Source: Octopus vulgaris (Eukaryota). From it: DNA of 64,000 nucleotides. The notes beneath the pieces were generated by a model. That model saw only the letters and a program-made list of their open reading frames with translations. It ran no database searches and was not told where the DNA came from. The stretch's first letter is position 1. The number at the start of each line of letters is the position of its first letter. Where the stretch lies: NCBI GenBank assembly GCA_951406725.2, contig OX597822.1:44020001-44084000 (forward strand). Reading direction: 5' to 3'. Both the position numbers and the translations under genes were made by a program. Shown here one piece after another: positions 1 to 64,000 of the stretch.

Positions 1-215
1 TCGTTAGGTGGCTAGTCAAGAAGAACGGGACGTCATCAATATTATGACCAATCAGAATCGGGTCCGACCTATAGCTGTATTAGATCTGCCCCTTGTCTGT
101 TTCCCGTTAGGTGGCCAGTCCAGCGTAACGAGACGTCATCATTGCTTTGACCAATCATCCCGTTAGGTGGCCAGTCCAGCAGAACGAGATGTCATCTATG
201 TTTCGACCAATCAGA
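1..215. promoter_or_regulatory. Tandem GACGTCA-N12-CCAAT units in PLE 3' UTR (3 units)
   Basis: gacgtca-tcaatattatga-ccaat, gacgtca-tcattgctttga-ccaat, gatgtca-tctatgtttcga-ccaat; a regulatory role is inferred. Confidence 0.55.
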
Positions 216-411
216 ATCGGGTCTGACCCTTAGCTGTATCGTATGTGGCCAGTCCATCAGGATTAGATCTGTTCGAAGAGATCTTTTTATAAATTTTTTT
301 CCCCTTTTCCCTAAGACATATTTCCGTCAGTGTGAGTGACTGTTTAAGGTAGCGGCCGTGGTGGAATTTCGCTTCTCCTTTTCGGAGGACCAATCTTTTG
401 TTTTAATATTC

Positions 412-2679
412 CTAGCCCAGGGTGTTTAAACTTGGTCTAAATTTTTTGATGAAATACAGTTCTTTATTTTGGCGTTGCGTGAAGGTTGCGTTGTCACTGA
501 ATTTATAAAGCGGGTAAGTTGTAAATTTCGGATTTACATTTCCAGCACATCTATCTATGTGTCCGCTGACCGGTATTTTCCGGTATTCAGGGTTTCTAAT
601 TTGTGATTTATGCACCGCCATCCTGTTACGTAAGCTATTTTTTGTATGGCCTATATACTGCCTATTGTAGCCTGCGCATGTTATGACGTAAATTAAGTTT
701 TCTGATGCGCAGGTGAAGTTTGCTCTAATGGTGAACTGATGGCCTTGTTCTAGTATAAATTCTGAACCTTCTATCAAGATGACACAGATTCCGCAGTTGG
801 GCCTTCCACATTTTCTAACTGCTGGTTTTGTGGTTGATGTTGAGTGCAGTTTAGCTTGGGTTAAAATCCTTTTCAAGGATTTTGGTTGCCGTTTACTTTT
901 AATGATGGTGTGTGTTTCGAGGATCCGGTTCATCTTTGGGTCTCCCTTTAGTAGGGCTGTGCTTTGTAGTATGGTGCTGAAGGCCTCATTGTTGAGTGGG
1001 TTGTGTGTAGAGATGTAGGAAAGGGTTTTTAATTGTTCTTTCTTTTTTGGTTTTGTTTGTCTCAGGTCTTCTATACTTAATTTGAGTGCCCTTTGGATTG
1101 CACTGTCTATTAGGGGCTGTGGATAGTTTCTATTTGTGAGTGTGGTTCTAAGTTCCTGGAGACGTGTGTGTCGGGTGTTTGTGTCTGATATTATGGTGCA
1201 GATCCTTCTAGCTAAACAAAAAGGGACATTTATTCTAGTGTGTCGTGGGTGGCATGAATCAAAGGGTAGGTATTGTTTGGAGTCTGTCGGTTTATAGTAG
1301 ATATCTGTCTCTAGTTTTTTGCCGGTTTTCTTAATGAGGATGTCTAAAAATGGTAATTCTTTTTCGTTGTGATCCATCGTGAATTGTATATTATCATTTA
1401 TTCCATTTAATAGTATTTTAAATTCCTTAAGTTTCTCTATACCTTTGTCCCAGATGATGAAGCAGTCATCGAGGTATCTTTTCCAGTTGTTATGGATATA
1501 GGTGGCGAAGGTGTTTCCAAATTTCTCGAGTGTTATCTGGTAGAGTATTTTCTCGAGGTATCCCATCACTAGGTTGGCAAAAGATGGTGCAGTACGCGTG
1601 CCCATCGCTGTTCCCGATCTTTGTCTGTAGAAATTATTGTCAAAAATAAAGTAATTGTTCTCTATTATAAGGTCTTTGTTTATGCGAGTTGGGAGTTCAA
1701 AGGGGTAGTTATTCAGCCAGAAGGTGATCGCTTCTATTCCTAGGTTGTGAGGGATGTTAGAATAAAGATTAACTACGTCGAATGATACTAGAAGGGTTTT
1801 CTCATTGACTGTTTTAGGGAGGTGGTTGAGCATATCTATATCGTCTCTTACGTAGCTTTTGATGTGTTTTAGGAAAGGTTTAAGAAGTGTGTCTAAGAAA
1901 TTGCTGAGGCGGTGAGTCTCACATGCTGGCCCTGCTATTATCGGTCTAAGTTTAAGATCATTTGGTGAAGGGATTTTGATGAGTATATCGGTAGATGTTT
2001 TGCACGTTTCTCTAATTATTTGGCTTTTGTGTACTTTAGGGATACCATAGAACAAACTCGATTTGCATTTGAAGTTAGTGATGTATTCATACTCCTTGTC
2101 CGTGAGTCCTTCTCGGTATGTGTTGATTAATGTCCTAAGGTTATGCATTATTTTTTGCTGATTATACTGTTGGGCCCTTTCATAATACGTTTCATCTCTT
2201 AATAGGGATAGCACTAAATTTTTATAATCGTTTGTATTCATTATTACTATCGCGTTGCCCTTATCTGCCTCCTTAATTGTTATTGCTTTGTCTTCTCTTA
2301 GTTTGATGAGGTCGTTCCATTCTCTTTTGTTGAAGTTAGGGCTGTGTTTTTGTTTCTTGATGAATTGAAACGGGAAATTAGTTATGTAGTCACAATAGCG
2401 GTCTAAGGCTTTATTCTTTCCCTTGGTGGGGGTGTAATTGCTCTTGTTTCTAGCTATTGAATCCTCCTCTATTTGTTTGTCTTGAAATTCCTCGGTGAGT
2501 CTTAGTTTTCTGCAAAATTCCGAAATATCATCTTTCATTTCATAGTAATTAGAACGTTGTGGGGTTGGTGTAAATTTAAGTCCTTTGGAGAGTATGCTTA
2601 TTTCGTTAGGTGTAAGTTCTTTGTTTGAGAGATTGATTATCTTAATTACCTGAGGTTTCTTTTGTTTGTCCTTTGCCAT
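412..2679 (-). CDS. Penelope-like retroelement ORF: reverse transcriptase + C-terminal GIY-YIG endonuclease (Neptune/Naiad-like)
   Basis: 755-aa ORF with the N-terminal NLS..L.KGLKF.P motif, the PLE-diagnostic DKG (KEADKGNAIV), RPII, SFDVVNLY, GTAMG..AP and YLDD RT motifs, a CxxxxCxxC linker (CGRPNCGIC), LIY..TC...YIG nuclease motifs and the H/H residues of the CCHH finger. Relative to the copy at 31911 it has a Cys>Tyr change and a stop 3 codons earlier (LG* vs LGQEY*). Confidence 0.95.
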   Translation of the reverse strand: MAKDKQKKPQVIKIINLSNKELTPNEISILSKGLKFTPTPQRSNYYEMKDDISEFCRKLRLTEEFQDKQIEEDSIARNKSNYTPTKGKNKALDRYCDYITNFPFQFIKKQKHSPNFNKREWNDLIKLREDKAITIKEADKGNAIVIMNTNDYKNLVLSLLRDETYYERAQQYNQQKIMHNLRTLINTYREGLTDKEYEYITNFKCKSSLFYGIPKVHKSQIIRETCKTSTDILIKIPSPNDLKLRPIIAGPACETHRLSNFLDTLLKPFLKHIKSYVRDDIDMLNHLPKTVNEKTLLVSFDVVNLYSNIPHNLGIEAITFWLNNYPFELPTRINKDLIIENNYFIFDNNFYRQRSGTAMGTRTAPSFANLVMGYLEKILYQITLEKFGNTFATYIHNNWKRYLDDCFIIWDKGIEKLKEFKILLNGINDNIQFTMDHNEKELPFLDILIKKTGKKLETDIYYKPTDSKQYLPFDSCHPRHTRINVPFCLARRICTIISDTNTRHTRLQELRTTLTNRNYPQPLIDSAIQRALKLSIEDLRQTKPKKKEQLKTLSYISTHNPLNNEAFSTILQSTALLKGDPKMNRILETHTIIKSKRQPKSLKRILTQAKLHSTSTTKPAVRKCGRPNCGICVILIEGSEFILEQGHQFTIRANFTCASENLIYVITCAGYNRQYIGHTKNSLRNRMAVHKSQIRNPEYRKIPVSGHIDRCAGNVNPKFTTYPLYKFSDNATFTQRQNKELYFIKKFRPSLNTLG

Positions 2680-3148
2680 CGTGTGTCCCTGTTCCTGTGT
2701 GTAAGGTCTAAAAAATGGTTGGTGTAGTTATGTTCAAAACTACTATTTATCTGTCTCATGTTGTTATATATATATATACAGAGCAAAGCAACGTAGGTTC
2801 TAAAACCGATTTGTCCGAGAAACAAATCAATGTTACACATTACAATTAATGTAAAAGAGACTAATTCTTTTCTAATCCCCAGATGAATGCTTATATACTT
2901 GCTTACACTATATATTTTAGTATAAAAACGTTTATTCAAACTGTAAATAAAACACAAAAGTGTGTTATTTCATAGATGGGGAGCCCTCTTCCATAAAATC
3001 TTCTGGTAACTGTCTTTCGGGGGTTTCTTCCTTTCTCTGCCACTTTGGCTCTTTAAATCTTTCTCTGAGGTTTCTTTTATTTCTTCCAGTAAAAAACCTG
3101 TCCTATGTTATTAGTTGTTTTTGCCTGCGTTGTAAATCTTTTCTAAAA

Positions 3149-4060
3149 TGAGACATGACATTATCATTAAAAAGGTTTACAGCTGTATTTGCTACCACTG
3201 TATTAGGGTGATATTTTCCCCCACAAAACTTTGCATCTCATCCCATTTAGCACAAATTTCTTTGATTAAAGAACTTGAGACATACTCCTTTCTGTCCTCC
3301 TCCTCCTCAAAGACATTTCCTCAGCGAAAGTCTTTTGCTATTCATTTCGGTGGTAAGCTCAGTTCTGTGGTCTTCCACCATCTCCTCAACATTGTCACTG
3401 TTGACATCCAAGCCCATAGTTTTTCCCATAGAGACAATATCATCAACAATAGCAATCTGTTCGACAGCGGCAATACTTGTAGCTGTCTCAAATCCCTCAA
3501 AGCCTCCTCCTGATATACAGTCTGGCCAAAGTTTCCTCCGTGATGAATTCATGCTTCTGTAACTCACTTTGTTCCATGCATTATCAATAAGATTAACAGA
3601 ATTCAGAATAGTGAAATGATTTTTACCACAATTCTCTGAGAATCAACTGAGTGTCATTAGTGACTTGAAAATACTTTCGAAACAAGGCTTTTGTGTAAAG
3701 TTTCTTAAAGTTTGCAATGAGCTGTTGATCCATTGATCAGTAATCCTCCAAACCTGGAGGGTGAGCGGGAACATTGTCTAACACGAGAAGGCTTTTCAGT
3801 GAAAATTTTTTTTCTTGCACATATTTTTTAACATTCGGGACAAAAACTTCATGAATCCACTCAAAAAAAAATTGTCTGGTTACCTAAGTCTTCGTATTGG
3901 TCCGTATTATTTAGCCGTATTAATAGGCAATTTAATCTTCACAAAAGCGCGTCAAATATTGTGTTGGAACAGAAGTTCATTCAGTATTTCTATTGGTGAT
4001 GTTTAAACACGTGATTCCATTTCTGAAGTGACAAAGGCATATCATATGACATCTATATAT
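3149..4060 (-). pseudogene. pogo/Tigger (CENP-B-like DDE) transposase relic
   Basis: Minus-strand peptides LLVLDNVPAHPPG, MDQQLIANFKKLYTKALF, RKLWPD and MGLDVNSDNVEEMVEDHRTELTTE; frameshifts and stops. Confidence 0.85.
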
Positions 4061-4148
4061 CTCTTCTGAAAGATGGCGTTTCAGCACTTCTTTTTATATC
4101 ATTAGAGCGCGAATAGTTTATTTTTAATGTTTTTACGTTAATTGCGAA

Positions 4149-5680
4149 AATGGAGGAAGCTGAGACATACACTTTCGTCATGTCATGCCTTTTTTTTCCA
4201 AGAAAGTAAAAACGCTGTACAAACAGCAAAAAGGATATGTGTTGTTTATGGATTGGGTGCCATAGCTGAGAGAACAGTTCGTTGGCGGTTCATTAGATTT
4301 AGGAGCGAAAATTGTGAGGCTGGGTTGTGCGATACGCACGGCATATAACAAAACGTAACGTTTTTACTTTTTTGAATTTTCAGAAAATTTTGCTAATTTG
4401 TGTTCTGCACACATGGAAGCTTTCGATTATTCACCCCCACATCACCACCACCACCAAAAAAAGAAAAAAACAATGCTGCGTGATTTAAGGGCTATTAAGC
4501 TGTTATATTTAGCACATCACATGACAACATTAAACACGCGTCATTTGTTTGTCACTCTGACGTATTGATGAATTTTGATATCTTTCTCTTCATAAACATT
4601 TTCGGACTGTCCGTGTTTTAGATTGTAATTAAAAAAGTAAACTCGAAAAATTAAAAAAGAATTATTTTTTTAAATTTCGAAAAATTTTTTGTTCGTAGTC
4701 TTGTGAATTCCCGCGTGTGGTATATAAATTCGCAAAACTTTTCTGAAAATTCAAAAGAATATATAAGTTATGAGGTCTTATATGCCGTGCGTAAAGAAGA
4801 ATTCCACCAATTGTGATCTGGAAGACTGTGATTGTAGCGAAAGGCCTACGGTGATTGACGACGATCAAATCGAAAAACTTATCAAAATTAACCTTTATCA
4901 CACCACTCCTGACGTCGCGGAGATACTCTACATGTCTCATATGAGCCTTATAAGGTATTTAAAAATAGTTGATTTTAGTCACTCGCTATGATGTTTGGAT
5001 GTCTCATAATTTAACAGAACAGAAATTAAAGGACGGCATTTTCACCTGCGATTCTCTGCTCAAACACAACCAAAATGACCCATTTCGGAAAAGAACAATC
5101 GCAGGCCATGAAAAATGGATTATTTACAATACAACAATGAGGGGCCGGAAAACGTGAAATGAATGGCATTTAATCACTGCAATAGCCGGTCAGTAACTAA
5201 TGGTGATGCTCTATATCTGGTGAGATTGGAAGGCATTGTTTATTACAAGCTCCTTTCGTAAGTCAGACATTGAATTAAGATAATCATTGGTCCCAGTTAG
5301 ACCTATTAAAGGATGCAATCGTTGTGAAACCTTCCCGATTTGGTCAATCGGAAGTGTGTTGTCTTCCTTCGGGACAACGCTAGATCTCATATTTAAAGAA
5401 ACACGAGTAACGGCAGAAGCGGCAGAGAATTGTACAGCTTGATTAGGATATCACTGCCACATCCACTATTTTCAGCTCATCTCGCATCTTTGAATAACCA
5501 TTTATTTCGATACCCACAAACTACCCTTAATGAGAAGAATTTCACTTCTGTAGACGACAGTAAAAACCATTGATATAAGTCCAGGAGCCAGAAAGACGCC
5601 GAGTTCTGGAAAAGATGGGATTACAAAGATGCTTTGAATATAGCGAAAGATAGTGGGATACAGTATACAACACTTAATAA
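4149..5680 (+). pseudogene. Mariner transposase relic, interrupted by a MITE
   Basis: KNAVQTAKRICVVYG..RTVRWRFIRFRS (HTH), RPTVIDDDQI, VWMSHNLT (WVPHEL-like), IAGHEKWIIYN (TGDEKW-like), DNAR, and an HP.SA.LA...HLF YSPDLAP-like motif. Confidence 0.88.
4318..4808. mobile_element. Non-autonomous TIR DNA transposon (MITE) with 8-bp TSD, GG...CC ends (Merlin/MULE-like)
   Basis: AATTGTGA duplicated at 4310-4317 and 4809-4816; inverted repeat TACGCACGGCATATAA 4333-4348 / 4778-4793, plus a further IR (ttttgaattttcagaaaa); the mariner frame resumes after it. Confidence 0.8.
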
Positions 5681-5746
5681 CTGTATCCTTCACTTAGAAT
5701 AATTATAATGTGACAGGTATGGTTTACATGTGTCTACTTATTGGGA

Positions 5747-6080
5747 AGGTGCATGGCTCAGTGGTTAGAGCGTCGAGCTTACGATCGTGAGGTTGTGAGC
5801 TCGAATCCCGGACTGGGCTACGTGTTGTGTTCTTGAGCAAGACACTTTATTTCACGTTGCTCCAGTTCACTCAGCTGTAGAAATAAGTTGCGACGCCACA
5901 GGTGCCAAGCTGTATTGGCTGTTGCCTTTCCCTTGGATAACACTGGTGGCGTGGAGAGAGGAGGCCGTTATGCATGGGTGACTGCTGGTCTTCCATAAAC
6001 AACCTTGCCCGGACTTGTGCCTGGGAGGGTAACTTTCTAGATGCAATCCCATGGTTTGTGTCGTGACCGAAGTGGGTCTC
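5747..6080 (+). mobile_element. tRNA-derived SINE
   Basis: A box TGGCTCAGTGG, B-box-like GCTCGAATCC, followed by the CORE-like ttgagcaagacacttta...cactcagctgta. Confidence 0.8.
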
Positions 6081-6524
6081 AGACTTGTTGCGTAAACTCC
6101 AACCTGGATAATTTAAGTTTCTTACTCTACTGAATCTTTTCTCATGTTAGAATCTTGCTACATGTCTCTCAAATGTTTGACACGTATATTCGTATCTACT
6201 TTCATAAGACAATATGTTGTACCGAGAGCTGGAAAATTAAAACTCCGTGTTGTACATCACGAACACACGTTTATGTATGTGTGTGTGTCTACTCGCATAT
6301 GTGTGTGAGTGCACGTGTGCGGGATAGTGAGGTAAGACAATTGCATCCAAACAACATGTTTCTAGGTTCAGTCCCACTGCGTGGCACCTTTCGCAAGCCT
6401 CTTCTATTATAGTCCCAATGCGACCAAATCCTTATGAGTGGAAATCGGTAAAATCCTGTTGCATATATGTAGATAAGTATGTGTGTGTGTATGCGTGTGA
6501 GTGTGCGTGTGTGTGGGGGTGGGG

Positions 6525-7092
6525 TGTAAATTTGAGAATTCCACAAGCCTGCACTTATTTGACAATATAAACTTCCAGAAAGCGGACTGGGGAGCAATCA
6601 GAAAGGATCTGCCCTTTATTGACTGGTCCTTCACTCTCAGTTCCACTGACATTGAAGCGATACGGCAGCACTTTCAGGAGGTTGTCACCTATACATGCTC
6701 AAAAAACGCTGCTACGAAATCCACTGGCACACACAGAAATAGGCTCCCTTAAAAGGGGAAAAACAATCATCAGGTACATCAAAAGATTTAATTTTAAAAA
6801 TATCAACCAATTAAAATACTCCCCCACACATTCAACAACAACGAAAAGGCTGGAGTTTTTCGGTGACGTAGGCTAGATTTGGAAAAACTTCATCTGCAGA
6901 CCAACATGAAAACCTGCATCGAAAATCAAAGAGTGGGTAATAAAACAATCAAACAGAACCCAAAATAATCATAAGAACTCTGTCTCACCCATTGGTCCAT
7001 TGATCGAATATAACGGCATTCCCCAACACGATGCTAAACAAACTGCAGAAGTACTGCAGAAGCAATATCGCTCTGTCTTTAGTGATCTCACG

Positions 7093-7094
<2 letters not shown>
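6525..7094 (+). pseudogene. LINE ORF2 fragment (CR1/L2/Jockey-type APE-RT linker)
   Basis: NFQKADWGAIRKDLPFIDW and IGPL...TAEVLQKQYRSVFS match the typical F.KADW...DW and AE.LN..F.SVF linker motifs. Confidence 0.7.
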
Positions 7095-7150
<56 letters not shown>

Positions 7151-7162
7151 TGTATATATGTA

Positions 7163-7788
7163 TGATTCAAAAACGATTCATTTTTGCGACGTTAAATTAC
7201 CATAATGCAGGCTTCCAAACGTTGCTGTTTCTGATTTTCATTGAGCTCATGTCGAACCCACTTATCCAACTTTTTAAGTTTACCGACTTGAACTTGGTGA
7301 CTCAATATTGTTTGCTTGCTAACACCATACAACAACGATAATTCACGCACACTTTGAGATGGATCTGACTCGACAGTAGCTTTCAGTTCGTCATTATCCA
7401 CCTTTGTTTCAGGTCGACCGCTTTGCTCATTTGTGAGCTCAAAGTTAGCAGAACGAAATTTTGCAAACTAATTTCAAACGGTCTGCTGTGAATTAGAATA
7501 AAATACACCCTTAATATTCCGAGCAGTTTGTGATGCTGTATTTCCATATAAGAATTCATATTTCAAAATTGTACCAATTTCCAACTTATCCATCTCTAAA
7601 TAAAAATAGCAACAAAAAAATCGATGTATACATACTTTATAAAGCGCGAAATGAGTTAGTATAAAGAAATAGATGTCAGTTTTCTAGAAAAAAAATAAAG
7701 ACTGTCAAAATATAATAATGGCGTAAAATGAGTAGCTGTCAAAGTTTTCCATACACCTTACTACAAATTTCATACTTGACGACCTAAT
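7163..7788 (-). mobile_element. Mariner 5' fragment (TIR + transposase N-terminus)
   Basis: TA-ttaggtcgtcaagtatgaaattt terminus; peptide KYEF..TARNI..FAKFRS..SGRP..DNDELKATVESDP..KKLDKWVRHELNE. Confidence 0.85.
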
Positions 7789-7806
7789 ATATATGTATAT
7801 ATATAT

Positions 7807-7891
<85 letters not shown>

Positions 7892-7915
7892 TGGGATATA
7901 TATATATATATGGTA

Positions 7916-8180
7916 TACGGTACTTCGTCTAAAACACTTTAGTCTGAGATGCTTTGATCTAAAGCATTTTTGTCAAAAGACGAAAACGTCTATTAGAGTA
8001 TAGTTATTTGTAACTTAAACATTTTTTAAGATTCTATAGAAAAAATAGACATTAGACCAATGTGATTTTAGACAAAATATCTTTAGACTATAGGGTGTTT
8101 ATACCAAAGTCATTTTAGGCCAAACTCCTTTAGACCATAGCGCATATTTTTAGAAGTGTTTTAGACGAAAAGTCCTAGAT
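7916..8180. mobile_element. MITE with 16-bp inverted repeat and ~15-bp subterminal repeats
   Basis: TTCGTCTAAAACACTT (7924-7939) / AAGTGTTTTAGACGAA (8154-8169); internal ttagacca/ttagacaa repeats at ~15-bp period. Confidence 0.7.
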
Positions 8181-8254
8181 CTGTAAATATATATATGATC
8201 GACCGCTAGCCATTAAGCATCTCCCCCCCCCTATTTGTTTATTTTCTCGTGTTC

Positions 8255-8290
8255 CTTTCTGTCGAAGAGCGTAGGCTCGAGACGCAAAAG
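8255..8290 (+). ncRNA. Degenerate minimal hammerhead motif, CUGUNGA family
   Basis: cttt-CTGTCGA-a-gagc(gtag)gctc-GAGAC-GCA-aaag; homologous to 20739-20776 but with core mutations. Confidence 0.5.
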
Positions 8291-8346
8291 ACTTTCTCAC
8301 CTTCCCGAGCGTGAAACTAATACACCTATTTGTTCTTTACACATAT

Positions 8347-8521
8347 GTGTGGCTGTGTGGTAAGTAGCTTACTTACGAACCACATGGTTCCGGGTTCATT
8401 CACACCGCGTGGCACCTTGGGCAAGTGTCTTCTACTATAGCCTCGGGCCGACCAAAACCTTGTGAGTGCATTTGGTAGACGGAAACTGAAAAAGCCGGTC
8501 ATATATATGTATGTATATATG

Positions 8522-8574
<53 letters not shown>

Positions 8575-8790
8575 TTATACGTCTGTGTGTCTGTATTTGT
8601 TTCCCCAACATCGCTTGACAACCGATGCTGGTGTGTTTACGTCCCCGGAACTTAGCTGTTCGGTATGAGAGACCTATAGAAGTACTAGGCTTACAAAGAA
8701 TAAGTCCTGGGGTCGATTTGCTCGACTAAAGGCGGTGCTCCAGCACGGCCACAGTCAAATGACCGAAACAAATAAAAGAGTAAAAGAGTA
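8347..8790 (+). mobile_element. Bipartite tRNA-derived SINE with internal microsatellite (family A; dominant repeat of the window)
   Basis: gtggctgtgtggtaag (A box)...gggttcagtccc (B box)...ccttgggcaagtgtctt...(TA/TG)n...gatagaataagtactaggcttacaaagaa...gtaaaagag tail. Full or half copies also near 6320, 9360(-), 10571, 11979, 15843, 19795, 26275, 28775, 36820, 37045-37827(-), 37867, 38305(-), 38840(-), 39527(-), 41388, 41507, 41935, 47783, 50812, 51381, 56282(-), 58190, 60380(-) and 61290(-). Confidence 0.9.
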
Positions 8791-8798
8791 TATATATG

Positions 8799-8882
<84 letters not shown>

Positions 8883-9914
8883 ATTTCTATTAAACCACAC
8901 AAGACTCACGAAGCTCCAAAGTAAACTACATTCATCTATAAATCTATTTCCCATTTCAAATACATTCCTTAGTAATTCTAGCACTGCGTAAATAGCAATA
9001 TTCTTCCTAAGACTGGCAACAAAAAGAGACGATAAAGAAAAAAATGAAAGCACACTCAGTTTAATCAGGAGATGGTCCATCCTTTGCTGTTTAATCGGAT
9101 AATACATAGTTTTGACACTTATAGATAGAAGAAATGCAACGGCAGGTGTCAACCTTGATAAAAAAAATAAATTTGCGTAACGCTGCTCGGGAAAACGTAA
9201 ACAACTTATACTAAATGAAGGCGAAAACTTATTATTTAAAAATCATGAAACCTAAATTTTGAAAATAAACAAAACGGAAAATATGTCATATGTGTATATA
9301 CACATTATACATGATATTCTCTGTAGAAGCATCATATCCAATTACCATATGTATCTTTTATCCTCTGTGTTTTAATCATTTCACACATGTAAGTGTGGTC
9401 ATGGTGGAGCACTCCCTTCAATAATTTTTGTTGGAAGAATCGACCCCAGAAGTCTGTTGCCGAAGCGCTAGATTACGGGGATGCAAACACGGCAACACCG
9501 GTTGTGAAGACGTGGTGGAGGAAAAACAGACACAAATACACAAAGAGACACTCACGCAACCACGCACACATTATTGCACGCGTACACACACATGCGCACA
9601 CACGCGCGCGTGCGCACACACACACACACAAAAGACTACACTTGCTCGAGTAAGACCATTTCCTAAGCCCAGAGTCCAAGAAGCACATCTGTGTGAATTA
9701 ATTTTGAGTGAATAGTGTTGCACCCCACTATCGATCATAAAACCAATGGCATACTAGAGGTAGAGACTATCAGGGTTTTTAATACGAATTTACCGTCTCC
9801 TAAGAAGGTTATTATGGCAAGGCCTATGGTTGCTTTTCTCACATATATACGTGCATACATACATGCCTATATATACGTGTATGTTTGGGAACAAATGTAT
9901 CTATCAATCGATGG

Positions 9915-10091
<177 letters not shown>

Positions 10092-10509
10092 TGTTATATA
10101 AATATTTGTTCTCTAACCGATAAATTAACTGCTGCTAACTATTAGCTGCAGGCTAGTTTTCTCGGGTCTCATCGCGCCAAAATTAGAGACATTTGAAATA
10201 TATATTTCAAATGTAATAGGCCGTACTCCATGCACGCAATATTTCGGTATCGTGTTGGCATTTAGTACAGCAAATTACATTTTATATGGGACCATGCTGA
10301 TGATGGCTGCACTTTTCCTTGCGGAAAATAACAGCCGAAACTGAATTTAGTACATGGGTAAATATTTATTTCGTATATTTTTCACTTGTTTATTGTTTTG
10401 GTTTTGTGTTGAGTTTGATCTGAGAACATGGACTTTTTGTGGAGAATGGCGATTTGACGTCTATATCTAGCATGTTGACTGTCCACTTTTTCGTGTTCAG
10501 TCCTTAATT

Positions 10510-10573
<64 letters not shown>

Positions 10574-10919
10574 CGCAGGAGTGACTGTGTGCCCCTGGCA
10601 CCTTAGGCAAGTGTCTTCTACTATAGCCTCGGGCCAAGCAAAGCCTTGCGAGTGGATTTGTTAGACGGAAAGTGAAGGAAGCTCATCGTATGTATGTGTG
10701 TGAGCTTGTGTGTCTATTTGTCTCCCCAACATCGTTTGACAATCGATGCTAATGTGTTTACATCTCCGTAGCTTAGCTGTTCGGCAAAAGACAGCGATAG
10801 AATAATTACTAGGCTAACAAAGAATACGTCCTGAGGTCGATTTGCTCTATTAAAGGCGATGGTCCAGCATAGCCGAGTCAAATGACTGAAACAAGTCAAA
10901 GAATAATAGAATATATGTA

Positions 10920-11390
<471 letters not shown>

Positions 11391-11457
11391 TTGCTAGTAC
11401 AATTATTGCGATTATCTCTTAGAGAGATTTTAAAACTAGCCTTTTAGCTTATGTTTA

Positions 11458-11496
<39 letters not shown>

Positions 11497-11518
11497 CATA
11501 TATATACATATATATATG

Positions 11519-11551
<33 letters not shown>

Positions 11552-11814
11552 GCATACACACACACACATATATATATACATGTACTGGGTAAGTTTCTGT
11601 GAATTCACTTCATTTATGCTCAATCAAATTATCTCACCTTAGTACACAGACGTGTGATATGTAGCTGTAATCCTCCAGATGCCGGGGAAATTCTGAAACT
11701 GTCGTGTCGGTTCATTAGTTAACACTATTTATGTGATCGGATTTGTCTTCATCAACAAACTCCTGTCACTAAACTAGTGAGAGGTATCATATGCTTATTA
11801 TCAGGCGCTAGGCT

Positions 11815-12129
11815 GAAACCATTTTAGAAGCTGTTTCTCAGAGATAGTTTCTATGTCTATATCTGATATTTGAGTATCAAAAAGGCATTTACGAGTCTAA
11901 CAGGAAGCGAATTTAAGAATAGTTTCCTTCAACATCCACACTCATTCAGGATAAAGAACAGGTAAAATTTCATATCTCTGGCTGTGTGGTAAGTACCTTG
12001 CTTATCAACCACATGGTTCCGCGTTCAGTCCCACTGCGTGGTACCTTGGGCAAGTGTCTTCTACTATAGCGTCGGACCGACCAAAGCCTTGTGAGTGGAT
12101 TTGGTAGACGGAAATTGAAAGACCGTCGG

Positions 12130-12214
<85 letters not shown>

Positions 12215-12400
12215 TGTGTGTGTGTCTGTGTGTGTGTGTTTGTGTGTCTGTGTTTGTCCCCGTATCTTAGCAGTTCGGGAAAAAGAGACCGATAGAATAA
12301 GTACTAGGCTTACAAAGAATAAGTCCTGGGATCGATTTGCTCAACATAAAGTGATGCTCCTGCATTGAAACAAGTAAAGAGTAAATTCATCTGGTAAATC
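11815..12400 (+). pseudogene. Highly decayed PLE-type GIY-YIG endonuclease remnant split by a family A SINE (11979-12383)
   Basis: FTSLTGSEFKNSFLQHPHSFR resembles YIGLT..FK.R...H..SFR; KFIW follows the SINE. Confidence 0.4.
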
Positions 12401-13004
12401 TGTGTCCAGAATGGTAACATACTCTTCTTACCATTCAGTAACGTTGATTTTTTTTTGATAGCGTGGAACAATAATTTAACCTGCATGGAAATATGAAAAA
12501 CACGTAAGCATATCATTCCAAATACTGAAAAAACCAACAAAATTTCTTTAAAATAGTTGAGATATATAGATCAATTGTAGACACTGGCAGGGTTTATCCA
12601 AGCCTTTATGAAATCATAATGCCACAATCCTAGACATCGGTTCCATGGAACACCCGCTAAAGCGGTCCAGATTTTGCAGAGTAATGACCCTTGAAAGTAA
12701 AAAAACCCATTTGCTTTCTTCTACTATACACAATATTCTAGTTACAGAAGTTTGAACACCAAAGATCAACAAACTTACATCTAGTCCTCTTGATTTAATG
12801 CCGTTCACTAATTTCCTCAATCTCAAATCATAAACAGAAAGACAGCTAAAAGATATATTGTGCGATTCTGAGTGACAGCAGTTAAAAATGTATAGTGGTT
12901 TCATTGTTAGGTTCAAAGATATGTGTATTTTTATGAATTGCGTGCACATTCATATCGCATTGTCTCTTATTCCGATTGTGTGTTTATACATACACAAATA
13001 CAGG

Positions 13005-13054
<50 letters not shown>

Positions 13055-13059
<5 letters not shown>

Positions 13060-13224
13060 TAATCAAAATAAAAACATGATGCCAAGGATTCAGCGGTACA
13101 TATGTTTCGGGCCTTTATTAGACGGATTTATAACAATGCATAATGTATGTCTGTGGCCTTCTTCAGCCGCGCACAACATGTACCGCTGAATCCTTGGCAT
13201 CATGTTTTTATTTTGATTAATTTA
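13055..13224. repeat. Perfect 47-bp inverted repeat next to (TA)n, enclosing a hammerhead
   Basis: 13055-13101 is the exact reverse complement of 13178-13224. Confidence 0.95.
13093..13170 (-). ncRNA. Type I hammerhead ribozyme (minimal, PLE-type)
   Basis: GCGG-CUGAAGA-a-GGCC..(agac/gucu)..GGCC-c-GAAAC-auau-GUA-CCGC: canonical core, stem I GCGG/CCGC, palindromic stem III ACAUAUGU, GUA triplet. Confidence 0.8.
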
Positions 13225-13308
13225 CTCCACCACCTACACCACCAAACGGTATATACAGGTGCTTACAATTATCAAGTACTCACCCCGAATTTCTATATAT
13301 ATATATAT

Positions 13309-13375
<67 letters not shown>

Positions 13376-13589
13376 TGCACAGATACATATAGGTACGTAA
13401 ATATATATATATATATGTTTCTATGCGCATGTATGTATATATATACACACACTTAAGTATGTATCAGTATATTTATATATATATATATATATATATATAC
13501 TCATACACATACGCGCAATCACGAATATATACATCTCTACATATTTTTATGTATGTATATATATATATACACAAATATATATATATGCA

Positions 13590-13621
<32 letters not shown>

Positions 13622-13644
13622 AATATGTAAATACACACACACAT

Positions 13645-13707
<63 letters not shown>

Positions 13708-14233
13708 TGTGTACGTATGCGTGTGTATGGATAATACATACATATACAGGTCACTATACCCAACTCATACAAGATTCGCCTGTTCTAAAAATGAGGTCCG
13801 TTTATTAAAAGTGCTCGATAAAAAATTAAAAACCAATTATGCCACAATCGATAGGAGTGAACGAACGGGAAAGAACGAGACAATAGAAAGGGAACATTAA
13901 ATATACACCCACTTATACGCACAGGCATAAATGTACAAACACACAGAACACAGATACACAAACACACATGCACACATGCACACACAAATATATATATTTG
14001 TCTGTGTGTGTAGATATATATATATATATATATATATAAAGAGGTTTGCATGTATATGTATGAATGTATACATGTATGTGCCTATGAATTATGTCCTACA
14101 AAGTTTGCAAATAAATACTTGGATATCTTGAAAGGTTGACAGGGTAGAATATTAACTTAAAATATTCATGCGACGGGAAGAGTTACGTTGTGCATTTTCA
14201 ATGCCTATAAATAGTCATTCAAATATCATACAT

Positions 14234-14335
<102 letters not shown>

Positions 14336-14338
14336 ATG

Positions 14339-14371
<33 letters not shown>

Positions 14372-14747
14372 GTATGTGTATACATATATATATATATATG
14401 TGTGTGTGTATATATGTATGTATATATATATATATATATATACACATATATATTTGTGTGTACATGTGTGCATATGCGTGTGTGTGCCCATTTGTATATA
14501 TATGTGTGTGCCCATTTGTATATATATGTCTGTGCGTATGAGTGGGTACATCAACGTATGTATGAACCTTATAGGTTTTGTGGTGCAAGTATCAATTTAT
14601 TTGAAAGTGAGATTTTTTTTGCGGAAATTGTACAAGATATTCAGACATAAATTAGCAGTTGAGTACAACTCAAGCCATTGATAAATATATATATGTATAT
14701 GTATGTGTGTATGTATGTATATATATATGTATATGTATGTGTGTATG

Positions 14748-14798
<51 letters not shown>

Positions 14799-16239
14799 AT
14801 CTTTATATATATATATATAACTGTATATTCACATTTATGTATACGTATATGTATGTGTATCTATACATATGTATGTTTATATATATGCATATGAATACAT
14901 CAATAAAGTTCTACCGAAACAGCTGTAGACTTTTAAATCAGGCCATTTGCTTTCTTTTTTGAATACAAGTATATAAGTGTGTGCATGTAAAGTTAAAACT
15001 TCTCAGACAGAATACTGCGGTCGATAGAATTTGGTTTCATGTGCACTCGAAAAATACAAAGAATGTACGTTGTACCTTTCTTTTTCGAGAAGCTTTTAAT
15101 AAAAGACCATTAACCTCTACGTTCCTATCACGTTCGGAGTACTTTATCTGAAAGCCTTTCTATTTGATTGAAGCACCAGATTCCACGATAATACAGAAAT
15201 ATAGGTTTATGTATACGATGTATGTACGTTGTACAAATACAGACAAACATATATGTGGTTGTCGCATTTTGCTCGAATGTTCAAGAATTTCGCTTCGCAA
15301 CTATAAGGAATCGGTATCGACTCCACTGCGTGGTTCCAATATTCATGTGTAATTTTTTATAACTTGTGTTTGATTCATTGATTGTTTGTGAAATTAGATA
15401 GATGGAAACTATATCGAAACCTGTCGAGTAAATCTTATGTGGAATTTCAAACAACTGTAACTTTGTCATGCACTAAACTGTGTTATGCTAATTCTACGAG
15501 AGAATTATGTTCAGTGTACATATGTCTTTGGAATATTCAGCCTGTTACATGTTAATTCAGGAGGAAGTAATTCAGTTAATCAAATGACAGAAACCTCTTC
15601 GCCCCAGAGCGAGACCCACGCCCATATACATATACAGTCAGGAATTGTGTGCATTTGTAAGTTTTGGGGCAAAACATTACTGCGGTCATTTCACGTTACT
15701 CCAGCCTGCTCAACGGTAGATGTATATGCCATGCAAGGGATTAACCTTCCGTTCATGGAGAGTGTTGGCTTGCTCAACTAGTCAGCGGAGTAGCGCCTTT
15801 CGAAAGCTGAACAATGTAAAACTCATTCTGAACAATAGCAGATCGCGTGGCTGTGTGGTAAGAAGCTTGCTTCCCAACCACATGGTTCCAGATTCAGTCC
15901 CACTTCGTGGCACCTTGGGCAAGTGCCTTCTACTATAGCTTTGGGGCGACTAAAGCATTGTGAGAGGAAACTGAAATAACCCCGTCGTATAGATATTTGC
16001 GACACTTTCCTTTTCTAACAACTCTAATTCCTCTCACCCTCTCTCTCGTCTTCTTACACTTAATTGTAGACTTTCTCCCATTCTTCCCCTGTTCTCTCTT
16101 GCTCCGTCTGTCTGTCTGTTTCTCTCTCTCTGCCACTATCACTCCCTCCGTCCCTTCTCTCTTCTACCCACACATATCAGTGACTTTTTTTCTATCTTCC
16201 GTCTTTTTGCCACTGGACGCCTATATTTGTTGTCCTCTT

Positions 16240-16358
<119 letters not shown>

Positions 16359-16359
16359 T

Positions 16360-16760
16360 CTTTTCTACTCTAGACACAAGGCTCGAAATTTGGGGGGGGA
16401 GGGGGACATTTAATTAGATCTACCGCAGTACGCAACTGTTACTTAATTTCTCGACCCTGTAAGGATGAAAGGCAAAGTCCACCTCAGCGGAATTTGAACT
16501 CAGAACGTAACGGCAGACGAAATACCTATTTCTTTACTACCCACGAGGGGGGGGGTAAACACAGAGTGGACAAACAAGGACAGACAAACGTATCAAGTTG
16601 ATTACTTCGACCCCAGTGCGCAACTGGTATTTATTTAATCGACACCGAAATGATGAAAGGCAAAGTCGACCTCGGCGGAATTTGAATTCAGAACGTAACG
16701 GCAGACGAAATACCGCTAAGAATTTCGCCGGTGCGCTAACGATTCTGCCTGCTCGCCGCA
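16360..16760 (-). mobile_element. MetaSINE-like SINE (family B), two partial tandem copies
   Basis: gcggcgagcaggcagaatcgttagc head, gagttcaaattcc B box, gcctttcatc..gtcgat domain; other copies near 52820(-), 54610(-) and 57990(-). Confidence 0.8.
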
Positions 16761-16805
16761 TTAATATATATATATACATATGTGTGTGTGTGAGCTTAAA
16801 TGTCA

Positions 16806-16946
16806 GCCATGACTAAAGAAAATAGTTTAATATGGGGGCATATAAACCCACGACGGAAAAATCTACCGTTCCTGTACGCTTAACCCTACTTTTTTCCATT
16901 GAGGGCTTATATGCCCCAATATTAGACTATTTGCTTTAGTCCTGGC
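16806..16946. repeat. ~140-bp imperfect hairpin
   Basis: gccatgactaaagaaaatagtttaatatgggggcatataaaccc pairs with gggcttatatgccccaatattagactatttgctttagtcctggc. Confidence 0.85.
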
Positions 16947-17379
16947 GCGGTGATCGCTTATAAGGTTTAAGATTATGAAATATTACGATTATTATTTACA
17001 CAACTGTAAAAATCATACATACATACATACATACATACATACATACAGGCATACGTTCTCACACATGCATACATGCACACACACACACACAAACACACAC
17101 ATATATATGAACTTGTTCCTAAACATAGGCATATCTTTCAATGCGTTGTGGAAATGTCCTTTTTCTTTTTCGAGTAGATACGCGATAGATTTTAAATATT
17201 TCTTAACCAGTAAAACAGCAAAACACTCATGGGGCCTGAAGGATGCTGTGCATCATGAATCAAATATACTTTACATTCCAAATATATTGATTTCTTTCTT
17301 GGGCTGTTGGTTCTTTGATCATACAATTAGTTACATCATGTAACTCTTTCTCTCTCTCTCTCTCTCTTTCTCATTCTGC

Positions 17380-17443
<64 letters not shown>

Positions 17444-17444
17444 G

Positions 17445-17476
<32 letters not shown>

Positions 17477-17513
17477 TGTATAAATATACATATATATATA
17501 TACATATATATAC

Positions 17514-17596
<83 letters not shown>

Positions 17597-17625
17597 CATA
17601 TACATATATACATATATATATATAC

Positions 17626-17674
<49 letters not shown>

Positions 17675-17708
17675 CGTGTATATGTTACTATCTCTATATT
17701 TATATGTA

Positions 17709-17747
<39 letters not shown>

Positions 17748-17850
17748 ATGTATTTTGACGTCATAAGAATTTATAGGGTTTCGAGAAAACATGAAATAAA
17801 TTGCTATTGAAACAGTGGATCTTAGATACATATATATATATATCTATCTA

Positions 17851-17891
<41 letters not shown>

Positions 17892-17923
17892 ATATATATA
17901 CATATATATATATTTATATATAT

Positions 17924-17965
<42 letters not shown>

Positions 17966-17968
<3 letters not shown>

Positions 17969-19490
17969 CCATCCACCACATACAAAACGTAACATCCCAT
18001 ACTGCCTAGCCAGAAGAATTTGTACTATTGTAGAAGATGCAAATATCAGGAACAAACGCCTAATAGAACTAAGAGAATTTTTGCTCAAACAAAAATACCC
18101 ATCTCTACTTATAGAAAATGGCATACAGCGGGCTATAAAAATACCTATACAACAACTTAGGACAACCCAAGGAAGAGGAAAACAAGAACAAGTCATACCA
18201 TTCATAGTGACACACAACCCATGTCACCAGAATATCTTCAACATTGCCAAAGCAAACCTACCGATCATTGCCCAAAGTAATGAATTAAAAGACATAATCA
18301 AGGATCGAGCTATGGTGCTTAGTAAAAGACAGCCTAAAAACTTGAAAACATTACTAACAAAGGCAAAATTTAACCTCAGCAACAAAGACCAAACATTCAC
18401 GGTATCTAAATGCAATGATAGCCGATGTGGCACATGCCAATTCATACATACCGGTCAATATATAAACACAAAAACCGGGAAAATATTCACAAACGCGAAT
18501 ATGAACTGCAAAAGCAGAAATTTAATTTACTGCATCAAATGCCCAAATTGTGAAGAAATATATGTAGGTCAGACGGGAAACGCACTATTAGAACGCTCAC
18601 GTGTACACCGGCAACAGATTAGAGACCCAGAGGTCCGTCAGATACCTTTGAGTAACCACCTAGCAACATGTGGTCGGAAAATATATATAATATTTCCATT
18701 CTACAAATTACACAGCCCAAGTGAAATCGAGAGGAAAATCAGAGAAAAGAATTTTATTGATAAATTCGAACCCAAGCTAAATAAGCAATAATAATAATAC
18801 TTAGAGGTATTACTTCCACTGCTACGACCATGACCACTAACAACAACAACAATACTAAAGGTGATCAAGAGGAAGATAGCAGGAAAATTATCTTATTTAG
18901 GGTTAAAAGTTCTATTGCCACCACCATCACCACTAGCAACAATAATTAAGGTGCTGACAATGATGATGATGACAATTGAAATATAAAAATATAAAAATCT
19001 CTGACAAAGGATATTTACAACATTTCTAAAAATAACCCAACAATTGCTGCTTCGGCCAGGGTCAAGATACAGGACTCTTGACCTGTCCAACAAAGCGTGA
19101 TGCCTAAACCAATCAGCTCAACCAACCAATCAGCTTAAGTAATTGAGTGATACTACACACTGATTGGTCAGAATACAGTTTGCAAAACCTAGCACTCTGG
19201 AGCCTACCCAGCTGTATTTATAGCACAGAATCACTCATCTTGCTACAGTCAAAAATTGTGAAGCATGACTGTCAACACTACTACATGAACCCGAAGATTG
19301 CAGAATTCAATGCATGAAAGTACTAGTTCAATCAGAATGAATATTTAACATTCTACTATTTCATTTTATTTTATTCAATTATAATATATTATCTTATAAT
19401 ATATCATTATAAGATTGTAAATAAAACGTGAAAATCAGACAAGGTTGGAATTCTTTTTATTAATATATTCTTCTATACACAATCACACAC
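17966..19490 (+). mobile_element. 5'-truncated PLE (second Neptune/Naiad-like family) between (TA)n arrays
   Basis: Open frame 17967-18791: [57 protein letters not shown]; followed by a ~700-bp 3' UTR with CCAAT boxes and a hammerhead motif. Confidence 0.92.
19286..19330 (+). ncRNA. Minimal hammerhead motif in PLE 3' UTR (U4C core change)
   Basis: UGAAC-CCGAAGA-u-UGCA(gaauucaa)UGCA-u-GAAAG-ua-CUA-GUUCA; perfect 5-bp stem I, palindromic AGUACU stem III. Confidence 0.7.
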
Positions 19491-19583
19491 ACCCATATAT
19501 ATATATATCTATATGTATGTATATATACATATATATATATACGTGTATATGTTACTATCTCTCTCTCTATATATATATATATA

Positions 19584-19645
<62 letters not shown>

Positions 19646-20034
19646 ATGTATTTTGACGTCATAAGAATTAATAGGTTTCGAAAAAACATGAAATAAATTG
19701 CTATTGAAACAGTGGATCTTAGATCACATATATATTATATGCTTCGCGTTCCACTGTTACACAATAGACATATTTCACCTATAAATATGTATATGTATAT
19801 GTTTGTGTTTGTCCACCCATCGCTTGACATCCGATGTTGATGTATTTACGTCCCTGTTACTTAGCGGTTCGGCAAAAGGTACTGATAGAATAAATGCTAG
19901 TCTTACATCGAAGAAGTCCTTGGGGACGACTTGTTCGACTAAAGACGGTGCTCCAGCATGGCCGCAGTCAAATAGTTGAAACAAATAAAAGAATACAAAA
20001 AGATTAAAAAGAATATATATATATATATATGTGT

Positions 20035-20072
<38 letters not shown>

Positions 20073-20082
20073 ATATATATAT

Positions 20083-20316
20083 AGAGAGAGAATTCGCAAA
20101 AAACAAAAGACGAAGACGGGTAGTGTAGTCAACAAACAGAAGTATTGGTTTAACGCTCGGGAAGTGAAAAAGTATTTAACGTTTCGAGCATGCGCTCTTC
20201 CACAGAAAGGAATACAGAAAGAAACAAGGAGAGAAAATACAGAAAGCGTAGTGGATAGCTATCTATCAAGCCAATGCCGCACAGAATGGTCACACAGGAG
20301 AAATAGGAAGAAGGGG

Positions 20317-20318
<2 letters not shown>
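20083..20318 (-). mobile_element. Short (TA)n-flanked non-coding element with CUGUGGA hammerhead (20174-20209)
   Basis: cuuu-CUGUGGA-a-gagc(gcau)gcuc-GAAAC-GUU-aaau; downstream gagcgttaaac..cttcgtcttttgtt shared with the other copies. Confidence 0.7.
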
Positions 20319-20376
<58 letters not shown>

Positions 20377-20640
20377 AACTAAAATTATTGAACAAACAAA
20401 TGCAAGGTCATCCGCATATCATTTCATAATTCGAACATTTAATCATAGAATATACATATAAACATCCCGCAAGATGGAACATAATTCATCTGTATAAGCA
20501 GACTAGCACATAATAATAATAAGGTGCGAGAAAAAAATTCTTATCATCAAAAATTTAGAGTTAATATTTTAGCGATTCAGAAAAAATACATTTTTTTAAA
20601 AAAGACGTATAATTAATATTGATATATAATATATATATAT

Positions 20641-20856
20641 AACGGGAAGCTTTATGAAAATAAACAAAAGACGAAGGCAGGTGGAATACAAACAAACAAT
20701 TGTATTAGTAAGGCGCTCAGGAATATAAATAAAACAAGTCTTTTACGTTTCGAGCCTACGCTCTTCAACAGAAAGATACACAGAAAAGAAACACGGAGAG
20801 AAACAAGGAGAGAAAAAAATGCGTGCAGAAGCTAGCGAATCAACATGGCGATTTGG

Positions 20857-20858
<2 letters not shown>
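20641..20858 (-). mobile_element. Short (TA)n-flanked non-coding element with CUGUUGA hammerhead
   Basis: (TA)n on both sides; its 3' half recurs almost identically at 63301-63397 (+). Confidence 0.75.
20739..20776 (-). ncRNA. 38-nt minimal hammerhead with A6U variant core
   Basis: UCUUU-CUGUUGA-a-GAGC(guag)GCUC-GAAAC-GUA-AAAGA; stem I 5 bp, stem II 4 bp, loopless palindromic ACGU stem III. Confidence 0.7.
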
Positions 20859-20894
<36 letters not shown>

Positions 20895-21531
20895 TTATAT
20901 ATATTTATATATATATATATACATATATATGCATATACATATATACACAGTGAACCCATATTGTATTGTACCTCTTCATGCCGAATATTGAATAAATTAA
21001 ACGAAATCCGAATTAACAGAATAAGTTCTAACATTGACTTATTGACTTCGACCATTTTTGTTTATCAGTGTTGTAGGGAGGCATAATATTTTATGCAGGA
21101 CTACTTGCACGTTGCACTCCGACCGAAGATGGTGAATTCCAAATGGAGATTAATTTTATCCAATAGTATAATCATGGATCATAACTGGAAACTAATTGAT
21201 CTGTCGCTCTACGTTTTATTGTAATAATTGCTACGAGCTAGCGGTAGCTAATATTCGTTAGCTCTCTCATGGCGTGTATTGAGCTGATGTTAAAACAATA
21301 CGTGAATGGCAAGAACAATACGAGTGTTGTTTTATCAGAACACATCTTGTTTATTAATTTTCGTACATCTGTCTAAGAAATATACGCTTTCCTTCTAACA
21401 CATCTTCAACCTAACTAAAGTCCTTATCTACTGAGTATTTGAACATGGGCATCAGTTATTCTAGCTGACTTGTTCTATTCATATTCAATCAGTTCTATAT
21501 TTAAGAGATGAGGAATTATGTACGTTATTTA

Positions 21532-21605
<74 letters not shown>

Positions 21606-21607
<2 letters not shown>

Positions 21608-21790
21608 TAGTTTTATTTTTATAGCGTGCTTTCACTTCACTACCGAGCGCAGCTCTGTGTGCCTTGGGTATGTGCTGTGATTTGTTGTGATGCTCTGATG
21701 GTTACTGTATGGAGAGTGTTCTGCGTAGGATGTGTGCAGTGCCTAGTAGTGCAATTTTCTGTATGTTATATGTGTTTGTAAGTCCTGGTG
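21606..21790 (-). mobile_element. 3' end of R4/Dong-like (RLE) non-LTR element in (AAT)n
   Basis: PGLTNTYNIQKIALLGTAHILRRTLSIQ* followed by a short UTR; (AAT)n on both sides. Confidence 0.75.
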
Positions 21791-21817
21791 TTATATAATA
21801 ATAATATATTATTATTA

Positions 21818-21891
<74 letters not shown>

Positions 21892-21894
<3 letters not shown>

Positions 21895-21960
21895 CTCACT
21901 GCTTGGAATCGAACTCGGAATCTTGGGGTTATTAGCCCGCGCTCTTAACCACTACGCCAC
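21892..21960 (-). mobile_element. tRNA-derived head followed by (AAT)n
   Basis: A box TGGCGTAGTGG (21949-21959), B box GTTCGATTCC (21905-21914); an inverted partial copy of the B-box segment lies at 21973-21997. Confidence 0.75.
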
Positions 21961-21994
21961 GACATATAGCGTAGTTCGATTCCAGGCAGTGTCT

Positions 21995-22088
<94 letters not shown>

Positions 22089-22146
22089 CAACAACAACAT
22101 CAAAAAAAGCCTTAGGAATGATAAACCAGTTTCGAAATTTCCCTAA

Positions 22147-22192
22147 GGCACCTGATGAAGGCTGGAGGGTATATCAGCCGAAACGTTGTGTT
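22147..22192 (+). ncRNA. Minimal type I hammerhead ribozyme
   Basis: GGCAC-CUGAUGA-a-GGCUG(gaggguauau)CAGCC-GAAAC-GUU-GUGUU; canonical core, palindromic AACGUU stem III. Confidence 0.85.
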
Positions 22193-22468
22193 AACAACAA
22201 ACCAGATTAGGATAAATATCCGTCAAATGTAAATAATGTAAATAATTTACATATTCAGTCAGTCCATTACTTATATAGGATTTATACATTTTCTTATCCG
22301 CTTTCAAACTTCCGTCTAATAATCACTACATTTTGTCGAATCATCAGGTACATACACCGATATTGGTGTTTAAGCGGGGCAGAGGCAGACACAAACAGGC
22401 ACATATACACATACATACGTGTATTCAGAAGTATTTACAGAATACTTGTATGTATGTATGTACGTGTG

Positions 22469-22569
<101 letters not shown>

Positions 22570-22659
22570 ACTTATCTATCTCACCTTCTCTTTCTATATA
22601 TGTATGTTTTTGTCTGTGCACGCGTATGTATTTACATGTGTGATATATATATATATATG

Positions 22660-22696
<37 letters not shown>

Positions 22697-22832
22697 TACG
22701 TATGTGCGTGTATGCGTGTATGTATTTATATGTATATATATATATATATATATAGATGTGTGTGTGTGTATGTGTGTGTGTGTGTGTGCATGTATATATG
22801 TGTGTGTATCTGTATTTGTATGTGTGTGTATT

Positions 22833-22863
<31 letters not shown>

Positions 22864-23093
22864 GCGTGTGTGTGTGTGTAATATATGGTATAATTATAAA
22901 CGGCAAATTTTTATCCATGATGAACAACCTCATTCGATTTCTCAAACCTTATTGGCTTCTCATCAGAGGTGTCTACATCATTCGAACAGTCTCCAGAGAA
23001 ACAAGCAGCGAAACTGTTTATAATCTCAACAAATGCAGCAGTTACTCTATGAAAGAGTCCCTAATGTGCATACCGAAAGTACACAAATATATA

Positions 23094-23140
<47 letters not shown>

Positions 23141-24429
23141 GTGTGTGTGTGTGTGTGTGCGTGTGTGTGTGTGTGTGTGTAAACAACAGTCATCCACACA
23201 CATTTCGTCACTCAAATTCACTCGTAAGTCATTGGTCAATCCGAATTTGCAGGAGACACTTGTGTAATTTGCCGCGCAACAGAACTGAACCCAAAGTGGC
23301 ATGATTATAAACAAACTTCTAAACCATACACGGTGATGATTTTTGCCTATAACTTATAAACCTAAAAGTAATTTCCTGCATAATAATTCTGGTCTTGCGA
23401 TAAAACGAACATAAACACGCTGTAATTCATTAATAAGACATTTCCAGAAGCAAAGGTTAAATCAGGTCGAAATTTTATGTTGATCCGTTAGCAACACTTC
23501 TGCCAAACTGTTAGGACAAACATGGCGACATATTGCGCACTGACAATAAATGACACACCTAACATGACACAGCTTACGTTACTCTACAATCACTTTTAAG
23601 TGGTTCAACTGTGTATTTTACGTCATAGTTTTTTAAGGTCAGGTCATGGTTTTAAGGGGGCGCATGCGCCGTTGCAGTGTGTTGCTGCATTTACCTTTTG
23701 TCGGTATATTCTCGGGTCCTCCCGGACAACTCGTCGACCAAAGTCCCAGTCGGTCCCCATCTCCGTGTGATATCTCCAAATCTGTCGTGACCATGCGGCA
23801 TGTGATCGACCAACACGAGCCGTCAACCCAGCCGTATCCGCAGTGAAGAGAAGAGAACCGTATAAGCTAGGTCTAAATCGGAAAAATCGAGCAACACGTT
23901 TATGGTTTTAAGGGAGGCTGTTAATTTAGGGAAGAAACAAGTAACCCTGTCACTGAAACGGAAACAGGGGCTTGAAGAGAAGCTAAAAGCTAGGATTTAG
24001 TAGGAAGTGTTTGTGCAAACTGATGTTAAAAAGGAAACAATACTCATCATAGGTAAGGTCAGACTGTGTGCATTTTTCTCAAATGAGATTTTGATTAAGA
24101 TTCTAAATTCTAAACTATTTGCTGTTGGTGCAAGGAAACGTATTAAAGGTACAGAAGATGAAAAATAAATATCTGGAGAAAGCAATGACGTAGTATTCTG
24201 TCAAGCGGCGATCCTGTTATAATAAAATGTGTGGCGTAGAAATGATTGCTTCGGAGTTAATTAGGTGTGTGTGAGATAAGACCGGTGCTTTAGGCAATTT
24301 GGAAAACATTTTGAACTAGGTTTATAAGACTAACGGTGGTGAAGAAGGCAACACATTAACTGAAGTAATCGAAAGGTCCATCAACAACTTCAACCCCTGG
24401 ATAGTTACTGTCCTGTGTCCTACACCTCA

Positions 24430-24640
24430 TGGGGGCAGTTATCCGATTTCCAAGAAGCATAAGTGATCAAGGACGGGACGCCAGTCCGTTGTAGAATTAC
24501 AGCTTTACAGCTGAGTGGATTGAACTGGAGCAAGAGTAAGTGAAGTGATTTGCTCAAGAACAAGGCATAGAACGGTCTCGGAATCGAAACCCTGACCTTG
24601 CGATCGTAAGTGCAAAACTATAACCACTAAACCACGCGTC
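24430..24640 (-). mobile_element. tRNA-derived SINE (CORE/V-like domains)
   Basis: gtggtttagtgg A box, gtttcgattcc B box, ttgagcaaatcactt, ggactggcgtcccgtcc. Confidence 0.7.
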
Positions 24641-24927
24641 TTTACGTTGATACATCCAGGAAGAGATTAAATAAATTAAGTGTAAAAGAGCCCCCAATTC
24701 CCAAAGTCGAGATTATAACCGGGATGGAATTAAATCGTATTGGCAATCACTATCGCGAAATATCTGGGCTTTTAAGTGTGAAGCATCGGAACCTAATCGT
24801 AAATTGAATTAGGAACGCTTTTCGGTGATGTGACGAACGAATAGAAGCGGCATGCACCTGTTAAAGTTAATGGTAGTAGGAAGATAAACACATCCGGTTA
24901 TGTTGAAAGGCATCATGCACATGATAA

Positions 24928-25970
24928 GGCGGCGAGCTGGCAGGAATGTTAGCACGCCGGGCGAAATGCGTAGCCGTATTTCGTCTGCCGTTACGTTCTG
25001 AGTTCAAATTCCGCCGAGGTCGACTTTGCCTTTCATCCTTTCGGGGTCGATAAATTAAGTACCAGTTACTCACTGGGGTCGATATAATCGACTTTATCCA
25101 TTTGTCTGTCGATGTTTGTTCTCTCTGTGTTTAGCCCCTTGTGGGTCGTAAAGAAATAGGTATTTCGTCTGCTGTCACTTTCTGAGTTCAAATTCCGCCG
25201 AGGTCGACTTTTCCTTTATTCCTTTCGGGGTCGATGAATTAAGTACCAGTTACGCACTCCGGTGGATGTAATCGACTTAATCCCTTTGTCTGTCCTAGTT
25301 TGTCCCCTCTATGTTTAGCTCCTTGCGGGCAATAAAGAAATAAGAAACGTTAGCATGCCGTGCGAAATGCTTAGAGGTATTTTGTCTGTCTTTACGTTCT
25401 GAGTTCGAATTCCGCTGAGGTCGGCTTTGCCTTCCATCATTTTATGGTCGATAAATTAAGTACCAGTTGCATACTGGGGTTGATTTAATCGACTGGCCCC
25501 CGCCCCAGCCAAAAAAATAATAATTTCTGGCCTTGTGCCTAGAGTAGAAAATATTATTTAGTCCTACTATGGCGACGAGCTGGCAGAATCGTTAGCACGC
25601 CGGGCGAAATGCTCAGCGGTATTTCGTCTGTCGTTACGTTCTAAGGTCAAATTCTGCCGAGGTCGACTTTGCCTTACATCCTTTCGGAGTCGATAAATTA
25701 AGTACCAGTTACGCACTGGGGTCCATGTAATCGACTTAATGCGTTTGTCTGTCCTTGTTTGTCCTCTTTGTGTTTAGCATCTTGTGGGTAGTGAAGAAAT
25801 AAAGATTACGTTTATCTTTATGTTCTGAGTTTAAATTGTGCTGAGGTCGACTTTGCTTTCCATCCTTTCGGGGTCGATAAATTAAGTACCACTTGCGTAT
25901 TTGGGTCTATCTAATCGACTGGCCCTCTCCACCAAAATTTCAGGCCTTATGCCTAGAGTAGAAAAGAATA
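24928..25970 (+). mobile_element. Tandem array of about five family B (MetaSINE-like) units
   Basis: ttctgagttcaaattccgccgaggtcgactttgcctttcatcctttcggggtcgataaattaagtaccag (with variants) recurs at ~24995, 25180, 25397, 25640 and 25825. Confidence 0.9.
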
Positions 25971-27419
25971 TTTATTCTAAATATCGCGGTGGGCTCGCAG
26001 AAATGTTAGCACGCCAGACAAACTGCTTAGAGGCAGTTCTTACGGTTCCTGTGTTCTAAGTTCGAATCCTAAGTTCGAATAAACGCTAGTATATTTTTCC
26101 TGTAGCTTGGTACATATACTATCAGCGTGTTTTGTCGGACCGATTATATATGGGAACATAAACACACCAACGACGTTTGTCAAACTATGATGGGGGGCAA
26201 ACACTGACAGAAAGACACACACACAAACGCACGCAGGCACACACACACAGACGCACGCAGGCACACAGTTGGTATGTTTATGACCCCCAAGACTTAGCGT
26301 TTCGGCAAAAGAGACCGATAGGATAAGTACTAGGCTTACAAAGAATAATTCCTGGGGTCGATTTGTTAGACTAAATGCGTTGCTCCAGCATGGCCGCAGT
26401 CAAATAATTGAAACAAGTATAAGATTAATGAATATATATATATATATATATTAAATAAGGAAACCTACTTCATTGAAAAATATAAGTCAAAATTTAACCA
26501 TTTCTAAAAGTTTTAAATAGGGAAACTCACCTCATTGAAAAAAATAAAAAGTAAAACCTAACCACTTGTAGCATTCTATTCCTTCTAAACCAAATCTTGT
26601 AAAATTTTTAAAACCTAGTCATTCCCAACATTTTTTATTATCTCCCTTATACCGAAAAAATCCCTGATTACCATCCCCTGTCTGGAATTCATACTTCACA
26701 TCAGAGCGAAGAGATGACACAATACAGGTAAAGAAATTTGAGAAATTTGAAAAGAAAATGCGAAACCGGTTATTTTTCCCAGACCAATATACACAAAATT
26801 TTATAACATTTTTTTAACATAACGATTTAAATATATTCTTTAACCATATAATACAAATCTTCTGTAGTTTTTTCACTCTATTTTCGCTTTTATATATCCA
26901 ACAACGTGCTTTCATATACCAACTCTCTCACGTATATATATATGTATATGTATGTATGTATACGGCCGGCTTCTTTCAATTTCCGTCCACCAAGTTGCAG
27001 ATATTTATATAGGAAAGACTTGGAATTAAAGTTGAGTTTGATATGTAGCAGATTGGTTTGTCACGTATTTCAGAGTAGTTTAGTGGTTTGAGTTCAAACA
27101 ATTAAAATTTTTAAGAATGTCTTGATAAATGTCAGAGGAAAATATTCGCAAAGAAAATTAAAATAACGACAAGGAAAAAATATTAGAAAGAAAAAGTAAA
27201 AAAAAAATAGAAGGGACTAATGAGGAGAGCATATAAAAGAGATGGAGACATACAGAAATACCAAAATTTAGAATAAGCAGAAAGCGACGAGAGTGGATAA
27301 AGAAAAAAAAAACAAGAGATTTTTAAAAAAGGGGGTAGATATAGAAGGAGATAAAAAGAAGAATGTGGAAAATAGGGGAAAACTAAGAAAGTACATACAT
27401 AAAAACTCTCTCTCTCTCT

Positions 27420-28055
27420 TTTGTGTTATGGTGTATTCATGTCTTTGACTAATCATGGTTTGTTCCTCCTCCATTTATTTCTGTCTCTCGCAACATCATC
27501 CAGGTATTTTTCACCTTGTGCATTCATTCTCTTCTTTATCCAGTCGAAAATCTTCTTCCCACCAGCTCAGTCTCCGCCATGTAACGCTCCATTCCGTCAT
27601 CCTCTCTGATAAAATGACCAACAAATCTTCACGGTGGATGCGATAAACATAACAAAGATAGGTTTACCTTGCGTGGAATACATAAGAAATGATGTGTATA
27701 TTCCGGGATCTATAGATTTCGCTTTGTGTATCTCCCTGATACTATACATCAACCGTCTCTTCTCTTTCATCTTCTCAACACGTCCTCATTCGTCACCCTC
27801 TGTACCCACAAGATTCCAAGTATTTTTTCTATAAGACCACGTTTCTGCAACTGTGAGTCTCTTCTACATAACTTTGCTTATCGTCCAAGACTCACATTTA
27901 TACGATAGCACCGACAAGATATAACACTTCAATACACTTCCCTTGACTTCCATTCCAATTCTCTTTGAACAAAAAATGCTCCTCGTATCCATAAAAGTCC
28001 TCTTTGCTAATCTAGTTCTGCACTTGATGTCCTTATCTGATCTTCCATCTTTTGT
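27420..28055 (-). pseudogene. RTE-type LINE 3' fragment
   Basis: LKCYILSVLSYKCESWTISK..KRLTVAETWSYRK resembles the RTE motif LLYG.ESWT....RL...EMW.YR; decayed. Confidence 0.7.
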
Positions 28056-28214
28056 TACATATATATATAAAAGCTAAAGAATAGATATTAGAAGAGAAAG
28101 AAAGAGTAGTGGCGATATTGGGTGAGATTTTAGAATATCACGTAGGAATCTGTATTCGAATTCTTGAACCTATATTTCTCTTATTCAATACAAACATATA
28201 TACAAACTTATACA

Positions 28215-28636
28215 TTGTACAGTTCTATATTTAAGAGATGAGGAATTATGTACATTATTTCCATTATTTCCATTACTTACAATTGACGGATATTTGTCCT
28301 TATCTTGTTGGTTAACACAACGTTTCGGCTGCGGCGAGCTAGCAGAAGCGTTAGCACACCGGGCGAAATGCTTTGCGGTACTTCGTCTGCCGTTACGTTG
28401 TGAGTTCAAATTCCGCCGAGGTCGACTTTGCCTTTCATCCTTTCGGGGTCGATAAATTAAGTACCAGTTACGCACTGGGGTCGATGTAATCGACATAATA
28501 CCTATGCCTGTCCTTGTTTGTCCCCTCTATGTTTAGCCCCTTGTGGGTAATAAAGAAATTGATATACTCTCCAGCCTTCGTCAGGTGTCTTGGGGAAATT
28601 TCGAACCTGGATTCTCATTCCTAAGGTATTTTTCGA

Positions 28637-28690
<54 letters not shown>
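28215..28690 (-). mobile_element. Second copy of the (AAT)n-hammerhead element, interrupted by a family B SINE (28332-28560)
   Basis: GACAC-CUGACGA-a-GGCUG at 28572-28589 and CAGCC-GAAAC-GUU-GUGUU at 28314-28331; flanks match 22097-22250 and 21490-21540. Confidence 0.85.
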
Positions 28691-28695
<5 letters not shown>

Positions 28696-29312
28696 CGCCC
28701 TTGTGGCCAATAAAAGAATTAATAATAATTATTATTATTGTGTGTATATATGCGTGTGTGTATATGTTTGTGTGACTATGTGTTTGTCCCCCCAACATCG
28801 CATGACAACCGATGCTGGTGTGTTTAAGTCCCCTTAACTTAGCGGTTCGGCAAAAGAGACCGATAGAATAAGTACTAGGCTTACAAAGAATAAATCCTGG
28901 GGTTGAGTTGCTCGACTAAAGGCGTTGCTCCAATATAGCCACAGTGAAATGAATGAAACAAGTAAAAGAGTAAAAGAGTCAAATTGTGGATGCGATAAAA
29001 ATAACAGAGATAGGTTTACCTTGCGTGGAATATATAAGTAAGGATGTGTATATTCCAGGATCTATAGATTTCCATTTGTGTATCTAAAAGTTGCTTAAGC
29101 TCATCAGTTGGACCCAACACATAGTAAGCTATTTCGGAAATATTCATCATCTTACACTATGTGCGTTTTTACATTTGAATACCGCGCGTCATTCAAAAAT
29201 GAACATATCGTGAGTTATGAAAACAAACTATGAAATAATACACACACACGCACGCACACAGACACACAGACAGACAGACACACACACACACACACATACA
29301 AATATATATATA

Positions 29313-30470
29313 CATATGTAAAAGTAAAAAAATACAAACTGGAACAAGAACGTGAAACATTTAGAAGACGACACAAAAAACACGGACGGGACATTCGAAG
29401 CCCTCAATCTTCAGTCAAGAACCGGATCATCTTCGCAATTTCGGCTGATTAATCTCGAGATCGCTCCGACGCGGCCAGCCCCAAAGGAAAATCTAACCCA
29501 AGCGCATTAGATTCCTTGGAAGAAAGCCTCGAATGTATACAAAACAAGGATGGAAAACGGACGATGTTACACGAATAAAAATACAAAAATACGTAAAAAC
29601 AATAATGATAGCACGAATAAGAATACAAAAATACGTAAAAACAATAATGATAATAATAACAACAAAACCAGGACGTCACAGACAAGCGTCTTTTCGACAG
29701 GACGAGTAAAGTTTTGAGTTGGCGTTAGAAGATAACCTTAAGGCTACAGAGAAACAAACAAGTGTGTCTTGCCACAACGACTGCTGGACGCGAAAGGACA
29801 GCAGTCGGTGGCTGGTCACGTGAGGGAAAGAAAGAGGAAAAAGAGGGACAGATGAAGAGAGAAAGAAGGGGAACAAGGAACAAGGGAGGAGGAGAAGAAA
29901 GAGAGAGAAAGAGAAAGATCAAGTGGAGTGCAAAGTGTGAAAGGCAGAGAAATGTAGGAGAGGGGGGACAGATGAAGAGAGAAAGAAAGAAGGGGAACAA
30001 GGAACAAAGGAAGAGGAGAAGAAAGAGAGAGAAAGAGACAGATCAAGTGGAGTGCAAAGTGTGAAAGGCAGAGAAATGTAGGAGAGGGGGGAGAGAGACA
30101 GTGTTGTAGAGTCGTACCATGTGTTAAAGAATATATACTTACGTATAGGGTCAAAAAGGGGTACGCCGTCGCTTATGTACATATGTAAAAGTAAAAAAAT
30201 ACAAGCTGGGACAAGAACGTGAAACATTTAGAAGACGACACAAAAAACACGGACGGGACATTCGAAGCCCTCAATCTTCAGTCAAGAACCGGATCATCTT
30301 CGCAATTTCGGCTGATTAATCTCGAGATCGCTCCGACCCGGCCAGCCCCAAAGGAAAATCTAAGCCAAGCGCATTAGATTCCTTGGAAGAAAGCCTCAAA
30401 TGTATACAAAACAAGGACGGAAAACGGACGATGTTACACGAATAAAAATACAAAAATACGTAAAAACAAT
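29313..30470. mobile_element. Non-coding element with ~290-bp terminal direct repeats, flanked by (TA)n
   Basis: 29313-29602 is near-identical to 30181-30470; internal ~120-bp purine-rich tandem duplication (29842-30090); diverged partial solo copy at ~47035-47167. Confidence 0.85.
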
Positions 30471-30685
30471 ATATATATATACACACACTCTGGCCTTCTT
30501 TCAGTTTCACTTTGACAAATTTAATCACAAAACTTTGGTCGGCTTGGGTCTATTGTCAAAGGCTCTCGTCCAAGGTGCTACGAAAATAGATAAAACTTCG
30601 TAGCATGCAGCCAGGCCAATATTTCGGACCGCTGAAACCTACAAGATTATTTTTTTCATTCTATCTAACTTTATTTTCTTTTATG

Positions 30686-30723
30686 ACTCTCTGTTGAAGA
30701 GCGTAGGCTCGAAACGCAAAGGA
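30686..30723 (+). ncRNA. Hammerhead motif, CUGUUGA family (mutated triplet)
   Basis: CTGTTGA-a-gagc(gtag)gctc-GAAAC-GCA; the downstream body resembles the 20083 copy. Confidence 0.55.
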
Positions 30724-30801
30724 CATTTTCATTTTCCCGTTCCTCAAACTATTACACTTGTTTGTTGTTCATACACCGGTCTTCGTCTTTTATTTATTTA
30801 T

Positions 30802-33181
<2,380 letters not shown>

Positions 33182-33234
33182 TGTTCATCTTTCTTTTCCT
33201 TCAGTCTGTCGCACAGATCAGACGCATCTATATA

Positions 33235-33273
<39 letters not shown>

Positions 33274-33541
33274 ACATGCATACATATATACATATATGTA
33301 CACGTACAAACACCGTAATCACACACACGCACACAAATATATATATATATATATATATGTGTGTGTCAGTGCGTGTGTGCGCGTGTGTGTGCGAAGTCCA
33401 GGTTTTCAAATAGAACAAACCAAGTGCTCACAGCCCGAGATTGCTTGGAGATTCAACGTACGTTATAAAAACTTTTTCGAAACACGTGCCGTAATGGCAA
33501 GAAACTGTTACTAGCTCTTATTTTTATCCACTCTACATTAA

Positions 33542-33605
<64 letters not shown>

Positions 33606-33606
<1 letters not shown>

Positions 33607-33999
33607 TAGCAGTATCGCCCGGCGTTGCTCCGGGTTTGTAAGGGAAATAACTATAAAGCACTTTAGAGAGTTATAGCCAAAAATAGCAAAAAATGCATTA
33701 AAATGGAAAAAAAATTATGGTAAATTTTTTTTTAAATCGTTGACTCATCGTAGACATTTTTAGCTAGTTACTTCCCTTTATTTAAAAAATATGCGTTAAA
33801 ATGGAAAAAAATTATGGTAAATTATTTTTTAAATCGTAGACTCATCGTAGACGCGCACTAATACCCAGAAGGGCTCGATATGAATCACGACTATAAGATC
33901 CCCGGTTTTGGTTAAACTGCATCGCAAAATGTGGGAGTAGTTAGGAATCTAAATCGTAGGAGACAGACACTCACACAACTTCACTTTTATATATATAGA
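33606..33999 (-). mobile_element. Non-autonomous Helitron
   Basis: 5' TC, 3' hairpin cccggagcaacgccggg then CTAG; inserted between A and T within (TA)n. Confidence 0.8.
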
Positions 34000-34009
34000 T
34001 ATATACATG

Positions 34010-34833
34010 CAGGGTGTGGTGAATAAATTGTCACCTAAATTACACAAAAATAGAAATAAGAACTCACTTCTCATTTTAACAGATATATTTACCAAAATTA
34101 CGTTAAAATATCTTGAAATATTAAAGAGTAAATTTATTCAATTAAAATTAATATTGGCTTGAACCATGGCCTCCAGATGACTTCGGAATCTCCTGCAACT
34201 CTCCTGGACGGTCTCCTCGTTTAAATTGGTGAATGCTGCCATAATCCTTGCCTTCAGTTCATCTTTGGCGTTACAAGAAGTTTTGTTGGTCTCTCGCTCA
34301 TCTGCGCCCCACACATAATAATCAAGGGGGTTGCTGTCTGGGGAGTTAGATGTCCAGATGTTAGGGCTGATGTGGTCGCAGAAATTGACAGCCATGACTG
34401 GGTTCTCCTGCTTGCGTGGCATGATACAGAATTGTGTCGCCAGATATAGAGCCCTTCAGCAGCCACCCTCTTGACCCAGGGCAGCACTACCTCTTCCAGG
34501 TACTTGATGTAGGCCTCCGTGTTGAGTGTGAGGCCGTGTGGGAAGAAGAATGGAGGTATAACGTCGACATAACTAGTGACCACTCCACACTCCATAATGT
34601 CGACAGAATGTTTGATTTTTGTCACTCTCGGTACATGTCCTCAAATTGACACCCAGACACTCTGAAATATTCGTATCGGAGCTTCCGACGCGTATGTCAA
34701 GCAGTACATCATATCGTTTCGAAATTTCCGACAGAGTGAATTGCATCTGGTGCTGTTCTACTCTCCAAAACAAACAATGCTTATGTACGAAATTAAATAT
34801 GAGAAATGACGACAATTTACCAATCGCTCCCTG
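34010..34833 (-). mobile_element. Internally deleted Tc1/mariner-superfamily element (maT/DD37D-like)
   Basis: Degenerate TIRs cagggtgtggtgaataaattgtc / gacaatttaccaatcgctccctg-TA; peptides YIKYLEEVVLPW and WTSNSPDSNPLDYYVWG..C.RFRSHLEAMVQA. Confidence 0.85.
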
Positions 34834-35399
34834 TATGTGTGTTTGAGGGTGTGTGTGTGTGCATGTGTGTGAAGGTTAAGGACGTGCCTTTTCCATTCAC
34901 CAAAGTGAATGGAACTTTGGCCACGAAGAGCTGATATTATCAGACGGTATCCAACGTTCGTCGGGTGTTTCGACCCTTAACCGTAGACACCCTCCCGTTG
35001 GTGGGTCAGCAGATGTGACCAGGTCACTACTCCTTATCTGCTCCTGACTTCCAGCTTAAATTCTCTCTCTTGTTTGGAAGCCAATAAGTGCCGCCTCTCC
35101 CATCGTGGGCACAGGCAACCTTCGCTCCTCACCTCTCATTCCAATGGCTGTAAGCATCCTCCATGCCGGCGGAGCAGGGAATCCCCTGCAGCCAACACAC
35201 GCATATAGATCAATATGGATTCCTGTACATATTTGAAGTGTTTTATCTCTAACCAGCGAATAACTTCATCATCTTGCTCCTATCCCGCACATACCCTGCC
35301 TCTTTCTCTCTCACTGTCTCTCCCTTTCTTCCTCTTTCTTTCTCTCTCTCTTTCTCTTTCTGTACCTCTTCACCCTCTCTCTCTCTCTCCGCTCATACA

Positions 35400-36323
35400 C
35401 ACCCATCCACGCACACGCGTCACCACCACGACCATACCCACCACAGCCGCCGCCACCCTCACCACCACCATCACCACCACCACTACCGCCCCCACCACCA
35501 CCACTACCGCCGGCACCACCAACCTCACCGCCACCACCACCACCACCATCCTCGCTGCCGCCGCCGCCACCACCACCACCGCCTACAAACGATTCCTACA
35601 TTACCTTCCTTATCTGCTATTCAAAATCCCCTTTTTAAAACTACTTCCAAAAGCCTTAATTTCGGCATCGAATGCCCTACCGTGGTTCAAATTCGATCTC
35701 GTAACCCCTACATTGCTTCCCAGAATCTACCTTCTCTATCTCCAACATCTTCATCTTCATTTCATCATTGTCTTTTCAATCATTTTGCATTTGTATTTAT
35801 TTCTTCCGCTTTCACATCTTCATTCCTTTTTTTATTGTTGTAATTGTTGTTGTTGTAGTTGTCGTCGTCGTCATAGTTGCTGTTGCTCTTCTTCTTCTTC
35901 TTCATCATCATCATCATCGCCGTCGTCGTCGTTATCATCGTCATCATCGTCGCCATCGCCATCATCATCGTCATCATCATCATCATCATCATCATCATCG
36001 TCATCATCGTCATCTACTTCTTCTTCATCATCATCTTCTTCTTCTTCTTCTTCTTCTTCTTCTTCTTCTTCTATTTCATTTTCTTCTTCTTCTTCTTCTT
36101 CTTCTTCTATTTCATTTTCTTCTTCTTCTTCTTCTCTTCCTCCTTCTTCTACTTCGTCTTCGTCTCCTTCTCCTCCTCCTCCTCCTCTTCCTTCTTCTTC
36201 TTCTTCTTCTTCTTCTTCTCCTCCTCCTTCTTCTACTTCTTCTTCTCCTTCTTCTTTCCACATCTTGTTCATGCAGTTGCCATCGTTTTCTACTTGTCCG
36301 TACTGTTGTTGTTGTTATTGTTA

Positions 36324-36362
<39 letters not shown>

Positions 36363-36370
36363 TACTACCC
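35400..36370. repeat. Compound trinucleotide repeat tract (CAC/TTG/TCA/TCT/ATT)
   Basis: Direct reading. Confidence 0.95.
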
Positions 36371-36540
36371 GTGTGTTTTCCTTCCGTCTTCATCTCCCAC
36401 TTTCTCTCCAACATTTCTCCTTGTTCTACTTCAAACATTCATTTCCCCCTCACTCCACTACGTTCCACTTTAATCTCCTTCCACTTTAATCTCCTTCCAC
36501 TTTTACGCCAATTTCCTTTCCTTCTTTCTTTTTTCCCTTT

Positions 36541-36596
<56 letters not shown>

Positions 36597-37265
36597 ATTT
36601 CTTTCTTCCTCTGACATTTATCGAGACATTCTTCAAATTTAAATTATACGATTACAAAATCATTTACGAACATCCTTAAAAATTCATGAACCCCGAACAC
36701 GTAAGAAGAAGCCCTTCGGGAAACAAGGCTTCCTTGTTGTGACGTATGCAAATCTATGTTCCGATCACGGAAGAGGTTAATTTCGAAATGCCACACAACA
36801 CAATATAAATAATTATACAGACGCAGGCGTGGCTGTGTGGCAAGGGCTTTGCTTCCCAACCACATGGTTTCGGGTTCAGTCCCACTGCATGGCACCTTGG
36901 GCAAGTATATTCTACAGCTTCGAGCAGATTAAATCCACATAATTGGATTTAGATGCCGCAAACTCATAGAAGCCCGTCATATATATATATGTGTGTGTGT
37001 GTGCGTGTGTGTGTGTGTGTGTGTGTTTGTGTGTGTGTGTATATAAACTCTTTTATTTGTTTCAGTCATTTGAATGCGGCCATGCTGGAGCACTGCCTTT
37101 TGTCGAGCAAATCGACCCCAAGACTTATTCTTTGTAAGCTTAGTACTTATTCTATCGGTGTCTTTTGCCGAATCGCTAATTACAGGGACGTAAACACACC
37201 AGCACTGGTTGTCAGCACCGGTTGTCAAGCAATGATGGGGTCAAACAGAGACACACAAACACACA

Positions 37266-37648
37266 TCTCTCTCTATATAAACGGCAGTTTGTCTGTGCGT
37301 GTTTCTGTGTGTCTGTTTGCTTGTACCCTCACCCTGACCACGGCTTTCAACCAATTCTGATGAAACTTGACACACACATAGCCCAATGTCATAATTCAAA
37401 ACTAACGCAGCGAAAATTTTGAAAAGTTCCCCCAGTTCTGAAAAAAATCGATAAATTCTTCATGGGGTCGAGAATCAGAAACACAAACCGCAAACTGTCT
37501 AGGGGACGCAACTCCACCTTTTTTTACTCTCAAAATAAATTTACCATCATTTTTTTCCATTTTTTTGCTATTTTTTGGCTATAACTCTCTAAAAATGCTT
37601 TATAGTTATTTCCCTTACAAACCTGAGCAACGCCGGGCGATACTGCTA

Positions 37649-37649
<1 letters not shown>
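37266..37649 (+). mobile_element. Non-autonomous Helitron nested in a minus-strand family A SINE
   Basis: A|TC start, subterminal cctgagcaacgccggg hairpin, CTAG|T end; the 3' ~110 bp are shared with 33606-33999. Confidence 0.82.
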
Positions 37650-37684
<35 letters not shown>

Positions 37685-37824
37685 GACGGGCTTCTTTCAG
37701 TTTCCGTCTACCAAATCCACTCACAAGGCATCAGTCACCCGAGACTATAGTAGAAGACACTTGCCCAGGGTGCAACGCAGTGGGACTGAACCCAGAACTA
37801 TGTGGTTGGTAAGCAAGCTACTTA

Positions 37825-37866
<42 letters not shown>

Positions 37867-39085
37867 GTAAGGAGCTTGCGTGCCAACAACATGGTTCTGA
37901 GTTCAGACCCACTGCATGGCTCCTTGGGCAAGTGTCTTCTACTATATATAGCCTCGGGTCAACCAAAGCGAAGTGAGTGAACTTAGTAGACGGAAACTGA
38001 AAGAAATTCATCGCATATGTGTGTGTATGTATACAGTTATGTGCGTGTGTGTGTATGTGTGTGTGTGTGAGTGTGTGTGTGTTTGTAGCCCCGCGATCGG
38101 ATGACAACCGATGTTGGTGTAATTATGTCCCCGTAACTTAGCGGTTCGGCGATATGATTGCGATAGAATACATACTAGGCTTACAAAAAATAAGCACTGG
38201 GAACGATTTCTTCGAGTGAAAGGCAATGCTACAGCATGACCATGGTCAAAATGACTGAAGCAAATACATACACACACTTCCATACATACATTTTATCGCA
38301 TATTTGTCATTTGATTTAGTAATCAGACTGCGACCATGCTGGATCATCGCCTTCAGGAATTTTAGTCGAACGAATCTACTCCAGCAGAGAGATATTATGC
38401 TTCGTACTCTTTCAATCAGTTGCTTTTGCAGAACCGGTCTGTTACAGGATGTAAACGCACAAGCACCGTTTGTCAAGAAATGGTGGGGGACAAACAAACA
38501 CACACACACACACACTCACACACACATATACGGCAGGGTTCTTTTCAGTTTCCGTCTACCAAATCCACTTACTACACACATACACACAAACACACACACA
38601 CACCCTCCCACACACACATGAACACACACACAGATACACACACGCGCGCACACACACACAACACACTCAGACAACACATCAACACAGGAACACACACACA
38701 TACACACGCACATACACAGGTGCGCACATACACACACATACACACGCATACACACACTCGAACACACATACACTCACACTCACACGCACACACATACACA
38801 CGCATACACACATACTTTAATTTACATTCTTTTTTTCCTTTTATTCGGTTACTTGTTCCAGTCATTTGACTGCGGCCATACTGGAGCACAATCATAGCGG
38901 GTTCTCAAGTCGGAGAGATCGACTCTAGGGCTTATTCTTTATAAGCCGAGCAATTATTCCATCGAGAGGCATACGGTGATATAAACAAACCAGCATCGGT
39001 TGTAAAGCGATCGTGGGGGGGGGGGGCAAACACAGACACAAAGACACATAAATACATACATACATACATACATACATAGATACAT

Positions 39086-39450
39086 GGAAGCGCAATGGCC
39101 CGGTAGCAGACTCGCGGTCATAGGATCACAGTTTCGATTCCTAGACCGGGCATTGTGAGTGTTTATTGAATGAAGACACCTAAAGCTCCACGAGGCTCCG
39201 GCAAGGGGTGGTGGCGAACCCTACTGTACTCTTTCAACACAACTTTCTCTCACTCATTCTTCTTGTTTCTATTGTACCTGTTGTTCAAACGGGCCAGCCT
39301 TGTCACAATCTGTGTCACGCTGAATCTCCCCGAGAACTACGTTAAGGGTACTTGTGCATGGTGAGTGCTCAGCTACTTGCACGTTAACTTCACCAGCAGG
39401 CTGTTCTGTTGATCGGATCAACTGGAATTTGGTCGTCGTAACCGACGCTG
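39086..39450 (+). mobile_element. tRNA-derived SINE (family C)
   Basis: gcgcaatggccc..gtttcgattcc head, acacctaaagctccacgaggct body; related copy at 61666-61947. Confidence 0.75.
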
Positions 39451-39701
39451 TAGCACGACATACATACATATTATATATTATATATATATATGTATGTGTG
39501 TGTGAGTGTGTGTGTGTGTTCGTATGTGCGACGGGCTTCTTTTACCTTCCGTCTAACAAATCCACTCAGAAAGTTGTGCCAAAGATGGCAGGCAGTGGGA
39601 TTGAGTCCGGAACCATGTGGTTGGGAAACAAGCTTCTTACGACACAACCACAGATGAAGGCAGCTGTACCAAACTCCCTTATTCACCAAATGCCACATAT
39701 A

Positions 39702-40093
39702 CTCTTTTACTTCTTCCAGTCATTTGACTGTGACCATGCTGGAGCGCCGCCTTTAGTCGAGCAAATCGACCCCAGGACTTATTCTTTGTAAGCCCAGTAC
39801 TTATTCTATCGGTGTCTTTTGCCGAACCGCTAAGTTAAGGGGACGGAAGCATACCAGCATCGGTTGTCAAGCGATGTTGGGGGGAACAAACGCAGACACA
39901 CAAACATATACATACATATATATATACATATATACGACGGGTTTCCTTTCAGTTTCCGTCTATCAAATCCACTCACATGGCTTTGGTCGGCCTGAGGCCA
40001 TAGTAGAAGACACTTTCCCAAGGAGCCTAGCAGTGGGACTGAACCCGGAACCATGTGGTTGGTAAGCAAGCTACTTACCACACAGCCGCTCCT
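39702..40093 (-). mobile_element. Family A SINE, full length
   Basis: Reverse complement matches 8347-8790. Confidence 0.9.
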
Positions 40094-40178
40094 ACCAGTT
40101 GAGGTTTCAAATAATGTTGTAGCTCAGTCAACGGTGGTGCTCCAGCATGAGCGCAACTGATTTAAAGTTGATTGAAAA

Positions 40179-40209
<31 letters not shown>

Positions 40210-40429
40210 AGGTATGTGTTTACATGTGATACATATATGTGCGTGTGTGTGACTGTTTGTGCGTGTACGTGTGCACGTAATCGTGTGAATGTGTGCGCAG
40301 GCGTATTAGAGGTTGGAATACGGCTTTTGGTGAGTGTTGTTGTTGTTGCTCTTGTTCTTGCTGCTGTGGGTGTTGTTGCTGTCGTATACATTGTCGCTCT
40401 TTCCATCACAACAATTATAAAGATCATTT

Positions 40430-40912
40430 TCACCGCCGCCGTCACCGCCAATACCACCGCCACTACTACTTTCACCTCCACCACCGTCGCCACCGCAACT
40501 CCTACCGCCGCCTCCACCACCACGACTACTACCATAACCACCACCGCTACCATCACTGTCGTTACTACCATTACAATACCAGCACCACAATCGCTGCTAC
40601 CACCACCACTACCACCACTACCAGCAGCAGCAGCAGACTCACCACCACCACTAACACCACTACCACTATCACCACCACCGCTACCACTACCGCCACCACC
40701 ACCACCACCAACAACAACAACACAACAACCACCACCACGTCCCCCACCGACAGCACCACCAGCACCACCAGCGCCACCAGCGCCACCAGCTCCATTACCA
40801 GCAGCTTCACCAGCGTTACCACCACAACCAGCAGCAGCTGTAGAACCACCACCTGATGCAGCAGCACCATACCACCAACCCTCCACCATTTACAAGTTTT
40901 TTTATTTTTCAT

Positions 40913-40943
<31 letters not shown>

Positions 40944-41044
40944 AAGTGGTAGTGGTAGTTGTGGTAGTAGCAATAGTAGTAGTAGTAATAGTAATAGTAG
41001 TAGTAGTAGTAGTAGTAGTAGAAGTGGTAGTAGGGTAGTAGCAA

Positions 41045-41099
<55 letters not shown>

Positions 41100-41240
41100 T
41101 GTTACTTTCGTAGTTTTTGTTTTTGTGGCTTTTGCTTGCCGCTGTTGTTTTAGTTCACATTGCTGCTTCTGCTGTTGTTGTTGTTCTTGTTGTTGTTGTT
41201 GTTCTTCTTCTTCTTCTTCTTCTTCTTCTTCTTGTTGTGC
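40430..41240. repeat. Compound trinucleotide repeat tract (CAC/CAG/TAG/TTG/TTC)
   Basis: Direct reading. Confidence 0.95.
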
Positions 41241-41814
41241 TTGCAACTGATATAGCTGAATATTTCATCCCGCCCCACCCCCGCCATATCTCTACTGCTC
41301 CAAATAACCAAATCATCAAAGGCAATCCAGCCGTAGCCATCCCGGTTGTTGTTTTTGTTTTGTTTGCTTTTTTTCTTTTGTGACATAGACGCAGGCGTGG
41401 CTGTGTGGTAAGAAGCTTGCTTCCCAACCACATGGTTCCGAGTTCAGTCCCACTGAACAACAACAACAAACACACATACATACATACATACATACATACA
41501 TACATAGGCCCAGGCGTGGCTGTGTGTTAAGAAGCCTCTTTCCCAACCACATGGTTCCAGGTTCAGTCACACTGCGTGGCAAATCCGGGCGACCAAAACC
41601 TTGTGAATGGATTTCGTACGCGGAAACTGAAAGAAGCCCGTCAGATGTATATATATATTTTTTTTTTTTTCTAGTTTCAGCTCAGAGCTGCGGACATGCT
41701 GATGCACCGCCGTTTTCCATCACAACAATTATAAACATCAATTTCACCGCCAATACCACCGCCACCACTACCGTCACCTCCACCACCTCCGCCACCGCAA
41801 CTCCTACCGCCGCC

Positions 41815-41862
<48 letters not shown>

Positions 41863-42077
41863 GTATATATATATATGTGTGTGTGTGTGTGTGGTTTTAT
41901 ATATAATATACATATCTATATATATTATATATAAAACCACATGGTTCCTTGGGCAAATGTCTTCTTCTATAGCCTCGGGCTGACCAAAGCCTTGTGGGTG
42001 GATTTGGTAGATGGAAACTGAAAGAAGCCCGTCGTATATATGTATATATATATACATATACATACATACATACATAC

Positions 42078-42155
<78 letters not shown>

Positions 42156-42790
42156 CTTATATATGTATGTATGTATATGCATGTATGTGTGTGTGCGTAT
42201 ATTTGTGTGTATGTCTTCGTCCCCATCGCTTGACAACCGATGTTGGTGTGTTTTACGTCCAGAGCCCGATTGAATAAGTAAATAGACTTACAAAGTCCTG
42301 GGTTCGATTTGTCCGACTGACAGGCGGTGCTCCAGCATGGCGGCAGTCAAATGACTGAAAGAAACGAAAGAATAAAAAGAATAAGATATACGCAAACGAA
42401 GCCGTGTCTAAATTAACCAGAAGATTATTCCACTTTGAGAGTGAGTTGGCTGTTGTTTCTAGCTACAAAGTTGAGCTCGAGTGACACGCCGTCTTTTTCA
42501 TTATCCCGTAGTTGTTGTTATTGTGCTGTTGTTGTTGTTGTTGTTGCTGCTGCTACTGTTTTTGTTGCCATGGCAGCCGCTGTTGTTATTGTTGTTGCTG
42601 CGGCTGCTGTTGTTGTTCCTGCTGCTGCAGTTGTTGTTGTTGATGTTACTGTTGTTGTTGTTGTTGTTGTTGTTGTTGCTGGAGTTGTTGTTGCTGGAGT
42701 TGTTGTTGTTGATGCGATCGTGGTCCGTTCCTTCCATGTTGTTGCGCCTGCAACTTCCTTAATACAACACACGCACACACATACACACAC

Positions 42791-42863
<73 letters not shown>

Positions 42864-43456
42864 GCACGCCCAAACACAAACACAGACACACGTACGTCGC
42901 ACACACAGACACACACACACACACACACGCATATACGCACGCACTAGCTAATCACCGCCCCCACCACCGCCAACGCCACCGCCACCACCACCGCCACCGC
43001 CACCGCTGATAAACACACTCAACGTTTTTCTCTGGCAAAGCCACAACTGGCTTTCCTTCTCTGTTCCATGTACTCTGTGATTCTTGCTACCATTCTACAC
43101 CATCGCCGCCGCCGCCGCCGCCACCACCACCACCACCACCACCACCACTACCACCACCACCACCACCACTACCACTACTACTACTACTAGTTAGAGATGT
43201 AACAGGCATCTCGCGTATTACATCAACTGTGTCGCCTGTTGTATGCCGCGAAGGGACAAGCATATATATATATATTTATATATGTATATATATATACACC
43301 CATTCATATACACGCGACTATACACCCGCGCGCACATACACATGTACACTTAAATATATACATACAGGTATATAATATATATATATATATACGATGGGCA
43401 GTTGTACAGGACATATTCATTAACAGCCACTGAAATATCCATACGTGTGTGTGTAT

Positions 43457-43491
<35 letters not shown>

Positions 43492-43628
43492 TGTGTGTAT
43501 AATATATTTGAGAATGTTTACGGAAATATAAGCCCCGGACGGAAAGATTCAGGCGCACACAAACGCACATATACACAAGACTATATACGCTGCGAGACTT
43601 GTGTATACGGACGCAGGATCAGGAGTTT

Positions 43629-43707
<79 letters not shown>

Positions 43708-44302
43708 TTCTCTCTCTGTTTCTTTCTTTCTTTCTCTCTCTCTCTCACTCACACACACAAAAACACACGTGCACGGATATGCAGGCTCAGAGACACTCCT
43801 ATGTTACGAGTTAAAGTGTTTGCGTAGTGTGTTTTCACAGAGAGGTAAATAACGATTGTCAGTAACCTACATGTACACACACACACACACAAATATATAT
43901 ATACATACTTACATACATACACACCTATAAGTAACGTATAACATACATACACAACTTTCATAACACAACATTGATACATACACGCAATAATGTACGTACA
44001 TACACACATATAGTTTCCACGTTTGTTTGTGTGCATGTGTATATGGGCTTGTGTGTGTGTGTCAGTGCCTCCGTGATAGTGTGGTTATATGTAGATATAT
44101 TGTAAACATAGAGAGATAGAGAGTGGTGCCTCCATCTAGAAGCATGTAAACACATAAACACACATTTATATAAAGAGATAAATAGATACACACACATACA
44201 CAAGAATAGTTGTCACACACTCACACACATACATACGTACATACATAAAAAAATTGGATCGCCCGTCGCTATATATATTCTATTACAGATACATAGACAG
44301 GA

Positions 44303-44339
<37 letters not shown>

Positions 44340-44369
44340 GCACGCACACACACACACACACACACACAT

Positions 44370-44407
<38 letters not shown>

Positions 44408-44536
44408 CCGTGCATTCACATACAAACACAAACATTCGCTTCTATACTCCCTTAATTACGGACAATAACAGACCGCGTTTACGGAAACATACTCACGCAC
44501 ATACGTACATACATATATACATACATATATACATAC

Positions 44537-44608
<72 letters not shown>

Positions 44609-45362
44609 GCAAACATACTTTTAACTCCATGCCCATCTATCTAACTATTAACCTATCTGTATAAATCATTACATATATATATATATATATATATAGTCAT
44701 AGATACAGCCACATACACACATACATACACGTATATATAAACACATAACTCCATACGATACGCACATACAAATGTAACCTCGTATACATACATACGCACT
44801 CACACACATATCCACAATACGCTGACTCCAGCACACCACACACATCACACACACACGTACATACAGGAGCATCTTTCTACACGGTGTGGTAAGTGTGTGC
44901 TACGGAATACGTCACCAATCTCACACACATACTCACACACACAGACATATATACATATGTTGCCACACACGCACACACATACACACACACACTCACACAC
45001 ACACACACACACCTGCCTACAAAGGTTCTCTCTGTCTCTTTTGCATTATGAAATGACTATATCGTCTCAAACCATTTAAACGAACGAGGAAGCGGATTCG
45101 CTAAGTCAACACCACCACACAAGGTAAGCTTTGCTGATGCTGTTGTTGTTGTTGTTGTTGTTGTCGTGGTTGTTGTTCAAATATCTTACTTTGTTTTCGT
45201 ACACCACGGACCGGGCCAGTCTGGAGCACTCACTTACAAGATGACATACCTAGACATTAGTTGTATATCTACTCACATTTCTATATTTTTCCAATTTCTT
45301 ATCCAGGATTTTTTTAATGTATGTGTGACGTGCTAGTTATACGTTCATAAGCACGCACAATG

Positions 45363-45790
<428 letters not shown>

Positions 45791-46388
45791 AATATGTGTG
45801 CGTGTATATGTAAGTATGTATGTGTGTATACACGCTGTTGTCATATATATATTATCGAAATGTTTTCTTATTTCCAGATTCGCAACATTACAACATCGTT
45901 TGCGAGAGAGTGCAAAACATACACACTCCGCAACATATAGGCATGTATATACACATCAAAGCACGCGCGTGCACACACAAGCGCGGGCGCAAATATACGC
46001 GCACCAATACATACCGATTCACGTATGTATGTATATAAATATATATACATGTATATGTATATATATATCTTTATATATATATATATATATATATATATGC
46101 ATATATATATATACATATATATGTATATATATATATATATATATGTATGTATATATATATATATATGTATGTACGTTTATATGTGTGTGTGTATATATAT
46201 CTATATATATGTGTATGTGTGTCTAAACACACATATGCATACTTATATAGGTGCGTGCGTGTGTATACATAAGTTAATATTGATACATATATTCCTCTGT
46301 GTGTGTGTGTGCATGTGTACAAAATTTACACACGCATATACAGACATGCACGCACATCATGCATATACACACACTCACACACACACAT

Positions 46389-46422
<34 letters not shown>

Positions 46423-46993
46423 CACCCGCACGTACACACGGTGTGCCTTTTCATACTGTCGTCCGTCCCAGATATGCTTGGCGCTCGTTAAACTCCATCG
46501 CGGGATTGAACGCAAGACACTTTCTATATCGACACAAGTTTTTTTTTTTTAATTTTTCCTTCCCTTTCCTTCCCGTTCGAGTGACGGCGTGCGAATGTAC
46601 CTGTGTATGACAGAGAGAGAAAGAGATAGGATGGGAAAGAGAGAAAGAGATAGATACATAGATAGGGCTAGAGAGAGAGAGAAACGATCGACACACAGAC
46701 ACAGAGGCTAATATACATTGTGACGATAATACCTAACAGTGTTTCAACCTGTCGCACCTTGTGAATAGGATCCAGATGTACCTTTCGGGTCGGGAGATGA
46801 GGGTGTAATGGGTCTCTGTGTGTGTACGTATGTATGTATGCACGCACAGATGTATATACGTATATATACCTATGTGTGTTTTCGTGTGTGCGTGCGTGTG
46901 TTGTATATGTGTATACATGTGTGTATGTTGTGTGTACATTCGCATCAATTACAAGCATAAAAACATACACGCACCCACACATACATAAGAATA

Positions 46994-47033
<40 letters not shown>

Positions 47034-47232
47034 TGTAAAAATTATATATAAAGAAACAAGAAGGTGAAATACACAAAGGGATGAACACAGAAAACAGACG
47101 GGTCATTCGAAGCCTTTAATCTTCAGTCAGAAACCGGATCATCATAGCAAATTTCGGCTGATTAATTATATATATATTCATATATGTGTGTGTATGTGTG
47201 TATGTATGTATGTATGTATGTATGTATGTATG

Positions 47233-47310
<78 letters not shown>

Positions 47311-47447
47311 GTATGTATACAAACGTTCAATCGTTAGATGGTATACAACTGACTGAAAGGATCGGAGTTTCGTGTACTAAACACATGTATGTATACATAG
47401 CTACATGTATATACTCACCCCTTATATACATACATTATACACACACA

Positions 47448-47497
<50 letters not shown>

Positions 47498-47856
47498 CAT
47501 ATGTATACGTGTGTGTTTGTCTGATTCAAAACGAAAATAGAACACATCATATGAAAACATGAGTATATATATCTATGTATACATGTGTATGTATATATAT
47601 ATATCTTGTTTATGATCGGCAGAAGGCAAAGCGTGCCTCAAGGTCCCACAGTTTCAAGCATTGTCGAACTTATTAAAGTGGATAGAAATCAAGGAGTCTT
47701 GCTTAGATTTATATACGGATATACGAGTGATACAGGTGCGTGTGCGTATATACAAACATATATATATATAAATATATGTATGCATCCTTGTGAGTGCATT
47801 TGGTACACGGAAACTGAAAAAAGCCCGTTGTATATATGTATATGTATATGTATATG

Positions 47857-47887
<31 letters not shown>

Positions 47888-49029
47888 TTCTGTGTCTGTG
47901 TTTGTCTCCCCATCATCGCTTGTCAACCGGTGCTGGTGTGTTTCCGTCCCGTAACCTAGAGCTTCGGCCAAAGAGACCGATAGAATAAGTACTAGGCTTA
48001 CAAAGAATAAGTCCTGGGGTCGATTTCTCGACTAAAGGCAGTGCTCCAGCATGGCCGCAGTCAAAATGACTGAAACAAGTAAAAGAGTATATATACATAT
48101 ATATATATATATATGTGCATATATGGATGTATGTATATAAATACATATATATATGCATGTATGTATATTTGATTTTTTAATGTCCTTACCCCCAAACTTT
48201 TGTGAGTTGAATTAAGCAAACGCTATATATGAGAGAGATTTTCTTTAAGTATTGGAAATAGCTTTAAAAAAGTTTTTTAGCTGCTATTTCTAATGAGTTC
48301 AGTATGCGGCGAAGTAATTTATTTTACTAAGCCCTTTTATATAATGTAATAATTTGAATTCGCCTTAAATGGTCCCTTTGCATACTGAACACTTGGTGAA
48401 ATTGATTAATAATTAATTAATTTTACCCTCAATTGTTGAAATATATATATATATATATATATATATGATGTACGTGTAATGTATGTATATTCTGCATGTG
48501 TAGTATGTAAGAATGGAGAGAGTGAGAGAGAGAAAGAAAGACAGAGGAGGTGACAGAGAGACACAAAGAGAGAGAACGACGTATGCGTGTATATATGTGT
48601 ATGTGTTTTTATGTGAGGTATGGCCATGTATGTTTACAAATATACATCCATGTATATGAATGTTATTAAATATACACTGGCGGACTATCGGAATGGCTCT
48701 CCTCGCAGTCCCATTGCTACTAAAGAATGCATGTGGATTTGAACCCGTTCCTTTCTCACAATTTTTACAATAAAATTGTGCATTTTAACTAGATGTTTTG
48801 TTTTTTTCCCTCATAATTGCAATTTTTTTTGTTTTAATCTTTACATTTCCCTCATACACTTCCGTACGCTTTTCATTTCCCTTAAGGAACGGGACCTCAG
48901 GAGATAGCTACTCCGAAAGTCCTACGCACTTGAATTCATGTGCCAGCGTGTGTGTGTGTGTGTGTGCCTATACATACACAGGCGCAAAATATTATAGAAT
49001 CGCATGCATATTTATGCATATTAATGATA

Positions 49030-49111
<82 letters not shown>

Positions 49112-49263
49112 TATATAAACATGTACACACACAATATATGCATAGAATGAATTCCAAACATTACTGCACACCCACAAACACATGTACACAAACTCACACA
49201 CACACTTGTGTGTGCTATACATTGTCCCCAGAAGAGCTTTCAATATGTCGTGTGCCAGCTGAG

Positions 49264-49342
<79 letters not shown>

Positions 49343-49402
49343 TTATTTATATATCTATCTCTCTATCTATCTATCTATTTATCTATCTATATATCATTAA
49401 CA

Positions 49403-49447
<45 letters not shown>

Positions 49448-49465
49448 TACATGTATATATATATG

Positions 49466-49522
<57 letters not shown>

Positions 49523-49525
<3 letters not shown>

Positions 49526-49918
49526 CACAGGAGTGGCTGTGTGGTAAGTAGCTTGCTAACCAACCACATGGTTCCGGGTTCAGTCCCACTGTGTGGCATC
49601 TTGGGCAAATGTCTTCTGCTATAGCCTCGGGCCTTGTGAGTGGATTTGGTAGAGGGAAACTGAAAGAAGCCTGTCGTATATATGTATATATATATTTATG
49701 TATGCGTGTGTATATGTTTGTGTCTGTGTTTGTCCCTCTAGCATTGCTTGACAACCGATGCTGGTGTGTTTACGTCCCCGTCACTTAGCGGTTCGGCAAA
49801 AGAGACCGATAGAATAAGTACTGGGCTTACAAAGAATAAGTCCTGGGGTCGATTTACTCGACTAAAGGCGGTGCTCCAGCATGGCCGTAGTCAAATGACT
49901 GAAACAAGTAAAAGAGTA
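49523..49918 (+). mobile_element. Family A SINE, full length
   Basis: Complete head, internal microsatellite, 3' body and gtaaaagag tail. Confidence 0.9.
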
Positions 49919-50001
49919 ATATATATATATATACATACATATATACATATATACATATATATGATTAATCTACTACAAGATTATTCATCTTTCTATTTCA
50001 C

Positions 50002-50038
<37 letters not shown>

Positions 50039-51601
50039 TGCAGAAAGGAAAGCGTAACTCAAGGTAACTCAACCTATTGTCTAACTTTTTAAACTAGATT
50101 GAAATCAGATACTCTTGCTTACATTGTATATATACATATATATAAATATATACACACATACGTATGTGTATGTGTACATTTGCATAAAGATATATATAAA
50201 TAGACATTCATATATACATACACATATGTGTAGATATACATATGTATACATATATACATATTCATATCCATATATATGTGTGTTAGTGTGTGTCTGTATG
50301 TGTTTCCGTATATGCGTGCGTGTATGTCTGCGCACGTTTGTGTGTGTGTGTGTGTGCGTGTGTGTGTCTGTGTGTGTGTGTTTGTGTGTGTGTGTTTGTG
50401 TGTGTGTGTTTGTGTGTGTGTGTGGTTTCCCGTAGGCATGATGTCACATTTAAGCGATACGAAACCTATGTTAATGTTTTGGATCACCGATGGTTTCAAT
50501 GTTTCCTTTATAAAACATTGAAAGATTACAGTTCGACTGACGTAATGATCTTACAAGCTGACCACAAATTGATCAGAAACTCACCACATTCTCACCATCT
50601 GACCACCAATAAGTCTACATTGAATATCAATAAACCGTTGTGTTTTTGTTTTTTTTTTCCTTTGACATAATGAGGGCATCTCTTCGCTACAAATACTGAA
50701 CACCAACATACATTTTATTCTCAACAGCACCTATTTTGTCTGATCAAACTAGTCATGACGTGTGTGTGTGTATATGGACCTCAACACTGCTTTGCAATTC
50801 AATTCGTGCATTGGCGCAGGCGTGGCTGTGTGTTAAGAAGCTTGCTTCTCGACCACATGGTCCCTGGTTCATTCCTACTGCATGGCAACTTGGGCAAGTG
50901 TCTTGTGAGTGAATTTTGGTAGAAGGAAATAAAAGAAGCCTGACGTATATAAATATAATAAATCTATGTGTATGCGTGATTTCCTCTTAGTGTTTGAATT
51001 CCAACACTGCTTGACAACCGGTGTTGGTCTGTATACGTCCTCATAACTTCGTGATTCGGTAAATGAGACGATAGATGAAATGATAAAAGAAAGTACTGCG
51101 TTCGATTTATTCAACTGAAAATTCTTTAAAACGATGCTCCAGCATGGCCGCATTCGAATGACTCAAAACAACTGACAAATAATAAAAAGGCCAACGAGAT
51201 AATTAGAGCACCTGTTGTCTAGATAATAATCAACCATGTCTATATCAACGATTCTCGAACTGTTTGCATAGGACACACGGGATTCCATATAAGAGTTTTG
51301 GATTTTCACGTAAGCTAAACAGTAAATTGCGGTCTACAGTAGTATGCTAAGAGCTTATGAAAAATAAATACTCTACTAAATAGGCGCATGCGTGTCTGCG
51401 TGGTAAGAAGCTTGCTTCCCAACTACATGGTTCCGGATTTAGTCCCACTGCGTCACATCTTGGGCAAGTGTCTTCTATTATAGCGTTGGACCGACCAAAG
51501 TCTTGTGAGTGGATTTGGCAGACTGAAAGAAGCCAGTCGTATATATATATATATATACATACATACATACATACATACATACATACATACATGCATACAT
51601 G

Positions 51602-51671
<70 letters not shown>

Positions 51672-52599
51672 CATAAATATATATATATATATATGTATGT
51701 ATTTATGTGTGTATGTATATATTTGTGTGCTTGTGTATGTGTTTGTCCGCCCATCATCGTTTGACAGCAGGTGTTTTTACGTACCCGTAACTTAGAGGTT
51801 CGGCAAAAAACGACTCATAGTATAAGTACTAGGTTTACAAAGAATAAGTCCAGGAGTCGATTTCTTCGACTAAATGGCGGTGCTACAGCGTGGCCACAGT
51901 GAAAATGACTCAAGCAAGTAACAGAATAAAATAACGTACTTACTGCAAGAAAGAGCTCTCTTTCTCAAACGGTCTACGTAATTCAACTTGCATACATCAA
52001 TGTCTGAATAAGAAAATAGGAATTTTGGAAGAAATATCTATAAAAACTAGATTTTAAAGATTGAACGTCTATGGGGGTCCACCAGAGGAATATAGTAGTC
52101 AGAGGAGTCTATAGGTAAAAGGGTGGATGAGAACCACTTGTGTGTATGGAACTCAACAGATGAAAGAAACAAAAACAGTGGTGGATATTAAGAGGTTTTC
52201 GTCCTTTGATACTTGTGTGATGTATTCCGCTGCCAACAACCGCCAGAAACGTTACCGTTTACACGTGGTGAAATTCTTACAGTTCGCTAGACTTGGACAG
52301 TAAATGTCAAGTGCGTTGGTTTTGGTCTATGGCTCTGTCTTCCAATGCTTGTTGAAACAATTGACACTCACATACACATCCATCCTCACGCACAGAGACA
52401 CACGAATCAACACGCATATCCACAAACACACATACAAACACACATACATACACATATTTATGTATATGATTAGACAGTTATGCACTTTGGAGCCGACTCA
52501 CAGTTCACTGACATCACAGCCGGCCGTCTCTGGCGGCCATTTCATAAATTGATCATTTCATAATTCAATGATTCTCTCACGAAGCAGAGATTTGACGAT

Positions 52600-52645
52600 G
52601 ACAATAATAATAATAATGATAATAATAATAATAATAATAATAATG

Positions 52646-52712
<67 letters not shown>

Positions 52713-52749
52713 TAATAACAATAATAATGATAATAATTATAATAATAAT

Positions 52750-52805
<56 letters not shown>
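52600..52805. repeat. (AAT)n microsatellite
   Basis: Direct reading. Confidence 0.97.
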
Positions 52806-52808
<3 letters not shown>

Positions 52809-53017
52809 TAATCCTTTTTACTAAAGGCACAAGGCCTGAAATTTTGGGGAGGGGGTTCTAATCGTTTACATCGTCTCCAAGGTTTCATTGGAACTTAATT
52901 TATCGACCCCGAAAGGATGAAGGGAAAAGTCGACCTCGGCAGAATTTGAAGTCAGAACGTAACGACAGACAAAATACCGCTAAGCATTTCGCCCGGCGTT
53001 TTAACGATTCTGCCAAC

Positions 53018-53224
53018 TTGTGGCCAAATAATAATCTGGAAACTTTAGAAATACCCCACAATCTAGGTATATTGCAAAAATCGGCATTACTTGGAAGGGC
53101 ACGCATATTGTGTAAAGTACTGTCTGTCTGGGGTCCTTGTGGTGACTTGACAAACAGTACAAAGTCCCGGTAGACACAATATCTTCAATCAACAACCTCA
53201 CGATATTATATACTGTATGACACC

Positions 53225-53275
<51 letters not shown>
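53018..53275 (+). mobile_element. R4/Dong-like LINE 3' end with (AAT)n tail
   Basis: LEIPHNLGILQKSALLGRARILCKVLSV. Confidence 0.75.
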
Positions 53276-53276
<1 letters not shown>

Positions 53277-53638
53277 TGCATCTCTGATCACGAGCAGAAG
53301 TAGTGGGGAGCATCATAGCCATGTGTTGAGAGGGATTCTTTGGGGTTTGAATAATTCACCTCTGGAAACATGGGGGGTTCTTTCAACATCCTTAAACAAC
53401 CCTTATTCAGGGACCTTTCGAGCGGGATAGGCTACTCAACCTGAAGAAATTTCTACCTTGGCCCCACCTGCAAGGTCATGTGCTGTTTATCTTGATATGA
53501 GATCACCATGTCGCGCACATATGGTTGTGATGCATGTGCCTGGTGTACCCTTATCAGACGGGTAGTCATGATGGGTATATTGGGCTTCGTATATTTTACC
53601 CCAGTGTCATTTTGATGGCATGAACTGCTCTCTCACTC

Positions 53639-53640
<2 letters not shown>
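53276..53640. mobile_element. Unclassified (AAT)n-associated repeat; overlapping fragments at 54325-54600 and 54855-55063
   Basis: Shared segment tgtgcatctctgatcacgagcagaagtagtgggggagcatc (with variants) in all three. Confidence 0.7.
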
Positions 53641-53713
<73 letters not shown>

Positions 53714-53728
53714 AAGAAGAAGAAGAAG

Positions 53729-53759
<31 letters not shown>

Positions 53760-54152
53760 ATAATAAGCCAGACATAGTCATAATTGAGAAAGAAAGCAAA
53801 CTGTGCTGGATAATAGATATAGCATGCTCAGCTGACAACAAGGTATGCGATAAGGAAGGAAGAAAAGTCGATAGATATGACATGTTAGCTTGGGAGGTTA
53901 AGCAGTTGTAGACGATGAAAAAGGTGGCAGTAGTACCAATAATTGTCGGAGCCCTGGGTAAAGATCTTGAGAAGTACAAGGAACAAATAAGGGCTGCAAT
54001 AAGGGTGGAGCACTTGCAGAAAACAGCACTGCTTCCAACCGCTCGAATACTCCAGAAGGTGCTCGAGAAATAAGAGGTGTTACGTAGTCCACTGGTAGTG
54101 AACAGCTGACACCGTGGTACATCTCCATCGTTAGAAGCTGTGCAAAAGCAAT
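53760..54152 (+). pseudogene. R4/Dong-like restriction-like endonuclease 3' fragment
   Basis: NKPDIVIIEKESKLCWIIDIAC..D..V..KE..K..RY..L..EVKQL*..V.VVPIIVGALG..LQKTALL.TARILQKVLEK*; PD..D motif; simple repeats on both sides. Confidence 0.88.
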
Positions 54153-54153
54153 G

Positions 54154-54327
<174 letters not shown>

Positions 54328-57300
54328 GCCCTGATACAGTACCAGGCATTGGTTCTCATGGCTTCTGATCTTAACTGATTGGGGGTGTTATCATGGACAT
54401 GTTTTGTCTTGGTATAAAAGATGAGCTACAGCGAATATTCTACTCAATGCCACGGATTTGCTTTTCAGTTGCTTGAACTTAACCAGTTGGGCATGTCTCT
54501 TAGTGGCTGACGATATGTGCGTCTCTAATGATGAGCAGGAGTAGTGGGGAAGCATCATAGGGAGTCTGTGGGGTTTGAATATTTCACCCCTTGAAACATG
54601 GGCGCTTCGACCCCAATACTAAACTGGTTCTTATTTTATGGAACTCGAATGGATGAAAGCCAACGTCCATCTTGGAGGAATTTGAACTCGGGGAGTAAAG
54701 AGGGAGAAAATGCAGTTAAGTATTTTGACCGGCATGCTAACGATTCTGCCAAATGATGGTTTCAAATTTTGGCACCAGGCCAATTTTAAAGGAGCGAGTG
54801 AAGTCGATTTCATCGACCATTGTGCTCATCTTATATTTTATTTTATCGATCTCAATGGCTCTCACGGCTTCAGATCTTAAATGATTGGAAGTGTTATAAA
54901 GTACATTGTTTTGTGTTAGTATAAAAGATGAACTACAACAAATATCTTGCTTAATACTTCAGATTTGCTTGTCAGTTGTTTGACCGTAACAATTTGAGCA
55001 TGTTTCTTAGTGGCTGACGATATGTGCATCTCTGACCACGAGCAGAAATAGTGGAGGAGCATCGTCAATGCCGTCGAATTAACGAACCAGTTAAAATGCT
55101 TGGCGTGTGATGCAGTGAATAACTCCAAGTGGATAAGAACTTGGACGAAGTGATGAACAGAGTGGTCAGTCTTATGCAGAAATGGAAGAGAGTAAGCTGT
55201 ACCTGAACGGGTGGGCAGAAGTAGCGAATCACCTCCATCATCATTTAGCGCCTGGTCATCATGTCCTGCCTCAGTTACAGCTTGATTAGTCTGGGACATC
55301 TGTTATTTATTTTCTTGTGGAAAGAACGTGTTCCAATGGTCAAGCGGTCAGTCTGCTGCCAGCAACCTCAGTGTAGCGGTTTAGGATTGCCGTGGCTGCT
55401 GATGAGGTAGTTGCACCACCTGTAATGATTCTTTCACGATCAATGTGTGTGGGTACCGCTCATGAGACACGTCTGTCCGCAGCTCTGACGGGATCAGAGG
55501 ATGTCCCACTTTAGCAATGTAAACAGTTTTAATGGTGAGGAAGTGTGACTATGTTCTCATGGAGACTTCGGGCGTCGACTAAAACAAACTCGCTAGTCTG
55601 TTCTGAAGGACTTACCGGTTGGAGAACACTATGAATAATTTCTAGAAGTCCTTGGTTTAGCAGTGCTGCCGAGGAGTACTGCTAGTTCGAGAAGAACTTT
55701 AAAAACACTGATTTGCCATCAGACGGGCTGTGCGAAATATGCGCAGAGCGATGAAACTGTTCTGTACGCACTTGTTGCTGACATGTAGAGTTATGTCGAA
55801 CATTTGCTGTTACCTGTGAGATGGATCCGTCTATCAGCCGAGTCCATGGTGATGATTGCCCCACCGTCCTCCTATGATCGGGCAGGTAAGCATTTATACT
55901 TTGCTTAGTGGCTGTGGCGAAAGAGGTTGTCAAGTGGACGAGGCTGAAAGCATGAGAACAAAGACATTCCTCCATTATGTACGAAAGAAGGAGCGAGAGA
56001 GGGCAGTCCCGGCGGTCTGAGCGTGAGATGCAAAACGGTTCGGATTAACCACCGCTTACGTTGACAACTGAGCAAGTACCGCTGTGTATTGCAGGGATCT
56101 AACCTCTCAAAACTGGTCCAAATCAGTCAATTTCAGAGGTTTAACCGAGTTGAAAGTATTAGACTGATACAAATTGACCAGAGCCCCTCCAAAGCTTTCG
56201 TGCCAGTCCTCTCTGAGACGTGACAAACACACGCATATATATATATATATATATATATATTCAACAGGCTTCTTTCTGTTTCCCCTGTACCAAACACACT
56301 CACAAGGCTTTGGTCGGCGCGAGGCTATAGCAGAAAATAATTGCCCAGTACCACGTAGAGGGACTGAACCCAGAAGCATGTGGTAAGAAAGCAAGCTTCT
56401 TACCACACACCCACACCTATTGATATTATTAATACTTATAAATATAAAAATATAAAAATATCGTGTAAGCGTTTTCAATGCCAAACTATGATGGTATTTC
56501 CAAATTTTCTCTTTGCAAAGTTTCTATGTTCCAGAGATTAAAAGGGAGAGAAAGAAAGAAGGAAAGAAAGGAAGAGAAGGAGAGATTAAAAAGAGAGATT
56601 AGAGAGAGAGAGAGAGAGAGAGAAACAAAGACAAAGAAAAAGAGATTAAGCGAAAGCGAGTGAAAGTGAAAGAGAGATTAAGAGATAAATAACAGACTGA
56701 GAGAAAGAGAAAGGAAGAGAGAGGGAAATAAGAGAGAGGGAGAGACAGAGACTGAGAGAGAGACAGAGAGAGAGGAATGGCTCTTTGAATGTCTTGCTCT
56801 GCTTTCAAGTCAGAGATACTCGATTTTTTCCCGTTTCACTAAATTTCTTTCGTAAGAGTGAAGTCCTTTATTTTTGCCACCCGACTCCTGTCTTCCAAGA
56901 CCTCATCGTCGTCCTACAACCATGGATTATTACTTGTTGGAACCAGACAAAAAGTTCCCGAACCAGAAGGCGGGCCGATTTCTCTCGTTATTCTCGAAAT
57001 TGCGAACAAGGATTTTCTAGAAACCCCATTATCTAATTCTTAGCACCACCGTTGAGAAGGTGCGTATTCAGGTAGTTAGAATGTTCAGCCTCAGGATAGC
57101 AAAGCCCTGATTTCGATTCTCCGAACGGGTGGTGCGTTACGTTCTTGAGTAAAACATTTTTCATGTTTCGCTAACTCAGCTGACTCAACCGTAAACTTAG
57201 CGGTTCGGCTCAAGACACCGAGAGAATAAGTACCAGGCCTTAAAACAAATCAGTGCCAGGATAGATGTGTTCGACTGAAATTCTTCAAGGCTGTGCCCCA

Positions 57301-57345
57301 GCATGGCCGCATTCTAATGCCGAATATAAGTAAAAAATACACGAT

Positions 57346-57522
57346 AGGCGCAGGAGTGACTGTGTGGTAAGTAGCTTGCTTACCAACCACATGGTTCCGG
57401 GTTCATTCCCACTGCGTGACACCATGGACAAATGTTTTCTACTATAGACTCGGACCGACCAAAGCCTTGTGAGTGGATTTGGTAAACGGAAACTGAAAGA
57501 AGCCCGTCTAATAAATAAATAA

Positions 57523-57589
<67 letters not shown>

Positions 57590-57820
57590 TGTGTGTCTGT
57601 GTTTGTCCCCCAACATCGCTTGACAACCGATGGTGGTGTATTTATGCACCCCGTAACTTAGCGATATGGCAAAAAAAGAGAGACCGATAGAATAAGTACT
57701 AGCCTTATAAAGAATAAGTCCTGGGGTCGATTTGCTCGACTAAAGGCGGTGCTCCAGCATGGCCGCAGTCAAATCACTGAAAGAAGTAAAAGAGTAAAAG
57801 AGAGGAAAGAGGTAAAAAGA
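57346..57820 (+). mobile_element. Family A SINE, full length
   Basis: As 8347-8790. Confidence 0.9.
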
Positions 57821-58356
57821 TACAGTAAACTTTCTCTAATTATCCAACTGTAGATTCGAAATGCAACGGTGAGCAGATTTCAGGCCGGCGGAGTTGCAGC
57901 TGCATAATGTATGGGAAATTCCCATAACACTGCTGTAAACGAGGTGATAAATACGGAACTAATTAATTAATTAATTTATTAATTAATGTTTTCAAATTTT
58001 GGCATAAGGCCTGCAATTTTAGTGGGAGAGAGAGAGAGAGAGAGTTGATTACATTGAGACCATCAGTTGAAAGACAAAGCCGATCTCAGCAGTATTTGAA
58101 CTCAGAGCTTAAAGAACCGGATGGAACCCCACTAAGAATTTTATCCGACGCTAAAGATCCAGCAAGCACGACGGTTTAGTAAGAAGGATAGTAACGACTG
58201 TGTGGTAAGAAGCTTGCTTCCCAAACACATGGTTCCGAGTTCAGTCACACTGTGTGACATTTTGAGCAAATGTCTTCTACTATAGCTTCGGGCTGACCGA
58301 ATCCTTATGAGTAGTTTGGTAGACGGAAACAGACAGAAGCCCGTTGTCTATGTATG

Positions 58357-58387
<31 letters not shown>

Positions 58388-58655
58388 TTATGTATCTGTG
58401 TGTCTGTGTTTGTCCCCCCACCACCACCGCCAACGCTTGATAACCGATTTTGATGTGTTTACACCCCCGAGATTTAGCGGTTCGGTAAAAGCGGCCGATA
58501 GAATTATAGCAGCAACTCCATCAATTCCTACGGATATCTGAGGAAGGAATTTTGTTCCGAAATATCATTAGACTACGCATGATTAAATTACAAAAAGTAT
58601 GTAGCCCATTGTTTGTATTATAGTGCATCGCTGTACCATTCAAAACATTTTATGT

Positions 58656-58724
<69 letters not shown>

Positions 58725-58794
58725 ATATATATATGTATATGTATGTATGTATGCATGTATGTAGATAAGTGTATACGGATATTTTGTATATGCG

Positions 58795-58847
<53 letters not shown>

Positions 58848-58879
58848 ATGTATGTATATGCGTACCTGTGTGCATATGC

Positions 58880-58915
<36 letters not shown>

Positions 58916-59839
58916 TTGATTATTAACCTTACAATTTGTTCAAGTGTTAATAGATTAATATACCTCGAAAGCTACGTTTGAAAGTCTATCAGGAAGTTTA
59001 AATTGTTTAACATGTTTAAGTTTCTACAAACCAGAACTTAACTTCAAAGATAATCACAACAGATCAACGAAATAACATGAGTGAGCGTGAGAGACATAAC
59101 AACTACATCTAACCTCAAATCACACGGGACCATATATACAACCCGAAAAATAACCCGAAACACTTGAGTCCTATACGGTCTATGTTTGAACATTAACAAA
59201 AAAAAAAAAGCAGAAAAGGATAATAACAATTAATTATTAGCGACGGAAGCTAATAATTATCAGAAAGTAATCTTTATATCCAAGTAAACATAGATGCCTT
59301 ATTAGAACACCGAATACTACGTTGTTAGCCTTGAGGGACCCTCTCATATATGCGCTTGGTGCATAGAGCGAAATCACACGAGATGGGAATTCCGGCACCC
59401 ATGACAGAAGATTGTCGTCTGCCACGATCTATGCGTGTGCTTTTCTGCATCAAGTGCCTACACGAGAGAATTTCTCAAGGCTGATGGTGCAGCATCCGGT
59501 GTTCAAACAAGGCATCCATGTTTAGTTGTAGGTATAAAGATTACGTTTAGGATAATAAAAGTTTAAGCCTATTTCTTTTTATCAGTTATAATCATAATCG
59601 CGCAGGAGAGGCAACGGGATGGATTTAAACACAAATAAAATAAAATAGAATAAAATATTATAACTGGGACTTCGATGAAACTAACTGCAATTATTAACTA
59701 TATTGAGCTGGAGAACAGCTCTTAGAACGTGACGGGAGAAATGTGTTTTTAATTATATATTCTGTGTTTTGTTCTAAGAAGACACCCATGTTCATTAGCA
59801 TATACATGCATACAAACATAAATGCACACTTTCATACAG

Positions 59840-59901
<62 letters not shown>

Positions 59902-60004
59902 TTGTTCCGTTTTATTTCAAGATTTCTTGCCAATAGAGAAAGCATCGGTTTCTGACCTAGATGCAAGGCTCTTTCATTGGAATTTCAACATCAACAAGGT
60001 ATAT

Positions 60005-60180
60005 TTGTATGTATGTACGTATGTATGTATTTATGTATGTATGTATGTATGTACGTATGTATGTATATATTTATGTATGTATGTATGCATATATGTCTGT
60101 ATGCATGTATGTATGTATGTATGTATGTTTGTATGTATGTATGTATGTATGTATGTATGTATGTATGTATGTATGTATGT
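60005..60180. repeat. (TATG)n microsatellite
   Basis: Direct reading. Confidence 0.95.
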
Positions 60181-61511
60181 GTGCAGATTTGTATGTTTTG
60201 CATATCTAAACGTTCTCATATATATTTAAATGATAAACTTCAGGGAAGTTTTACAGATTTTTACTGTTTCAGTGATGCATTAGATCTGTAGTATTCGAAT
60301 TAGCTTTCTCCTTTCTGGTCTTTAGGAGCCTAATTCCACAAGATTGGTATTTAGGCAATGTGTTACATATCCCATGGTCCCAAATCAACTCACAAGGCTT
60401 TGATCAGTCCGAGGCTATTGTAGAAGACACTTGGCCAAGGTGCCACGCAGTGTGACTGAACACGGAACCCGGAACCCGGGACCATGTGGTTGGGAAACAA
60501 CCTTACCATACAGCCACTCCTGCGCTTATATCGCCACATATTTTTCACAAGAAGACCATCTGTTCATTTAGTAAGCGCCATAATGAAATCTCGCATGACT
60601 AGGATGTTCGCCTCTGGAAAAACGGAAAAACACATACTTCTGTGGATCCTAAAAACATAGTCAGTTTGGACAGTGTCTGAGGTTGACGCTAAGTGCTATT
60701 CAGGAAGTGCTCGTTTCAAGGAGTGTTAGATCCTCCGTGTCTCAAATGCCATTTCTATCAGTAGTGTGTGCATATATATGCCTGTGCTTATACATACATA
60801 CCAAGCACGCACGGACACATATAGTGCTTGAAGTTCCAATGAAGCTATTGAGTGATGCACAAGCTTTCATTCTATAAGCGCATTGCATTGCATCTCAAAG
60901 CAGAAACTGCTGTAAGCTAATGAAGTGCATAGCATAATATTTTGCTTCTTTGTCACATTGTCATTTTAATTTCTTACCCACACACACACACACACACACA
61001 TACACACAGATATACGTGTGTGGTATGAGGTGAGTATGAGTGTGTATGTGTAGTTTAGCTTGATGTAGTTTTCATTTAAAAACTACAGTTAAACTACAGT
61101 TAATTAGCGTCATTATTGTTGCATATATTTAAAACAAATTTAATTTGGCCAAGTTTTAAAATACAGTGATACAATAATTCCCTTCAACAGTCTCAACATT
61201 GCCAATTTTTTCTTTTTCTTCAAAACCAAAATATATTTCATCATATTAAATATAAGAAAATATGTCGCTCATAATTTTTCTCTGTCAGCGATTATCTTTT
61301 AATTGTTTCAATCATTGGACTGCGGCCACGAAGAACTTAATTGAGCGAATCGCCCCCGGTGCTTATTTTTTTTTACTAAATCTAATATTTATTCTATCAG
61401 CCTTCTTGGCAGAACCGCAAAGTTACAGGTACGTAAACAAACCAACACCGGTAGGGTTGACGATCGCAGTCACACAGGTACACTGACACACACATATGTG
61501 TATATGTATGT

Positions 61512-61569
<58 letters not shown>

Positions 61570-61570
61570 C

Positions 61571-61657
<87 letters not shown>

Positions 61658-61665
61658 GTATATAG

Positions 61666-61947
61666 TGGAGGCGCAATGGCCCAGTGGTTAGGGCAGCGGA
61701 CTCCCGGTCGTAGGATCGCGGTTTCGATTCCCAGAGCGAAAACACCTAAAGTTCCACGAGGCTATGGCAGGGGGTGGTGGCGATCCCTGCTGTACTCTTT
61801 CGCCACAACTTTCTCTCACACTTTCTTCTGTTGGCTTGCTCGGTTAGCCAGCTGTGTGGTGTCATTTGAAGGCTAAAACAATGCGAAGCGCATTGTGACC
61901 AGCAATGTGTAGCAACATCTGATAGCCTGGTCGGTCACGTGATCACG
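61666..61947 (+). mobile_element. tRNA-derived SINE (family C) in (TA)n
   Basis: TGGCCCAGTGG A box, GTTTCGATTCC B-box-like. Confidence 0.8.
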
Positions 61948-61992
<45 letters not shown>

Positions 61993-62497
61993 AATATATA
62001 TGTGAGTGTGTGTGAATGTATATATGATGGTAGCTGTCTACTCCCTATGCAGAGTCAGATCGCCTCTTATACCTTCATCTTAGATCCATCATGGCGTCTG
62101 ATGTGGCTTTTTCAACCAGACAATGTTTTGAAAAGACACGCACCTAGATTGCATATCTGATTTGGACCACCAAGGCCGCCGTTAGATCTGCAAACCTTAT
62201 GGCATACACTGCATTGAAACGTATCGAGAAGCGCAGGCTCGAAATGTCAGTGACTTTTCCATTCTTCGCGAGCGTTAAACTAATATATGTATGTGTGTGA
62301 GTGTGTGTGTGTGTGTGTATGTGTGTGCGTGTTGTGTATTAAAAGGAATATAGAAATATAATTGACATATAAATTTATTAACATTATAATATAAAATGAG
62401 TATATTGTAAAAAGATTAATATAGTATATAATGTATAACAAATAATTAAAAAATGTTTCGATTCATATCCACTAATGAATTTATAAAGTATTCATTC

Positions 62498-62534
<37 letters not shown>

Positions 62535-62987
62535 CATACATACGTATATGCATATACGTATGTATATTATATAATATGTATATGCATGTATCTATATGTA
62601 CATAATTGCATACATACAGACAAGTACTGGGCTTTCACGTAGATTCCGTCTCCCAAACTTGTGCTCACGGCATTAATCAATCGGGACCTACTGTATAATT
62701 GAAGGTATTTGGCCAAAATTCCGCGCCGTGGGACTGAACCTAAAACTCCGACGTTTACAATTTTTTATCTACTTATTGTACTACATTCTCCCTCGCATGA
62801 GGACTTCCGGTCTGAAGTTATACATGAGAATTGCTTTTACGACTTGCTCATGTTCACATCGTAAATATGGTTACGACAGATGTTTTTCCTGTCTTAATAG
62901 ATCTCCGTTTACTATATACGTATATATATAATTGTTCCACGTCCTCGCGTTGCTGTGTTTTTTTCTGTGTTTTCTTGTTTGGATTAA

Positions 62988-63063
<76 letters not shown>

Positions 63064-63395
63064 TGCTTAAAATCTTGTACATTCATTTATAACATACATA
63101 TGTACAATATTAAGTAGATATACGTATGGCATATACACGCGCGCTAACATATATACATGATTATTTTTATATTTGAATTATCATGATACTTATATTTATG
63201 TCTACATTCATAATATCCATAGAAATATAAATATTAGCTACCCAAACACACCTACATATACACCTACATACGTATATATATGCGTGGGTTTATATATATA
63301 TTGTTTTATTTATATTCCTGAGCGCCATACTAATACAATTGTTTGTTTGTACTCCCCCTGCCTTCGTCTTTTGTTTATTTTCATAAAGCTTCCCG

Positions 63396-63433
<38 letters not shown>

Positions 63434-63467
63434 TTATAAATATATTTGTATATATGTGAGTGTGTGT

Positions 63468-63975
63468 AAAATAACATCATATTTCAGGCCACTGTATACC
63501 GACAAAAGTTTGGGGTTACGATAGGAACCAAGGCAGCCCCGTTCTCGCAAACTTGACAATGGGTTATTTGGAACTAACCATACTTTCAGAAGTCACTCAC
63601 AAAATTCGGAAACCCCGTTGCCATTACATAAACGAAAATTGAAAAAGATATTTGGATGAGTGTTTCATTCCATGGAATGAGAAAATGGAGAGGTATTTTG
63701 GAAATCAAAAGAGTTCTCAATAGCATAAATACAAATGTACAATTCACAATGCAAAACAACAAAAAGGAACTCCCGTTTCTAGATATAGTAATGAAAAAAG
63801 TACATAAAAATACAAACCATGATATTTTACAAAACTATAGACTCGAAACAATACTTATTATTTAGCTCATACCACCCCGGGCATATTAAAATAAATATCC
63901 CATTCAATCTAGCGAGAAGAATCTGCCCTGTTGTGTCGGAAAAAAACATCAGAGAACTCAGACTAGAAGAACATA
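63468..63975 (+). pseudogene. Decayed PLE reverse transcriptase fragment (another family)
   Basis: YRQKFGVTIGTKAAP, GYLE, RYLDEC, LNSINTNVQFTMQNNKKELPFLDI and HPGHIKINIPFNLARRIC, spread over several frames. Confidence 0.88.
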
Positions 63976-64000
63976 AAAACACAGACGTCTACAGACACTA

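Follow-up and report, generated by a model that had tools for sequence, protein, structure and literature searches.

A hammerhead-derived motif with U at core position 6 in the pLTR of a high-copy octopus Penelope-like element

Position 6 and the constraint on the motif

In the pLTR of a Penelope-like element of Octopus vulgaris, a hammerhead-derived motif carries U instead of A at core position 6, and this U6 is fixed through five successive subfamilies under a constraint that spares positions N7 and H17 only. The motif was identified in a window of 64,000 nucleotides (contig OX597822.1, positions 44,020,001 to 44,084,000), in which a sequence-only reading had described four diverged copies with the core CUGUNGA. 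A check of the sequence located the four cores where they had been placed, CTGTCGA at 8259 (+), CTGTTGA at 30691 (+), CTGTTGA at 20771-20765 (-) and CTGTGGA at 20205-20199 (-), all with U at position 6, a variable position 7 (C, U, U and G, respectively) and A-GAGC-loop-GCTC-GA thereafter.

A pattern of 30 letters in which positions 6 and 7 were left free matched the genome exactly 16,283 times, while its reversed form, used as the control, had no match, so the motif is not a product of chance. Among 100 matches listed of the 16,283, position 6 was U in 95, A in two, C in two and G in one, and all four bases were represented at position 7; with A6 fixed, the pattern matched 178 times compared to 16,283 (1.1%). 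U6 was likewise present in 75 of 78 copies not chosen by the motif and in all 30 copies chosen by the pLTR head. The genome-wide state of position 6 is U and not A, and the proposed variant core, which searches for CUGANGA would miss, represents the state of the family. The 27 aligned A6 copies were spread over five subfamily groups and mostly carried the N7 of their own group, a distribution that fits mutation after insertion. An apparent A6 subfamily (S1c, seven copies) was an artefact of A6-targeted sampling, its A6 majority being lost with untargeted copies, and was excluded from the final subfamily comparison. Two A6 copies on C4 (L088/L089) form an inverted pLTR pair 234 bp apart with C7 and a GAAG loop on a young-subfamily background; their 30-mer was found once more, on C6, and the pair may represent either a very small branch of revertants or a coincidence.

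The other core positions C3, U4, G5, G8, A9, G12, A13, A14, A15.1 and U16.1 were each retained in 76-78 of the 78 untargeted copies, and H17 was represented by A (33) or U (45) in these copies and never by G. Since position 6 departs from the A of the strict core consensus (PMC3088659), the motif should be termed hammerhead-derived.

To follow the motif through the subfamilies, a profile was matched to 1.49 Mb of fetched DNA; its 244 hits were reduced to 203 distinct near-full copies and aligned, and 198 of these were assigned to groups by a tree. The resulting ladder leads from the oldest subfamily (U7, 14.5% from its own majority) via C7, G7 and A7 to the youngest (U7, 1-4%), and N7 agreed with that of the nearest neighbour determined from flanks only in 140 of 154 copies, compared to 43% by chance. 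Between subfamily majorities the flanks diverge by up to 28-31%. Only N7 and H17 vary among the 36 motif positions, in contrast to 30 of 96 well-aligned flank positions (p=0.0014), a comparison in which the T-rich flanks align noisily and hold further invariant runs (one of 14 nt) and event numbers are small (3-4 for N7, 2-3 for H17). The motif with its stems is conserved above the flanking sequence, a point on which the sequence-only reading had made its proposal depend. Majorities were U, C, G, A, U, U at N7 and A, A, U, A, A, U at H17, with only A<->U exchanges at the latter. N7 and H17 are the two positions left free by hammerhead chemistry. In the untargeted copies alone, one of 34 constrained positions varied compared to 56 of 146 flank positions (p=2e-5), and this single position was a CpG-type change in a group of five copies. 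In contigs of four public runs with four organism labels, every listed difference of at least 5% within the 38 nt fell on N7, H17 or the outer stem I base, and none on position 6, in a table that is non-exhaustive and misses the known G7. At the level of single copies, decay was 2.7% in the motif and 6.3% in the flanks; this difference was rejected as a sign of selection on copies, because the flanks carry hidden subfamily structure.

The element and its copies in the window

The youngest subfamily (S1b) is represented in the window by a solo pLTR of 212 bp at 20641..20852 (-), flanked by (TA)n runs, with 8 nt of duplicated pLTR head at its 5' junction (20853..20860, -) that are private to this copy in comparison with 29 other loci. 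It contains a minimal type I hammerhead motif of 38 nt at 20739..20776 (-), identified by its sequence, with the architecture described in PMC4209133. On the same minus strand, the stem I 5' strand (20772..20776) can form five Watson-Crick pairs with the stem I 3' strand (20739..20743), and the core strand C3-U4-G5-U6-N7-G8-A9 (20765..20771, with U6 at 20768 and N7 at 20767) is followed by an extra A between A9 and G10.1 (20764), present in 77 of 78 untargeted copies. Stem II (4 bp, G10.1-C11.1) with its GUAG loop occupies 20752..20763 and is invariant across the subfamily majorities. G12-A13-A14 and the palindrome A15.1-C-G-U16.1 lie at 20745..20751 (ACGU at 20748-20745), the latter being predicted to form an intermolecular stem III according to the dimer model of PMC4209133. 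Hammerhead numbering places the predicted cut site between A17 (20744) and A1.1 (20743). The UCUUU/AAAGA stem I and GUA triplet noted earlier for 20776-20739 are both present, while the extra A and the ACGU palindrome had been absent from that description. Its claim of a kept GAGC/GCUC stem II also stands, but not that of a variable loop: GUAG is the majority in every subfamily, with its bases found in 75-76 of 78 untargeted copies per loop position, and the GCAU loop is a private decay of the 20205 copy. Family-wide, loop II varies no more than the core does.

The three other pLTR copies include an older one of the G7 subfamily (S3) at 20083..20275 (-, core 20205-20199) and two old decayed ones, at 8189..8368 (+, core 8259-8265) with A14G and U16.1C and, from the oldest group, at 30616..30817 (+, core 30691-30697) with U16.1C. 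Among the window copies, only the 20771 copy has an intact motif. Both additional fragments that had been suspected were recovered as genuine by blastn/nhmmer. The old one (62222..62296, +) is 5'-truncated and lacks the 5' core strand, stem II and the 3' core strand being all that remains of its motif, and the young one (63301..63397, +) consists of the 3' 97 nt of the pLTR (96.9% identity), is 5'-truncated without the hammerhead and begins 6 nt beyond the predicted cut site. A four-codon micro-frame (ATG, three codons, stop) is present at the pLTR head (20846-20832, -) and in all U6 subfamily majorities, although codons and stop (TAG/TAA) vary; it is not found in the sister lineage described below and is possibly an upstream ORF.

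A genome query with the 201 central bases of the pLTR gave 975 candidates, and the 40 of these that were scored included 39 other copies at 99-100% identity. Both ends of the pLTR were shared across 30 loci, mostly within (TA)n. Upstream of one copy the sequence continues into a GIY-YIG endonuclease that has a C-x4-C-x2-C linker and whose protein had 16,859 first-look candidates in the genome. With a strict pattern, the CUGUUGA motif was detected 258-891 nt downstream on the coding strand in 22 of 30 endonuclease loci, and the 212-bp repeat was located behind the RT-EN frame at 90-97% identity in all 20 loci fetched for long ORFs. A 1047-codon open frame at one locus (L120) contained RVT_1 at residues 415-604 (E=1.3e-7) and, C-terminal to this RT, a weak GIY-YIG match at residues 835-868 (E=0.007, below the cut-off). 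Another locus (L134) exhibited a pLTR-ORF-pLTR partial tandem with ATATAT directly after the upstream pLTR. The main ORF begins several hundred bases beyond the pLTR. With RT and GIY-YIG in a single frame and pLTR repeats, the element has the features of endonuclease-bearing (EN+) Penelope-like elements, and the window feature is a solo pLTR of such an element in sense orientation to the ORF. The amplified family that the sequence-only reading had supposed is the pLTR of an autonomous-type Penelope-like element, with the 16,283 exact pattern matches given above.

The translations had a C-terminal endonuclease, a CX2-5CxxC linker and a CCHH motif, which are the defining features of Neptune in PMC8557442. 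Judged from the order of the domains and from a by-eye resemblance to the alignment in that paper's supplement, Neptune is the probable clade, with Nematis as a less probable alternative. Likeness to the Neptune elements (Craig 2021, PMC8557442) extends from the single frame with RT, C-x4-C-x2-C linker and GIY-YIG with CCHH residues to the (TA)n target and the pLTR-ORF-pLTR partial tandem (L134). Naiad was rejected, as it needs an N-terminal endonuclease and GIY-YIG (835-868) here follows the RT (415-604). A non-LTR retrozyme, with tandem non-coding monomers and canonical hammerheads, was also rejected because the copies examined are dispersed solo pLTRs or ORF ends. The interval between endonuclease and pLTR is a long, length-variable pyrimidine-rich tract (L120 4650-5400, L011) into which the frame often reads. 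An initial impression that 28 of 30 copies were solo pLTRs was a selection effect, since genome-wide 1,279 of 1,889 copies continue upstream.

Sister lineages and known hammerheads

A sister lineage shares stem II but has a UCC loop. Its pattern with U4 had 3,283 exact matches, with A6 in 96 of 100 matches listed, and with position 4 free it had 11,417, with C4 in 74 of 100 matches listed. The approximately 8,100 sister copies without U4, mostly C4 (CCGACGA; e.g. G000 L046, L211 and L193), exceed the 3,283 canonical ones. An outgroup scan of 80 metagenome loci of related elements with positions 4 and 6 free yielded 12 motifs, 12 with A6 and four with C4. The presence of A6 in the sister lineage and the outgroup motifs indicates that A6 is ancestral and U6 arose once in this lineage. 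Read from these sequences, position 4 is released repeatedly in this Penelope group. By eye, the outgroup loci exhibited covariation in stem I (GCU/AGC vs UUU/AAA) and A-U vs G-U in stem II.

Compared to the minimal hammerheads of metazoan Penelope-like elements (Cervera and De la Pena 2014, PMC4209133), the octopus motif is alike in type I topology, a stem I of 4-5 bp, the extra base between 9 and 10.1, G10.1-C11.1, the palindromic 15.1-16.1, its location in the pLTR and the mostly solo copies. Extra base, G10.1-C11.1, palindrome, short stem I and sense pLTR position were all found here. In contrast, the descriptor and rows in the accessible part of that paper have A6, with U3-A8 as the reported core variant, while the octopus family has U6, and its stem II of only 4 bp is also unlike theirs. 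The phage Bcep176 A6C hammerhead (Perreault 2011, PMC3088659; Naghdi 2020, PMC7151607) similarly combines a natural substitution at position 6 with an otherwise kept core. However, it has C6 at a single phage locus, whereas U6 in octopus occurs in more than 16,000 copies with a subfamily history, and A6C has been assayed (slow in Mg2+, good in Mn2+) while the octopus A6U is known from sequence alone. Poseidon PAc (PMC11167929) is alike in a pLTR hammerhead near the RNA 5' end, an internal RT start and an AT-rich target, but belongs to another clade and its ORF start overlaps stem II, while in octopus the ORF start lies downstream of the pLTR, several hundred bases away. In the accessible parts of the literature compared, we found no report of a natural A6U hammerhead or of an octopus Penelope-like element hammerhead; Lunse et al. 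2017, the inactive-variant figures of PMC3088659 and the supplement figures of PMC4209133 may already include A6U. Of particular value are the family-wide fixation of U6, the change at N7 and H17 only, and natural canonical and U4C controls within one genome.

Cleavage or another role for the U6 motif

We regard it as an evenly balanced proposition that the U6 motif is an attenuated hammerhead, likely cutting slowly and as a dimer or with protein assistance. G8 and G12 are retained, and so are the C3-G8 and A15.1-U16.1 pairs. From the retention of catalytic G8 and G12 and of both pairs, combined with a substitution that would cost U-turn contacts, we infer a slow ribozyme; by analogy, A6U may remove U-turn contacts in the manner of the natural A6C hammerhead, which has low but real activity, cleaving slowly (PMC3088659) and at about 0.3/min in Mn2+ (PMC7151607). 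In line with this reading, the Poseidon hammerhead cut only with protein, uncut RNA being the main template (PMC11167929). Against activity, minimal hammerheads are slow even with a perfect core (PMC4209133), and when a different hammerhead was scanned by mutation, every single or double change of the CUGA turn apart from the C-G swap resulted in low activity (PMC9901934). Against the attenuated hammerhead as the best explanation also stands the invariance of loop II, which equals that of the core and is unexplained by catalysis alone.

Folding predictions for the U6 forms also count against it: they include a rod in which U6 pairs with A15.1 and the dimer palindrome is concealed, with a pair probability of 0.41-0.98 in U6 forms and 0.00 in natural A6 copies. 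The S1 double-hammerhead fold was predicted at 5.7-6.7 kcal/mol above two rods, compared to 3.7-11.3 kcal/mol for canonical sister forms; the two ranges do not separate, and the dimer-vs-rod energy was discarded as a discriminator of U6 and canonical motifs. Rods that conceal the core were predicted for the canonical sister motifs as well, in a different register, for which reason the idea that A6U and U4C reinforce one alternative helix was dropped. We consider it rather unlikely that A6U is a functional, selected variant, throttled by a weaker U-turn and the U6-A15.1 off-fold and switched on by dimerization, the element's own protein or another metal ion. If this were true, the A6U family would be the first hammerhead family shown to cleave with U6, and the parallel U4C would imply repeated down-tuning of the ribozyme among the most successful Penelope lineages.

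The strongest competitor, a real possibility although an unlikely one, is a non-catalytic motif that serves as an RNA signal, through a hammerhead-like or rod-like fold bound by the RT-EN protein of the element. Such a fold would account for the invariant GUAG loop, the predicted rod with its U6-A15.1 pair and the fixation of different U-turn changes in the two most abundant lineages (A6U with about 16,000 and non-U4 with about 8,100 exact copies), and it agrees with the 15 of 30 young copies that are solo pLTRs with an intact cut site. Cleavage was moreover dispensable in vitro for another Penelope-like element (PMC11167929), and Naiads thrive without canonical hammerheads (PMC8557442). However, a binding fold has no need to free exactly N7 and H17 while shunning G17, the N7 changes abolish the fourth rod pair in three subfamilies, and the predicted rods are not specific to U6, as such rods are predicted for the canonical sister motifs as well.

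It is quite improbable that the conserved 36 bp act as DNA, in the form of an internal pLTR promoter, or in translation control, with an ancestral hammerhead look. Promoters do reside in the pLTRs of Penelope-like elements (review PMC6765202) and half of the young copies begin at one point approximately 75 nt upstream of the motif, but the compensatory stem I changes in the outgroups (GCU/AGC vs UUU/AAA) and free positions that track RNA chemistry rather than a DNA motif argue otherwise. Highly improbable, too, is a U6 RNA that serves as substrate only and is cut in trans by the canonical A6 sister motifs via the shared ACGU palindrome. The sister core is canonical (96 of 100 matches listed), the palindrome is identical, and in the dimer the cut strand and the catalytic strand belong to different molecules (PMC4209133); this arrangement nevertheless leaves the conserved catalytic strand of the U6 family (C3, G5, G8, A9, G12-A14) unexplained and provides a cross stem I of merely about 3 bp. 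Neutral loss of A6 hitch-hiking in one master lineage, with a functionless motif since, is disfavoured to the point of being scarcely credible: the tree derives all subfamilies from one master line with U6 as a single event, yet 34 of 36 motif positions remained unchanged while the flanks diverged by up to 28-31%.

The ends of the copies were analyzed with regard to transcription and cleavage. Half of the 30 young copies chosen by the pLTR head (15) have starts clustered to within about 4 nt of a single point, and the remaining 15 extend upstream. Such clustering points to a 5' end of the RNA close to the pLTR head, although AT microhomology may contribute to it. In long copies the start point (L250-L279, window 20852) is preceded by TCAG, which we take to be an initiator-like sequence and a candidate transcription start. 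The 15 solo pLTRs span an intact predicted cut site, which suggests templates uncut there. The 5' ends of truncated copies were no more frequent at the cut site (seven, plus two ambiguous, of 35 listed loci) than at the control TA in loop II (seven of 35); in the sister lineage, canonical and U4C copies mixed, the corresponding number was three of 35 listed loci. All of these ends were counted by eye among the first 100 matches listed, and TA microhomology with the target confounds them.

Under the attenuated hammerhead, transcription would start near the pLTR head and place the motif approximately 75-115 nt inside the RNA, where two motifs may pair via ACGU and cut after H17. A6U would slow this cutting and leave most RNA uncut as RT template, while residual cutting might still be worth retaining. 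The endonuclease would nick (TA)n and the RT would begin at the pLTR 3' end, which in the tandem copy adjoins ATATAT; copying up to the RNA 5' end could then produce solo pLTRs like the window copy. The ATATAT after the pLTR end in the tandem (L134 7202-7190, -) matches the (TA)n target and is a candidate priming site for internal RT initiation.

Penelope hammerheads are poor cutters, and one was dispensable in vitro. Here three sister versions (canonical, U4C and A6U) on nearly the same scaffold of 37-38 nt have each been amplified thousands-fold, and the dated subfamily series displays the positions that selection kept unchanged. Should the U6 form cut, the consensus needs relaxing at position 6, and entire high-copy families are overlooked by CUGANGA descriptors. 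Otherwise the motif would be a plain example of a ribozyme fold retained in a non-catalytic role.

No hammerhead was present among 150 of 303 Rfam matches listed for the window or in the 212-bp pLTR (E<=10), a result that is uninformative because a canonical-core minimal motif at 22152 was likewise unmatched. This minimal hammerhead of a different family (CUGAUGA, 6-bp stem II) is located at 22147-22192 (+), with related motifs near 10297-10341 (+) and 28326 (-), and its family is probably Penelope-like.

What the first reader, a model, noticed from the sequence alone, without database searches (positions are those of the whole stretch)
21490..22250. Apparent tRNA-headed SINE carrying a Penelope-type hammerhead, in back-to-back inverted copies
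Seen on the plus strand: B box (21974) - (AAT)n - body - canonical hammerhead (22147-22192) - tail. Seen on the minus strand, directly adjacent: full A+B-box tRNA head (21892-21960) - (AAT)n - [R4 fragment] - (AAT)n - the terminal sequence cataattcctcatctcttaaatatagaactg, which also ends the 28215-28690 copy. Inference: a Pol III-driven SINE whose 3' module is PLE-like rather than LINE-derived. SINEs normally borrow LINE tails, and the inverted 5' arrangement resembles PLE insertions.
Basis: partly seen in the sequence, partly recalled or inferred. Interest (0 to 1): 0.8.

Follow-up and report, generated by a model that had tools for sequence, protein, structure and literature searches.

The report
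tRNA-headed Penelope-type hammerhead retroposon
This is one back-to-back insertion of a very abundant short repeat that carries a predicted self-cutting RNA motif and ends the way Penelope retrotransposons end; both halves start with a tRNA-like promoter, so it is likely a SINE that borrows Penelope rather than LINE machinery, but whether that promoter belongs to the whole family is untested.

Summary
New here: 21490-22253 is bounded by a 14-bp target-site duplication (1 mismatch; 1 of 2960 random sites scored as well), both 3' ends point outward, and only one arm carries a 34-nt tail. Contigs from four organisms show the body is a high-copy family (roughly 4x10^3-3x10^5) whose 3' ends fall in two classes, tail-less and tailed, the published Penelope (PLE) signature. 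So PLE-type mobilisation is well supported. The crux, whether the tRNA head belongs to the family, could not be counted: no genome was held and the read tool skipped the (AAT)n. In the window the head lies upstream in 2 of 3 arms/copies, with no (AAT)n on its 5' side, which argues against later insertion into the array; copy 2 has no head. A Pol III, tRNA-derived SINE with a hammerhead is already known (schistosome Sm-alpha). The novelty would be its PLE-type integration. New variant of a known kind; interest 0.45.

The parts
21480..21493 (+). left target-site duplication (last 4 nt overlap the tail end)
   Evidence: CATATTCAATCAGT vs CATATTCAGTCAGT at 22250-22263, 1 mismatch; 1 of 2960 random sites reached the score
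21490..21523 (-). 34-nt optional PLE-type tail, 3' end of the inverted arm
   Evidence: same tail in copy 2 and as a loose-end class in 4 of 4 runs
21524..21604 (-). last few bases of the body plus (AAT)24; the hammerhead body is missing from this arm
   Evidence: loss by AATAAT microhomology is inferred
21605..21800 (-). 3' fragment of an R4/Dong-like LINE inserted in the (AAT)n
   Evidence: AAT repeats on both sides; weak match to a second such piece near 53024-53110 (9 of 13 identities); family label recalled, no Pfam hit
21801..21891 (-). (AAT)23 plus degenerate units
21892..21963 (-). tRNA-like head with Pol III A box (21959-21949) and B box (21914-21906)
   Evidence: only A+B pair in window; acceptor 5 of 7 pairs, anticodon arm 3 of 5, T arm 2 of 5; not called by ARAGORN or Rfam
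21964..21968 (.). ATATA spacer at the inversion centre; 7-bp fold-back ACTACGC/GCGTAGT around it
   Evidence: hairpin, -8.1 kcal/mol
21969..21996 (+). 28-nt head remnant (A-box start joined to B box, likely by AGT microhomology)
   Evidence: 19 of 23 identical to the full head from the B box on
21997..22095 (+). (AAT)29(AAC)n array
22096..22253 (+). repeat body; modal tail-less family end at 22245-22246, this copy may reach 22253
   Evidence: 86% to copy 2; 8,079-18,142 contigs laid per run
22147..22192 (+). minimal type I hammerhead motif, predicted cleavage after U22187
   Evidence: listed non-CpG family variants fall outside the invariant core (table 3)
22250..22263 (+). right target-site duplication
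28220..28691 (-). second family member: (AAT)17, body, tail; another SINE (28332-28562) inserted in hammerhead stem II; no head, no TSD partner found

Best explanation
21490-22253 is one head-to-head insertion, bounded by a target-site duplication, of a short high-copy hammerhead-bearing repeat that is likely copied by a Penelope-like (PLE) reverse transcriptase/GIY-YIG protein, and the tRNA-like head was likely part of the copied RNA, making it a probable Pol III-driven non-autonomous PLE. Shown: the anatomy, the TSD, the two family-wide 3' ends 34 nt apart, high copy number, A and B boxes. Inferred: Pol III starts at the head and reads through (AAT)n, hammerhead and tail (no T4 run in any sense arm); a PLE protein binds the pLTR-like 3' part, nicks both strands of AT-rich DNA about 10-14 bp apart and starts reverse transcription internally at either of two sites on uncleaved RNA, one at each nick, or by fold-back at the centre; this leaves 3' ends pointing outward and a tail on one arm only. 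The long palindrome later lost the body on one arm and the head middle on the other, and an R4/Dong-like LINE inserted into one (AAT)n. The minimal hammerhead would cleave only as a dimer or with protein help and is not needed to define the genomic end.
For: TSD 14 bp, 1 mismatch, 1 of 2960 nulls. Loose ends in 4 of 4 runs split into a stop at 22245-22246 with unrelated flanks (X13 61+182, X5 80+227, X6 94+244, X7 91+195 contigs, agreement about 0.4) and a run-on into the tail (96+121, 107+134, 124+134, 81+118); 24 of 729 loose-end rows were shown. Tail 34 nt fits the 30-40-bp optional PLE tail and inverted 5' copy (PMC8557442, PMC3846280, passages) and the two internal RT starts of the anole PLE, which cuts and extends both strands (PMC11167929, parts 1-2 of 4). 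Minimal hammerheads with palindromic 15.2-16.2 are typical of metazoan pLTRs (PMC4209133, parts 1-2 of 4). Both heads face the same way as their arm, sit directly on the (AAT)n, and have no AAT on their 5' side, unlike the R4-like insert. The only two head matches in 64 kb are these. No T4+ in the three sense arms (weak, the strand is A-rich). PLE RT+GIY-YIG ORFs exist in the window.
Against: Copy 2 has no head upstream of its (AAT)17 (its upstream side is disturbed by other SINE pieces). Head-body linkage was not measured in any other copy: the read tool skipped 22072-22111 and printed no letters upstream of the array; 28 of 32 listed contig pieces end within 50 nt of where they start to align. 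The two heads differ at 4 of 23 positions, somewhat more than the roughly 10% expected between body copies. Head and R4-like fragment both end in CTG(AAT)n, as a Dong-dependent SINE might. No autonomous partner found: the 3' flanks of the three PLE ORFs in the window do not match the body. No transcription or cleavage data.
Confidence: 0.6

Rival explanations
1. The head is a separate mini-SINE (tRNA head + (AAT)n tail) moved by R4/Dong LINEs, which target TAA repeats; it landed twice in the (AAT)n of a pre-existing inverted PLE-type insertion.
For: Dong elements target TAA microsatellites, also in a snail (PMC3812793, passage); Dong-R4 covers 92.7 Mb in Octopus vulgaris (PMC13282606 supplement row); an R4-like piece did insert in this very array; head and that piece both end CTG(AAT)n; copy 2 lacks a head.
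Against: Neither head has AAT on its 5' side; they meet across 5 nt inside a 7-bp fold-back; two insertions, each in the orientation of its arm, would be needed; none of the other AAT arrays in the window is preceded by a head.
Confidence: 0.25
2. The body is the 5'-truncated pLTR of an autonomous PLE (or a promoterless retrozyme-like derivative); a head was captured once, by read-through or template switching, so this locus is a one-off or small-subfamily chimera.
For: pLTRs can carry unrelated DNA in trans and (AAT)n stretches may aid template jumps (PMC3846280, passages); most genomic min-HHRs are dispersed singles attributed to truncated PLEs (PMC4209133); variant upstream sequences seen as loose ends at 22131 and 22149-22150 suggest several subfamilies; one PLE ORF in the window (17826-18791) is followed by a short AAT run.
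Against: No PLE ORF sequence upstream of the array in either window copy; sequence beyond the tail is heterogeneous in the loose-end consensus rather than a conserved ORF start; the open frame of the body found no protein of 73-2000 aa (weak).
Confidence: 0.15

Closest known systems
Schistosoma Sm-alpha / Sj-alpha SINE-like retroposons
   Same: tRNA-related (tRNA-Gln for Sm-alpha), apparently Pol III-transcribed, high-copy short elements with a type I hammerhead (PMC6765202, PMC2770079, PMC8490949; passages read; the 1998 primary paper was not held)
   Different: described as tandem/multimeric with the promoter left at the 3' end of cleaved units; the passages read mention no PLE tail or inverted insertion. 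Here copies are dispersed, the hammerhead is minimal, an (AAT)n separates head and body. Sequence homology not tested.
Penelope-like element pLTR insertions (Penelope/Poseidon, Neptune; Pen2a_Av, PAc)
   Same: minimal type I hammerhead, inverted 5' copy, optional 30-40-nt tail at one end, TSD of about 8-10 bp, palindrome at the inverted junction (PMC3846280, PMC8557442, PMC11167929, PMC4209133)
   Different: no RT-EN ORF; a tRNA-like Pol III head upstream instead of a pLTR Pol II promoter; no autonomous partner identified
Metazoan non-LTR retrozymes / non-autonomous PLEs (e.g. MRC1)
   Same: short non-coding hammerhead elements thought to be moved by PLEs, with many dispersed monomers (PMC7761336 passages; bioRxiv 10.64898/2026.07.22.740005 parts 1-2 of 5; PMC8557442 passage)
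   Different: defined as head-to-tail tandem repeats and said to lack promoters; here no tandem unit in the window and a Pol III-type head
Ordinary tRNA-derived SINEs
   Same: A and B boxes in a degenerate tRNA-like 5' head, high copy number, no ORF
   Different: 3' end is hammerhead plus PLE tail rather than a LINE-derived tail with a terminal simple repeat; the simple repeat is internal

Membership tests
PLE-mobilised element | type I (minimal) hammerhead near the 3' end | tested here: met
PLE-mobilised element | optional 30-40-nt tail, two 3' end classes | tested here: met
   34 nt; both classes in 4 of 4 runs
PLE-mobilised element | inverted head-to-head insertion within one TSD | tested here: met
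   this locus; no TSD partner found for copy 2
PLE-mobilised element | 3' end shared with an autonomous PLE of the same genome | tested here: inconclusive
   no match to flanks of the 3 PLE ORFs in the window; genome not held
Autonomous PLE | RT + GIY-YIG ORF between pLTRs | tested here: not met
   no ORF of 100 aa or more inside 21490-22210
tRNA-derived SINE | internal Pol III A and B boxes in a tRNA-like head | tested here: met
   cloverleaf degenerate, no ARAGORN/Rfam call
tRNA-derived SINE | head and body move as one unit in most full-length copies | tested here: inconclusive
   2 of 3 arms/copies in the window, the two not independent; no genome-wide count possible
tRNA-derived SINE | dispersed, high copy number | tested here: met
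   body only: bounds 4,092-126,854 (X13), 9,914-307,327 (X5), 5,433-168,425 (X6) from summed contig depth; rough, the tool warns depth is no copy number; head not measured
tRNA-derived SINE | LINE-derived 3' end with terminal A-rich/simple repeat | tested here: not met
   family 3' ends are the two PLE-type ends
tRNA-derived SINE | transcribed by Pol III | not testable with these tools
   only contigs available; no T4 run in sense arms
Non-LTR retrozyme | head-to-tail tandem units each with a hammerhead | tested here: not met
   window copies are single or inverted; arrays elsewhere in the genome not examined
Non-LTR retrozyme | circular RNA intermediate, self-cleavage | not testable with these tools
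   needs RNA work
Sm-alpha/Sj-alpha | sequence homology to the schistosome families | not tested
   no sequence of these families was available from a tool

The most novel reading that the evidence does not exclude
A family-wide, tens-of-thousands-copy tRNA-headed Pol III SINE whose 3' module is a Penelope pseudo-LTR and which integrates by the PLE mechanism (two internal reverse-transcription starts, inverted head-to-head copies): a SINE that parasitises PLEs instead of LINEs, and a likely model for how Sm-alpha-type elements move.
Probability: 0.5. Interest if true: 0.65.

Novelty: new variant of a known kind. Interest (0 to 1): 0.45.

Why it matters
SINEs are defined as LINE parasites. A tRNA-headed element with PLE integration scars would extend the SINE strategy to a third class of retroelement and give a natural 250-300-nt minimal cis-substrate, with thousands of insertions, for the still poorly understood PLE mechanism (what the hammerhead does, why there are two RT starts, how inverted copies form). 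It would also mean part of the 'unclassified SINE' load of these genomes is mis-binned. If the head is a hitch-hiker, the locus is an ordinary nested repeat and only the high-copy PLE-type body remains.

Tried and rejected
No genome held, so the decisive BLAST count was impossible. Exact-pattern scans for the body in viral, prokaryote-genome and metagenome contigs and for the head in metagenome contigs: 0 hits each. Using chance translations as a proxy for genome context: word searches with the head's antisense frame (22-72 aa) and the body's sense frame (73-2000 aa) found no candidate; an HMMER profile covering body and head antisense frames gave 2 hits in 1.84 billion proteins, both unrelated low-complexity repeats. 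Free-energy folding of the hammerhead alone does not give the ribozyme fold (z -0.63), nor did a two-copy cofold, so no folding-energy claim is made; the 150-nt body folds at z -2.2 with stem II formed. The loose hammerhead pattern is not enriched in the window (14 matches, 5 of 100 shuffles as many). The head folds no better than shuffles (z +1.0). Twin priming rejected: both arms hold head, (AAT)n and 3' end rather than complementary parts. A TSD partner or second arm for copy 2 was not found in 28600-34000. Four look-ups of earlier findings returned nothing.

Full report
Observation. On the minus strand: a 72-nt head 21963->21892 with A box and B box (the only pair my pattern found in 64 kb; mean 0.02 in 50 shuffles), (AAT)23, a LINE-like 3' fragment, (AAT)24 and a terminal piece 21535->21490 that is 95.7% identical to the end of the copy at 28220. 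On the plus strand: a 5-nt spacer, a 28-nt head remnant, (AAT)29(AAC)n and a 150-158-nt body that is 86% identical to the 28220-28691 copy. The head is tRNA-like by motif only: ARAGORN and Rfam do not call it and its arms pair partly (5 of 7, 3 of 5, 2 of 5). The genome looks octopus-like from its repeat content; that label is recalled and comes from no call.

The hammerhead. 22147-22192 has stem I (5 of 5 pairs), CUGAUGA, one unpaired A, a 6-bp stem II closed by G10.1-C11.1, GAAA, then only C-G-U-U: a minimal type I motif with a palindromic 15.2-16.2, as described for metazoan PLE pLTRs, which cleave poorly and probably as dimers (PMC4209133, parts 1-2 of 4). It was the only one of 3 descriptor hits in the window with a full stem I. 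Across the family (table 3; 40 of 47 rows shown) the listed non-CpG variants lie at the free core position 22156, loop II and the end of stem I; T22153, G22154, A22155, G22157, A22158, A22181-A22183 and T22186 show none at 2% or more (C22152 shows about 2-3%); G22180 of GAAA and the neighbouring CpG positions show C>T/G>A changes of up to about 10-17%, which I read as post-insertion decay (inference). Activity is untested.

One PLE-type insertion. A 14-bp repeat with one mismatch lies at 21480-21493 and 22250-22263; 1 of 2960 random sites scored as well. Both 3' ends point outward and only the left arm carries the 34-nt tail. Laying contigs of four runs from four coded organisms on 22072-22330 placed 17,295, 16,330, 18,142 and 8,079 contigs; summed depth peaks near 8x10^6 against about 54 in the unique flank (X13), which bounds the copy number only roughly at 4x10^3 to 3x10^5. 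In all four runs the strongest 3' loose ends are a stop at 22245-22246 with unrelated flanks and a run-on into the tail (24 of 729 rows shown). This matches the optional 30-40-bp tail and inverted 5' copy that mark PLE insertions (PMC8557442, PMC3846280; passages) and the two internal RT starts on uncleaved RNA shown for the anole PLE (PMC11167929, parts 1-2 of 4). It also means that an RNA cut at 22187 is not the template. The find-runs call listed holders in five coded organisms at word share 0.54. PLE ORFs with RT and GIY-YIG exist in the window but their 3' flanks do not match the body, so the partner is unknown.

Does the head belong? For: both arms of the TSD-bounded unit begin with the head, in the orientation of their arm, directly on the (AAT)n; neither has AAT on its 5' side, while the R4-like insert has AAT on both sides; the centre is a 7-bp fold-back like the palindromic junctions reported for inverted pLTRs; no other AAT array of the 13 listed is preceded by a head; no T4 run interrupts the sense strand (weak). 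Against: the two arms come from one event and are one observation; copy 2 has no head; the heads differ at 4 of 23 sites; Dong LINEs target TAA repeats (PMC3812793, passage), are abundant in an octopus genome (PMC13282606, part 1 of 3 and supplement rows), and the head ends in CTG(AAT)n as the R4-like piece does. The genome-wide count could not be made: no genome, repeat letters skipped, and no hits in collection or protein-proxy searches. I put about 0.6 on the head being part of the copied unit and 0.5 on this being true for a large part of the family.

Mechanism. Shown: anatomy, TSD, two ends, abundance. Inferred: Pol III transcription from the head through the tail; trans-mobilisation by a PLE protein nicking both strands and priming internally at the two sites; later microhomology deletions that broke the palindrome (body lost on the left arm, head middle on the right) and a later R4/Dong-like insertion.

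Comparison. It works like a non-autonomous PLE; it fails as an autonomous PLE (no ORF), as a tandem retrozyme (no array in the window) and as a classical SINE (no LINE tail). A tRNA-derived, Pol III, hammerhead-bearing SINE-like element is known from Schistosoma (passages of PMC6765202, PMC2770079, PMC8490949), and PLE mobilisation of hammerhead repeats has been proposed (PMC7761336 passages; bioRxiv 10.64898/2026.07.22.740005 parts 1-2 of 5). I found no paper describing this family or a tRNA-headed SINE with PLE integration scars in the listings; the library lacks most subscription papers, Repbase/Dfam were not searchable, and bioRxiv supplements are closed, so the consensus may already sit in a repeat library. 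PMC8967140 and PMC10886601 (passages) added nothing specific.

Verdict. Real; PLE-type mobilisation well supported; tRNA-head membership plausible but uncounted; precedent exists for the architecture. New variant of a known kind, interest 0.45.

Noticed in passing
window 412-2727 (-), 31911-33200 (-), 17826-18791 (+): PLE ORFs: a 771-aa open RT + GIY-YIG frame (Pfam RVT_1, GIY-YIG), a closely related 5'-truncated copy, and a second family whose stop codon runs into a short AAT repeat. None shares its 3' flank with the hammerhead body.
   Followed up: partly
window 28332-28562: A different abundant SINE (about 10 related pieces in the window) is inserted inside hammerhead stem II of copy 2, which would inactivate it.
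   Followed up: partly
window 10292-10352 (+): A second hammerhead-like motif with a long branched stem II (-12.4 kcal/mol) but only 2 of 5 stem I pairs under my descriptor.
   Followed up: no
window 20640-20860 (-): A further pLTR-like piece between (TA)n runs with a hammerhead-like motif whose core reads CUGUUGA instead of CUGANGA.
   Followed up: no
window 52985-53275 (+): Another R4/Dong-like 3' fragment ending in (AAT)16, itself joined to a SINE piece.
   Followed up: partly
run X7, record 29: A deep (264x) 228-nt contig starts exactly at the modal end 22246 and extends about 78 nt beyond the body's 5' edge, a length compatible with a 72-nt head plus two AAT units; its letters were not shown, so it carries no weight yet. 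4 of 32 listed pieces extend more than 60 nt upstream.
   Followed up: no
window 22085-22207 (+) and copy 2: One reading frame stays open through most of the body and, in copy 2, through the tail; no protein relative was found, so it may be chance or a relic of a PLE ORF start.
   Followed up: partly
loose ends at 22131 and 22149-22150: Variant sequences upstream of the same hammerhead in all four runs point to several subfamilies; the segment before stem I contains a B-box-like GTTCRAA motif of its own.
   Followed up: no

Follow-up and report, generated by a model that had tools for sequence, protein, structure and literature searches.

Each of the two end repeats of a non-coding insertion at positions 29307-30471 (minus strand) of the window, the 64,000-nucleotide stretch of Octopus vulgaris DNA that was analysed, carries what is likely a new form of self-cutting RNA, for which cleavage is predicted by a structural model. 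It is the recurrence of the same layout in published Naiads of five animal phyla that makes a new form likely. The earlier note had guessed at a ‘permuted or unknown self-cleaving motif', and the guess is supported in its first part: a complete hammerhead in a non-circular permutation was found, which points to a hammerhead and not to an unknown class. In the scheme of Eckert et al. 2023 (PMC10085705), hammerheads consist of three blocks, S for the site, G for GAAA and C for CUGANGA, and non-circular block orders, including SGC, are reported to cleave. On the minus strand of the element, the site AUC is followed by GAAA and then by CUGAAGA, that is, in the order S-G-C. The full explanation, a model in which we have considerable confidence, is a non-autonomous Penelope-like element (PLE) in partial tandem, each repeat of which carries a non-circular hammerhead predicted to cut minus-strand RNA after AUC (at C30326 and C29459).

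Microsatellites abound in the window, which is animal DNA. The insertion, set in (TA)n, consists of 1.34 copies of an 867-nt non-coding unit and, taken in the minus-strand direction, would have its 3′ end at 29307. The repeats at 29307-29604 and 30174-30471 (298 bp each) are 97.65% identical, with seven substitutions, and flank a core of 569 bp (29605-30173); the repeats of ~290 bp, core of ~580 bp, spacing of ~870 bp and (TA)n setting given in the earlier note were thus close, with a repeat period of 867 and (TA)n at both ends. On the minus strand, the upstream repeat (30174-30471) is pLTR-like and is read as a 5′-truncated first copy, while the downstream one (29307-29604) forms the 3′ end of the full unit. 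The core holds low-complexity frames only, with no ORF of the Naiad kind (N-terminal GIY-YIG plus C-terminal RT), and the element is not filed as a Naiad. It contains a tandem duplication (29845-30096; ~130 bp, 94% identical, purine/pyrimidine-skewed) and a stable hairpin (29771-29812; −27.7 kcal mol−1 on the plus and −23.5 kcal mol−1 on the minus strand). Words that we take to be CRE-like and E-box-like flank this strong hairpin within 29660-29825, a possible internal promoter upstream of the minus-strand ribozyme.

An Rfam scan of 29300-30480, which the earlier note had proposed, gave no match up to an E value of 10, and the best 150 of the 303 Rfam matches over the whole window were microsatellite-driven. 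ARAGORN found no tRNA in the element. The core matched none of the three PLE copies in the window (best blastn E value 0.48, best tblastn E value 2.7). As for a 3′ end shared with an autonomous PLE, no similarity to the three PLE copies of the window was found, and the motif words are absent from the Naiad consensi by word search.

A diverged short copy lies at 47007-47166 (minus strand; 78% identical over 162 columns). The earlier note had placed a solo copy at ~47100-47167; the copy is real and keeps the words named there, but its extent had been drawn too short. It has the same 3′ end (plus-strand left end) as the element, and on the other side breaks into (TA)n just past the 3′ strand of stem II, so that it lacks the cleavage site and the G10.1 strand. 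Target-primed reverse transcription leaves such a combination of one fixed and one ragged end. Sense is thus probably on the minus strand, with 29307 as the probable 3′ end, as judged from three copies only. Going again by no more than these three copies, there is a partial tandem (pLTR), a 3′ end that stays fixed, a 5′ end that varies and a microsatellite as target; PMC8557442 describes 5′ truncation, partial tandems and insertion into (TA)n as typical of PLEs. A non-autonomous Penelope-like retroelement, inserted as a partial tandem, is therefore the likely identity of the insertion, and of the earlier label ‘LTR/pLTR-like', the pLTR half is the better reading.

The motif occupies 29391-29536 in repeat 1, with one C.C mismatch in a linker helix, and 30258-30403 in repeat 2, where all modelled helices are intact and the cut is predicted after C30326 (all strands and pairings given are those of the minus strand). 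From 5′ to 3′, its parts run P1 5′ strand, P2 hairpin, stem II 5′ strand (with G10.1), linker, stem III, AUC, stem I, stem II 3′ strand, GAAA, stem III, linker, stem I, CUGAAGA and P1 3′ strand. In repeat 1, P1 pairs 29522-29536 with 29391-29405 (15 bp) and closes the break between A9 and G10.1, and P2 (29481-29519) ends immediately before G10.1. The 5′ strand of stem II, GGCUG (29476-29480, G10.1 being 29480), pairs with CAGCC at 29443-29447, followed by the linker helix, a stem I-II interaction of 29468-29475 with 29421-29428. Stem III joins GCGAU (29460-29464) to AUUGC (29435-29439), where 29460 (U16.1) pairs with 29439 to give the A15.1-U16.1 pair of the NUH site. The predicted cleavage triplet AUC lies at 29459-29461, and the cut after C29459 (C17) is placed by analogy to hammerheads. 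Just 3′ of the cut, stem I pairs UCGAGA (29453-29458) with UCUUGA (29415-29420) over 6 bp. The core words CUGANGA and GAAA are present in both repeats, here as CUGAAGA (29408-29414; position 7 is A or G across the family) and as GAAA (29439-29442). Stems I (6 bp), II (5-6 bp, with G10.1-C11.1) and III (5 bp) all flank the core, and the stem I-II linker helix also closes.

With its 5′ strand of stem II upstream, the motif lets CUGAAGA reach G10.1 through the 15-bp helix P1 and the hairpin P2. As read from the letters and their modelled pairing, the motif is a type-SGC fold in which the chain is broken between A9 and G10.1 and P1 plus P2 bridge the gap. Several of these parts had been picked out in the earlier note, and all lie where it had put them: the closing stem with minus-strand G-U pairs (15 bp; three G-U in repeat 1 and four in repeat 2), the arm with CCAAGG, the stem GGCUG/CAGCC that precedes GAAA, and CUGAAGA. 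Likewise, the letters of GGCUG/CAGCC-GAAA are indeed the same in the type I hammerhead motif at 22152. The element does not fit types I, II or III (three nested stems, one junction), as its order is S-G-C and a type II reading leaves it without stem I.

Other foldings and matches were tried and rejected. Reading the motif as a type II-like dimer, in which GAAAUU serves as a minimal stem III, left G.A at the base of stem I and a short copy with no stem I. A plus-strand type I reading (CUGAUUA) failed on both core and fold score. Twister, HDV-like, hairpin and SECIS folds did not fit by eye when compared with their consensus features. Pattern matches in metagenome (three loci) and viral contigs (two) were all unrelated beyond the pattern.

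The folding of the minus strand, as had been proposed, was borne out. For the 150-nt motif, z scores were −2.34 and −3.28, with four and none of 200 shuffles as good; the plus strand folded no better than shuffles (z of +0.13 and −0.26). In local folds, the pair probability was 0.86-1.0 for P1, P2 and stem III in both copies, and that of the linker helix was 0.93-1.0 in repeat 2 and 0.04-0.14 in repeat 1. Stems I and II received 0 to 0.01 in the nested model, which cannot score these crossing helices; their duplexes are at −4.5 and −6.8 kcal mol−1. In the fold of the 1165-nt read-through RNA, scaffold probability was 0.0-0.3, P2 excepted. In the linear 867-nt unit the ends are not predicted to re-pair, and closing P1 costs ~7 kcal mol−1, versus ~1 kcal mol−1 in the circle. 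With the crossing stems unscored and the scaffold weak in the long fold, the model thus leans on local and presumably co-transcriptional folding.

When block order and stem II partner were left free, a descriptor applied to both strands of the 64 kb gave three matches: the two repeats (S-G-C; stems I, II and III of 6, 6 and 5 bp) and one type I motif. When the linker helix was also required, the two repeats were the only matches within the window. This latter descriptor, whose limits of 4 bp per stem are looser than the observed stems, matched none of 300 block-shuffled windows, and 10 of 300 in which the core words were kept. When the core words were fixed and the rest was shuffled, from 87 to 195 of 20,000 sequences gave one site with stem I of at least 6 bp and stem III of at least 5 bp.

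To follow the family, sequencing contigs were used. The repeat or part of it was present in 20 of the 24 listed runs, under four organism labels, and contigs from four runs (one per label; 2,094-6,026 contigs each) were placed on 29310-29830. Summed depth, which is depth over contigs and no copy number, peaks at 29418-29453 and is ~100 to 1,000 times lower in the core; this profile suggests that the repeat belongs to an abundant family, of which the core found here is a minor form. Among the variants listed (at least 40), 15 places fall within 29391-29536, all of them outside stem II, the triplet and the conserved letters of the core. Four variants turn G-U into A-U pairs, at 29456 in stem I (98-99% of depth), at 29462 in stem III (66-83% of depth), at 29403 in P1 and at 29470 in the linker helix. 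The variant at 29471 mends the C.C mismatch of repeat 1. Those at 29472 (84-91% of a low depth) and 29528 (30-64%) break pairs, leaving A.C in the linker helix and U.U in P1, respectively, and the remaining ones are in linkers or P2. As regards covariation, the listed variants are thus one-sided only, plus the two breaks, and come without haplotypes. A subfamily is visible as a loose end before 29411 (31 contigs for X1 and 41 for X3). In its CUGANGA, position 7 is G and the six conserved letters are unchanged; AA replaces the UU of the window and could pair with the UU before P2, the flanks are changed, and the downstream GGCU is missing.

The layout recurs in Naiads, PLEs in which, according to Craig et al. 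2021 (PMC8557442), no canonical hammerhead but just ‘core' and ‘half core' words are reported, and which have a (TA)n bias. The last ~450 nt of 46 of the 54 consensi in the supplement of that paper were compared by eye, ends being assigned by their place before the next header (by metadata order, the consensi outside the comparison are Tgra, Pmar, Mcor, Mgal, Bpla, Mphi, Tama and Cmel). In 11 of the 46 ends, the layout of the window was found by eye, at ~100 nt from the 3′ end and with other stem letters; the comparison uses consensus sequences and carries no alignment statistics. These 11 (Bfor, 3_Chem, Amil, Aacu, Anas, 2_Movir, Plae, EuTe, Obim, Ovul and Esco) come from a ctenophore, cnidarians, an acanthocephalan, a crustacean and cephalopods. 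As Amil, Aacu and Anas are near copies, and so are Obim and Ovul, they represent about eight families in five phyla.

The helices of these ends are largely their own. For example, Amil has GGCUCC/GGAGCC as stem II and UAGGAU/AUCCUA as stem I; its stem III, linker helix and P1 are 12, 10 and 8 bp long, respectively, and P1 begins directly after CUGAUGA. EuTe has GACGCC/GGCGUC as stem II, GGAAG/CUUCC as stem I, a stem III of 10 bp and a hairpin of 8 bp that reaches up to G10.1. The helices of Obim are GACACC/GGUGUC, CUGCCC/GGGCAG and AUGGU/ACCAU. Some cases are imperfect: stem I of Bfor has 2 bp only, with UU opposite UU before P1, Aacu shows two mismatches, stem II of Esco is imperfect, and P1 and P2 of Plae are partly outside the view. 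By eye, the conserved core letters, G10.1-C11.1, A15.1-U16.1 and the NUH triplet are kept in all 11 while the stems differ wholesale.

Further Naiad ends follow other plans. Six nematode ends (1_, 2_ and 3_Nbra, Hcon, Hpol and Asuum) read by eye as complete type CSG with a stem I-II helix, a type so far reported from two metagenome sequences only. The spider ends Ptep and Smim have the S-G-C order, with stem I of 7-8 bp, stem III of 10 bp and a different stem II layout. In the ostracod ends 1/2/4_Dst, CUGACGA is enclosed by a helix and a site block was not seen. For 27 of the 46 ends, no complete motif was found within the last ~450 nt. The bivalve and hemichordate ends have no hammerhead words in view; several of them have another conserved stretch with CACCUGA(U/C), which could be another ribozyme or a further variant. 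Taken as a whole, it is probable that the SGC fold, with CUGANGA split from stem II and two added helices, is a topology outside the six block orders and the working ribozyme of many Naiads from comb jellies to cephalopods, that nematode Naiads use CSG instead, and that non-autonomous copies carry the fold at very high copy number.

Other readings of the element have to be weighed against the split-core hammerhead in a non-autonomous PLE. It might be of plain type SGC, with stem II formed by GGCU at 29399-29402, five bases past CUGAAGA, and the upstream helices inhibitory or unrelated. A 4-bp stem with G10.1-C11.1 can indeed be drawn there (−4.2 kcal mol−1), yet this GGCU is inside the 15-bp P1 with a probability of ~1 and is lost from the subfamily with the loose end before 29411. 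Moreover, Naiad ends of the same layout carry the stem II partner upstream, behind the hairpin, and the upstream strand alone continues into the linker helix as in SGC-1; we consider plain SGC quite improbable. Alternatively, a hammerhead-derived fold with no or negligible cleavage could have been kept as an RNA handle for the PLE reverse transcriptase. Animal PLE hammerheads cleave poorly in vitro (PMC4209133), the long-context fold disfavours the scaffold, 27 of 46 Naiad ends show no complete motif in view, and cephalopod Naiads are described as long inactive in PMC8557442. Against this reading, the element and the 11 Naiads keep all conserved core letters, G10.1-C11.1, A15.1-U16.1 and an NUH triplet with their stems changing, while position 7 varies freely, and such a fold is judged improbable.

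A TRIM or plant-type LTR retrozyme, small LTR elements that depend on an integrase, would account for near-identical direct repeats flanking a short core. It would also fit with TG..CA ends, whose absence had been claimed earlier and has to be corrected, as TG can be placed at 29317 and CA at 29600-29601. However, repeat identity extends beyond both, no primer site, polypurine tract or target duplication was seen by eye around the element, the short copy stops mid-motif at (TA)n as 5′ truncation would, and the ribozyme layout is common to PLEs, all of which render the LTR reading very unlikely. Scarcely credible is a chance meeting of hammerhead-like parts in a repeat with an unrelated stable fold. 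The model was found post hoc, the type II-like dimeric one having been dropped, and looser stem limits (5/4/4) are passed by 87-217 of 20,000 shuffles with fixed core words. By contrast, just 7-24 of 20,000 reach the observed limits, with stem II of at least 6 bp as well, and the 13-part layout was then recovered in independent published Naiads, by which chance is largely refuted.

Under the preferred reading of a self-cleaving, PLE-mobilized unit, the minus strand would be transcribed through both repeats, and cuts after C30326 and C29459 would yield an 867-nt RNA with 5′-OH and cyclic phosphate ends; the two predicted sites sit 867 nt apart, in agreement with the release of ~870 nt suggested by the earlier note. 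This RNA might then be ligated into a circle as in animal retrozymes, whose units are found in circular form and are efficient substrates of RtcB (Cervera and de la Pena 2020, PMC7229834). An autonomous PLE would provide its RT and GIY-YIG endonuclease in trans to nick (TA)n and copy more than one unit, so that the 298-bp repeat is left; in-trans PLE copying beyond unit length has been proposed for PLEs (PMC4209133). The TA-rich overlaps at both junctions fit copying of more than one unit into (TA)n. A template jump on linear RNA would leave the same DNA. Ribozyme layout and target would point to a Naiad as partner; the Neptune-type elements in the (TA)n of the window are the other candidates.

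The window itself carries a PLE gene at 412-2727 (minus strand), which encodes RVT_1 and then GIY-YIG in an open frame of 771 codons from stop to stop, and truncated PLE copies with GIY-YIG at 31911-33100 (minus) and 17970-18791 (plus). No relative of the PLE protein was found among 13 candidates from viral contigs. In their 3′ regions, the PLE copies have repeated words that are presumably CCAAT- and CRE-like and one that is presumably TATA-like. The RT-first order and the Cx4CxxC linker of these PLEs fit the Neptune/Nematis type, not Naiad, as described in PMC8557442.

Ordinary type I hammerhead-like motifs are found at 10297, 19291, 22152 and 29107. The descriptor classes that at 10297-10360 (plus) as a type I hammerhead, its stem III measuring 12 bp or more. 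That at 19284-19332 (plus), in the 3′ region of the second PLE, is type I-like; its core position 4 is C instead of U, and its stem III is palindromic. A minimal type I family adjoins (AAT)n at 22085-22260 (plus) and at 28560-28640 plus 28280-28331 (minus), the second copy apparently split by an insertion; its stem II letters are those of the permuted motif. A decayed type I hammerhead, whose palindromic stem III is 10 nt long, lies at 29050-29115 (minus), 200 bp from the element; the motif at 29069-29135 was considered as a second permuted case and rejected in favour of a decayed type I. At 30980-31150 (minus), in the 3′ region of the third PLE, there is a possible decayed C-S-G motif with a 7-bp stem I and a core one base short, and the last letters of this region resemble the 3′ end of the element.

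If the proposal holds, a natural hammerhead architecture would break the rule by which permutations are enumerated, namely that no long insertion stands beside CUGANGA; the block scheme of PMC10085705 assumed at most one or two extra bases there. Non-circular hammerheads, reported so far only from metatranscriptomes, metagenomes and one bacterium, would be common in animal genomes and no longer confined to anonymous environmental RNA. Naiads would not be the ribozyme-free exception among PLEs. Their spread without hammerheads was used in PMC8557442 to suggest that ribozymes are dispensable passengers of PLEs; if Naiad ribozymes are instead disguised, self-cleavage near the 3′ end would look like a general step of PLE retrotransposition. 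Furthermore, a class of animal retrozyme-like repeats would be escaping descriptor searches. In the literature covered, with few subscription papers in it, there is no report of permuted hammerheads in Naiads, PLEs or animal genomes, nor of a core split by helices. Going by their available portions, the preprint by Li et al. 2026 (10.64898/2026.07.22.740005) searched for type I only, PMC13725137 cites other variants just in general, and PMC10162972 holds no variant like the split-core hammerhead.

The closest known relative in form is type SGC (HRIMA-1; PMC10085705), with which the element has in common the order of site, GAAA and CUGANGA, a short linker from stem I to stem II, all core letters and a fourth helix that joins the far sides of stems I and II. 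In type SGC, however, the 5′ strand of stem II follows CUGANGA, whereas in the element it is upstream and P1 plus P2 bridge A9 to G10.1. SGC-1, going by the published oligonucleotides, has the same arrangement except for the 5′ strand of stem II and the linker strand, which are at the 5′ end in the element. A stem II strand one or two bases after CUGANGA, as defines the type, is not found; the nearest partner is five bases on, inside P1, and the best partner is upstream. Going by its modelled pairs, the element would work like type SGC yet fails the block rule of that type and is not a member as defined.

Among mobile elements, it resembles Naiads (PMC8557442) in (TA)n target, partial tandem, 5′ truncation and, for 11 ends, ribozyme layout, and differs in having no ORF and no word-search match to the Naiad consensi tested. 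Animal non-LTR retrozymes (PMC7229834; Li et al. 2026) are likewise non-coding head-to-tail units with one hammerhead each, derived from PLE pLTRs and with a predicted release of unit-length RNA. They have type I hammerheads and units of 150-450 bp, often in long arrays, whereas the element has an 867-nt unit in 1.34 copies and, in place of the type I hammerhead per unit by which non-LTR retrozymes are recognized, a pseudoknotted permuted ribozyme. The type I hammerheads of PLEs share with it the place in the pLTR, G10.1-C11.1 and the tolerance of an extra base between A9 and G10.1, and differ in their type I order and in a palindromic or absent stem III, by which a dimer is needed; with the full 5-bp stem III of the element, one copy should suffice. 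PLE hammerheads often have one extra base between A9 and G10.1 (PMC4209133), and where they have that base, the element has two helices.
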